Source of the DNA: Obrimoposthia wandeli
Taxonomy: Eukaryota
Length of the DNA: 64,000 bases
NCBI GenBank assembly: GCA_977020255.1
Contig: CDROCS010001548.1
Span: 372,001-436,000, forward strand
Direction of reading: 5' to 3'
Shown here one piece after another: positions 1-64,000 of this stretch; position 1 is the first letter of the stretch; each line of letters starts with the position of its first letter. Under the pieces are notes generated by a model that saw only the letters and a program-made list of their open reading frames with translations, was not told the DNA's origin and did not search any database. Made by a program: the position numbers and the translations under genes.

Positions 1-1229
1 TTAAATTCAAGTTATTCAAATATGTAGGTTTTATCACGTGAAGTAAAACTAATTCCAAAAACATCTAAAATACCATTTTGTTTGCAATCTAATTAATGTA
101 GTATTATTTGTATGTGTAACATATGCTACATATTAAATTATACAACATGTTGTCTCCATGTAAAAATTAGTGAGCATATACGATCGTGTAAAAACGTAAT
201 GTTTTAAACTATTATATTAAGTTCACAAAATATTTACAAAATTTGCCTAACCTTTCAACATGGATTGTCAATATTGAGCTTCAATTTTGAAAGTAATTAT
301 AAATGCAAAGGTGGTTATGCAATTGAAAGATTATTTGGCTTATTGTTTGTGTACACTTCTAAAATTACTGACTTGACATTTATATATCGTTTGTAAACCA
401 CCCAATGATATTCAAACTTTTTAAAAGTTAAAACTTTATATCGGTTGTATTTATGTACGGTCTCAAATGTACAAAAGAATTCTAAATTTTAATAAAATTT
501 TAATATATTTCTTTCTTTAATGTTTTAACTGATTAATAATGTGCTTTATACAATTTTTATTATATGAATTAATATTCTAAACAAAAGCTGAAGTCGGATT
601 TGTTTATGTTTATCTATAAAACAACTTTTAATTTCAGTTAATTTCGCTTATTTTACTAACCTACACGTCTATAAATTAGTTTCTTTCAAATATAAACTAA
701 TGAGTATTTGTAAGTAAACTATTGTATAAAATATTTATTATTTTAAAACATTTTAAATAGATTTTTTGAGTTTGAAAAATATTTATTTAATTTATTAATA
801 TATTAACAAAAGTAAACATATTTATGTAAATAAAATTCTAAATTGTCATATTTGATAAATTAAAATTTTAAAAATACCATATTTTGTAGTTCTTTGCATG
901 TTTTCATATTATTTTTCATTAATTAAACATAAATAACCATACAACAAATTACAATATATTTCAATTTTTAATAATTATAAATTAAACAAGTGTGAATAAA
1001 TTATCATTTTTAAAGCTGCTAAATGCTAAAATTTTATACAGCTTTTATTTTATATGTTAAAAATATTTTTATATTGTTATTTTTAAAATTTTTAAATATT
1101 TTTACTTTATTTCTATATATTTTTTATTTAATAATTAGGATTAGAAATGAAAAAACACAGCTGTAGTTGCAATTTTTTGCATCTACTTCTCCAAAATAGT
1201 CAACCATTAAAACCATATTTAAAAATTTG

Positions 1230-1790
1230 AAAGAACATGCTAAGTAACAAACAACTTCTCCAACCGTTGAAATCATCGAATTAATCAGAAATGCAATTTA
1301 TTTGCCTTTTGCCAGCTGAAAACAATTGACCTACAAAGAAAATTCAAAAATTATAGACAAAATATTTGAAGTTGAAGCATCTGTGATCTGTTTAAAGATG
1401 ATTTTGAAAGTTTTGTGAAAGGTACACTGCTACGTGAAGAATATCCTTCTGTGGGCAAAATTAGATAGAGTGACGATGTAACATTCAAACTCAGTGTTGA
1501 TGTTAATCGCCATAATTCTGTTTACAGGACTGAAGAGAATCCTGATCATAGAAAAGGCAATAAGGGATCCAGGAATTACAATGCGTGTGGCAATGTAAAG
1601 CAAAGAATGCATTAAATCATCTTTTTTTTACGAGACAGTGACTGGATGAAAATACTTGCGATTCCAACGACAAGGATAATGCATTTTTCATGCTGGACGG
1701 TGCTCCCCCTTAAACCAAAACTTTGTAGGCTGGCGAATCGGTGGCCGTTCGGCAATTGAATGGGCTGTCCTTCTGATACTCCATTTCAAA
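1230..1790 (+). mobile_element. Degenerate Tc1/mariner (IS630-Tc1-mariner) transposase relic
   Basis: Broken-frame translation gives DDVTFKLSVDVNRHNSVY (cf. DEATFKLNGxVNRHNCVYW), FMLDGAPP (cf. FQQDGAPPH) and WRIGGRSAIEW (cf. WIGRRGPIEWP); stops and frameshifts present; boundaries approximate. Confidence 0.7.
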
Positions 1791-3768
1791 AACCTTTTCG
1801 AACAAAATCCTGATTCCCTCACCCAAACCTGAAGAAATCTATCGTCATCTCTATTCTGTAATTCCAATAAGAAACGAATATAGATTAGTTAACTGATTAT
1901 TGTTCAGCTGGTATTTTGATGAATAAATGGTGTTTTCTTAGACAGTCACCAGTTCATCTTAGGGATATTTATGTCACTTATCGAAGGCAGCAATTGACCA
2001 ATGTGTCTATTGTTCGACAAAAACGATATCTACCATCTCAATATGTGCAATCGTTGAAAAACTATATTCCCAAAGAGCTGATACACTGAGGATTTTACCA
2101 ATGAAATTGCAGACATATTTTATGCGTTGCATAACCTTAAAACATCTCAGAAGTGAAACAAAATGTTCGATTTGGAAAACCTCAGTGTCTTTGTGAGAGT
2201 AATTATTGAAATGAACGAATATTTCTCTGAATAGAGCGATAAAATGCGGGATTTTTTAATTATCGTTTGATTTATTAATAGTTGAGTAAAAAATTCTAAA
2301 GATTTTAATTTAAAATTAACAAATACAAAACATTGTAATAAAATTTACTTAAAAACAGAAATGGTTGTTTGAAGTATGAGTTAAGTTAACACGTATTGAA
2401 CACTTTAGTTTACACGTTTTAAACTACACAATTGGTAGAGCACAAAACTTTACAGCATCAATTTATGTTAAACATTTTGATGAAGTGGTTAATTAATTAG
2501 AACTATATAGGTAACTACAACAACAATGTACAACAAACTAATTCTGATATTTTAAGAAAATAAGAAGAATTCATAATAAGGTTTATATAATCTGATTTCT
2601 TATTAAATGTTTTCAAAATATTTAATTGGGTAATTTTTTGTATAAAAATGCCATAAAACTTCAATGCCGATAAATATAATGACTTTTATGCTAACTTTAT
2701 CAGTGTAAATAAAGAATTGTTTCAAAAAATATAATTTATTTTTACAGAGTTAAAGACAGATTGCGCTAAAGCCAAGTACAAAGAACTCTATATTTGGTTG
2801 TTAATATTTTTGATTTACACTTGCTATTACTTAAAGAACATGAAGTTTAATTGCTTCTTATGAGGTTTTAAAAATAATCCAGGAATATTATATTAATCTT
2901 TATTTGTTCAGATTATGACCGAAACAATTTTCAACAAAACGAAATAAATTTAACAATAAGTTATAATCTATCAGAAGTAGACAATACATGTGTGATTATG
3001 GATTATTATTCAAAATTTTAAATGATGTTTAATAATTCTCTCGAAAAAAGTAAAATACAAATCTAATCATTTTTTTCTTCAAAATCTTTTAATGGCCTCC
3101 ATTTCTCAACGTTTAAAAGCCCTTGATAAACATTTGCAAAGAGTTTATTTTATCAAGATAATCAATTTCAGAAGCCTTTCGTCAGAAAGTTTACACAAGT
3201 TACGAATTTTAAGAAATCAAAAAACTTCAATATTCAAGTTCAAATTCTGTATTGTAACTTCTGCCTTCTTTAACCACTCAATTCTCATGAGAAAAGTCAC
3301 CGAATATTTTATATTGTCCATCATACTGGAGTTCATTGCTTTCGCAATAAGAAGATTTCTCAAAGATAAAAGATCCGATTTCTTATTTATTCCAAACCAG
3401 CTTTAATATATATTTTTTAAACATTCTCGTATCTACACAAAATTCTACTCGAAATAAATTCATTATATCAATTCCACCAATAAATTGAGATTGAACAGTT
3501 TCTCTATAAAACATACTCTTGCTTCTTCGTTGTTTATTGTTCATTGTTTATTATCCAACTGTAGAGATTCCCGTAGCTATTGATAGTTTCCCAATTGAAG
3601 ATACTAATTTTTATTTTCAAATATTTCGCTTATATTTTATGATGAATTATTAAACATCTGTGGTCACCAGTTTCAAATTTCAGATTAACTTCAATATTCA
3701 AATTCAAATGATGTCTTCTTAATTATGATTAGTTAAACAAAATATTGTTTCCCTTCAAAAACTTAAAG

Positions 3769-4076
3769 CAGCAGTTTCCAAAGTGTGGGACGCGACCCCC
3801 AAAGGGGCGACTGATTTTCCAAAAGAATCGCATTAAAAGAATATTTCGATACTCATAAAATTATTGGACATTACCATTAAAAGTTTTTTTATAATTTTCC
3901 CGTAGTACGAAAGAATAATGTTCAAGAATTTTGCGAAGCTATTTTTAACGTTAGAAATTTGTTTAATAAAAAAGCTTTTGAATTAATAAATATAATTATG
4001 TTACTAATTTTTTTAAAGGGAGCCGGAAAGTTCGTTTTTTTACTGGGGCACCTTCCAAAAAGTTTGGAAATCGCTG
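3769..4076. mobile_element. hAT-superfamily (Charlie-like) non-autonomous MITE
   Basis: Imperfect TIRs CAGCAGTTTCCAAAGT...AGTTTGGAAATCGCTG; flanking 8-mers ACTTAAAG (3761-3768) and ACTTCAAG (4077-4084) match 7/8, as expected for an 8-bp hAT TSD. Confidence 0.8.
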
Positions 4077-4335
4077 ACTTCAAGTCAAAATTTTCACATC
4101 AATGCAGTAAAAGTGGTTAAATATAAATATTAAATTACATACTCAAAAACACAGTATTTGTTGTTGGAATAAGACCTAAAAAAAATAAGAAGTTTCAATT
4201 TAAAGTTCATACTTAAATATAGCTTAAAATATAATGTTCTTTTATTTGCTCTAATAAATACTATAAATAATTTATTAAAATTTTACGAGGGTATATTGGA
4301 AAGTATCCCAGATTTTTTAAATGCAACTTAAACTG

Positions 4336-4339
<4 letters not shown>

Positions 4340-4376
<37 letters not shown>
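4340..4376. repeat. (TA)n microsatellite
   Basis: Pure AT dinucleotide run. Confidence 0.97.
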
Positions 4377-4379
<3 letters not shown>

Positions 4380-5942
4380 CAAATTAAATACATTAACAAA
4401 AGTAAAGACTAATAACAAAACAACATACATTACAGTTTTATATTTTCGATCTGTGGATCTTTTTATCAATTCACAGTTGTAATCTACTAAAAAAAACATT
4501 ATTCAAACAGCTTTCATACAAAAAAGAATGTCATTCATGTTGACATTTTGTCAGGAATAGTTTAAACACGTTAAAATGATTCTGCGTAATGGGTATGTAA
4601 TCTATTGGGCTAGCATCTTAAAGTTTTCATGTAGTATCTCCTGCACAGTTGCATTTCCTATTCAATTTTGATTCGACAACTCAGGAACTGTGAATTTTGT
4701 TTAAATGCTCTTAAATAGTCAAAGTTTTAAACGAAGCAGGCTTTGAAATATTCTTTTCTATACTTATGCATATAGGTTATACTAATAAATAAGGTATAAC
4801 TAAATTAGCTTATTAATAAAACTTAGTTAATATTATTAAAGTTCAATAACTATTTTGAAGTTCAAATTAATTTTTTGTAACATTCATTTATTCAATCAAT
4901 TATTTAACTTTTAAAATCTTTATTTTTTCCAACTTTAAATTATATGTACCAATTTTACATCGTATTTAATTTGAAATATTAAAAACTTAAAACAAATCTT
5001 TTAATAATTTTTATTACTTATTTTCTCTGTTAATAAATAATCTGCATGAACCAACTCACGATCAGCTTCAATGATCGAATTAGTCAATGCAAGTTAGTCA
5101 GCTACAACTTTTAAAGTCGTTCAGTGACTCTCAACCTACAATAAACCAAGAAATCCAGTCACAAACAATGAATTGCTCCAAAGACTTTCTCCAGTCAACG
5201 TGAAATATCACTGGACGATGCACTTTCATTACAAAGGAAAAATCCGATGTTTCTCTGTTGTGATGTATATTCATTCAATTTCCAAAATGTATAGTATGTT
5301 GATTGAATATAGGTTTAATACGTAAGACGTCAGTCATATGATAATATTTTCATTCGTTTTATTTTTATAAACAAATTTCGATTAATCTCCTAAATGATAT
5401 CCATTTATACTAATAAGAGGTGCAAATTGGTGTTTATCGTAGTCAAATATTTGATAAACTTACAAAATGTATAAAATAATACAACAAAAACAGAATATGT
5501 AAAATCACAGATTTATATACAATATCTGATACACCCGATAATCTGAATTTGTAAAAATTGATTTTTTGTGTTTTGGATTACAGTTATTTTCTGAAAATTA
5601 ACATATAATCACATATATTCATTCAATTAGTTTCGACAAAATCATTCAATGTAGTTATACGATATTTTCTTACATTTCTATCAAATTGGTTATGGATTAC
5701 CGGGGCTCGGATTATAGAGTGTTGACTGTATTATTAAACAAGAGTTTGGATAATAGCATTATTAAAATTCTAAACTGTTTTTTTTTCTTTAACTGTTTGG
5801 AAATTATATGTGAAATTAAAATCTTTAATGTTTATTGTTTTATAAATAATAGATAATTTTAAAGTTATTAAGTTCAAATTTGTGTCAAGTATGGTTAAAC
5901 CATATCGTTATTTATCAAAAAAGGTTAAGAAATAATTCTCAC

Positions 5943-8742
5943 CATTTAAAAATTGAACCATTGGAGCTAAAATTATAAGATTAATTTAATATATTATATC
6001 AAAAATGTTACATAGACTTAATTTAAATTCTGCTGGAAGACTTTTAAGAATATGCATTATAGTATTATTAATTGATGCTGGATCAGAAATTGTTGTGAGA
6101 ATAGTCATACTGATGTTTCTGAAGATCATTCCGTTTGTTTCAAGTGATTGAATGCTGCAAAACAAAATTCAATAAACATTAAAATTTACTCACTTCAACG
6201 TATTTCCCAAAACTTTGATTATGCCATCGGTAGAAGTAATCAGTTCTCTCAAAACATTTTCCGGCAAACCAATCATGGGATTGTTGGGATCTGTTCCAAT
6301 CAGTGTAGACGGAAATTTCATGAGCGCATTGAGATTGAGATTCTGAGCCAACAATACTCCTTTTGCTAAAATGAATTATAGAAAACATAAGAAAATAGTT
6401 TTTGTTGAAGAATTAATTATTATTGATTGAATGGAATTAAATACTAATATATTCTAAATTAGTAAAATAAATTAAATAGTGGGCAATGAAATGACTATTA
6501 TGGGTGGGTGGTGAAAGTAGCGAAGACGGTCTTTATAAAAGTTTTTAATATGTTAAAGTTTAAAGTTATTTAATCAAAGTGGTTGGCAAAAGGATTTTAA
6601 AAGAAGTTTATGATCAATAGAAAAGTTTGAAATTTAAAAGTAATTGATGAGAAAAAAGAAGATTTTAATTTGAATTAAAAAGTTAAAGAAATCGATAATT
6701 TATTGGACTGTTTAATTTCAAATTATCTGAAAATCACATGCCACAGATTCATATGAAGATCTTCAAATGCAGAAAAACTAACCGTTCTGCTTATGCTTGT
6801 TTTGTTCAAGAATGTTCTAAGATTATACAGTCAAATGATGTTTACAAGTACAACTTTTCTCAATTGTCAAAAATGTGCTCTTCAAAATGGAAACTAAAAA
6901 TGGAATACCACATGCTATCCAACTACAGTGGAAGAGGCTACAACGAGCCGGATTTCGATGGGCAGTCTCAAGATCTCAGCGATGAGCCAGTACCAAAGAA
7001 GCAAATTATTGCCGACATTTATGTAACACCACTACTAAAGTTGTAATTGATATGTCACTACAATACTGTTAAACAACACTACAACTTTATGATAATATGA
7101 TTTTGTAAAATAAAGATTTAAATTTCTATAAAATTAAATGTATATTTTTATGTTTGTTTGTGTAATATACTCATGTATGAATGAAATAATGAGTGTTAAA
7201 TTTTAAAGTAAAATAATTAAAAGCTTTATTTACAAATAGCATATAGATCATCTTTTTAAAATAAGACATTATAAAAAGTCAAAGAAAGTGTAAAAACTTT
7301 ATTCTAATAATATATTTGAAATTTACGACTTTAAAAGTTTTTTATTGAACTTTGAAATTAGTGTTAACATTTTTCAATCTGCAAATTTTACTCGGTATAA
7401 AAATGTAACCGGAAACATTCCCAATTGGACATCTCTGAATATTAAAATAATCAATTTTAAATATAGGTAAACATTCATAACTGCTAAATTCCTGTAAAAA
7501 AGATAAATGTTGAACTAAACAATTAAAATAAGTTATACTATTATTTTCTTACAAATTAAACTTATTTAATAATATTAATACTCTATAATTATTTTTAAGT
7601 TCAAATAAAATTTTGTAACATTTATATATTCAACAAACATTTATTTTCAAATTTTTAATTACATTTATCTATTTAAAATCGCTTATAATTTGAAATATTA
7701 CAAACTTAAAATAAGAATTTTAATCATTTGTATTCCTTATTTTATCTTTAAAAACATGTATTTAGCAAATATTTTGCACAGATTCGAAGTCAAGTTAATA
7801 TATTTAAATTATAAAATTCACTATATGAATGTAAGTGTAAAATGGAATTTAAATAATTTTGAAAAACTGAAAAAGTACAAACATTTTAATTCATTCCATG
7901 ATATGCCTGCAAAACCTTGCAGAATTTTCTCCATTTCTTGAAGATTCCCAACATTTGTATTGATCATTCCAATCATTTTCAACGGATCTCCCAAACTTCT
8001 AAAAATTAAATTTAAATGTCTTAGCTAAAAGTTTGTTTCAAAATATTTACAAATAAAATATTTATTGCGAGTTAGATTTAAAATGAATTTAAAATATTTT
8101 CTTCTCATAATTTCCGATTTTAATTAGCAACTTATTAAATAACATGACTTATAATTAAACTTATTTGACATATTTTTTGTGATTTTAGCCAAAGCTAAAA
8201 ATAAATTGCAACTCTATAGTTTTAATTTAAAATTATTTTGTTATTTAAAACAATAAATTACTTAATTGTTTATTTTGTTTTTATCAATCATATTTATTGA
8301 CAGTTAATCTTGATTTTGTAATAATTCATTTTCCTTTCATTATTCGCTAAAAATTATTAATCAAAATTTGTAATTATCTAACGTTTACTAACTTTTATCG
8401 AGTATTTTAGTAGAATCTTTTGTTTGAATCTTCTAGTGATTGGATAATATATTTTAAAAAATAAAATAATAAATGTAAAACTCAATTTTAATTGAATATA
8501 GCATATTTTAAATATGTTTTACACACTTAGAAATTTCGTTTTATTATATTCTAATAATGCCAAATTTCATTAAAGAAAATATACAACTTACTGCGTCAAG
8601 GGCAAAAGCGATGTAAAATTGATGTTTAATTTAGCAAATTCAGTAGTAAGTTGGGCTATCAAAACTTGCATATCCTTTGGCAGAAATGGAACGTGTGGAA
8701 TAGTGTTATTGAAAGTCGTCAGTATCAGAGTGAACGTTTTAG
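5943..8742 (-). CDS. Host gene repeat cassette 3 (exons A-E)
   Basis: Paralogous exons of 151/116/172/143/24 nt, phases matching cassettes 1 and 2. Confidence 0.8.
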
Positions 8743-11700
8743 CTGAAAATATATTATTAAATTCATTATCAAATAAAACAAAGGTAAAAAGAAACAATTA
8801 AGAATCTTTAACTGTTTTCAACAGTCTCTTAAATCTAAAAGTTCATATTCACTTTCTAACTATCGATTAATAATCTATAATAAACCTACAAATATATAAT
8901 ATACAAAAATTTATATTCTTGCTGGTGTTACAATTTTGAAACTTTTATAATGGCGATTTATATTGATGTACTAATACGTACTATCTACGTATCTTGTAAT
9001 AATTAATATGTTTATTGTCAATATTAAGTCATAGAAGAAAAATGATTATTTGACTTTTGTTTTCTATTTATACGAAAACTATATTGATATAACTATTACT
9101 GACACAAATATTCATGTAAAATCCAAAATAATGTTAAAAAATGTATCAGTTTTAGATATTTTGAGAAATGAAAAATAAACTCTTCATTTAAACATAAAGT
9201 AAAAAGAAATTTCAGTCTTCAGCGAAAAAATACTTAACGCAAAGAAATGGACAGAAAAATTTAACTGGCTATTGGAACTAGTAATCAGCTATTAAGGTAA
9301 AAAGGTTTTTCAGAATAAAATGATAAAAATAAATTAAAAATTGAATAAGCCGAAAAAATCCGAATATATTGTGGATTTATTTAAAAATGGGAAAATATGA
9401 TATTTTTGAAACATTTGAGAATAATGGTTACAAGTCGGTTGGTAAAACTATTAAAAAATCAAAAATGAAAGAAACTTAATCTACCTACCCGTAAATTTAT
9501 AATCTTGATGTGTTTCATTTTATAATTTTACGTATCAAAACTATAACTTCCTCATGAATAGTTATCACAAGTTATATATGACATTGTGAATCAGTTTGCA
9601 TAATTACGGTTTTATTCTTTCTGTAAAAATTGAAATGTTTACTATTATTGGGATTACCCAAAGAAGCCGAATTTATCCACAGAAAAACGCAATTTGAAGG
9701 GATATGTTGAGAAAAATAATTTATATTTTTTACTCACATTACTTTTATATTGTATTAAACTATTAAATTTAACTACTTTGGTAAATTTTCTGTGAAGGTG
9801 GCATTTAAAGTTATTAGTCACTTCAAACTAATGTGATAAAACATGTAATTTTATTATATCAAACAAATATGTAAGCATTAACATGATAAAGTTTACCTAT
9901 ATTTTCCAGTAATCTAAAAAATCTCTCAAATCTTGACTTATTGCTGCTGCTGCCTTTTGAATGGTTCTTTGTAATACAATTAAATATAAATGACGTAATT
10001 GTCCGCATTTACAATATTTTTCCCTATGGCTTTTCTTTAAGTGTTTATCATACATAATTTAATCTTTTGTCCTTTTCCATAGGTTTTTCAGACAATTTCC
10101 TAAAAAAACTGCACTGGACGGTGTATTGTTCTCCTTTAAAATTTGAAAATACTTTATTTCGATTTTATGTTTACTTTTGCTTATCTTGAATTCTTTTTTG
10201 GCCTCTTTGACTAAACCAGGCTTTGATTGGATTGTCAATCCGCTTATCTGTCATTAGTCGTTTTTTATCTACGTCTCTTAAATCGTCTATACGTTACAGA
10301 ACCCATTTCAAATAGTTTCAATATGATCTCCCAGTATTTTTTTTCGTTACCACTGCATAAACTCTAGAATTAATATTTGTGGTAACCTTTCTAGCAACGT
10401 CTGGTATGAATAACTGCTTCCAAAGTCATCTCTTCTTCTAAGTCGTTTTAATGTTATTGGGATCATTTCTACTGACTCAGTAAACCTATCTAAGTCTTTG
10501 CTTACTCCATAGAAAATTAGTTTTCATCTTTCAACATCATCCAACACATTTTAATTCTGTAATTTCACACCCCCATCTTTCTTCCCAGTCTATTCATTGC
10601 CACTATATACACTTCTTCCAAGAATCCCAAAGTTTTGATATACTCGAGAGGCTCACATTCCAAATACTGATGCAGATGAATAAACTTGTTTATCTTGTCT
10701 CCCACTACATTTGCAACTTCTTTTTTCAGTCTCCGTTTAACTCAATATAAATTTGAAATTGTTTGTTTAGCTCTTAATACACGTTTGAATACTATTCCTC
10801 ATAACTCTAAAGCTTTATCTTAACTTATTTGTTTGCTCCAAATGCTTGCATTGTTAAATTATACCTTATCATGAGTTGTATGTTGAATAAACGCTTTCCA
10901 AACCTTCATTTATTTAATTCCTCATTGTTCCCATTTTCAATTGTAACCCAAAATATATATAGTTTCTCTCTTGATTCCGTAATTGATCAGCATATGGTTT
11001 TCTTGTAATAACCTACATACGAAACTATCTATCTGTTTATCCGATATAATATCTTCCTTATCATAAATATTGGCTCAGATACTTTCAACATAATCATTTG
11101 ACTTGACATTAAATATGATTTTCTTACCGGCAAGAGGTTTCTAAAATATATGTGGGTTCCCACAATTTTAAAATACAAATATAGCTTTTACTATATATTA
11201 TTGCTTCACATCTCAAAATAACTCTCATATTTAAACCTTCGTAAACAACATTTAACTTACATACACTCTGTTCAATTTCGCCCTATTTATTAAATAACCA
11301 ACATGCTGAGGTTCTTTCTCTAAGTCTTTCCGCTAATATTTCCTATAATTCATTCATTGATTCTTCCGATGGTTATTCATTTTCTCAATTTCCTCTTTCA
11401 ATTAAGCACAATTCTACTTTCTTATTAGACGCTCCACATTTTCATCTTTCCATTTGATTACCATTTTATTTTCTTAAGTTTTCAGCTTTCCCAGGATCTT
11501 CTTTCATTGCATCTGATGGCTCCTTGTTGTTAACGTTTTTTCGACAACAGCCTCTTCAACAAAGTTAACCTCTCCTTTTTTAAATGCGCTCCTCCAAAAT
11601 CCGTCAAAATTCTTTCTCTTTCCCATCATCTTCCGACATTAACCCAACAACGATTCTCTTATATCCGATTTACATCTCCTTAATTTGTTACGCCTTCTTC

Positions 11701-14700
11701 TCATAGCTTTCTTATCAATCTATTTTTGTCACACCGACTCTAATCTCCATTCCTCCAACCTAATCGATATTTCTGAACTCCCTAAACATTCAACATCACT
11801 CAAACTCCCATCAAAATTTTCTAAACTTCTCAGACAATTTAATTTACTTGCATTCAAAATAACAATAACACAGTATCGTACACTATATACAAAGGTTTGT
11901 TGGTTAATCTTTATGTAAATCAGCTCCGGTACTGCAAAGAGTCCTGCCTTCTCAGACACAAACAAAAGTGTAACAGAAAAAGATAAGATAACCTAAAGAC
12001 ACAAGGAAGATCTTGGCTGTCAGTATCTAAGTTTGTTATCGTTTCGCAGCAGTCAGCCACCTCTGGAGGTCTACTAATACAGTGCCGCCAGGAGTTTATA
12101 GTTCACCATATTCGGCTCTCCTTTCGATCAACCGCAAACTAGGATCCGTTCAGAGCTTTGTATGAGTTTCTTGGCAGCCTTCACAGTATCACTCAACGCC
12201 TTTTCGTTCTTTCTCTTGACAATTCTTCTTTGAATCTTTGCCTTTCATAAACAAGAATTTAAGAATTTACAGTCGGCCCATTGTCGTGTTTGATAAAGTG
12301 TGGTGAGGTAAAGCCGCCATCAAACTCCAGTCCTTCAATAAATTCCAGTTCGTCAATTAACATTTTTTTATCATTAAATGTAATTGTGCAATATTTTCAC
12401 ATTTTCTTCATAGCGTTACCAATAATATTATCCACATTGACAGTTATCGTGCAACTTGTACAATCTCTTCGGAGTTTGTAACTTGTCTTGATATATAATT
12501 CAGACTTTGACCGATATTGTTCGCATCCATCATAGCAACATCGTGGACTATTTTTGTTGCCATATTCTGAAATTTGTATTTTCACTCAATATCTTTGGCC
12601 ACGGTAACATCTGCTAATACATCTACTCCAACTAACATAGCTGAACGAGCTTCAGAACTATTACGTCTGGCTATTATATTTGTAAATTTATACACACCGA
12701 TACACAAAGAATACACAAAAGTGCATTAGATTCCTTGGCCACTTATTGGACCGTTTGAATTAATTCTCGATTTTCAACACTTATATATTATTTGTACTTT
12801 TATTAGATTATGAGCATGTCACATAAGATATATAAATTGTCATTCTATAAATCATTAGAAAACAAATATACAATTACTCACAGAATGAATTCATCTTCGT
12901 TGGTGGAAAGTAAGCTGGATCGGAAATTTCAATAAAATATATTTTTAATATTGTTCATTTTCAAAATAATTGCCTTATATAAAGAAAGAAAAATATTTTC
13001 ATTTCCAAAACGAAGTAAAATAAAGAGTATATATTTAGAGGAAGTTTGCTGTGTTTTCCTTAAAACTCTTGCTTAAATAGTAAGATTTTAATTATCATAT
13101 TTAGTATTTATTTGTGTTTCCATTTTTATTAAATATGAGACTGTTTATATTCACATCCAGTTTAATGGAAATTGTTATGAATGTTGAGTATTTTTTTGAA
13201 TTTTCCAATATATTATATGTATATTTAGTGGCCCAATAGTTTACTGAAACACATGTAAAAATCCAAGTTTAATACACTACCATATAAATTATGGATCATT
13301 ATTAAAACTTCTAAATGAACTAGAACTTCAGAGTATCATGTATTGTATGAAACGCTCCATACTTTTTGACTCCAAAATTAATCTACTTACAACTTATAAT
13401 CGTATAATATTTATTTAAAATTTTTTAGTTGGGTCATCGGAAGAGATTACAAGCCACATTGGTGTTTCATTATAATAATTCGAGTATATGATATTTGTCT
13501 TAATATTGATGCCATCGTAGCATTCATTTAGGCACAAATTTCCCCCTGACTTAATAATAAATCACAGTGCTATCTAAATCCAATAAATTATTGAATAAAT
13601 AAAGTTTAGCTTCCAAAAAAATAATAAAGGGTTCAACTTGTAAAATTTGTTGCGTATGCCCAATATGCGATATATTTATAAAGCGCCAAAATCTATTTGT
13701 ATACTACACATGACGCAAAGAAAAATCCATTTTCATGAAGGAACTTCTTCAATTTTCATTATAAATCTACAGGAACATTTCGTAGTATTTCTTTAATATA
13801 AAAGTTTTCAAAATTGTTCTATGTGTATATTCTAACAATGTCTGGTTTTTCTGGTTAAGGATTTCACAATTCGTTTTTGTGACTCTCTTCCGTTCTCAAT
13901 GTCCATCTTGACTTAGAAAAAATATGAATAATTAAAATACCTTTAAATTGGATTTTAGATCTTGTCATTAGCCAATACAATTTAATTTCACCGCGGTAGT
14001 TTAGTGGTAGAATGTGCGGCTTGTAAGTAGTGAAGCGCGTGGTTCTATTCCCGGTAATTTATTTATGTTGTACCCGAAACAGTATAGTATAAATTATTTA
14101 AAAAATAATGTAATAAATTATAATTAAAATAATAGCTATCAGAAATACATGATTAAGAAATTCAGGTAATTGCAACACAATACAGATGTACCTATATTTA
14201 ACTTACTGTTGAAAACTTACATAAACATCCAAAATAAAAAAATTACATTTTAATATTAACAAAAACACTCTTACCATTTAATAACGGTATTATTGAAGCT
14301 AAAGATAGATAATGAAATTTGATGAAACAAAATATTACATATATTGACTTTTATTTCCATTGGGAGCTTCTGTAGTAATTGCATCATGGTACTATTGACT
14401 GATTTCGAATCCGATATTGTCGTGAGAATGGTCATGCTGATATTTCTAATGACCTTTCCGTTTAATTCGGACGATTGAATACTGCAACAAAAAACTAATT
14501 TGACAAAAATTCATCCTTTCACTCACTTCAACGTATTGGCCAAGACTTTTATGATGCCATCTGCTGATTTAATTAAATCCTTTAAAAAAGTTTCCCGTAG
14601 ATTCAACATTGTATTGTTTGGATCTCTGGATGATGGGAACATCATTAGCGCATTGAGATTAAGATTTTGAGATAGCAGCATTCCTTTGACTAAATGAGAA

Positions 14701-17700
14701 GATGAGATAATGAGGTTTTGTGAGAGGTCTTTTTTACATAGCAAAGCAAAGATCGTAAAGATCAAAACTGGCCAACTAATTAATAACACAAAACTTCCTC
14801 TATAATGAAAATAATTTATAATACATTTCTTTATCGGATGTAGATATTGAAGAGATATTTATGGAAACTGATGTTACAGAAACATACTATGAAATAGCGA
14901 TTTCTAGAAAACCTTTCGCGATTTATTTCGCGAAATATTTGATTCACAATTGCAACAATGGAATCTAATTGAAACCAAGTATTTCATGTGTTCGTAACAG
15001 ATTTTACCGAACAATTAATTGTTGTAACTGAATATATTTTTGCAAATCGTTATTTTGTGTATAAAATGAGTTTTCTGATCATGTCGGTTAATTGAAATAC
15101 TGACTAAATATAAAATATAAAATTTATTATTTATTACACAGTCTAATTACATCAAAGCATAAAGGTAAAAAATAAGATAATTGAATATCATTTGAGAAAT
15201 AGAGTATTTATCTTTTCAATTATATTACTTATATGTTACATAATCTTTCCTTTGTCTCTAGCTGAAATTTGCTATTCATATTTTAACTAATGGTTTGTAG
15301 AAATTTTATATGAAATAATTTAGTCTGGAAACCCTTTCAACAAAACTAACATTTCAGGTCACTCCATGAAACTCCTGTGAAACTCTTCAGAAGCTTTTCC
15401 ATTTCTTCAAGATTTGCAATATTTGTTTCAATGAAACCCATCAATTTCACCGAATCTCCACCATTTCTATCAAATAAAATAAATTAAAATATAAATATTA
15501 TAAAAATAATCTGATTACTAAGGCTTTTAATTGTTTTAAAGAAATTGCAAGGCCCACACCTGTATCCAGCAAAATGGGCTCTGCTTTCTAATCGAGCTGT
15601 GCTTTCCTTATAGGGAGGAGGGAGGGTGAACAAAATGGCCTTCAAATGTCTATGGTACGGCATAAGTTAAGAATCATGCAGGTAAAGCTGTTCACAATTC
15701 TTTGTAAAATTTATGAATATGTCATTTAATTATGTAGAGAAGATTTACAAAATAAATTCGATAAAATATTCTTCTGAAATAAAACTGAAACTCACTGTGA
15801 TGATAGTAAAGAAGTGAAATTTATGTTTAATTTGGCGAATTCTGCTGCAATTTTGGAAATCAATGCCTGTTGATCTTTCGGGAGAAATGGCATCCCTTGA
15901 AGAGTGTTATTTACTGCTGTCAGAATCATCATGGTGTATGTTTTATCTGGAATAAAATATAAAATTTAAAGCTGTTAATATGGTTTTATTTGTGTACTTG
16001 GTCGGTAATTTGGGAAATTAAACTAAATATATATTAAAAAAATTATTTTTGTATTATATTTATATTAAATAATTTAAATATTAGTCGACAAACATAATGA
16101 AACTCTATTTAAAATCTGAAAAATGTATAGAACAAAACCAATTCTGCAGTTTTTTCATTGTTTTATAAGCAGCCTTCATTGGCCAAATCATCCAGTCACA
16201 CCAAGCAAGAGTCCCAAGGTAATCTTAATATTCTTATTCTTAGTATTCTTCCATTTGTAGTTTTAAAAATCTTTATGGATAAAATCAAATTTAAATAGTT
16301 TCGAAAAATGTTTTCAGCAAATTTGTCCGTTTTCAATTGGAACTCCGAAAAACCTCAATCAAAAGTATAGAGGTTAATAATTTGAAAGTATTATTAAATT
16401 GGATTTTTTTTCGTTTTCAAATAAAGTTGTTTAAGTGATTAATTTATAAATTTAAATTAATAAGATTTTTTTAAAACATAATTTCAACAGCTAATTTTCT
16501 GCAGAGTAGTGTATTTTTAGGCAGATACAAATATTCATTTCGTATCTACTTTTGCAAAATCATATTCTGTATTTTTGGGAAGAATCCAACTAATCCTCTT
16601 TGGCTACTTCATGCAGAGTTCTCTTCATCAACCAATACAGCAACCGTATATATCAACTTTAAGATGTGTATCATTTTAAAGTGTTTCAATATATTTTGGT
16701 CACTGCAGCAAATGCGAATACACGCTTCTCCAATGATATCCAACGTTTTCATTCTTCTTTCAGTCATTTTTTCACTAAAAATGTTTTTTAATTATTACAT
16801 TTTCAATTTTAGCTTATTTTATTAAATATTTTTTAATGGTTTTTCATTGAATATTTCTTATTTTAGGTAAATTAATATGAAAATTATGGAAACTATTTAA
16901 ATTGAACAAAAAGTTCGCTAGGACATTAAAAATTGTATTATAATAAACAATACCGCTTTCAGCGAAATTTTTAAATGTCATCAATAACTGAATAAATATA
17001 CTCACTGAAAATATTTGTCATCGGCGTCAAAAAGTTAACTAAATGTACAAAAATTTAAATATGCATATAAAAAGAAAATTATCAAATAAAACATATCTGT
17101 AAAATATTTTTATTTATAAACACTTATAAGCTAATTTGTTTCCTTAAATTATGGGTAGTTAAAAATCATGTTTCTAGCTACATTGAAATAATTTCTTTGC
17201 ATATTAGATGATGTATTTGGAATAGATTGGCCAATTGCAGATTTTGGTGCTCACGAAGTTTATCTTTGTTGTTTAACGTAACTGATGGGGTGAGCTAGTA
17301 TTCTTGTTTAGCTGCATTGTATTTACTTAATCCTTCATTACAAGACTCAAAAAGATTAAAAGGTCGCGTTTGTTTGGAAATTCGACATTCCTTTTACCCG
17401 TTATGAAAATTATCAAAGGAAATCTGTTTTGGTGCCTATAACTGCAGAAACAAAACAAAGCGGAAATAATGAGAAAAGGGTAATTTAACTACTGAGATTG
17501 TCTCAGCTTCGTACCAATCTGATCTTACACCACATTGTCTATATAATCAATATAAATAATATTCACATATGAAGTTTGAAATATGAGTACCCTAAAAATG
17601 AAAATTTCAGAACAATGTGTGTATTTAAGATGTTAGTGCGATGCGTGTTTCTCTTCATTGTTTCTCATTCTTTTTAAATATTGTAAGAAAACCTTTTAAT

Positions 17701-20700
17701 GTATTAAATTGGATATTCCAATTCTGTCTAGCTAAAATTTAAACTAAATTAAAAAACTTATAATTATCGATTTGTTTTATTTTAAAATACTTGGAAACTT
17801 AGTTGCTTTTAAAAGGAGAGCGTGGTAATCATTTAACAATAGACCAAATAGGGTGTGGTCATAAAATCTATGTAAAAAAACTAAATATTCATTTAGTTTA
17901 TGTAAGCAAATAAAGATTGCTTTTTAGCAAAGCAACATTGAGATAAAACCATTTTAATTTTTTAAAAATGTAGAAGAAATAAGGGGTCAGAAATACATTG
18001 AAATCTCTCACCATTTAGAAGTGGGATTATTGAATCTAAAAATAATCGTAAAATTTATTGTATATATAAAATAGTTACTTATATCAAATTTTATTCCTGC
18101 TGAAAGACTCTTCAGTATCTGCGTCACAGTATTATTTATTGATGTTGGATCTGAAATTGTGGTAAGAATAGCCATGCTGATATTTCTGAAGATCATTCCG
18201 TTTGCTTCAATCATTTGATTGCTAAAGACAAATAGTTTTACAATAAATAAACATTTATTCACTTCAACGTATTTCCCAAAATTTTGATAAAGCCATCGGT
18301 TGAAGTAATTATTTCTCTCAAAACATTTTCTGGTAAACCCATCATGGGATTGTTGGGATCTGTTCCGATCATTGAAGACGGAAATTTCATGATCGCATTG
18401 AGATTGAGATTCTGAGCCAACACTAATCCTTTTGCTAAATCGAAATAAGAAGCACAAGTAAGTTAGGGTTTCTTAAGGCATAGAAGTATATGTTACAAAA
18501 CGTGTGTCTTATATAATCTATTAAATAAAATATCTTTCCTGAAATTAAATTTATTGTGATATATTTTTAAATATTTTAATAAACTGTAACGAAATCTTTT
18601 ATAACTTAAAAAATACTTAATCCTTGGTTATTCTATATCAGCTTATTTAATAAAAAAAATTATGTTTAAATAATAGTGCTACAAAATTAGTAAGTATTCT
18701 TATTATATTTTTATATAGTTATCAGAAATGCCACAAAACCTATCTTACCGAAGAGAGAAATTGTGAAATTGCTGCATGAAAAGAAAAAAAGTGTACCAAA
18801 TCTTTAAAGAAACAATCAGTCCAATGTGATTGTTGAGATGCATGTTAAAGTGGCAGCTGATTATGGTGCAGCTATAAAAAAAAGACAAAAGTATATTTAA
18901 AAGATAAGCGAGTCATCCAAAAACTGGGAATTTAACAGTCTATTACACAGCCTGTTGTAGTCATAAATGGCGATGGAACAGTATTTTCAAAATAAACAGT
19001 ATACATATCAGTATTCGTTGAGAAATAAATTATTCAACGGCTATCATCACAATCACTCGATTTACTAACACTATAATGTAACCCATCTTAGTCCAAGAGT
19101 TACAAAGCGGCGACGGGAAAATATCAATATTGAACTTTTGAACTGGCTACGACTACCAGACGTTATCAATAAAAAGGATCAGTTTTGAGTAAATAATTTC
19201 ATTGTTTAAGAATTTGTATTAAAACTAACTCATCAGTACATATGGTTATTCTACGATATATTATAAAACGTAACAGTATTTCAAAGACCGAGAAAACTAT
19301 TATTATTTTTATTTTAGTGCAACATATGTAAATTTCATTCTGTGTTTCAAAATAATGTAGCACTCAAAATATTACAAAATCGTCTAAATTATTTTTTCAA
19401 CAAAAAAATCTTTAAACTTAAATCAATTATCCAATTAATAATTAAAATAAAAGTTGGTAAAATTAATTTATAAAGTAATGAATACTGTACCTCTTAAATC
19501 AGTCCACGACAAGCCTGTCAAACTTTGTAAAAGTTTCTCCATTTCTGCCAGACTCGATATATTTGTCCTTATAACTCCCAAAACCTTCATTGGATCTCTA
19601 ATATTTCTAGAATAAAAATTCATATTAAAATATTAGCGTTAAAACTTTTATTGAAAATTAATTTGAATTTGTATTATTACAATAAAAAAATTGGTGTTTG
19701 TAAAGATTAATACAACAAAAAGGCTTTAGAATTAAATAAAACAATAAAAGATTTTGAGAGTTTTGGATAATATTTTAGATAAGCTGATGTATTAAAATGA
19801 AGAAAACAAGATCTTAAAATGGTTCTTAAATTGATAAATTCGATAGGAAACATATTTAGACAATTGTATAGCCTCAACTAAAAATTACAATTACAATTGA
19901 ACTTGTGTAAGTGGAATAAATATCCACGTAGAGAGAAATGGCACCAGATAAAAAACCCGATTAAAAATTGCATTGTGCAAAACATTTGTGAATTAAAATC
20001 TGATATGTTAGATAATTTCATGACTTTGTTTATCGTACTACAGAGGATAAGAATTCAAAAAAAAATTATCATATATAACTGGAAATATTGATGTAGCTGA
20101 AGTTTCTGCAATAACTCTGGGAGGGGTACTTTAAGAACCCGTTTACTTGATACAGTGATATTTGAATCTTTCCTAAGAAGGCTTATGCTTCTAAAAAGCT
20201 GTGTAAATGCAAATCGATGACTTTCTATTTATTATGCTGGTTTTGATTTTTTTTCTCGAATATAATACTTAGATAACCTAATATTAAAACAACTTTATTT
20301 ATTATTTCAAAATGAACAATATACCAAGGTAACATGCCTTTATGGATGCCAATATATCGATCCTCCAATTGAATTAATATCAAACATTTCCTATTGAAGA
20401 AGAAACTGAAGCACCATATTTATCAAGGGACACATATTGTGATTTGAAGGAAATATGTCAAATGATGAAGAGAATCAGTTAGAATTTGTACCTATTAGTG
20501 GTCCAAGTGGCACGTTTCTGAACATCGTGGCAAAAAGGTAAACATGAATATTTTGTTAGTAATTCTTAGAATCAGTCCCGGCTGAACTCATTGAACTGTT
20601 TCTGGATGTTTGTCGAAGAATCCATATATGAAGCACTTTGATTTACAAATGTGAAAGGTCATCGCAATATTACCGAATTCAACCATAACCTACTCGCGAA

Positions 20701-23700
20701 CAATTACAAACTATGGAAAGAAGTGACCCAAGGTGACTACATATAATCGCTGGGGAATATAAAGCTCAATTCGGATCGCTTGAAGATCATAAATCGATTA
20801 CAGAAGGTCATTCCATTTTCAGAGCAACGTCAAATCTTCAGAGATTCTATCAGCTGCAGAGAAAACAGAGATAATCCATTGGCTGCAACTAATAATCTTT
20901 TTAAAAGTTTGATCAATGCTCGATTAATTCAAGGCCCTAGAAGAAAACCTTTTTTATTGATGAACATACTAGAATTCCATGGACGCGTACAGTTCCCTCG
21001 GCATATTCCCAGTAAATCTGGAACAGTATTGGTATCCTTTTAGTACAAAAAATAAAGCCCATTTTGGTTGTTGACTTTGTTAACTTTGTAAAAGTGTGTG
21101 AAGTGCAATCAGAATTTCAGAAATCAACATATCCATTGCATTACAATGAAAATAAGTCAGTTGTAATCAGTTGTAATGAACAAAAACGTGTGGCACTAAA
21201 TTCCACTAATAGAAAATGTCAGCGTTAGCTTGTGTCATTATGTTTTATCTTTTGGATTTGACACTCGCGAAGACACCTTTCTCTTCATGATTGAGCGTCG
21301 CAATATCGATACGCAACAGTGTAAAACTTACCAGGCAATATTCATGAAAGAGATTGGATACGGTATGGGGCACAATTTAGAGCACTGCCTCAAAGATGAT
21401 CAAATTAGCATGTAAATTATGTGAATATAAACTATTCCTACAAACAGAACCAAACGAACAAGAATACATATATACAAATACTGGAAGCTATAATGTGCTC
21501 CATTCACTCTAAAGAATGATGTTTCACATAAACAAGTTCGACTGTAATTTCTATTTTTATTCTAATTTTGTAGCAAGTAGCTGTTTTTTACAAATTTAAT
21601 TTTAGTACGAGTTTTTGTACACATAATATTGTCAATTTTGTTTCTCTTATAAATAGAAAATTAAAGTACTTTTTCTTATTATTTATTATCGGTTGTAGAG
21701 ATTCTAATACGTATATCAATATAAGTCATAATTATAAAGTTTCAAAATTTTAACACCAGTAGAATATCAAAAATAACTCATTGCAATATATCCAAAGCAT
21801 CAAAATTGTGAAAAGTCACATAATTTTTGTAAATGAGCCTAAATTTTGTGCCCCATACATTTCCAATTAAGTTTTTGTCTGAGGAATTTGCAGGCCAGGC
21901 TAAAGTTCATATTTGTTTTTGAAACCAACTTGTGACTATTATAACGATGTCACTGAATCCTGTTGAAATAGAAAATTTATCTTTGCATTATTAGTTTTAG
22001 AGCTTCTTTCTATATTTCTATATAACTTCTGGAATTTATAGTCTCTCGAATACTAACGCATGTTTTCATTCAGGTTCTGACTCCTCAAACAATAGTTCTT
22101 TGAGTATACCTTTTAATAGTTATGAATTTTCCTCCCAAGTCTTAGATCGTGAAAATAATACAGGTAGCAATTATGTCCATTCAGCGTAAAACACTAAATG
22201 TAATAGAATCTGTAAAATTCTAACTAATTCTGACTAACCCTCTTTTATCGTTCAATGAGAGCATCTTATTTAAATAATTTATTTGAAAATCTATAGGCTT
22301 TTCTCAAGTTTTGACTACGTTTGAATACGAGAATGTCATTGGATAAAAAAAAATTCGAAAATTTTACTTCGTATATTTTGTTGGCTAAGTTCAATCTGCA
22401 ATGAGAGTGAATTATTCAAATAATTTATAGTTTTTGTCTAAGTATGTCCCAATAATTTATTCTAAATATGAGTTAAAAATAGACTTTATGAATTCGTAAT
22501 GACACGAGATATACATGTGTAGTTATAATAGTGAGATGTGTAGATAGATAAAGTTAATGAAAAAATGCTATAGCGCCCGGAGGGCGCGACTTGTAGTAGC
22601 TCCGAAGTGGGAGGGTACAAGGATTTCGCCCCTGAAAAGGCGAAAAAGGTTTTGGTGGTGGACCCCCTCAATTCCTTGTTTTTTTCAAAATTTCATTCTA
22701 CACACACGCACGCTTTTAAAGGACAGTGGTAACCCCTGCTGACATCTATTAGGTCCATTCAGCGTAAAACACTTTTCGTCACTAAACGAATCTTTAAAAT
22801 TCCAATATTCTTAAACACATTTTCACTAATATAACATTCTTTATGGATTGTGGTCTAAAAACGTTTCAATTCAGATATTTAATATTTACATATTCTCTTT
22901 CACTAACTTCTTTACTCAATCATATTGTGGCTTTCTTCCTGCTTTACATCGCTACATGTCATACATAAAGGATCACAAACCAATTTACTGATTACAATAG
23001 GGCTTCTATCGATGTATTTCCCAATTTGTCTAAAACTGCAAATTATCATAATTTAAGTAACCATTTTTTTCTATATCAAAAGAGTTTTATATTTGTAAAA
23101 ATTGAGTTAATAGACATAGTCAAAACTTACTTCAAATATCAAAATGATTTTATAAATATGAATCACTTCTAAAAACTGTCTATTTGTGTTTCTATTGAAA
23201 TGCATACGACTTACTTCATATATTACTTCAAATAAAATTTTTAAAATAAAATAATAAATATTTATATTTTATAACAAGTGGAAATAATGTATAAAATATA
23301 AGTATAATAGTAATATTCCGGTAATATTAATTATATCGACTTACTCGGCTAAAGAGAGAAAAGAAGTAAAATTTATATTTAATTTCGCAAATTCTTCTGC
23401 AAATTGTGAAACTGCATTCTGAAAATCCTTTTGTAGAAATGGCATTTGCTGAAGAGTGTTATTCAGCGTTTTCAGTATCATCAGTGTATAAGTTTTGGCT
23501 AAAAATATTTAAATACATTTAAAAAATCAAATTATAAATTGATTATTGATAATTGTAATTTGACATGACAAAACACAAGCTATATAGACCTTAAATACTA
23601 CGTATAACAAAATAACTTAAATACAACACATTATCATAAATTAACATTTAAGATTTAATTATCAATATTTGTATAATTGTTTAAATTCCTCAATAACTAA

Positions 23701-26700
23701 TAAATTGTTTAAAAATATTGGGTAGTATTCGACAGTATTCCTCAGTGAATTTTAATTTTTTTAATAGAAATAAAATGAAATAGGTCACCTATTTTATTAT
23801 TTTAATATTTAATATTTAGCAGAAAATGTATTAAATATATAAGTTAATTAGACATTAGTTATGAAAATCTTTCCAATTTATGAATGTAATGTAATTAGAT
23901 TTTTAGAAATTTATTTCATTAAATAAATTACAATTAATGTTATTTATTCTAAATAAGTAAAATTGAACATTTATTTCTCTATCAGTCAAAAATTAATTTG
24001 TATTAAGTTTGTTAATATGCAAAATATTATTATATTAAAAAAATTATTTGAGACTTAAATACTTGAACGTTTATCATATACTGAAAATGTAGGCATAAAT
24101 TTAAAATAAATATATATATTTAATATAAATTTCTATATTTAGAGATAACGCATAAAGATAGTATTAATATTTTATTAGAAATATATAAATTTTATACATC
24201 ATTGTAAGCCGAAGCAGTCCACGCATTCGACGGCCAATTGCATAAAAGTTAGAAGTAAATCTTCTTTTGGTGGACTTTTATGTTTCATTTTCTATATTTT
24301 GGACCATAAAGACATTTACAAAACCTTTCTACATGAATAAGAGCCATGTCTTTCAATGTTTTGAAAATACCTATCGCCTTCTTCGTCCGCTTTTCAGTGG
24401 TTATATATTCAAGCGCCATATTGACAAATTAAAATGATTAAAAAACATATGACTATTTTAATGCATACGGATTATTATCATACAAAATGTATTCCAAAAA
24501 TTTCTAAACTTATTTTAATGATTTTACACATAAAATTGAGATAAAAATAAATGGTAAAACATTCAAAAATAAAGTTTTAACTTCTTTGAATAAATTGTTT
24601 TAATAATACTTAATTATTTTTGTAAATATTTAGCGCCAAATTTAAAAGTAAGGAATACTGTCGAATACTGCCAAATATTTTGCACATATAATTGTACTAC
24701 GCAGTAAACAATGAACTTCATACAGCAACTGTAATGAAATATATAAAGTATTTCAAAGTAATGAGTAATCAAAATTTAATAACTAACACTAAAATTTTTA
24801 CTTTCAGTAAGACAAAGTTACGCCAAAAAGACAACTTAAAACGATGTTTCAATAATATGATTTAAATATATTTTTTTAAATTGGTAAAACTGTTTTTGTT
24901 AAAAAGCACTTTTGCTTAAATTATGTAATAAACATTTGTAATATTTTTTGAGCAGAATTAATATTTCGGGTTAAAGTTTAATGAACGGAAAAATATTTTC
25001 TAATATTAATTGTTATTGAAGTATATGTTGCAATTTACCAACGCTTTAATCTACTGTGTATATTCATTGACGTCATCATTTTATGTCCTAATGTACATTT
25101 TAAAATGTGCATAGTGTGAAGTGTGATTAAAATTAAAATTAAAAAATCTTATACTTTCGTACCTATTACACACCATTTTTAATTAATTATTGCGTTTGTG
25201 TGCATCTGATTGACAAGACGTTTTTTGTTGATTTGTATCTGCTTATTCATTTCTACTTTTTTTTCAAGTTATAAAATACTTTTTTATAGATTTCAAATGC
25301 CTTAATAAGGTATATTATAGCCAGAATCTCGTTTATAAATTCTTTTTAATTGTTTTTAATTTTAAATATAAATAATACCTACTTTGATGTGAGCATAATT
25401 TATCAATTTACAGTTTGATGAACAATTTTAATTCGAATAATTATACACAGAAACCATAGATAAAATTATACATATAATGTGATATAGAAAATACTAATAA
25501 TGTATAAACAGTGAAAATACAATATTTATTTCAATGAATTGTAAATTATAATTTTTTTAAAAGTGTTAACCTCAATATTTATTCACAATAATTTTCACCG
25601 CTTTCATCTTACAACTTTTATATATTAAAATAAATTATTTTTTATATAATTTCTGTTGCCTACTGCTTTGGCTTTGAAAATAAAACCTACAAATCTCAAA
25701 TAAACTTTATAGTGTGTCATACACGCATACTTATCTTTATAAAGGTCATAGATGAGTTGAACAAATACCATTCGAGTTGGATTCATGCCACATCGTCAAT
25801 TCTGATTGACAAAAAATCAAACAGCGTAACCAATTAAAGTTTTAGAATAAATTGAGGACATTATATTGGATTTAAATGCAATTTAATAAAATTTAGAAGT
25901 GTTCATTATAAAAAAAATTCCCCATTGAAATAAAATTATACACAAATTATAATTTAGTGATTGCAAATTTTTGTAGAAAGAAATTAGAATTTATAGTTTT
26001 ATAAGTTGTCAAATAAAGGTTTCTTAATCAAATTATATTTTAACACTAAATTTACAAGTGTACAAAATATGCCATTCGTTAAATGGTGGTTTATGACAAA
26101 ATTGGAACATATATATTGTATACACGCCATATATACCACCTGAAAATAAGAAAAATAGTTCCATAAAAAGTTATTTTATATCTATTGATGCTCTTGCAAT
26201 ATTGACTCTGGTTGCTTATGTAATTAAACCTTAATATGCTCCACAAACACCCCATAAACTTCCACAACTATTTCACATAATTTATCATAACAATGGTTGG
26301 TAAATAATTTTCATTTTTAAATACTAGTACTATACTTTATAATACACTCTACTTTTAAAAATATCTAGACATATACAATAACCCTCTTAGACATTTATAC
26401 CGTAATTAGCTACGTCAATCTACTAGACAGACAAATATAGGATCAGAAATTTGATGAAAGTTTAATAAAAATGTTTTGGACTCACTATTCTGGTTTTTAA
26501 ATCATTAAAAATTTGAATAAATATCGTTACCATACAATGAAAATTACAGTATAAAATATTAATCACAACTTTTGTATAATTTATCAGTTTAAAAAGAGAA
26601 GTTCTTCTTAACCCATGGATATATTTATATAATTTGTGTTAAAAATAATAAACAACAAAACTTACTCAAACTATCTGATGAAGAAATCGGTATTGACACT

Positions 26701-26883
26701 GAATAAAATAATTAACAAATAATCAAAATATAATAAAAAATCTATCAGCTATTAATTGAAAGTAAATTACTCCATTCTATTAGTCATTTATTAATTTTTA
26801 CACAATTAAATAAAGAACTTACTCGAATAATTTGATGAAAAAACTGTTGACAAACAAAAAAGTAATATGAATATAATTTTCAT
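5943..26883 (-). CDS. Multi-exon gene for an uncharacterised secreted, N-glycosylated tandem-repeat protein (3' end not located; some exons between 26666 and 23498 may be missed)
   Basis: Exon 26883-26823 encodes MKIIFILLFCLSTVFSSNYS (signal peptide, GTAAGT donor); exon 26698-26666; then three cassettes of exons 23498-23345, 19606-19491, 18434-18263, 18221-18079, 18035-18012 / 15946-15796, 15466-15351, 14689-14527, 14481-14339, 14298-14275 / 8742-8592, 7998-7883, 6365-6194, 6154-6012, 5966-5943. All have AG acceptors and GT donors, compatible phases and no stops across all 15 cassette exons. Confidence 0.8.
6738..6900 (+). pseudogene. HMG-box (HMGB box A-like) fragment inside a host-gene intron
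   Basis: NRSAYACFVQECSK...NFSQLSKMCSSKWK resembles MSAYAFFVQTCREE...NFSEFSKKCSERWK; no second box seen. Confidence 0.65.
10230..11570 (-). mobile_element. Highly degraded non-LTR retrotransposon reverse-transcriptase-like relic
   Basis: Fragments KAFIQHTTHDKV (cf. KAFDxVxHxKL), LDDV (cf. YADD) and EDPGKA (cf. KAPGxD) in roughly the expected order amid many stops; weak. Confidence 0.35.
12270..12690 (-). pseudogene. hsp60: Intronless, internally deleted HSP60/chaperonin-60 pseudogene
   Basis: [22 protein letters not shown]...IVHDVA, TITVNVDNIIGNAMKKM and DELEFIEGLEFDGGFTSPHFI match successive Cpn60 motifs ([47 protein letters not shown]); stops and deletions present. Confidence 0.85.
13989..14056 (+). 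other. tRNA-derived sequence (tRNA pseudogene or SINE head)
   Basis: A-box-like TAGTTTAGTGGTAGAATG and B-box-like GGTTCTATTCC at tRNA spacing; acceptor and anticodon stems do not pair well. Confidence 0.55.
14275..15946 (-). CDS. Host gene repeat cassette 2 (exons A-E)
   Basis: Paralogous exons of 151/116/163/143/24 nt, phases matching cassette 1. Confidence 0.8.
18012..23498 (-). CDS. Host gene repeat cassette 1 (exons A-E)
   Basis: KTYTLMILKTLNNTLQQMPFLQKD...KLNINFTS | NIRDPMKVLG...GLSWTDLR | KGLVLAQNLNLNA...ILGNTL | NQMIEANGMIFRNISM... | NSIIPLLNG. Confidence 0.8.
20720..21040 (+). mobile_element. LINE apurinic-endonuclease (APE) domain relic
   Basis: LHIIAGEYKAQFG (cf. IILGDFNAQIG) followed by CRENRDNPLAATNNLFK (cf. 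FCxxNxLxITNTFF); frameshifted. Confidence 0.45.
22175..22773. repeat. Perfect 21-bp direct repeat (GTCCATTCAGCGTAAAACACT) flanking a 557-bp segment
   Basis: Copies at 22175-22195 and 22753-22773; the interior contains a GC-rich patch at ~22570-22740. Confidence 0.8.
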
Positions 26884-28749
26884 GTTTAAAATTGTACGTG
26901 AGTAATTGAAGAATACGATTCTTAAATAGGCTTTTGGATTGAACAATTTGAAGAAATACTAAACATTAACTTCTAAAAATAGCTTGACATATACGTGAAA
27001 TATTTCTTAATTATTTATACGATGCATTGTGTATCGTTAATCATAAAACTTAGTTGGTGAGTTGCATTGTAGTATTGTATGCTTTAGAGAATATCAGTAT
27101 AATTACATCTGTGGGGTTATAACTTATTGGAATCATATTCAGAATGTAATTATCAATAATAAATTATGTTTTAACATCTTATCATCTGAGCAGTGAAGTG
27201 TAACAATGATCAGTATGTGAATATGTCAGGTATAATCCACTCCCTCCACTCTCCTTTAAAATTGTGCATGTGTGTGGAGTGAAATTTCGTGGATGTATAA
27301 AAGTCTATACATGTCCTGAAACGTGTATACACCTTTCAACTGCACAAGTGCAGTTTACTGGCGATGAATGGTACGGTGGTCAAGGTGGGGAAATGAAATT
27401 GAAAAATTAAGCGCATAGGATACTTGCATTTCAACAAGAGCGATATCAAGCAGGTATTTGCAATTCTTGGCTTACCATTACCTTCTGAAATTCACCAATT
27501 TGTCTGCACGTGTGCCAACCGTGCTATACCATTGCCACTAAATCACTATATATGACTCTATGAATGATATAAAGTAACGTATAAGTGTTTTTAATACGTA
27601 ACCCCACCCCAACACCCTAAAATACTAATTAACCCCATTTAAGACCCCTTAACACTGAAAATCTCATAATGCTCCAACATAGTGAGGAAATGCCTGAGAA
27701 GCCATTTAAGGGCCAACGCCTGTCGGACGCGAATTCTTATTTCCATATAAGTATTTATATTCAGATACACTTACGTTTTTTCCTACATAATACTCACCCT
27801 CCAAATACGCACAGTCGACAAATACTACTATTTTTTAATATAATATTTTTTCTATCCAATGATATATATGCATTCAATCATCGTTAATAACTTCAGAAAA
27901 TACTATAGATTTTCAAATCAATTATTTGAATAATACGCTCTTATTGGACGTTGAACACAGTCAACAAAATCTTATCAAAATAGTACGATTTTCGAATAAT
28001 TTTACTTTATACAATGACATTCTGGCATTCAAACCTAATAAAAAACTTAAGAAAAGCCTATGGATTTTCAAATAATTTTTTTGAATAAGACACTCATAAA
28101 ACGATAAAATAGGGTTAGTCTGATGTTTGTGTATATAAGGAGACTTCTTTTCATTATTTTTCATAAATCAAAATCAACAGAATGCTTTTCTACAACAATG
28201 TCGACTTAGACAAAGATATAGAGGTTGAGCTGTATGGGAATCTCTCCAGCGAAGTCTGCACCGCTTTCCCATATTGGTAAGTTTCTCTGGATACAATCTC
28301 GATCAGCTGTCTCGGCATCTGATCCCCAGAGAATGACGCTGTTCTGCGTTTGCTCCACATCTCTCCGAGTCGCGCCTGTATGTTCGTCCATGGAGTCGAG
28401 TGTGCTGACAGTTCCACAGTACCAGCTTGCTCTCCTCCTCTTCCGTAGACACTGATCCCGTGACTCACTAGACATACACAGTGTTTTGTTTTCTCACTCT
28501 TCTGTGTCGTCTTTCACGTTTTGTGTTTGTACATATTGTGGTTTATTTTTGCCTCCTTGGCACTCAGGAAACTTATATACTACTCAACTCTGGTTGAGGA
28601 AAAAAATTATTATATATAATATATTTTGATCAAGCTGCTGCTCTCCTAGGAGATTTATAAATTTTTCAAATAGTTAATAAAGCTACTAGCATACTTACCC
28701 GACGGCATCCGTTACTAGGTAAAATTATATACAAAGATTTCATATTATA

Positions 28750-29730
28750 TAAGATGCTGATATCCAAGTTGGATCTGAATAACCATGCCATTTAACAATA
28801 TATTGTTTATGTTTATCAGTACCCTTAGATTTTAATATTTTTTGAATACGAAAACGTTAGGTTTATTTGATAAGACTTGTAGGTCTTGCTCGTAAAATTT
28901 ATCCTGAATGTAATTATTGTCAACATCTTTAATATTATACATTATTGGATTACTCTTTTGATCAATTTTACTTATAGAAAATATTTCATAGCCCCAATTT
29001 TGATCAAAATTTTGAATAAATGGAGTAAAGCTCATTTTAGAAATTCGAACATATTCGTTTTTCTTATATTTAGCTTTTTTAATATTTTCTTTTTTATTCC
29101 TGTCTATCCAAATATCCACAGAGTTTTTATTAGTAACGTCAACAGGTCTCATTTTCTTGAGACTTCTATGTTCAGAGTGATTATATGCATGTATTATTTT
29201 AGGTAAAACTTGGATCCATTTTTTATTACTTTCTTTTGTGAAAAATGTTTTTATTCGATCTCTTGAAGTACGATTAAATCTTTCTACTACTGCTGCTTTG
29301 TACTACAAAAAAACTGAGAAGTGATTTATATTATTTTGTTTAAATAATGATTGAACTTGCTTGTTATAAAATTCTTTTCCTAAATCAGTTTGCACATTTT
29401 GTGGAATGTCCTATTTTAATATTTCTTTAATGGCTCCAAGCATAGCTATTGAAGACTTTGCTTTAACTGGAATTGCACGAGCAAACCTGCTAAATACATC
29501 AATACATGTTAAAATATATCGATATCCCTTATTAATGGAAGAATATGGGATCATCTCCATCAAATTCATTTACCATAAATTATTAGGACCGCTGGTTTTG
29601 TAAGCTCTAGTTGGGAACCTTCTTCTCATCGGATTGTTCAGACTGTAGGCTAACTGATCGCTCAGCCATTTCTGCGTTTTCTTGTAATTCTTTTGTTCTT
29701 TTTGCCAATTTTGTGAAGGGAAATTTCATG
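28750..29730 (-). mobile_element. Maverick/Polinton retroviral-like integrase (rve plus chromodomain), pseudogenised
   Basis: KWLSDQLAYSLNNPMRRRFP, GYRYILTCIDVFSRFA, QTDLGKEF, KAAVVERFNRT, YVRISK, NWGYEIFSI, FYEQDLQ and a chromodomain-like tail; stops present. Confidence 0.9.
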
Positions 29731-29759
29731 CACCAATTACCTTCTAAGGATTACAATAT

Positions 29760-30910
29760 AATTTCTAAATGTCATTGCATTTTTTGTATTTTAAATTTAT
29801 TTTCCATACTGTCATTTACTGATGGCCTTCCTGGACATTTCCGAACACATGAAACGAAAGTATTATTTTTTGATTTAATTTCCAGATTTCCAATTTGAAA
29901 CACAAATATTTAATTATACGCTTTAAACATGAATTTTATATTGAAATATCTTTAATCGATATAAATTTTGTGAGGGCTAACACTATCGAGTGAACCAGAG
30001 ACCTCACGTGACAGGACAGATATCTTCAATTTTGATTTTGTTCCAGATTGTCGCGTTAATTGAGGATGTAGTGTATATGAAGTAGATGCTTCATCTTCAT
30101 CAACAACATCTTCCTCTTCTTCATCAATCATTTGTGTTTTGATCACCATCTTCTTTCTCTCTTCCTCCACCTTTTCCTGACAAATCCTCTCTTTTTCTAT
30201 CTGCAGTCGCTCAATGTCAATACCGGACATTCGTTGGTTGCGAGTATCCTCACCCTGACTAATCAGGAACTGTCGATCTTCATAGATTGTTATCTAAGTG
30301 GGCAACATCAAACAGTTCTGGTAAATCCCCTAGGAATAGCCCTTCATTCAATCTAGCTAACTCACGTTCCTAATTCATATTCCTTTTCAGTCCATTATAC
30401 CGGTTCACTAACTTTGTCAGCTTTGAAATCGCTTTCTCTAGGGTCATTGTAGGGATTCTGGCTCTGTTCCAAAAGTCATACACCTTATCCAAGGTCAGCT
30501 GGCAACTCCTCCTCACTGTTTGCTTTAGCTCCACATGATGGAACATAAATTTCAGCAAAACATCATTGTTCGAAGGTAGGCTATGTCCTAGAATGTACTC
30601 TGTAGCAAAGCCGATAAGCCAGCATCCGGAGTCTGAACGCAGCTTTCTAGCCATCAGTTATATTTAAACCTTGTCAACCACACAATATGCATAGCATCTA
30701 TAACAAACTATTTCAATGAATTAATGATTTAAATCATTGATTTAAAAATGCTTTTTTATATCTTACAAAATTGGGGGAGTGGCTCCCATTATCCTAGGGA
30801 CTTGAAATTTTGCACACTGCCTAATTTATACATATGGAACAAGAAAATCGAGGAAGTGAAGCTGAATTCTAAAGTTTTATTTTATGCATTTAGTTTTAAA
30901 CCACTCTATT
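29760..30910 (-). mobile_element. Putative DNA-transposon ORF relic (LPSNxxVL...FWxxARIPT family) with its 5' terminus
   Basis: ORFs 30370-30654 (LPSNNDVLLKFMFHH...FWNRARIPT...KLTKLVNRY) and 29952-30230, plus ELFDVAH...EDRQFLISQ between them, match a widespread invertebrate transposase-like N-terminus from memory; superfamily not determined. Confidence 0.55.
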
Positions 30911-32227
30911 GAACATGCAGATTGAGCTTGATGTGAGAGTCTGTCTGCAAGCGTTTTGATGTGTTCTCATACCAATAATCACCAATAAAATTTCACACGA
31001 CAGCAATTCAAATAGTACATTTTCAATTGCATTTCATTTCAGCACAACACAGCATTGTTGACACTTAACAATGGCTGCATAATTAACATCGACATTTATG
31101 AAGGCTATTTATTCACATAAAATCGTAACTTAATCTTGTTTATTTTCAAATGTCCATTTTATCATTATCATCTATGAAAATATGTGAGTCCATAATTTAA
31201 AAGCACTTAAAATTTTAGGCAAAATTCATTGTAATTTAAATTGTTTTCCACATAAAGATGAGACTGGAAATTTTATGTTAAGAAACTGTTAGAAAAGTTG
31301 ACATTTAAGTTTAATACAAATCGTATTAAATAACTTACTTTTTAAATTGAATCGGTTTATCAATTATATATAAATTAAGTTGTTTTTGTTCAATAAACTT
31401 TTGATATTATTTTTAAAGAATGACCATTGCTATTGTTTAGAATTTTTATATTCTGCTGAATTTTTTCCTTACTGTTCTATTTATATCACAGTTTAAAAAC
31501 CTTTCGTATGAGATAATTATCAAAAGGATGTTTTATTCATGCTGCTTAATATATCAATATACCGACCAAACTGAAATTTGTATAAAGGACAATTATTTTA
31601 ATTAGCAATTATGAAGTTGAAATTTCGTTTTAACTGATTACTGATTATTATATTCAAATCACAGTTCCGAATTTAAATTTTCTCTTTATATCGTTTTGTT
31701 TCTTTGGAATAATTCGTAAAACATTTCGTTACTATTGACATTTAGCAGAAAAGATAAAGAAAATAATTCATTAAATACACATTTATATGTTGAAACTACA
31801 GCTACTTAAAATTTCAATATGATTTTAGATGATGTTACTACCATAAAAGTATTTCAATGTATAATTATTTTACATGTTTTATTTTATTTATACTATCATT
31901 AAATTTAAGGTCTTTACTGATATAGGTTCGTTTAGATTATTCTTCGAAAATAAGACGATTATTACTTCAATTGTTTAGTAGAAATACTTTACTCTTCATT
32001 AAATATATGATAATCAATTAATGACTGTAAAATATTTATTTTTATTTCTAAAATAATTATTTTATAAGGTATTTTTGTTATTTACTTATTTAAAAATTAT
32101 GATAAGTAATTAGAACATGGGAAAAACACGACCAAAGAAATGATCATATTTCACATTTCCAAAATAAACAATGTTAGTCGCATTATTGTCTATAAGATTA
32201 ACAATAGATTTGAAAATATTACACGAA

Positions 32228-32553
32228 CTAGACAATTTTTAATGCTAACAATTACATAATCTATTTAATATTTTTCGTGATACGAGACCATATAAAGGAA
32301 GGTCTATAATGACTTTTGCAGTTTATGAGTAAATCAAATATATTTCAAATATATTTCAAATAATGCAGAATAATAAGATATATTTAATTGGTTCTTAAAT
32401 TCTATGTATTTTAAATTAATAATTATTATATTAATTAAATTTAATTCAGATGTGACAACTATATAATTTATTATATTGATTATAATAAAGTTGAAAACTA
32501 AAAAATCACTTTGTTTGTTTAGAACTATTTTTGTACATGAAAGAGACATTTCT
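32228..32553 (+). repeat. Copy 1 of a dispersed cryptic coding repeat (IFRDTRPYKGRSIM)
   Basis: Inverted homologs at ~53443-53910 (IFRDTKPFKGRSIM) and ~59590-59760 (IFRNARPYKG*SIM). Confidence 0.7.
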
Positions 32554-33562
32554 TGTGTTGGGTTTTCTATTTGAAAAGATCCTCGTATGGAGGCCCCTAA
32601 CGTGAGTTCTGTAGAAATAGGACTTACATATGTATGTGGCCTATCTTTTGGGTTTATTTCTCTTGTCTCAGTTCTGAAGGTTTTTGTGCTAGTGTATTGC
32701 CGTTGTGCAGAGAGCTGTGTTCACAAATATAACTTGTGTGGTTCCCACTAATGTAGTGTGATGTGTAACGTGTTTGATAGTGATCTACTGCTATATTTGG
32801 GTACCTGAAATTAATCTAGCCAAATGTAGGAAAAGCTATATTCTTATACCAACTAAAACAAAAGGGTTTAACAAATTGACAAATAGATTGTCTAACAAAA
32901 TTATTTCAACACACCGAAAACAAAGAATGAACCTATACTAGTTGCGTTTTAACAATTTTCCTAGTCTATTACAGGTATTGGGGTTCGATCTCTTGGTTAC
33001 AATTTCAAGTGTGATTTAGCTTTAATATTCAAGCAAATGATATTCTGTTCTAAATTTTTTATTAAATTATTGATAATTCACGGAAAATAATTCAAAATAA
33101 CTTTATTGTTAATAAACTTTTACTAATAATTCACGAGTAACAATTCAGATAGCTTTATCGTTATTAACTTTTACTTTTATTTTTTTACAGTTGTTCATTA
33201 CAATATAATATTATTTCCTTCGCTCTACTCACCTTCCTCTAATCCGTTCGTTAACCCTCCCGTGTATCCATGAAGTCCGGTTGCTGGCTCAGCTGGGATT
33301 CCTCAGTCTGGTTGTCCTTTTCGATGCGGCTGTCCCGATCGTCCTCTTTCACGATGTTCTTCGAAAGTTTGGATATTATGGTGACTCTGGTTGAATCCGT
33401 TAATTATTTCCTTAGATGACTGTTGACCTGTTTTCGACGATGGTGCAATTCCACACCCAAGAGCGTTGTCCCTTGCCTTTGCGAGTGATTTGTTGGCGTT
33501 CCATGAGAGTGGCGTTTCCAGAAGTCCTAACCTCTTTCTCTTCAACACTCTCTCAGGTTTCT

Positions 33563-33790
33563 CTAACAAAATTCCACCTGTACTTCTATGTCCTGTTGGT
33601 TGGGTTTTATTATGATGTACTTTGTGAGTTGTCTTCTGCATACAGGGCAGCGAGGATATGTTGGATGGGGTAACTCTCCATAAGTTATGATCCATTTTGA
33701 TAAACATTTCTTGTGATATAGGTGGTTGCAGGTATTGGGTCTTGTTCTTCGTCCTGGTATATCTTCTAAACATATTGGGCATTCCTCAGA
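33563..33790 (-). CDS. Small RING-H2 (C3H2C3) zinc-finger protein, putative E3 ligase
   Basis: MSEECPICLED...TCNHLYHKKCLSKW...RCPVCRR; all eight ligands present; ORF intact. Confidence 0.85.
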   Translation of the reverse strand, partial: SEECPICLEDIPGRRTRPNTCNHLYHKKCLSKWIITYGELPHPTYPRCPVCRRQLTKYIIIKPNQQDIEVQVEFC

Positions 33791-33889
33791 CATTCTAAAT
33801 ACGTTATGACAATTAATTTCTACATGATTTCTACATAATTCTACTCTCACTTTCTACAATATATTCTACATCTTTTTACACACTAATTT

Positions 33890-35040
33890 ATTTACAAACT
33901 CCTCTGACATGTAACATCTTTATGGGAGGTGAAGGCAAGGGTCTCAATTCCACTTCCTCCATCCTGGGTGGGTTACATCATCATAGTTCTTTACATCTTT
34001 GTCGTACCTTTGGGAATACCTGACTGCCTTTTACGCACATGACTGTCAGTAGAAATACTGCAGTAAAACAACGGCTATTACTATTAGACCATTCATTGGT
34101 GTCATTCCACTATCTGTGGATTGATAGTCATACCTCTCTTTCGTGTTTGCCGGTTTGACTGGTGTTTCCAGCAGTTCTGTTCGATTTCCGTATATTATTT
34201 TCAATTTTTCGATCATTGGAGGTTTCTAAGTTTTGGGTTCTTGTCTGAGTTTTATTATGATTCGAGAATTGAGATCTAATGGAACTGTTCCTTTCACACT
34301 TTCCTTTCCATGATCGTGCTTTGGTTTCTGGAATCTGGCTTTCTGGGGCTGGTCTTCATACCTGGTTCATTGAATCGACTCGTTCGGTTTTTTATAGTTA
34401 CATAGTATATTTGATCTATTATCACGATGATTACAGTAGAAGTTTTTCGAGCATCATTGGAAATTTGACTGCATGTCTATTCCGCATCGTATTTTAGATC
34501 CACAACTTGGGCTTGTGTTGTCTGTGGGCTCTTTGTATCAACATTTGGACAAACCACAACTACTTGGTCAGTCTTTAACAATCTGAAATATAGGGTAATG
34601 CAATTTCATATGATTCCATGTAGTCTGTTTGTGACTGCGATTTTGTCGATAACTTTCCAGATGCGTTCGTCATTAGGTACTATTACACTTCTTGTTCGGA
34701 TGACTTGGATGATCCATTTCTATTTAGATATGGTTATTCGAAGGTGTAAAACCTTCTCAGAATACAATAGAATGGGTTGGTAGTATGGTAAATTGTGGTC
34801 GATTTCCACCTTGATGTCACAAATAATGTACAATTCCTGGTCGACATATTTAGTCGCTGAGGTCTGTAGCTGCATGTTCGCCACGTGATTTTTTCTTTAG
34901 TCTGGGTATCTCTATATATAGAGCACGTATCCCATCTTGTCTCCACGTGTTTATAATAATTTCGTAACCAGCTTTAGTTGTCGTAACTTGTATAACCAGT
35001 ACAATTCCTATTATTGTACGTGTCCTAACCTCTGTGATTT
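33890..35040 (-). pseudogene. Disrupted type-I-membrane glycoprotein-like ORF (accessory gene 2)
   Basis: Signal-like TIIGIVLVIQVTTTKA, Cys-rich segments (ORF 34734-34946 and downstream), TM-like NGLIVIAVVLLQ, tail EEVELRPLPSPP; multiple stops and frameshifts; the C-terminal part is homologous to ORF 43842-44168. Confidence 0.55.
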
Positions 35041-35080
35041 CTCTCCTATATCCCAGACTATCGATAAAGTAAGGTCTTTC

Positions 35081-36010
35081 TTAGATACGTTCATATACCG
35101 TTGGCTGATATTCTGGTTCTGGTTCGTTTATGAATGATGGTATTGGTAGAGTTGTGTCGAATTTCTGTAAGTTCATCTGACCTGGTCGTCTTGAAAAATC
35201 TTGACATTTCTTTTTTGATTGTAATTTGACTTTTGTGCAACACATCAAGATGAGTAATATCAATATTATGAATCCGCTAATCATGGATACAATTGGATTG
35301 GCCAATTCTGGTATACCGTACTTTATTACTTCTATTCCTTTACTCTTGATGGTTAATATCTTGAATTTGTCTGCACTCTTGTTATATCACTCAGAAGATT
35401 TTAGTTTTTTCAAATGTGTTTCCTACTCATGTGACAATATTAATGCTATAATGTCCTCTGAGTGCCGTCACCTCTTTGGCTGGCATGATGCACACTCGTT
35501 CTGGGCAGTCTCTCACACACATTATTATTACTGGTTTATTGTGAGTTGTCTGGATTTTTTCCAAACTAATGTCTTGATTTCTCAGATGTAAATTATATTC
35601 TGGTAGCGTCATAAATTTGGGATTTACTGGTTGGAATAGCTTGTAGTATCAATCCAATCAAAAATACACAAATCAATTCTTGTGCGATAGTAGGCTTTGA
35701 TTATCATTTGGCAAAATGTTTTGGTTATTATTTGTTTCAGACATACTTGTTTCTGGTTGCATCGTTTTTGTCTTGGTTATTCATCGCTGTTTTGACATTT
35801 CACCAATTCCAGTTTTTCCGATAATCGACTGTACTTGTTTGTCTTGCATCACTAGCTCTCCGAATCCTGTTTTGGTGAACAAATATGTTTTACGTTCTTT
35901 TTTGTTTTTGATTATCACTCTCTTACTTCCATACTCACGTGTTTGATGACATCGCCGTCGAATATATACGTTGTATCTTTTGTATCTGTTTCTTTTTGTA
36001 TTTTCTTCGC
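35081..36010 (-). pseudogene. Disrupted membrane-protein-like ORF (accessory gene 1)
   Basis: Cys-containing fragments (MCVRDCPERVC), TM IVSMISGFIILILLILMCC, tail ending EPEYQPTVYERI; frames broken. Confidence 0.55.
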
Positions 36011-36019
36011 AATTCGTTT

Positions 36020-37430
36020 TCATCGTCCACATCCTGCAAACATTTCTGATATCCTATCGAGTGTACGCTGTCGGTCAGCTCCGTAGTTCATTCGGAATTG
36101 ATTTAGTCGTCTGTTTTGCGGATGATATAACGCTTCATCTACTATGTTATCCTTTATCCGTCCGCCTAGATAAACAAGTACTTCCGCCGTTGGTCCATTT
36201 GGTCTCTTCATTTTCACAAACTGGAATCTTTCTGTGTCGTTTCTTTTGAGTTGAAACAATTTCCTAATTAGCCAAACATCGATCAGTTCTATCAATACTA
36301 GTAATATCACGAGTGTCGGTGTATTATATTGCATGATGTAGTTGTTTATTTCTTTAAACCAGGAACCATTTCTGTGGTTGGATCCTATCTCTTGTGCTCC
36401 TGTTGTCGGCATTAGACAACTTAACAATACTAATGCTAGTAATCTTCGATACTGAGCTATCGGTACTGTTGCTACATTCGCACTCGGTTCTTGTTGTTTA
36501 TTCCTTTTTTCAGAATTTTTCTCTATGTCTCGAACGAGTAAAGGTTTGAATTCCGTGTCTGATCTATTCTGCTTCATATAGAACATCGCTTCCTCTGGTG
36601 TGTAACCATGGTATTCTACCAACAATGCTACACCCATGGTAGGTGCTAACATTGTGTCTTTATTCTGATATATCAGAACACCGTCTCCTTCTATGATTTC
36701 GTTTTGAATTGTTTGAGTCAACTTCGTCAAATGTTCTTGTGCATCAGTTACTTCTTGACTCGAAGCATGTATGTATCGTGTGGTATCGTCTTCAGTATTT
36801 TGACATATACTGATTATCTGACCTCCGATCTCTACAATGTTAATTACTCGGTTTATGCTATGGAATTTTAATCCAGCAGTATCTATATCTTCTGGATGAC
36901 ATAGAAATACTTTCGGCATTATCTCAGTGATTTTGTTGACTCCAGCTATAAATAATCCGGTCAACGATAATGATTGAAGGAAAGACCTTTCCTTTGGATC
37001 CTCTGGGATATCGTTCATCCGTCTTCGTTCCTGTAACATGATTTGGTATTTCGCCAATTGTCCCAACAAATTGATATTTAGGTTCACGATACTTCGTCTT
37101 TCTTGGAGATATGTCAGCGCTTCTAGTACTTGCATTCGTATATTCTTTATTAGATATGCCATCACCAAGGTTGCTGATGTAGAAATTCTTTTCTGGCTAT
37201 GTACCAATATTTTCTCTTGGTTTAGTAGTTCGTTGTAGATTATCTCGTTTGTTTCTTCGAACCCCTCGAAAAGATCAGCTTCCATTGAGTCTTTTATTCT
37301 TAATGTCATAGCTCTAATTGTCTTTTACCGAGATTCGTGATGTATTGTCACATTGATAACATATGTTATTTCTTTTTCTAACAGTTTATTTTCGTTTGTT
37401 GCATCTTCTACGTATCTGGAATTATCTCAC
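36020..37430 (-). CDS. Tandem dual-specificity-phosphatase-like pseudophosphatase domains followed by two hydrophobic segments (429-aa ORF 36020-37309; N-terminal extension frameshifted)
   Basis: ITYVINVT...IKDSMEADL...ILVHSQKRISTSATLVMAYL...ALTYLQERRSIVNLNINLLGQL is a DSP fold with HCxxGxxRS replaced; second domain EIMPKVFL...INRVINI...TPEEAMFYMKQNR; TM-like LLALVLLSCLM and TLVILLVLIELIDVWLI. Confidence 0.75.
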
Positions 37431-38061
37431 TCATCTCTGGCGTCATTTACGAATCGTCAAGGTTTAGTCTTTCTAACCTTTTCTCTATCTGTTCGTCTGT
37501 GATGAAAAGTTTTGCCAGTTTCTTTCCTCTTATCATTCGCATTGCTGTAGTAATACTCTTCTTCGTCTCAGGGGTTTGTTCCTTTGTTTTTTATTCTTCT
37601 GACTTGGTTTCTTCTTCAGATTCGATTCGCCACCCTTGTATGTTTTCCTTCACAAAGTCTTTGTTTCTTCTTTTCCTGTTCTCTTTAGCAAATACACATT
37701 CCATAGTTCTTTCGAATCATTCTATTTTTAAAAATATTATTATCAACCTATTTAATTTATCTCTTCGAAGAATATATCTACTCGACTTAACAAAGTTATT
37801 CACTTTATTTACCTCGAGGAACTTATCAACTCGATTTAAAACTTATTCAAATTACTTATCTCAATTTTACTTATATATTCTTCTTTATTTATTTATTTTC
37901 GATTTTTAAATTCTCGAATAATGTGTATCTAACCAATATTTCAATGTTATCTCTTGTTATATCATTATTTTTTAATTCTGATAAAAATTTGCTTATCCTT
38001 AATTTCTCTATAAAATATTTCGTCGACAAGACGATCCACTCCATTGTCTATATTTATAGTA

Positions 38062-38559
38062 TTATTCATATGAAACAATAGGTTTAAAGGGATTTTGTTT
38101 ATAGAAAAATAATAACAAGATGTAATAAAATCTAATCAAAATTTTCAATCCCAATATCATAACTTTACCACTGGAAAATATATTTAAACGTAGCGGTTTA
38201 AATTTCAAATAACTGAGAGCAGAAAAAATTTCCGGTTCAAACATGCATTCTTCTTTCATTTTTTCAGCAATTTTATAAATATTTATTTGTTTCCCGAGAT
38301 TAGCCGAAATTTTGATTGATTGTATTCGAATTCCAAATAGTAAATTGAACCCAAGCAAAGGTATTTTGTATCCCATAACATGACAACTTCCTAAAAGAAT
38401 TCAATATGAAAATATAATAAAAAACTAACCTGAGGGAAATAGAACAATTGTGAAATCATCAAACATTTTCACATATTGTCTCGGCTTCCATTCATTGAAT
38501 AATAAGTACGAAACATCATCTTCTATTCTGCTTTTATAATTTATATTTACGAGTTTCAT
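38062..38559 (-). CDS. Compact divergent TBP-fold (TATA-binding-protein-like) gene, 152 aa, one 39-nt intron (38429-38391)
   Basis: Exon 1 MKLVNINYK...WKPRQYVKMFDDFTIVLFPS, GTTAG...TTTTAG intron, exon 2 GSCHVMG...IRIQSIKISANLG...FEPEIFSALSY...LNIFSSGKVMILG (cf. TBP YEPELFPGLIY, LIFVSGKVVLTG); splicing removes an in-frame TAG. Confidence 0.75.
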
Positions 38560-38585
38560 TAGACTAAAATTGTATTCTGTAAATT

Positions 38586-38597
38586 CTTTTTTATATA
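38586..38597 (-). promoter_or_regulatory. TATA box upstream of the TBP-like gene
   Basis: TATATAAAAAAG on the minus strand ~30 nt upstream of the ATG; a CCAAT motif lies at ~38738 in the divergent intergenic region. Confidence 0.45.
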
Positions 38598-38807
38598 TGC
38601 CTGAACCTGCTGTTTACTGCACATTTCTTGTAATTATCTTACAAACCTATTATAATTGAATGATATATTTCTTCCAATCAATTTAATTTTTTAATGTGGA
38701 TTTTGTACAAACAAATTCAATGCTTTAGTTATATTAACCAATCAGATTCATGTCTTTGTTACAAATTAGTTTTAAAGAATGCGCATTTGGAGAACAAGTC
38801 ATAATAA

Positions 38808-39290
38808 ATGCATTCATATCAAAGACAATTAGCAATGATAGACGATAGCCAACGGATATTAAGCGGTGATGAAGATTTAGAAATATTTGAAGAAACGGAT
38901 AAGGATATGTATGAAGAAGTGAAACAATATTTCAAATACAAAGTCCGATTCTTGAAGAAGGCTCAACTGATTGCTTTAGTAAATCCTGTGACAATTGAAA
39001 GAAGAAAGTTCAGCTATTATGTATCAAATATTCAAAAACCAGATTTTCAATATCTTAAACAGAAAGTTGAAAAGGCAGTTCCAAATTTTACTTTCAATAA
39101 GAACGAATTTTATAGCCAATGCAGCCTTTCTAGATGACTATGGAAGAAAAATAGATGTTGATGCGTTTCCGACAAATAAGCAATGGACTGTAACAATTTG
39201 ATTTTATGGTTACAAGAAAGATGGAATAGGAACAAAGTTACCTATATGGAAAATTGAACGTGCTCATATCCCTATGTTATAACTATTTTC
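38808..39290 (+). pseudogene. Unknown ORF divergent from the TBP-like gene (109 aa to first stop; coding-like sequence continues)
   Basis: ORF track 38808-39137; in-frame continuation after TGA reads LWKKIDVDAFPTNKQWTVTI. Confidence 0.35.
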
Positions 39291-39929
39291 TTTCTTTTTG
39301 CATATAATAAATTGTAATCGGTTTTATTCATTTTTACTATGTTTCTTTCATTTGACAATTAATAATAAGATTTATTTTTCATAATACTTGTATCTTATAT
39401 GTATTTTTTTATAAACATTGTTTTTTTAATTAGTTTCTTTATTTTAGAATGGATCTTCATCTGAGATATGTAGGAAATTTTTATTATCCAGAAAGAATTT
39501 CAAAATGAAAACCATGTAATATATTAAAGAGGTATCAAATTATACGAGTTATGAATACTGTGAAAATATCAAAAGTGGAAAATAAATATCTAATTTAAAT
39601 TTTAACAACATCTGATATTGATCAATTGAAAATTATTTTGGGATTTTATATCCCTGATTAGGTATATGAATGAAATTTATACCAGCTTGAAACTGATCCC
39701 AGTCAGACTTTAGAGATGATCTAGGATATTTGATTGCTCCAATTTTAGATGAAGAACTATGGAATATTTCAATATGTCTCAATGAATATTTTGCTGATAA
39801 CGGGAAAATGTTGCCAGTAGTATATAGTGTCGGTACTAACTCAAAGGAACAATATGGTTTTGCAGTAAAAGGTACCCCACCTCTTGCCTTGAGTTAGTAT
39901 ACGCGATTTTCAGACCAAATTTAGATCAA

Positions 39930-40640
39930 GTCTCGAAATCCTGCATACAACACTAATATGGTTTTGGAGTAAAAGGTACCCCCCTGGGTACTGGATCATC
40001 ACTACCAATTTCAATGACTTCGAAATCACTACTACTATCTTTCCGACGTTGTTGATTATTTGTAAAATTCCTTCTTTTATCGAGTATTTTCTCGTCATTT
40101 CCTCATTTAAATCTCCTTTCACTAACAGTTCTTTGATTAAACTCAATTCTTCATCTTCCTTTTGTTTCTGGATGATTTCTTTGTCTATTTTCCCGGTTTT
40201 CAGCAAAATTGTTAGTAGGTTTGCTTCTCCTTATCGGTCATTGACTTCGCCTTGACCCTCTTCTTGGATTACGTGTCCTTTCTCATCTACATTTATCAAC
40301 CTTGACAAGCAATCTGCATTGCCATTCGACTTTCCGGTTCTAATTCGGATTTCTAAATCAAACTAAGCTAATTTCAAAAACCATTTGTTTAACCTGCTAA
40401 TTTCATCTCTATGTTTATATAAGAACTGTAGTGGTTTGTGATATGTATACAAGAATACTTTTTGTCATTCTTCCTTCCTAATCATCTTGTCCTAATACTG
40501 CTCCTACAGCATAGTTACTTGCATCTGTCATTAGTATGAATTGTAGATTCATATCCGGAAATGCTAATATCGGCGCCTTTATCAATATCTTTTCAGATCT
40601 TCGAACGCTTGTTGTGCTGCTTTACTCCATATGAATTTTT
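39930..40640 (-). mobile_element. Gypsy/Ty3 LTR-retrotransposon pol fragment (RT connection, RNase H, pre-integrase)
   Basis: KNEKFIWSKAAQQAFEDL, LIKAPILAFPD, FILMTDASNYAVGAVLGQ, NGNADCLSR, IIQKQKEDEEL. Confidence 0.85.
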
Positions 40641-42510
40641 CGTTTTTCCTTGTCAACTTTCTCAATGGTGTTGCTTTGTCGGAAAAATGTTCAACAAGTC
40701 GTCTGCAATAATTCGCAAGACCTAAAAAACTATACTTGGAGTATGCAACCTATAAGAAGTATGATGGATAGAAAATCAAGAAAAATAAATAGATATCTTA
40801 GTAAGCATTACCATCGACTAAAACTAGTTGATGGGAATAGTTATTTCAAGATAAAATAAATAACTGAGAAATAAAACGTTGTTTTGATGTATCCGAATCA
40901 ATTTTCTTTGTTTTGGATGAATATAATAAATATAAAATAAATACATTAAATTATTTTTTACTGAATTTAAACTCATAAATAAAGTGTTAAAGTGTTAAAA
41001 CGGTTAAATCCAATTCTATCAAATATTATTTGTCTATATATTGAACATGGAGATCATCAGAAATGCTTTGCTGCTAGTTAAGATTATTAAAATTATAAAT
41101 AATCCAGAAGTAATATTAATGAAAAATCAACTACTTATATTATTCAGTAAACTCAGTAGACAACAAATTTTGTGATTGGTTTAAAAATTAAATGAATCTT
41201 ATTGGCTTAATACTACTTTGAAAATAGTGTATAAAAAAGCATCAAACAACTAATAACTCCGTATTATAAATGAAATTGGAAAATCTATAAATAGTTCAAT
41301 CATTAAATGTACAATTGAATTATCTTTACATTCAGTTCTCAATCTATAACTTAAAGCAGATTATTTTCTTTCTTAGCTGATTTAGTTTTTGAGGTATTTA
41401 AAGTTTATTTTCAATTTCTATATAAGTATTCTATAATACAACCAAATTCAACTTTATCGGATTCTATATGAGTTATTGGGTGAATTATTGTACTTTCATA
41501 ATTATTTACAATTACTACTTTATTGGATTTTAAGGTGGTATAAAAATCAACATAATATCTTTTCCATTTGTACATCAAACTATCGAATTTCATTGAAAAA
41601 ACATTAATAAAGATAAGGAAAATAGTTATAACAACATTTATATATTTAAGTAGATTGACATAACATCATAACAATACTACAACAAGTATAACCTTAATGA
41701 TTGAAATTACTTTAACACATAATGAATTATATTTATTTCTTTTGAGTGTAAGTAATAGTTCCGGTTCGAATATACAACCAATTCCTAATTACAGTGATGC
41801 AAATTGACTATCTTTCCAACATATATAGTGATTTTAACTGATTGAATTCATTCAATTTGTATACGTAATAGTAAATTGCGGTTCGTACTTAGTTTCATAT
41901 ATCACATTAATTTACATTTTCTTAAATTGTTATGTTTCAAATTAAAAGAATATTTATCTAATTTGAATATAGCCAAATTATAATCTGCATGCGTTTCTAT
42001 AAAGTGACAAGGATTTGCACTGCTAAATCGTAGATTTTCTATGCATCTGATACTATGAGCTTTGAAAGTTTTATTATAGAAAATTTGTCTCAAATCAGAT
42101 ATTTTCTTCAAATACTCATATACACAAACATAACTTTATTAATTCGTTTCTTCTGTTTAAATGTATTTAGTTTTTTCTGCACAGCTTCTTTCGTTTCAAA
42201 TTGTGGACCATCGAAAACAGAATCAGATTTAATTCTTTAAATATATTCAACAATATTCAGGTCTGAACTCAGAGCAGACTATGCAAGTAGGTAAATGTGG
42301 CACTTCTGGAACAAAGCCCTCCCCCTGAGGACAAGTCAAAAATCTAGGTCAAATTTTTTGATGAGGACAAAAAATTTAGGTCAAATTTTGAAATTTCTGC
42401 GGAAAATTTGAAATATAGGTCAAATTTCTCCCGAGTACACATGGTTTTTTATTTAAAGTCAAGACCTCATAAGGTCAAGGACATGTCCTCATGAGGTCAA
42501 GGTCTAGGTC

Positions 42511-42790
42511 ATGAGCTCATATGCTGACTATGAGCCCAAGGTTATTTTCAAGATTATGAGCTCATGTGCTCACCATGAGCCCATAGTTATCATCAAGGTT
42601 ATGAGCTCATGTGCTCACCATGAGCCCAAGGTTATATTCAAGATTATGAGCTCATGTGCTCACCATGAGCCCAAAGTTATCATCAAGGTTATGAGCTCAT
42701 GTGCTCACCATGAGCCCAAAGTTATCATCAAGGTAATGAACTCATGTGCTCACCATGAGCCCAAGGTTATCATCATCAAAGTCCAGGTTG
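42511..42790 (+). repeat. 45-bp tandem repeat (~6 copies) within the left TIR
   Basis: Unit ATGAGCTCATGTGCTCACCATGAGCCCAAGGTTATCATCAAGGTT; fewer copies in the right TIR (~50295-50410). Confidence 0.9.
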
Positions 42791-43094
42791 AGCTCATGTC
42801 ATGAAAGATAGACATCTAACCACATCATCTAAAAGGATTATTATTAATCAATTATAAATATAAGATTATTCAAATAATGTTTGAAAAAACACAATAGAAG
42901 GACAATAATCAATAGATATTTGCTCTTTTATTGTGTTTTCTAAACATATATAATCGAATTAAATTAAAATTAAACCTTACTCGATATCGTGAGCAGCAGC
43001 AGCATAAAATATAAATAAAATAAAAATTTACCTGAATACTGCAGCTAAATCCAATTCAGCAGCAGAACTGTTTACATTCACCGCACACATAGTC

Positions 43095-43129
43095 CAATAC
43101 AAGGCAGAGAAAATCTCTGCCTTGTATTG
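43095..43129. repeat. Perfect 16-bp stem hairpin within the TIR
   Basis: CAATACAAGGCAGAGA-AAA-TCTCTGCCTTGTATTG; near-identical copy at ~49965-50000. Confidence 0.9.
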
Positions 43130-43329
43130 AAGTGTACAGTAGGGAAGAGAAAATCACACACTTACACAGATGTGATTTACAAATCATTACAAATAATTAC
43201 CATTATTTGCAATATTTGTACACGTGACGTGCTTTGTCCCTTTGTGAATTATTTCCTTTCACATGTTGAGGACATGAGTCTTTCATGACAACGACTATGA
43301 GCACATGGTTACTCACTCTTGATGGATCT

Positions 43330-43440
43330 TCTTTGAGCAGGTTATTTGAGCTGATTCTTTAAGAAAGTTATTTGAGTTGCTTCTTTTAAGGAAGTTATTT
43401 GAGTAGCTTCTTTTAAGGAAGTTATTTGAGTTGCTTCTTT
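43330..43440. repeat. 27-bp tandem repeat within the TIR
   Basis: TTAAGGAAGTTATTTGAGTTGCTTCTT units; mirrored at ~49590-49760 with extra copies. Confidence 0.85.
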
Positions 43441-43503
43441 TCGAATAGGGTTCTCTCAAAGGGTCTAAAACCTTCAAAAAATTTATTTTTCTACTTTTCA
43501 AAG

Positions 43504-43716
43504 TTATATATAATAGGCTTGGTTGGGTTCTATTTTGATTAACTTTGTGAATTGTCTTCTGCATACAGGGCAACGAGGGTATGTCGGATAGGGAGTTTCT
43601 CCATAAGTTCTGATCCATTTTGATAAACATTCCTCGTGGTGTAAGTGGTTGCAGGTATCGGGTCTTGTTCTTCGTTCGTTTAAATCTTCCAAACATATTG
43701 GGCATTCTTCGGACAT
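43504..43716 (-). CDS. RING-H2 protein, second copy, with its C-terminus fused into the left TIR
   Basis: MSEECPICLEDLNERRTRPDTCNHLHHEECLSKW...RCPVCRR; the last codons QAYYI* derive from TIR sequence. Confidence 0.8.
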   Translation of the reverse strand: MSEECPICLEDLNERRTRPDTCNHLHHEECLSKWIRTYGETPYPTYPRCPVCRRQFTKLIKIEPNQAYYI

Positions 43717-43841
43717 TCTAAATACATGATGACAATTAATTTCTACATGAGTTTTACATATTTCTACTTATTTGTACAATCGCTTCTAGATGTTTCTACA
43801 TATTTTTACACACTAATTTCTCTACAACCTCCTCTGACTTA

Positions 43842-44168
43842 TCATGTCTTGATGGGAGGCGGAGGTAAGGGTCGCAATTCCACTTCCTCCATTGTGGGTG
43901 TGTTACAGCATCGCAGTTCTTTGCCTTTCCGTCGTATTCTTGGGCATACCTGACTGCCTTTCACGCACACGACTGTCAATAAAACTACTGCTGTTGATAC
44001 TACGGCCATTACCATTAAAGCATTGACCGCTGTTATTCCGCTGTCCGAGGATTGGTAATCGTACTTTATTTTGTTGTTTGTCGGTTCGAAGGGCGTCTCC
44101 ACCTGTGTTGATTGGTTTCCGTGTATTATGTATTTTTGGCGCATTTTCAAAAAATATTTTTGGCACAT
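43842..44168 (-). CDS. 5'-truncated membrane-protein fragment (TM plus Pro-rich tail), homolog of 33890-34200
   Basis: YDYQSSDSG, TM NALMVMAVVSTAVVLLTVVCV, tail EEVELRPLPPPP; homology stops near 44130 where the palindrome-associated repeats begin. Confidence 0.6.
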   Translation of the reverse strand: MCQKYFLKMRQKYIIHGNQSTQVETPFEPTNNKIKYDYQSSDSGITAVNALMVMAVVSTAVVLLTVVCVKGSQVCPRIRRKGKELRCCNTPTMEEVELRPLPPPPIKT

Positions 44169-44418
44169 TTTCTAAAAATATTTTAAAAATTTTTTGGTAT
44201 GATTCGCGCGCGTTACTATTATAATTATTAACGCGCGCGAATCATACCAAAAATTTTTGAAAATTATTTTTGAAAATGTGTCAAAAATATTTTTTGAAAA
44301 TTATTTTTGAAAATGTGCCAAAAATATTTTTTGAAAATGCGCCAAAAATACATAATACACGGAAACCAATCAACACAGGTGGAGACGCCCTTCGAACCGA
44401 CAAACTACAAAATAAAGT
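44063..44418. repeat. Fold-back palindrome (arms 44063-44215 and 44229-44418, 13-nt AT-rich loop)
   Basis: Core TTGGTATGATTCGCGCGCGTTA-CTATTATAATTAT-TAACGCGCGCGAATCATACCAA; the arms also mirror GAAGGGCGTCTCCACCTGTGTTGATTGGTTTCCGTG. Confidence 0.93.
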
Positions 44419-44623
44419 GCCAAAATGTGCCAAAAATATTTTTTGAAAATGCGCCAAAAATATTTTTGAAATTTTGAATTTGGCGCCAAAAATAAATTTT
44501 GAAATTTTGAATTTGGCGCCAAAAATAAATTTTGAAAAGCGCCAAAAATGATGCATTTAAACAAAAGAATGGAATGACCTTGGAATGACCTTGGCGTACT
44601 CGGGAGAATTGGTTGTGGAGAAA

Positions 44624-44753
44624 GGTTAGGGTTAGGGGTATGGCTTAGGGTTAGGGCTATGGCTGGGGTTAGGGTTATCGTATGGCTTAGGGTTAGGGTT
44701 AGGGATATGGGTGTGGTTAGGGTTAGGGATATGGGCGTAGTTAGGGTTAGGGT
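44624..44753 (+). repeat. Interstitial telomere-like array (12 TTAGGG units in pairs/triplets with TATGG-containing spacers)
   Basis: Directly visible; G-rich on the plus strand. Confidence 0.9.
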
Positions 44754-44849
44754 ACTTTATAATTTGAGTTTCATTATGTCTTATTCATATCAACTAATCA
44801 TGTGAGGTTAGATAGAATATAAACAATTCAGACATTATTTCTGATCACA

Positions 44850-45269
44850 ATGTTGATAAACATCGAGAAGAAGATAGCAATATCAGTGAAGAGGATCAAT
44901 TCCATTGCATTGAAGAAAAGAAGCAAGAAACAGTCTATGGATTTTATTCAACAATTAGATATCTTCAATGATGTCATCAAATTGAAGAAATCGAAATTTC
45001 AAGATCCTCATCATAAATTCGGATGGGATATGTATTTACTTGAAAATCCTATAACATACCACTTCTCCAATCATGTCAATGTAAGGAAAATCAAGTTTGA
45101 CTATATCATCAGAGATATCTATGAAGAAGATGTTATACAATTGAATGAACTCATGCAACAATTGGATATTGGATATAAAATCCATAGAAATTCTATATTG
45201 GTGAGAGCTGATGAAGGTATTTTTGCAGATTATTGGAATGTTGAAAAGGATATGAAAAATGGAAAATGA
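44850..45269 (+). CDS. Hypothetical 139-aa ORF (cargo of the TIR element; likely start MDFIQQ)
   Basis: Longest ORF in the element interior with globular-like composition; no recognised motif. Confidence 0.35.
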   Translation: MLINIEKKIAISVKRINSIALKKRSKKQSMDFIQQLDIFNDVIKLKKSKFQDPHHKFGWDMYLLENPITYHFSNHVNVRKIKFDYIIRDIYEEDVIQLNELMQQLDIGYKIHRNSILVRADEGIFADYWNVEKDMKNGK

Positions 45270-46839
45270 ACTCTATTCATAATGATTCAAGGATTTATGA
45301 CCAAATGTGATGGAAGTTTAAAACCTATATGGAAGATTACGAAGGATGCATAATGTTATAGAAATTAATAATAAATATTGATGTTTTATCTTATATGTCC
45401 AAATATAGACATGTACACATGTACCAACTTCCCTTGTTCTTGTTATCCAATTAGAAGCTTGCAATATTTAGTCAATACTTGCATCAACCAATCAGAACAT
45501 GGACATCTTTACATATATTATGTGCAAATATAAATATGTTCAGCAACTCTCCATAAACACCTTAACCACTATGAGATTTTCCTCTTCTTAACCCTATAAA
45601 ATAATCTATTTTTAGTAACATTGCATCATCTATTCTTATTGGTTAATCTGAGTCTCAGTTTTATATAAACAAAGATATATTTAAATAAACATGTAAGCTG
45701 ATTTATAGCAACGTCATCATATTATTCATGGAAACTCAAGAAGAAAAATCCAATATTATGATGTCATTTTCCGGAATATCAATGGATCAATGTCTACCCA
45801 ACCGAATTACAATGGAATATACAAGATTGCACCCTGTGGCTTAGTGACTTCTGTTTGGACTCTATGGAATTAACTAATAAAGGTACGTATTTTCTCCTTT
45901 ATATTTATTAATATTTTATAAGAAGTTCGAAAGTTAAGGATATATTGATGTGAATATTGATATTTATTGAATTAGATGATTTATGAATAGTAATATCTTA
46001 ATAAAATGGTGAGAAACTATGCTATCTTTAGAAATATTAAACATAGCTCCTAGATTCAATAATCAGTAGCTACTTGATAGAATAGATTAATCAATAAAAT
46101 AGTTATGATGAATTATTGTTAAGGTTTTATTAGGATTTACAACATGTGTTATGATATAGATGAAATATGTGTATTATCGATAATTTTGGTATAAGATTCT
46201 TTGTATGCGAGCTTGTATGATAATCAAAACATATAAGTCTTCTCTATATTTAACTATATTATTCCATTTCATAGTCTAAATCTCAATGACACATTAGAAA
46301 AATCATTATTCCTATTATCAACCATTTTATGATGGTTGATGATAGTGAGATTAGATGTTGATAATATTGATAAGTTCAGTTTTTCAATAATCAATATGTA
46401 TGGAAATATATGAATTTATGGTATTTGATAATTTCTCTGAAAGTTAGGGATGAAAGTTTTTGAAAGAAGATTCATGATAGAGATGTTAGAAGATATGGAT
46501 ATGTCTCGATTTATTGATTATTAGATTCATTCTTATAAAATTTCCAATGTTTTCCTTTACAGCCTAACCTGATTATAATAACTCAAAAGTCTTAATATAT
46601 TAGTTTTTACAACAAAATGTTTAAAGTTAAACAACTACAACGTAGAATATTTTAAACAAACTGCAAGGTAGAATATTTCAATCAATCAACATTGATGTAT
46701 AAGTAATGTTAAATTATGTCTGTTATTTAAAAAACATCCATCTATGACTGCTTTAATGAAAGAGGTAGGCTTGATATTGGTCTGATTCTATGCTATTCTT
46801 TCCTTAAACCCTAATACTTGTTATATTTTTTCCTCTTAA

Positions 46840-47190
46840 ACCTCTTAACATGCATGAAATTTTCCTAACATCCATGAGATTATCGTAACTACTAAGTTAT
46901 TTTCCTCCTTAAACCTCTCAACTTCCATGATAATTCCCTAACTACTGGAAGATTTCCCTAACTACAATGAGATTTCCCTAACTTCCACGTTATTTTCATC
47001 CTTAAACCACTCAACTTCCACGAGATTTCCCTAACTTCCCCGTTATTTTCTTCCTTAAACCACTCAACTTCCATGAGAATTCCCTAACTACTGCAAGATT
47101 TTCCTAACTTCCACTAGATTTTCCTAACTACCATGGGATTATCCTAACTTCCACGTTATTTTCCTTCTTAAACCACTAAACTTCCACGTG
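46840..47190. repeat. Degenerate higher-order tandem repeat (CCTAACT/TTAAACC/TTCCATGAGA units)
   Basis: Repeated AACTTCCA(T/C)GAGATTTCCCTAAC and TTATTTTC..CTTAAACC blocks. Confidence 0.8.
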
Positions 47191-47194
47191 AGTT

Positions 47195-47830
47195 CCCTGT
47201 TTCTCTTCTAGAAGCATCTAAATATTGTAAATTTTCTGAACATATCATTAATTTCCTGAATACATCAATACTTTTAGAACATAATATAGAACATATAGTT
47301 GTTATTATGATAAACAATATCGATGTGGAATTGAAAAAGATAGAGATGGAATGTTTTATGATTAGATTTTAGTATATACCTTGTATTTCTTGTAAGTATT
47401 CAGACACATACACATACACACACATATACACACAGACATATAATATTACTATAGTCAATTTTCTTATACACACTCTATCAATGTATGCTGTTCCCTAAAT
47501 TTATTCAATCAACCGAAAACTTCCAAGCAATGCTAATAAATATTACTAAATCTCACATAATTTCTTCCTTAGAACGTCCTAAATGTCATAGATTTCATGG
47601 ACATATCATTAATTTAGTCTTTAGAATCATCTAAATATTGTAAATTTCCTGAACATATCATTAATTTCCTCAATACATCAATACTTTTAGAACATAATAT
47701 AGAACATATAGTTGTTATTATGATAAACAATATCGATTCGAATTGAAAAAGATAGATATGTAATGATTAATAATAATAAGAGTTTTGTATATACCTTGTA
47801 TTTCTTGTAAGTATTCAGACATACATGCAT
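47195..47830. repeat. ~200-bp direct repeat pair (~47195-47400 and ~47615-47830)
   Basis: Shared CATCTAAATATTGTAAATTT...GATAAACAATATCGAT and ATACCTTGTATTTCTTGTAAGTATTCAGACA. Confidence 0.85.
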
Positions 47831-48264
47831 ACATACACCCAATAGTCTCTATGTTCTATTTTTTCTTGTTCTGTCAGCTTGTAAATTTTTGTAAGTATTC
47901 ATACATACACACATATTACTATAGTCTAAGTTCACTATTCCCTGCTCAAGCAATCTATCAACAATCAGAAGACATTCCAGTGGATTACTATACTCCAATT
48001 TCTCTCAGCTAAGTTTACTATGTGTTTGCTTGTTCAATCAATCTTCCACCAATCAGAATACACTCCAGTGGATTACTATTTTCCACCCTTCTAGGTATGT
48101 TTACTATATTTGCTATACGTTGCTATAAATACCCCGTTGATATTCAGTATCTACTTTAGCTATAATTTTCTAATGATAGTAATACATAACACTTTGTAAG
48201 CATGATAAAATCGATGAATACAAGTTATATTGATAAATTATTATGAATAACCTTAGTAGTCTTA

Positions 48265-48266
<2 letters not shown>

Positions 48267-48317
<51 letters not shown>
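48267..48317. repeat. (TA)n microsatellite
   Basis: Pure AT run. Confidence 0.97.
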
Positions 48318-48320
<3 letters not shown>

Positions 48321-49009
48321 CAAGTTTCAATTCTACATTAGAAATATCAATATATTAATCGAGATTTAATATCTGTAATCAATAACATGTAGAATATTGA
48401 TCTATTTTTAATTTCAGTTTAACATCGAAGATTACATAGTTTCTATAGAAAACATTAGATGAGAAGAGAAGATGAAGAGATAAGATGAAGTAATGTCCAC
48501 ATTTTAGTAAATATATCTTGTTATGATGTAGCAAAAATCACAAATACTTGTAACCATGACAAACATATATTTGAATTTTGGGCTTTGAAATTGATGCATT
48601 AAAACAAATTTTTGATATGATGTAGTTACACATACATACATGCAAGGGATGTCATCTGATGTCTTTGTTAATCTACTAGTAATCAAAAATGTTCACATAT
48701 ACATACATATATACACTTAATTCTGTTTCCAAGTGTTAACATCTGTCTAATTATTCACACACACGTATGTATGAGTGATGTAAGCAAATGAAAAACATAT
48801 TAGATGGAATTTAGATAGCTTAATTTAAGTAAATAAATTTTGTAAATTTTTTATTACTTTGTTTTAAAAGTAATTGATTTTGAAGTAATAAAGTTTTGAA
48901 GAAAATAAGTTTTTGAAGAAAATGATGTACAAGTGATTTAAAAACTTTTTAATTTTGGCCACAAAATGTTTTGAAAATTTAAACAAAAATTTTTGAAAAA
49001 TTAATTTTT

Positions 49010-49520
49010 AAACGTTTTGGAAAAAATAAATTTTTGAAGGTTTTGGACCCTTGAAGGTGTACCCTTGAAGGTCTAATGAAAGTCAGATCAATGCTATTAT
49101 ATATAACTTTGAAAAGTAGAAAAATAAAAATTTTGAAGGTTTTGAACCCTTGCAGGTCTGAGTAAGTTCTGATCAAGCCTATTATATATAACATTAAAAA
49201 GTAGAAAAATAAATTTTTGAAGAGTTTGGACCCGTTAAGGTCAACCCTCGAAGGTCTAATGAAAGTCAGATCAATGCTATTATATATAACTTTGAAAAGT
49301 AGAAAAATAAAAATTTTGAAGGTTTTGAACCCTCAAAGGTCTGAGTAAGTTCTGATCAAGCCTATTATATATAACTTTAAAAAGTAGAAAAGTACATTTT
49401 TGAAAGTTTTGGACCCTTAAAGGTTAAGCCTCAAAGGTCTGAGTAAGTTCTGATCAAGCCTATTATATATAACTTTGAAAAGTAGAAAAATAATTTTTTT
49501 GAAGGTTTTAGACCCTTTGA
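49010..49520. repeat. ~75-bp subterminal tandem repeats (6-7 copies, two alternating variants)
   Basis: AAAAGTAGAAAAATAAA..TTTGAAGGTTTTG.ACCC...GATCAA..CTATTATATATAAC units. Confidence 0.88.
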
Positions 49521-50852
49521 GAGAACCCTATTCGAATTACCATATTAAAGAATAAACTCAAAGTAGCAACTCGAAGAATCAGCAATAATAAGTACCTTAA
49601 AAGAAGCAACTGAGATAATTTCCTTAAAAGAAGCAACTCAAAGAACTTCCTTAAAAGAAGCTACTCAAATAACTTCCTTAAAAGAAGCAACTCAAATAAC
49701 TTCCTTAAAAGAAGCAACTCAAATAACTTTCTTAAAGAATCAGCTCAAATAACCTGCTCAAAGAAGATCCATCAAGAGTGAGTAACCATGTGCTCATAGT
49801 CGTTGTCATGAAAGACTCATGTCCTCAACATGTGAAAGGAAATAATTCACAAAGGGACAAAGCACGTCACGTGTACAAATATTGCAAATAATGGTAATTA
49901 TTTGTAATGATTTGTAAATCACATCTGTGTAAGTGTGTGATTTTCTCTTCCCTACTGTACACTTCAATACAAGGCAGATATTTTCTCTGCCTTGTATTGG
50001 ACTATGTGTGTGGTGAATGTAAACAGTTCTGCTGCTGAATTGGATTTAGCTGCAGTATTCAGGTAAATTTTTATTTTATTTATATTTTATGCTGCTGCTG
50101 CTCACGATATCGAGTAAGGTTTAATTTTAATTTAATTCGATTATATATGTTTAAAAAACACAATAAAAGAGCAAATATTTATTGATTATTGTCCTTCTAT
50201 TGTGTTTTTTCAAACATTATTTGAATAATCTTCTATTTATAATTGATTAATAATAATCCTTTTAGATGATGTGGTTAGATGTCTATCTTTCATGACATGA
50301 GCTCATGGTGAGCACATGAGTTCATAACCTTGATGATAACTTTGGGCTCATGGTGAGCACATGAGCTCATAACCTTGAAAATAACCTTGGGCTCATAGTC
50401 AGCATATGTCCTCATGACCTAGACCTTGACCTCATGAGGACATTCCCTTGACCTTATGAGGTCATGATCTAGATTTTTCCAATGACCTCATGAGAGCATG
50501 CCCTTGACCTTATGAGGTCATGACTTTAAATAAAAAATCATGTGTATTCGGGAGAAATTTGACCTACATCTGTCATAAAAAATTTGAGTTCAAAAATTTT
50601 CGCGCTAATTTCAAAAATGTTCAAAACTTTTGCGAAAATTTCAAAATTTTCATAAAATTTCATGGAAATTTCAAACATTTTCAAAAAATTTCGCGCAAAT
50701 TTCAAAAAATTTGACCAATATATTTCAAATTTTCCGCGAAAATTTCAAAATTTGACCTAAATTTTTTGTCCTCATCAAAAAATTTGACCTAGATTGTTGA
50801 CTTGTCCTCAGGGGGGTGGGGCTTTGTTGCAGAAGTGCCACATCTACCTACT
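49455..50852 (-). repeat. Right terminal inverted repeat
   Basis: Reverse complement of 42286-43521, with an extra ~190-bp CGCG/AAATTT block near 50560-50730. Confidence 0.92.
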
Positions 50853-51497
50853 TATGCAGATGCTTCAATATTACTGTTCAACATAAACTCTTCTTTTCTT
50901 TGCTGTCATTATTGTTTTTATTATAATACTGTTAAGTGGAGTTCACTGTCAATAATATTCCAGGGAAGTAGACTGAGCCAACCCTCAATCCGATTCAACT
51001 GAAGAGAAAAAGCAAGAAGGAGATCCAAGAAAAAAGTAAGGATACCATCAAAGTAAAGAAGCTTTAATTTCAATATCCTTTATATCAATTCTATCAAATG
51101 TATCATTTCGAATATCGCCTAATTGAACAAAGTCAATTGATATCGAAAAACTCACTAAAATCTTTCAATTAGATATTTAATATAATATTCATAATAATTC
51201 ATTCAAGATTCGAGTTGATACAAGAGTTTTTGCGGATTATTTCGAAGTTAGAGACGGCATAAAAATGGAATCTCTTCGTCATGATCCAAGATAACACGCA
51301 CTGGAAATTTGAAATACGTGGGGAAAATTACTGAAACATTACGTAAGCTATTAATAATTTCATATTCTCAAATAATGAATTTTTTAGCTTCAGCTTCGGA
51401 TCTCATTTTTCTAATTACAAATGTAAGATCTACAACAATTAGTATCATTTATTTTGATACAATATATAGTTTTTAAATTTATAAACAAATCTATTAA

Positions 51498-52721
51498 CCC
51501 GAGAATCGTGCATATACGTAAACATAAACTTACATCTAATATATTCCTGGACTAAAAGAAAAATATTCCGTTTTCAAAAAGAAGAAAAATCGTTTTTAAG
51601 TTTTGATAAAAAAATGAATTTCTGGACAAAAAACATTAGAATGAATTTCATTCAAATTACAAAAATGGTCATGTGATTTTTTTTTAATTAAAAAACAATT
51701 TTTTGGTTAATATAAAAAGTCAAATGAGAAAAATTATTAAAATATATCATAATAAAAAATGTTGATAAATCGAGAAATAAAACGATACAAAAAACGTAGA
51801 AAGACGAATTCAATTGTTTATTGAAAACCACAAGTTTTACAAATTGAAAAGTCATATCTATGTTCTTTGCAAATGAATCTGCGACATTTTCTGCAACGTG
51901 TTTCAATTTCATTTAGCCTAACTCGTTTTCTGCGGGTTACTTGTGCATTTACACAATATTGGCATTTTGATTTTGTGATGCGTTTGGGAAGAATAACCTA
52001 TAATGAAGAGTTCACCAGAAAAAAATAAAAAATTATCTTTCTTTATGTTCACGGCAAGCTGCCGATGGAACGTACACAAATACGTTGTGTACGTAATGAT
52101 TCTTTATATCTGAAACTATGTAAATTTTGATTCCATACTTTCCAGGTTTATTTTTATTGTAAATCTTCATGTTGCATTTACCATGATAAATGCTAAGCAT
52201 TTCATCTAAGGTAAGTTGAGATCCTAAGTAATATAGGTTGAAAAAAATTTATGATATACTAAATTTTACCTGGAATCATATTGCTACGACAATTGTTCAT
52301 GAAATTTATCCAGAACTTCGAAATATGAACCGTTTTTTTTTAATATTGTAATTTATTTCGTATATATGAATATTATAATAACAATAATAGAAATTTAAAG
52401 AGTGCTCAATATTTACAAAACGTAATATACCTAAATTTGAAAATATTTTCATATGACTTTTAACTAACAGTTTTTGAAATACCTAACCTTTTTTAGAGAT
52501 CAAACATGACCTTGCTAAAAATAGCGTCTTTAATGAACTTTTTCGTGCGAAATTTTGAAAATAAATTCAACTTAATATATCTTAGGAATTACTCAACTAC
52601 AGAAAGGGGGAGTTCGGATGCCCGCTTCCATTTTTGAGACCTTCCTATTTATGAAAAAATTGACTCAAAATTCGGCCGTTTTCTTATGATATTTCACCCG
52701 TCTTGTTTTGGTATTCTCGGG
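51498..52721 (-). mobile_element. piggyBac internal-deletion derivative
   Basis: TTAA TSDs at both ends, CCCGAGAAT TIRs; minus strand YYLGSQLTLDEM...NKPGKYGIKIY (cf. TVDEQ...KPAKYGIK) and a C-terminal Cys-rich CQYC...CRKCRRFICKEH. Confidence 0.88.
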
Positions 52722-53442
52722 TTAACAAATCATATATTATTAAAACAAAGCTTTTAAATAAAATTATAATAAGTTATTTTGAATGAATAAAATAAAATGT
52801 ATAATATTGAAATAAAATTGATATCATTTTACAAAACAACAAAAAATTATTGAAAATTATGTCGACTGCTATATGTAGAATATTGTGAAAATGGGAAAAC
52901 TTTATAGAAATTCACAATAAAGTTCTTTACATAATTTTCCATCCTTTTATAAACATACCTTCTCAAATTATCCTAAAAAGTTGATGTCAAATTTTGTAAA
53001 AAACTGAAATTCATTCTGTTGTTATTTAGTCATGGCAACTCAAATTGTATTTGCAACCATTTTCTCTCTCTTTACTAGACAAATAATCCGAATTCTCTTC
53101 TATCGAATAACATCAACTTGTTACACCATGGTTACAGAGACAGAAATGCTGTTGCTGCATTCTCATCGAATACTTATTCGAAATCAAATAAATAATTGGT
53201 TGTTTTGGCAACTCACACAAATTCTTATTTAAGCGAAATAATTTTCCAATTTTCATTTCGAAATGAAGCATTTGGTGTTTGTTTTAATTGTCCTACATTT
53301 TTTCTTTATTTTCAATGCTGTTGGTAAGATTATATTTTGTTCATCTTTAAGTTATAGTGTTTTATTATATTATATATACAACCATAATGTTTTAAAAGTA
53401 ATCTTGAGAACACAGTATTTATACAGTTAATTAAACATTTCG

Positions 53443-53910
53443 AGAAATGTCTCTTTCATGTACAAAAATAGTTCTAAACCAACAAATTGATTTTTCAGCG
53501 TTTAACTTTATTATAATCAGAAGTAATCAGCTGTTTGAATTAAATTCATTAACTCATGTTTTTTGCAAATGATTTTTAAAGTTGTTTTATTTTGTATTTT
53601 AGATGTTTCAAGCAAGAATTTATGTAATCGTTTTTCTCATAGTTGTCACATCTGAATTAAATTTAATTAATATAATACTTATTCATTTAAAACACAAAGT
53701 ATCAATGACATATCAGTTATTATTCTCCATTATTTGTAATATATTTATTTACTCATAAACTTCAAAAGTCATTATAGATCTTCCTTTAAATGGTTTTGTA
53801 TCACGAAAAATATTAAACATATTATGTAATTGTGAGCATTAAAAATTTTCTAATCCATCTAATGAGAATTGGCATTCATCTGAAACATTATATTACCGAA
53901 AGTAATCTTA
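53443..53910 (-). repeat. Copy 2 of the dispersed cryptic coding repeat
   Basis: Inverted homolog of 32228-32553 with an internal insertion. Confidence 0.7.
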
Positions 53911-54869
53911 TTCTGGAATCATTCCTTGATTTTAATTGCCTGTAGTGATTTTGAATTTTCAGACAATAATTAAGTTTGCAATTTTACCGATATTTTTGAA
54001 ATTGGATCGGAATCGGTTAAATTTATTAAAGTCAATATATAAAACTACAAACAAATCAAATTTGATTATTATAAATTGATTCATTTTTAGGACAAAACGA
54101 AGATATATGTAATAATAATAATTTTGTTTTATTTTTCTCATAGAAAATCTTTATAGATATTAAATTGATATGCCATTGACGTTTATGCATTCGAGATTGT
54201 TAGAAAGTAAACTTTCATTTTTTATACAAAGAATTTCTTCATTTTTTAAATTCTTTGATAACATAAAATTAATTTAAAAACTGAGAAATGAAATAGCTAA
54301 AAATAAATTTATTTAAAATTTTAACAAAATGAAAAGTTACATGAAATTAAATATATTCTAATTTAGATTCGAACTCAAAAGCAGGAGCAGGTTTGTTTAA
54401 TAAAAATGATTATAATTTTATTTTTAGAAAATACAATTGCTGTAACTGAGTCTTCTTCACCTAGTGAGGATATTTTATTACTTAATTTAAATTATAATAT
54501 TGGAAATGATTATTTATTTAACATATATAAAAATATCTAAACATAACTAAAATAAAATAATTTACAGTATTTGTTCGAAATGGCCACCCAAACATTCACA
54601 AGGCACTTGGTATCGTTGAATACTTGATGGTGAGGTTGAAAGGAGGAATGATGAAGGAAAACAACAAGAACGCGGATAGGGAGAAAATTACGAGGTTGGC
54701 TATACTATTAGCTGAGGATGAATGGACGGAAGCACGTAATCCGGCAGAGGATAAAGATAAAAAAGAGGCAATACGAGGATTCAGTGAACAGAAAAACAAG
54801 GAATTAGAGCAGGCGGTGAAAAACAAAGAACAACTCTAGATAAAGAAAATAAAGAGTGATTGTTTGAGG

Positions 54870-55130
54870 GACCAGTAAATAAAAATATACTTCTTTATTG
54901 ATTATAACATTTAAACTTTCAAATCATAAATCTTTTATCTCCAACCTCTTTAAATCACCAAGATTACTTTTTAACTTTTTTAAACAATTCTACTTTTATT
55001 TTAACATTAACCTTTTATAAACCTTCATCGCTACTTTCATTACCCACCTTTCACCGTCATTTCAGTGCCCACTATTTAACTTATTTTACTAATTTAGAAT
55101 ATTTTAGTATTTAATTCTATTCTATCAATA
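54870..55130 (-). repeat. Dispersed repeat shared with ~6440-6730
   Basis: TTAAATAGTGGGCA.TGAAATGAC...GAAAGTAGCGA.GA.GGT.TTTATAAAAG present in both places, inverted. Confidence 0.65.
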
Positions 55131-55499
55131 ATAATTAATTCTTCAACATTGATATTGCAAAAGCTGAAAGAGAATTTAAAACTAGAACCACGAAAGAGTG
55201 AAACAATAGATATCTTCGGATATTATAAAGAATACAAAAGTTGGCCAACAATATTTGGAACAGGCATTGATCAAACAAATGCGCCAAAACAAGAGAATAT
55301 GTTGCAACTTATGGAGTAAATTAAATATGAACTATATAGATTAATTCAGAACCTTGAGAACACAGATAGAAGCTACGATGTAACCTTAAAGTCGAAATTA
55401 TCTTCGAAATAATCATGATGTAACCCAGTGTAAGGTGGATAAATTGTGTAGAATGACTGCACCGGCAAACACCACTGGATACTGCATGTTAATGTAGAG

Positions 55500-57760
55500 C
55501 AAAATAATCAGACGCGCCCCAAAATTTCTTTTTAAAAAAGTGATCAATAAAGAAAGTTTAAAATGTTTTATAGTGATGACTCAATCCCTGTAATATAGCA
55601 CGAAAATCACCACATAATTCAACTTGCCTTCGTATGTTAACAATAATTTCTTAACCTTTGAATTAAGTGGACATTGATGAATAGGCGCTACTGGAAGATC
55701 ATCTAATTTATCATGCACATTGGGAGGGATTTTTAAGTCAACCTCACCCAAATAGCCGACGTCTGATGAAACAGTAGCCAAATCTGTCATCAACTTATTC
55801 AACTCTTCTTAAACCTACTTAAAGCTGGCAATTGGTAGTATTTGAGTAAGTACCCTTCATACAAATTATTAATATCAATTTACAGAATCTCCGTAGATTG
55901 ATTTTGTCAATATAATGTTTTTGACAAAAGTCATTCCACCGCGTATACCATAATCATACATTTGATACATCAAGGGATTTTGCAGTAACATGATATTAAT
56001 ATTAAGAATTTTTATTGCCGTTGCCCATGAAAAACCAGACAAACTAAAGAAATGTATAGGATCTAGCCCATCTCCCGCTAAGGATTTTACATGAAAGGTC
56101 TCAAACACATCAACTAAAAGATAAATGTCTAACTTCATATAATAAAGCATATAATCTAAAGGATTTCAACACTTATTCCCCTAAAATAGACGGGCCTCAT
56201 TTTAATTTTGAACTCTTGCAGCCTCAAATTCAGATATGGGTGGGATTTCTGTTGTATTTTGTAAATCTGCGAAAAATCCCCTTATCATTAACCGAAGCGG
56301 AGAACACTGTGTAAGTGGCCAGGCATTTAAAGATGCCGTTAAATTTTTTAAAGACCCGCTCAAAAACTGCAGATAATCTATAAATCTTAAACTGCACAAT
56401 TCAGTATATGCAGTTAAAGATAAATATTTCTCTGAAGTTTGAAGTATACATGAAATTTCCCAAGAGCTTAATGTACCCAACGCGTATTTAAGTATATGAT
56501 GCAAATCATATCCTTTGAGGTTATGAAACACGATGGAAATGCGTGGTTTTTTAGGGAGTTTACGGCCAAGGTTACAAAGGTTGAACGCCGCTCCTAAGTA
56601 TCGCCCCAAACATGATAGTGATCTCTGACTAACTTAGACTAGGTACCACACAAATAACAGGATTTTACAAGAAGTAAAATTAACCCAGTATATGCCTGTC
56701 ATGATCATTGCTTGATGAGCATTAAGATCATACCACGATTTGACAATTGTGTTTCCTAATTCTTCTAATTTTAACATAAAATTTAAAATATAATTTGAAC
56801 TGGAAAATTCATGATACTGAGTTATATTTTGCACAATCCCTGAGTTTTAAATCTTTTTCCTTAGGCATGCATTATAGCGTATTGTTATCAGGATTCAGTG
56901 AACATAATGTCAAATGTTAGCTGTAAGATAGCTCGGATCTGAATCTATTAAAACATCTATGACACCACTTACACCTTATCCTAACCAGTAAGGCTCCATT
57001 ATCTAAATTTAGACGACGATCTAAATTGGGAATTGCAGCATAGTGGAATGTTTTTTTATATTCTAGCAGAAAACAGTTGACTGAAGTAATCTCATTTTTG
57101 CTTCTATGAATAACATCTACAAAAGGATTAAAAAAAAAACTTCATATATTACATTAACTGCGATATCAGTATTATATTTGAATACATTAATACTCAAGTT
57201 ATTAAGGTGTTCAAATATGTATATCGCAGTTAATTTAACAGGAAAATTTATTCCTTGATACTGCAATTCATTTAAACAGGGATATATTTACTTACACGCT
57301 CTCTGTGCTCATTAATTACATTCCCTTTGAGGATGGCTAACACGCTATACAGAAAGCAAAGGTTATCATTGTTTTATACGTTAACAATGGAACGTGAAAA
57401 TTGAAGAGATCTAGGTGAAGGAATGTATGAACTCTCCAAAAGATATATCATGTCAGTGAACTTTGTTAAAACAAATCTAACATCATGAATTCTAACTAGA
57501 GTCCATCATACTTAACTCGCTATAATTAGCAATTTTTTCATCTAAATTTCTTCCAATCTCAGTTACAATATTATCAGAGAAAACAGTTGCTTTATGTGAA
57601 ATTACCCAAGTTTTAGATTCCTCATTGACATTTTTAAACTGTACTGTTGCACAAAATTGAACCTTAGCCTGTCCTAATTTAGTCACTTCTGATTTTAAAA
57701 TAATTTCAATATTTGCATCTACACCTACGTTTAATTAATTTTATTTCCCATGGGTACCTT
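55500..57760 (-). mobile_element. Maverick/Polinton protein-primed family-B DNA polymerase relic (copy 1, with deletions)
   Basis: GRYLGAAFNLCNL, FHNLKGYDLHHI, LRFIDYLQFLSGSLKNL, DIYLLVDVFETF, GIRGG, EVDLKIP...HDKLDDLPVAP, KKLL; frameshifted. Confidence 0.9.
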
Positions 57761-58149
57761 AACTATAGCGTATTTAATATTTAGGTGATACTCTATAGTA
57801 GCACCGTTTTCTTTACGTTTCTTTTGTTGGGCCTTGTTAAGAATTTGGCCTTGTTTTTGCAAAAAAAAGTACCAATGTATGACTTTTTTGAATCTATACC
57901 AAATATCAGATTGTAATAGGTCCTTTCATGACATAGATGTGGAAAATGAATTTTATTGTAGAATATCACCTTAGCAATGATGTAATTGATAACCGTTTAG
58001 ATACATGTCACGTTTTTTAATAGTGATTATTCTGAGAATGGAATAAAATCGGATTTTGAAAATAAGTTTGAAACATGTTATAAACATTTTTTTAACTTAT
58101 GCCTTTTTATAGGATTTAACTTTTTTAAATTAAAACCTAAAAACATTCG

Positions 58150-58330
58150 TAAATTACCTTTCATGTCTATTAACAGATTTAACATATATTGCATGTTTAG
58201 AAAAAATAGTTTATGTAGCATTTTTACCATGTGGATGCTGCAACAAATGTTCAAAAAACTTTTTATGAGTGTTTTTTTAATGTCAAGTCAAGTATATTAG
58301 ATGCCATGTGTCAAACAACTGAAATGTAAA
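58150..58330 (+). pseudogene. Degenerate IAP-type RING-HC-like fragment
   Basis: ACLEKIVYVAFLPCG-CCNKCS resembles C..C.E....FLPCGH..CC..C. Confidence 0.4.
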
Positions 58331-58469
58331 TTTTGCAAAATTTCTTATCGTAAATATTTTAAAGTATTGCCAGAATGCAATCATGACAAAATATCAAAAT
58401 CAAAGAAAAAGTCATTTAAAATGTTAAAGACACCCACAATGAAATATAGTATATAAATAAAAAAGGTAG

Positions 58470-58790
58470 AACAAGAAACCCTACTAATGCATTTGTTGCT
58501 TTTTAAACCACGACAAATAGCATAAATAAACTCTAAACCTCTTGACCCCATCTAATAAAGCTCTTTTAAAACACTTTCACATAGATCTCGTATTCTGAAA
58601 TCTTTCCGCTTTTTGTAATTGATAGATTGGTTGAAATACTGTTTAATATCACTCAAGGTAACATTAATATCGGCAAAAACAAGTCAAAACTTGAAAAACG
58701 TCGCAAGGTTTTACTTGATATTGCAAATCTAAAAAATCCACGTGGAAAACACAAAAAGTTACTTAGACAAAACGGTGATTAAATTGGTAC
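58470..58790 (+). pseudogene. Conserved small basic Polinton-associated ORF relic
   Basis: WLVEILFNITQGNINI...KLEKRRKVLLDIA...KKLLRQNG resembles the recurring Polinton ORF (ECxxNILKGNV...LLxQxGG) from memory. Confidence 0.5.
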
Positions 58791-58859
58791 AATCATATCG
58801 TTAGTTAGGACATTGTTTGGTTATCTACTTGCGAGAACCAATTCTGCATAAACTATTTA

Positions 58860-59006
58860 AACTAAAGAAATGCATAGGATCTAGCCCATCTCCCGCTAAA
58901 GATTCTACATGAAAGGACTCAAATACATCAGCTAAAAGATAAATGTCTAACTTCATATAATAAAGCATATAATCTAAAGGATTTCAACAATTATTCCCCT
59001 AAAATT
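58860..59006 (-). repeat. Duplicated polB fragment (near-identical to ~56043-56186)
   Basis: ACTAAAGAAATG.ATAGGATCTAGCCCATCTCCCGCTAA...TTCCCCTAAAAT in both. Confidence 0.85.
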
Positions 59007-59039
59007 ATGTGTAACAAATGTCCAAGCATAGATTTTAAA

Positions 59040-59500
59040 ATTAAATATTGTAATGGAAACAAAATTGTATGATCCTTAAGACCCAGCTAGTTACACCGCT
59101 TATGAACGTTTATCATCAAATGTCAATGAGAGCCGTCAGAAAACACAGAAATGGTCAAGCAATCAGCTAGCATACAGCTTAAACAACCCATTGGAACGGC
59201 GATTTCCATCGGGAGTATATACTACTAGTCGTCTTAATGTATTATTGGTAACTTTTGCTAGTTATTAATGATGGTTACAAGTATATGTTAACATGTATTG
59301 ATATTTTATCACGTTTTAGCGAAATATGCACGGAAAATATAAAAGATATTGAAGATTTAATCCATATAAAACTTGATGACATTATACCTGAATATATGAA
59401 CACAGATTGGAGAGAAGAGTTTTAAAACGGGAGTATAAGGTCATTAATGGAAAATTTTGACATAACACATTACTCTGTTGTTTCTCAATACAAAACTACA
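59040..59500 (+). mobile_element. Second Polinton integrase relic (N-terminal/catalytic part); related C-terminal chromodomain pieces at ~60700-60790 and ~61240-61380
   Basis: LYDP*DPASY, KWSSNQLAYSLNNPLERRFP, YKYMLTCIDILSRF; TFYEQDLQV near 61240. Confidence 0.8.
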
Positions 59501-61443
59501 GTGTATTAACAGTTCAATATGACATGAAGAGACAAGTCAATGTTTTCAAATTGTATGAGATAGGTCGCTGATTTTATACCCAATGCGAAGATGACAGCAA
59601 ATGAAGTCTAACTTTCATTATAGATCAGCCTTTATACGGTCTTGCATTACGAAAAATATTACATTTATGTCATAATACTACCAGCTTTGAAAATTGTCTG
59701 ATCTATTTTACTAGAACTGGCATTCATCTGAATAAATAATATTACCGAACATATCAGTTTTTTCAATGATAAAGTCACTGTTCGGCCTCATTTTTGAAGA
59801 TTTTTAACGGCTTTTACGGCCTTTCAACGAATCGTCTATTGAGAATTTACAACATCATAAAAAATTTTCAAATCGAATTTTAATCTTATAGACAAAAATG
59901 TGACAAACATTGAATCTTTTTGAAATTTGAGATGTGGTAATTTTAAGCTTCAGTTTTTCTAAAATTAAAATACAAATTTATCTGGTTGTAGTTTTTTCAT
60001 GCTACCCCGTATTTAATTTACTTATCAGAATTTTATAAATAATTAAATAACAAACATACTTTATAAGTCATAACTTAAGAATTATAAAGTTATTTTGTTT
60101 AGAAATAAATGTAATTATTTTAGTCAATAATCAAATATTTCATATTAATAATTGAAGTAATAGTCATCTTAATCTCAAAGAATTAATAAACAAGCCTTCA
60201 TCATTAAAGATCTTATATTTTATGAGAATATAAAGAAAATCTAAAATGTAAAATAATTATATCTTGAACTATATTTATTGAAATTTCAACTTGCTGTAGT
60301 TTTTTAAATTAAAGTGTATTTAATGAACATATTCTTAAATTTTCTACTCTACTAACAGTAACGATTTAAAAATAGATTTCAAAGAAACAAAAACGAAATA
60401 AAATAAATTTAAATGAGTAACAGCAATTTGAATGTAATAATCAAAAACCAGTCAAATACACTTCCTACACCATCTCCCCTGGGTGATAATTGTCTTTTAA
60501 AACCGTACCTGGAGTAAAATTTCGTGCATCTGTTTATGAATTTCACCTCTACCACCTAAGAATCAACCTAAATACTCAATAAATAATGTGGTTATAGAAG
60601 ACCACATGAATTGAGGTAGATCTATTGATCTTGTCTGAATCAAAAAAGAACAAAAATATAAGTAAATTTTACTAACAATAATTACAAGTAAAATAAAATA
60701 AACCTTTTTTAATATCTAGGGGTACTGGTAAACATAAACAATATTTTGTTAAATTGCATGGTTATTCAGATCCTACTTGGATATCACCATCAAATGTAAT
60801 ATGAAAACTTTGTATATGGTTTAACGTAGTAACGGATGTTTAAAGACTCAGATGTTAGTAGCTTCATTATTGATTGTGAAAATCCTATATATATACGAGT
60901 AGAATGGAAAGGAACCTCTAAGAGAATTTTCATTTTATTAATATCCAATTAATTTCAACTGAAACTCTAATATATTCCTTTACAAAAGAAAATAATTTTG
61001 ATGAATCAAAAACATTTGTGATCGGGTTTGATAGTAAAGGGAAATTATATTTAAAATGTTAAGATAAAAATGTGAAAGTATTATTTGAAAATAAAAAAGT
61101 AGTACTTAAAGATCGTTTAGAATTTATTCAGTTGAGATTTGAATCTATAAAAGAAGCTGTTCAATTCAATTTTGTTAGCGATCATCAAGTAGCTCATAAA
61201 TAACGAGATACTGTATCATGTATCATTCATCGTACATTTTATGAACAAGATCTACAAGTAATATAAAAAAGCTAACATATTTCCTATTAAAATTATTAAA
61301 ATCTAAAGGTACTGGTAAACATAAACCATAATGTGTTAAATGAGATGATTATTCAGATCATACGTGGTTATCACATCAAATATTTTTGAGAGTAAACTTT
61401 CATAAAAAAATAAAATAAAAATAATAAAAAAATAGCCACTTAA

Positions 61444-62345
61444 CCCGGCCCCGCTTGTGCGCACACAATGTTAAAGAATGTCACACCATAAGGGTATATG
61501 TTGCCTCACCATAGGGATGTCACACGATAAGGGTATATGTTGACTCACCATAAGGGTGTCACACCATAAGAGTGCCACACCATAAGGGGGCCACACCATA
61601 AGAGTCTGGCTCAGAAAGTTTATGATAGGGGGGAGGGCGAAGGGTTAAATGGCTTAGTCTCCATCCTTCTTATGGCCAACCAACATAACCAAGGGTTGTG
61701 GTCGTCCATAATTCAAAGGGTCAGACAGAGTTTTGACTTGAAGGTTTTAAGATATGGTCATGACCGTTTATGGTTGGCCATCACATCTAAAGGGTTGTGG
61801 TCGTCCATAATTCAAAGGGTCGAGGTCAGTTTTGCCTTGAAGCTTTGAAGGTATAATTGAGGTCAACTATGGTTGGCCATCACATCTAAAGGGTCATGAA
61901 CGTCCATAAATCAAAGGGTCGGGCTTAAAACAAAATCTAGTTTTAAATATCAAGGTTTTAGTATATGGTTGGAATCATTTTTAGAAGACGAATTCATCCA
62001 TAAAGATATGGTCGTCCATAGATGAAGGGTTAAATAAAAGTTAAGATTTCATAAATTTAAGTACATGGTTGTATTTGTCAACATATTACGAGTTTAATCA
62101 TGTAAAAATTTAATGATCGTTCACAAGGTAAGGGTTAGATTTTTGCATAAGTTAAGGAATAACATAGTAATTAATCAATTATTCTATGTGAAAGTTAAAG
62201 TTCACTCTTATCAGTTATAGAATGTGTTACTTAATAACACACACACTATTATATGTGAAAATTTAGGCTAAAGTTCACTCTTATCAGTTAAGGAATGTAT
62301 TACGTTATAATATACACACTATTTTATGTGAAAATTTAGACCAAA
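61444..62345. repeat. Repeat-rich block resembling a mobile-element terminus (CACACCATAAG short repeats, ~100-bp direct repeats, ~75-bp tandem pair)
   Basis: About 7 CACCATAAG-type units at 61490-61605; three ..AAGGGT..TG..CGTCCATAA.TCAAAGGGTC units at 61690-61920; AAAGTTCACTCTTATCAGTTA twice at 62195-62295. Confidence 0.7.
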
Positions 62346-62474
62346 GTGTTTTTTCCCAGGCTTACACATCTAAAGATTTATGGTAAAATTTCTTTAAATA
62401 ACTTAAATTATATATAAAAAATCAAAATCAAATAAGAAAGAAGTCAGAGAATAATACAAAATGAAACACATTTA

Positions 62475-64000
62475 TTATGTAATTTCATAATGTCCATAAG
62501 CGCGGCTTCTATTTTTCTCAATCCAATAGCGTTTGTCCTCTGATGAGCTAAGAGCAGTTTTTTGTATAATGATTGTATATATCTGGTGATTTATTGTTCC
62601 AAACTTCTTTTGTGATATACTATATGCATTACCGTTTTCATAGACGTTTAAATATGTTTGATGTACAACCGTTGATCCCTTAAGATTTACTCCTTTTGCT
62701 TTATTATTTTCAAAGTCATCTTCAAACTTAACATTTACAAAGTAAGAAAATCCATTCTTTATACATTCTTCCTTCTGATTCATCTTTAAATAAACCTATT
62801 TTACTATTAAATTCATTAGAATATAATGGTTCATTCACATTATAATTTGACGTATCTAATGCTCCATCTGCAATCATTTGAGGCAACAACTGATTTCTTA
62901 AATTAACACCTTTGCATTCTAAAAAGAATGAATCAGTATCTCCGGCAACTATATTAATTGAACAATTAGATAGTGATCTATAATTTTGTAAATCATGATA
63001 CTGAAGATTATACATTCGTAATTTGCTAAGGTCTAGTACAGCTTGACCTATATAATTTGGTCGATCGAGACAAATAAAGTCTTTTCTTAATAAAACTGCT
63101 ATTAAATTATCATGAATTTCAATTGATCGTTGAAACATAGGTTTGCTAGTATATGTGATTAATTTTGTAGAACTAGTGCAGATGCGAAGATTCAACCGTT
63201 TCTTAACATTTTCAACGGTCTTTCCATACAAACTAACATTTTTAAGTTTATAAAAATCTTTGTCACATTTATTCGTTTCTTGTGATTTCATTTCAGAATT
63301 ATATTCTATGTATTCTGTGAATATCTTAGCCTGAGAGAATTTTACTGCTCGATGAATAATTGTTACCACTGCTCCTAAACTAACATACATCTGCAATAGT
63401 CTCCAATGAATAACGTAATGACTTTATGATGAATGTGTCTTTAAAAGATTTTCATTTTTTTTATCAGGTAGACATTTTTTTTCTGGAGCTATAAGAAGAT
63501 CGTCTAAAAAATCATGAAGGTTTTCTGGTATTACCAAGTCTACCTCCATAACTTAACCATATTCAATATGTTCCATGTCCACATTTTTTCATTTCATGCA
63601 ATATTTCGTTTAATTTTATATCATCAAGAATCCATTCAAAATCTCCTTTTGGTAAAGGTTGATCAAGAGCCCAACCATATAAATTATTAACATATATATA
63701 TTAAAGACTCGTTTCTTCATAAGCGACTACATGATGCTTATTGACAAATATCATTCCTCCACATATACCCGAAGAAATCATGTTGTACATTTCAGGATCC
63801 TGCATCAGTTCAACCTTATGTTTTAATATTTTTAGAGCACTTGCCCAACTCAACCCAGGAATACTAAAAATGTTAAGTGGTTCTAAATCATCTTCACTGA
63901 GAGCCTTTCTTCTGAATGTTTGAAACACGTCAGCTAATAAATATACGTCAGACTTTAAGTAAACTAACATATAATCCAAGATATTTCTACAATTGTTTAT
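62475..64000 (-). mobile_element. Maverick/Polinton protein-primed PolB relic (copy 2; runs off the window)
   Basis: DVYLLADVFQTFR, GICGG, VNNLYGWALDQPLP (motif A), KLKNVSLYGKTVEN (motif B), AGDTDSF (motif C), IGLFKDE, EDKRYW; frameshifted. Confidence 0.93.

Follow-up and report, generated by a model that had tools for sequence, protein, structure and literature searches.

Coding remnants at the locus

The window is the whole 64,000-nucleotide stretch of the Obrimoposthia wandeli genome that was analysed. Minus-strand, intronless coding remnants occupied window positions 33563–37430, with a GC content of 36.8% compared with 29.0% across the window. A sequence-only reading had described this segment as four co-oriented minus-strand ORFs in GC-richer DNA; the strand, the lack of introns and the GC content were as described, and the supposed four ORFs were the debris of a polyprotein tail that forms one frame in another natural copy, L032. 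The features were as follows, all on the minus strand:

33543..33782, minus: overlapping frame, possible overprinted gene; starts 11 nt after the ATG of RING-H2 gene 1; 225 codons in unbroken copies
33563..33793, minus: RING-H2 gene 1 (RING1); separate ORF with its own ATG; 76 aa in the window, against 99 aa in unbroken copies
33912..37726, minus: decayed post-integrase polyprotein tail, one frame in unbroken copies
33912..35017, minus: membrane unit 3; predicted signal 34970–35017, ~330-residue ectodomain, TM helix 34032–34090
35081..35700, minus: membrane unit 2; ectodomain remnants, TM helix 35237–35293, predicted cytoplasmic tail with YxxI motif 35084–35101
36266..36445, minus: membrane unit 1; predicted signal 36395–36445, short loop on the luminal side carrying an N-glycosylation sequon, TM helix 36266–36316
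36521..36922, minus: DSP2, predicted family-wide pseudophosphatase domain under purifying selection; P-loop equivalent 36641–36673
37028..37434, minus: DSP1, MAP-kinase-phosphatase-like catalytic domain; frameshift and stop near the N-terminus, altered P-loop
37745..37884, minus: 5′-UTR repeat piece of the element, adjoining the tail
39987..40731, minus: RT/RNase H fragment from this element family; position out of order, with another repeat between

Window positions 37725–33915 were collinear with residues 533–1852 of one open frame in L032 at ~76% nucleotide identity. Relative to L032, the window tail contained 14 premature stops and, as aligned, up to 19 frame-shifting indels, including some compensating pairs. 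The 429-aa ORF at 36020–37309, which held two DSPc stretches (E 3.7e-22), started inside DSP1 and ended at a premature stop. Because the 5′-UTR piece abuts the tail, an internal deletion of ~12.6 kb is indicated; among 40 candidates scored, its junction was found in the window copy only. The Gypsy pol fragment noticed upstream did belong to the same family, but its position out of order relative to the 5′-UTR piece places it probably outside one intact insertion. No LTR match was found in the window itself. Polinton-like debris was present elsewhere in the window. Altogether, window positions 33543–37726 are what is left of the 3′ part of a Burro-type giant Gypsy element after decay and an internal deletion, and the window's own copy is non-functional debris.

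Unbroken copies of the element

Three elements were sized, at 23.0, 23.4 and ~24.5 kb. Their LTRs had TG..CA ends and were 98.5–100% identical in non-repeat segments, and 4-bp target duplications were seen in all three elements with ends read. A PBS-like TGG motif lay 8 nt past the 5′ LTR (a putative primer-binding site). Three first-look genome searches returned 15,355, 11,740 and 14,214 candidates, numbers that are not copy numbers. The 429-aa ORF had 98 scored matches, each of near-full coverage and at least 75% identity, and many of them fell within open frames longer than 1,000 aa. The copies analysed were the best matches to two queries, not a random sample.

The polyprotein frame spanned ~5,450 codons. 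In copy C2060 it comprised 576 and 4,873 codons, one frame split by one stop, and the frame breaks of other copies lay at other places. The frame began with, in order: Gag/CCHC (Retrotrans_gag, E 0.007; zf-CCHC, E 2.6e-6), a ubiquitin-like region, a weak Bcl-2-like region, a mononegavirus-type fusion glycoprotein (PF24664, E 2.1e-93, in frame upstream of the first protease), protease, BIR and RING, the last two forming the BIR and RING cargo. The ubiquitin-like (E 0.0044) and Bcl-2-like (E 0.12) regions stood in the expected order before env; both were under Pfam cut-offs, and neither had a PDB match. Next came a second protease, RT, RNase H and integrase, giving the Ty3/Gypsy order PR-RT-RNase H-IN, followed by three beta-rich repeats, DSP1, DSP2 and three hydrophobic pairs. 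Approximately 1,750 residues of the polyprotein followed integrase, and three separate RING ORFs lay 3′ of it. MATH, ankyrin and dUTPase had no Pfam match in the element frame; their published detection used HHpred.

The beta-rich repeats, absent from the window, scored 0.88–0.89 in the Atlas with a low recognition score. Their model (pLDDT 39.7) matched plexin and NF-kB IPT domains at Z 4–5.5, among unrelated beta folds, and no Pfam match was found; an IPT/TIG-like identity is a lead only.

The unbroken copies settle the origin of the tail. An origin in a giant LTR retroelement, the source favored in the sequence-only reading, is borne out, as in other genomic copies the tail follows pol between direct LTRs. 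An origin in a DNA virus or Polinton is excluded because the tail is in frame with RT and integrase and LTRs are present. Nor is the region a cassette of separate genes, as had been thought: in unbroken copies it forms the end of a single polyprotein whose frame also covers env, protease, RT and integrase, and the RING genes alone are separate.

Domains of the tail and selection

Profile searches returned DSPc for both DSP1 and DSP2, in agreement with the twofold DSP fold read from the sequence. The DSP1 loop of the window, VHSQKRISTS at 37175–37204 in place of HCxxGxxRS, was correctly read for this copy, but it is no family trait: it occurred in 1 of 59 copies, while 49 contained HCQKGISRS, 54 kept both Cys and Arg, and the general-acid Asp was kept in 56. 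The combination expected of an active DSP, an HCx5R loop with a general-acid Asp, was found in most copies of the family and was lacking in the window copy. Judged from these alignments, the dead DSP1 loop is private decay of the window copy, and the earlier assignment of DSP1 as a STYX-type pseudophosphatase falls for the family.

Among solved structures, the best sequence relatives of DSP1 were MKPs: DUSP10 (E 4.9e-24), followed by DUSP4, 1, 2, 16 and 8. The DSP1 model (pLDDT ~90) superimposed on MKP-2 with Z 24.9 and an rmsd of 1.2 over 142 residues; STYX and Slingshot tied with MKP-2 at the same Z. A 34-row DSP tree placed DSP1 with no cellular group. Given the structural tie and the tree, it is sequence rank, and that only, which points to a MAPK substrate. 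No match to a rhodanese/KIM (MAPK docking) domain was found in the element frame. Lacking the N-terminal rhodanese domain of a classical MKP, DSP1 appears at most to resemble an MKP catalytic domain.

DSP2 lacked equivalents of the Asp, Cys and Arg family-wide, with Cys and Arg absent from all 59 copies. Its fold was recovered at DSPc E 3.8e-6 over profile positions 1–127 of 133, and it scored 33–37 bits against a cellular-DSP profile, where 200 shuffles reached at most 6.3. The Atlas score was 0.94 and the nearest Atlas clusters were viral DSPs; the model was of low confidence (block pLDDT 33–76). The loop of domain 2 is thus lost, as stated in the sequence-only reading, and by its residues DSP2 reads as a true conserved pseudophosphatase. 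The accompanying idea of a STYX-type phosphate trap fails because the Arg is gone as well; with Arg, Gly and Asp all lost, phosphate binding is unlikely.

Selection was estimated from ten low-decay copies, each compared pairwise with one natural copy, so that the dN/dS values are not independent. The values were 0.04 for DSP1, 0.04 for DSP2 and 0.07 for integrase; 0.16–0.48 for the membrane units; and 0.31, 0.14 and 0.18 for RING1, RING2 and RING3. Changes common to at least three copies were mostly synonymous (16 nonsynonymous to 36 synonymous in DSP1, 10 to 36 in DSP2), which was not so for private changes. The entire tail is under purifying selection; the check across copies proposed from the sequence gave dN/dS far below 1 throughout. 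With the DSP1 motif intact in the family and DSP2 inactive yet constrained, the family is predicted to carry an active-plus-pseudo tandem phosphatase.

These results bear on a reading of the region as four separate genes with two dead STYX-type decoys, perhaps derived from a Polinton or an endogenous DNA virus. The missing Cys and Arg of the window DSP1, the family-wide loss in DSP2 and the Polinton-like debris would all fit it. We nevertheless give it almost no credence, since the three altered DSP1 residues, seen in a single copy, sit amid the premature stops, the deletion junction recurs in no other scored candidate, and other copies have the region between LTRs, sharing a reading frame with RT and integrase.

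Hydropathy, read by eye, predicted three signal-ectodomain-TM units per element tail, rather than the two membrane proteins first counted. The motif TVYERI at 35084–35101 had been taken as the end of one tail, but the stop directly after it is a nonsense mutation private to the window copy (1 of 59 loci, five of which did not cover the site); no such stop occurred in the 26 covering tiles of 28, and T-I-Y-x-x-I was kept in 23 of these 26, internal rather than terminal. The ITSM consensus is TxYxxI. Reading the motif as an ITSM was rejected, as it is internal and its three specified residues are, by estimate, expected by chance in a frame so long. The PLPxPP SH3/WW-type motif is present as PLPSPP at 33915–33941 and forms the true, proline-rich C-terminus of the family polyprotein, kept in 17 of 22 covering tiles (of 28); in the window two stops sever it from its TM helix, so it is not there the membrane-protein tail that had been described.

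Profile and fold searches gave no significant match for the ectodomains, and no fusogen or structural match for any of them. An ephrin-like fold for distal ectodomain 3 was rejected: the PDB profile E of 0.73–1.3 was unimproved by 28 copies, the best stretch lay in another register, and there was no Pfam Ephrin match. Matches to orthoreovirus p10 (E 0.02) and poxvirus 2L (E 0.016) were weak and likely due to chance or TM composition. The units could instead belong to the virion or serve spread between cells (by receptor binding or budding, with a late-domain-like proline-rich end), making the tail structural and not signalling. The repeated signal-ectodomain-TM layout resembles that of polyproteins from enveloped viruses, a fusion glycoprotein is encoded by the element, and the proline-rich end is conserved; against this, the ectodomains match nothing structural, and the phosphatase pair and RING genes are left unexplained. 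We regard such a wholly structural tail as unlikely, although it is compatible with the explanation preferred below.

RING1 was rightly called a RING-H2 protein: it has C3H2C3 spacing (ligands C5, C8, C22, H24, H27, C30, C49 and C52) and a zf-RING_2 match at E 1.2e-9. It is the first of the three RING genes; RING2 and RING3 are absent from the window copy. An AG stood just 5′ of the ATG in 24 of 24, 19 of 21 and 20 of 20 covered copies for RING1, RING2 and RING3, respectively (29 examined). Third-position GC was 78% in RING2 and 65% in RING3, unlike the 37% of the polyprotein, which suggests later capture. Retroelements do capture host sequence, and the tail might on these grounds be passenger DNA, useless to the element. 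That is very improbable, given dN/dS far below 1, shared changes that are mostly synonymous and a frame that stays open for thousands of codons.

Proposed role and comparison with known systems

The locus is thus a Burro-type remnant, and in unbroken copies DSP1, with its intact motif, and its inactive twin rather likely cooperate in shutting down MAP-kinase stress signalling of the host. The aspartic proteases of the element would free the DSP pair from the polyprotein, while cleavage by host signal peptidase after the three internal signals would release three membrane proteins of type I. The phosphatase pair would stay in the cytosol, where the first signal may tether it. DSP1 would dephosphorylate JNK, p38 or ERK. 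Because no rhodanese/KIM docking domain is present, DSP2 may provide docking or a regulatory function, much as D2 does in receptor PTPs. The RING-H2 genes would encode E3 ligases made from spliced subgenomic RNAs; reads of four runs of unspecified kind, all from one sample, yielded no usable sign of splicing. Together with BIR, the IAP-type RING and the Bcl-2-like region, the DSPs would keep the host cell alive and unalarmed during element replication. The signalling and ubiquitination flavour of the module first proposed is retained; its two dead decoy phosphatases are not, as DSP1 keeps its catalytic residues in most copies.

Poxvirus VH1 acts on the virus's own proteins or particle. The predicted active DSP1 could likewise target proteins of the element or its particle, during maturation, uncoating or early post-entry steps, and not host MAPKs. 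Sharing a polyprotein with structural proteins, the phosphatase would enter particles at a fixed ratio; the frame lacks a MAPK docking domain, and the viral DSPs nearest to DSP2 point the same way. On the other side, MKPs are the best matches of DSP1 among solved structures, and the adjoining BIR, RING and Bcl-2-like cargo points to host death signalling. We rate this alternative as rather improbable.

Burro elements are suspected, without experimental proof, of meddling with apoptosis and ubiquitination, according to the available text of PMC6431247. A small phosphatase domain that is predicted to be soluble, keeps its active site intact and is as constrained as integrase opens this idea to enzyme assay. 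In planarians a host MKP gates ERK-dependent differentiation (PMC8144950, in the part available). When a PIWI protein is lost in one planarian, BURRO1 RNA goes up in cells that are losing tissue markers, with no increase in DNA damage, and BURRO1 RNAi does not rescue the phenotype (PMC8532177, likewise in part), which argues against a sole role. If true, suppression of MAP-kinase signalling by the pair would provide a mutagenesis-independent route from transposon derepression to disturbed differentiation. The fullest version would be an env-bearing retroelement whose single polyprotein holds a kit for host control like that of poxviruses: a working MAP-kinase phosphatase steered by a pseudophosphatase, three membrane proteins released by signal peptidase, IPT/Rel-like decoys, spliced RING ligases and an overprinted gene, with thousands of derepressed copies directly rewiring ERK/JNK signalling in stem-cell progeny of a regenerating animal. 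This whole is possible but doubtful. On the practical side, thousands of element-borne DSP domains will swamp host DUSP gene annotation: in a search for host MKP genes, all 10 loci checked were element copies. Single decayed copies mimic pseudophosphatases, as in the window.

The element shares with Burro1-4/GYPSM1 of planarians, as described in the available text of PMC6431247, a ~5,000-aa polyprotein, Gag with a CCHC knuckle, putative ubiquitin-like and Bcl-2-like regions, an in-frame env of mononegavirus type that lies after gag and before protease, BIR and RING, PR-RT-RH-IN, thousands of copies, and tandem repeats in LTR and UTR. By that same text Burro exceeds 30 kb with LTRs, whereas the element here is 23 kb; here MATH, ankyrin and dUTPase were undetected, and two protease domains, the repeats that are a lead for IPT/TIG, DSP1-DSP2, three membrane units and three downstream RING genes are found. 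MATH is also absent from ORF1 of one Burro-like element in that source. The element is therefore Burro-type by architecture and not assigned to Burro1-4. The words "phosphatase" and "DSP" are absent from the text of PMC6431247 that was available, and no paper was found reporting a phosphatase in Burro or another retrotransposon; figures or supplements of the original Burro report (Grohme et al., 2018) or Repbase may list one. Outside this genome, searches for tail homologues matched only ordinary DSPs.

Like DSP1, MKPs (DUSP10/MKP5, DUSP1, DUSP4, DUSP16) have the DSP fold, the HCxxGxSRS loop, the general-acid Asp, and AYL and PNxxF motifs, at ~35–40% identity. Unlike them, DSP1 lacks rhodanese/KIM; it is one domain of a retroelement polyprotein, in which an inactive DSP and then a membrane anchor come after it. 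STYX and MK-STYX, in the available part of PMC8269279, resemble DSP2 in keeping the fold without the catalytic Cys, but STYX proteins keep the loop Gly, Ile, Ser and Arg. DSP2 lacks the Arg, Gly and Asp, and the family DSP1, which keeps its Cys, is not STYX-like.

Poxviruses (VH1), baculoviruses (PTP, IAP, RING) and bracoviruses (PTP) are parasites with accessory phosphatase, RING and anti-apoptosis genes; here, in contrast, the kit belongs to a reverse-transcribing element and is mostly one polyprotein. In the Cdc14 A/B tandem an active domain sits beside a second domain of its fold that is inactive but conserved. The receptor PTP D1-D2 tandem has the same arrangement as DSP1-DSP2, one domain being active and the other a conserved, inactive version of that fold (PMC8269279, in the part available). 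Unlike either, the pair described here has a DSP and not a classical PTP fold, runs from a predicted active to an inactive domain ahead of a membrane anchor, and is encoded by a mobile element.

The window copy and its repeat family

The minus-strand interval read from sequence alone as a virus-like cassette had a GC content of 36.8%, against 29.0% for the whole window, and contained a RING-H2 ORF and a 429-aa ORF with two dual-specificity phosphatase (DSPc) stretches. Higher-GC minus-strand coding, tandem DSP domains and RING-H2 were thus borne out, and the quoted motifs were located. Features of the window were as follows:

33563-37430 (-): RING-H2 ORF and 429-aa ORF
37175-37204: VHSQKRISTS, loop of the first DSP domain (DSP1)
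35084-35101: TVYERI
33915-33941: PLPxPP
37745-37884: 5'-UTR repeat piece of the element, adjoining the tail remnant
39987-40731: pol fragment
37884-38400 (-): a different high-copy repeat starting at 37884 (92-93% identity elsewhere; 4,431 candidates)
38062-38400 (-): TBP-like frame (Pfam E 1e-10), just past the start of that repeat
43505-44141 (-): second, younger family fragment (TM3, proline-rich end, RING1) in a palindromic repeat-rich region, sharing 88-92% identity with young copies
42321-43521 and 49455-50815: arms of a long inverted repeat (653 nt, 99%), containing tandem arrays of 45, 27 and 183 nt
44608-44752: TTAGGG-like repeats, accompanying these arms
62475-63390 (-) and 28832-29152 (-): frames that we take to resemble Polinton polymerase and integrase debris

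Searches of the same genome gave 15,355 first-look candidates for the 429-aa ORF, 11,740 for the second DSP domain (DSP2) and 14,214 for the Pfam DSPc model, figures that are not copy numbers. All 98 scored candidates covered nearly the whole 429-aa query at a minimum of 75% identity, and many sat in open frames of 1,000-3,758 codons. The tail in the window belongs to a very large repeat family, of which it is a single copy.

A natural frame (L032, contig C898) ran collinearly, over its residues 533-1852, with window positions 37725-33915; relative to it, the window copy had 14 premature stops and, in this alignment, as many as 19 indels that shift the frame. The window copy of the element is debris. 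The 5'-UTR piece abutting the tail marks an internal deletion, the junction of which was spanned by no other among 40 scored candidates. No LTR of the family was found in the window. The upstream pol fragment, previously taken to favor a retroelement, did belong to the same family as the tail but was out of order.

Architecture of the element

The C898 match was part of a frame of 3,758 codons that also encoded a fusion glycoprotein, a pair of aspartic proteases, BIR, RING, RT, RNase H and integrase. A long repeat pair surrounded the coding region in four of five further regions examined, and all three elements whose ends were read had TG..CA LTRs, a 4-bp duplication of the target site and a motif resembling a PBS. 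The arrangement with gag-pol and an LTR that the sequence-only reading had considered was found: an LTR pair flanks the coding region, in which the tail is in frame with RT and integrase. Element size was 23-24.5 kb, and LTR segments were 98.5-100% identical (tandem repeats excluded), indicating recent activity of the family.

Contig C2060 contained a single frame of 576 + 4,873 codons, interrupted by one stop, with about 1,750 residues beyond the integrase (IN). Its domain order was:

Gag/CCHC, ubiquitin-like, weak Bcl-2-like, env, PR, BIR, RING, PR, RT, RH, IN

In a family copy, the BIR-RING block was flanked by two aspartic protease domains within the polyprotein (L080:2364-9998, residues 1435-1522 and 1985-2073). 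Three beta-rich repeats, absent from the window, lay between integrase and DSP1 (L032:388-1500, C898); they gave a weak IPT/TIG-like signal (Atlas 0.88-0.89), structural matches including plexin and NF-kB dimerisation domains (Z 4-5.5), and a dN/dS of 0.16.

The post-integrase tail

When 10 low-decay copies (7-10 covering each region) were compared with one natural copy, dN/dS came to 0.04 in both DSP1 and DSP2 and to 0.07 in integrase; membrane units ranged over 0.16-0.48 and RING genes over 0.14-0.31, the pairs sharing ancestry and so not being independent tests. In 10 older copies the DSP domains gave 0.11-0.12. This check across copies, put forward with the sequence-only reading, gave values of at most 0.48 in all tail regions; even with non-independent pairs, the ratios plainly point to a tail maintained as protein.

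The DSP loops were surveyed at 59 loci (the 30 best matches to the window ORF, itself included, and 29 to a young copy). The DSP1 loop was HCQKGISRS in 49 loci; Cys and Arg were kept in 54 and the general-acid Asp in 56, and the window's loop was seen once. Judged by its catalytic motif, the family's DSP1 is not dead, and the dead-decoy cassette proposed earlier was, given this single loop and the 14 premature stops, for the most part an artefact of reading a single decayed copy. The structure model was confident over DSP1 and superposed equally on MKP-2, STYX and Slingshot (Z 24.9), so the fold does not name a substrate. A tree of DSP domains gave no resolved origin for DSP1. In one copy (L023, contig C404) each of the three frames on one strand contained the DSP1 loop, which suggests that the DSP1 segment was locally duplicated in tandem or was misassembled.

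On its own, DSP2 matched 127 of the 133 DSPc positions (E 3.8e-6 and 6e-4 in two copies), reached 33-37 bits on a cellular-DSP profile on which none of 200 shuffles exceeded 6.3, and had DSPc clusters as Atlas neighbors (0.94). Both Cys and Arg were missing from it at all 59 loci, and Asp from the two copies aligned. By these sequence criteria DSP2 is a real pseudophosphatase, family-wide.

Downstream of DSP2 were three pairs of a signal-like stretch, with a small residue at its end, and a TM helix, predicting three type I membrane proteins that would be freed by signal peptidase. Predicted membrane units were present as first read, but as three pairs in the family and not two proteins; their ectodomains gave no significant match. 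TVYERI, reported as ending one tail, was internal in the family, the stop behind it being private to the window copy, and the proline-rich motif was the true C-terminal end of the polyprotein.

The polyprotein stop was followed by three RING ORFs. Among the copies covering each gene, an AG lay 0-2 nt upstream of the ATG in 24 of 24 for RING1, 19 of 21 for RING2 and 20 of 20 for RING3, compatible with a candidate splice acceptor before each. Third codon positions of RING2 and RING3 were 78% and 65% GC, against 37% in the polyprotein (L081, a family copy, 7468-8294), which suggests that they were captured later, from a GC-rich source. A 225-codon frame without a family match overlapped RING1-RING2, beginning 11 nt past the RING1 ATG (window 33543-33782, -; L081:7119-7796). 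It stayed open across diverged copies: 4,666 aligned codons held 9 stops, compared with 150 among 4,667 in the third frame; about 10 were expected under polyprotein codon usage and about 5 under that of the RING genes. This frame is a possible overprinted gene, or perhaps simply results from the C-rich third positions.

Predicted role and known relatives

We somewhat favor a role in which the element, with its own predicted MAPK-type phosphatase and a docking or regulatory pseudo-domain, would blunt stress and death signaling where expressed. DSP1 would act as the phosphatase, DSP2 would give docking or regulation, and the pair would work beside the BIR, RING and Bcl-2-like modules, dampening both kinds of signaling in element-expressing cells. 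Its main rival, in which the predicted phosphatase targets the element's own proteins, seems rather unlikely. A planarian host MKP is reported to gate ERK-driven differentiation (PMC8144950). Loss of a PIWI protein is reported to raise BURRO1 RNA, but BURRO1 knock-down left the defects unrescued (PMC8532177).

The element type is already known; passages of PMC11410931 and bioRxiv 10.64898/2025.12.11.693146 added nothing on domains. Neither the text of the Burro-domain review nor the literature searched mentioned the phosphatase pair, the membrane units or the three RING genes that lie behind the integrase; the original Burro paper, its supplements or Repbase may list them.

The element order matches the Burro layout described in PMC6431247, down to an env that sits between gag and pol and shares their frame; from this match a planarian host may be inferred. 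The closest solved relatives of DSP1 by sequence were MAP kinase phosphatases, DUSP10 first; the element frame contained no rhodanese domain. The sequence-only reading was right that DSP2 has lost its catalytic loop, but not in likening it to a STYX-type trap: STYX proteins retain the loop Arg, according to PMC8269279, and a domain without it is unlikely to be a phosphate trap. For DSP2 the nearer analogy is D2 of the receptor PTPs, likewise an inactive domain.
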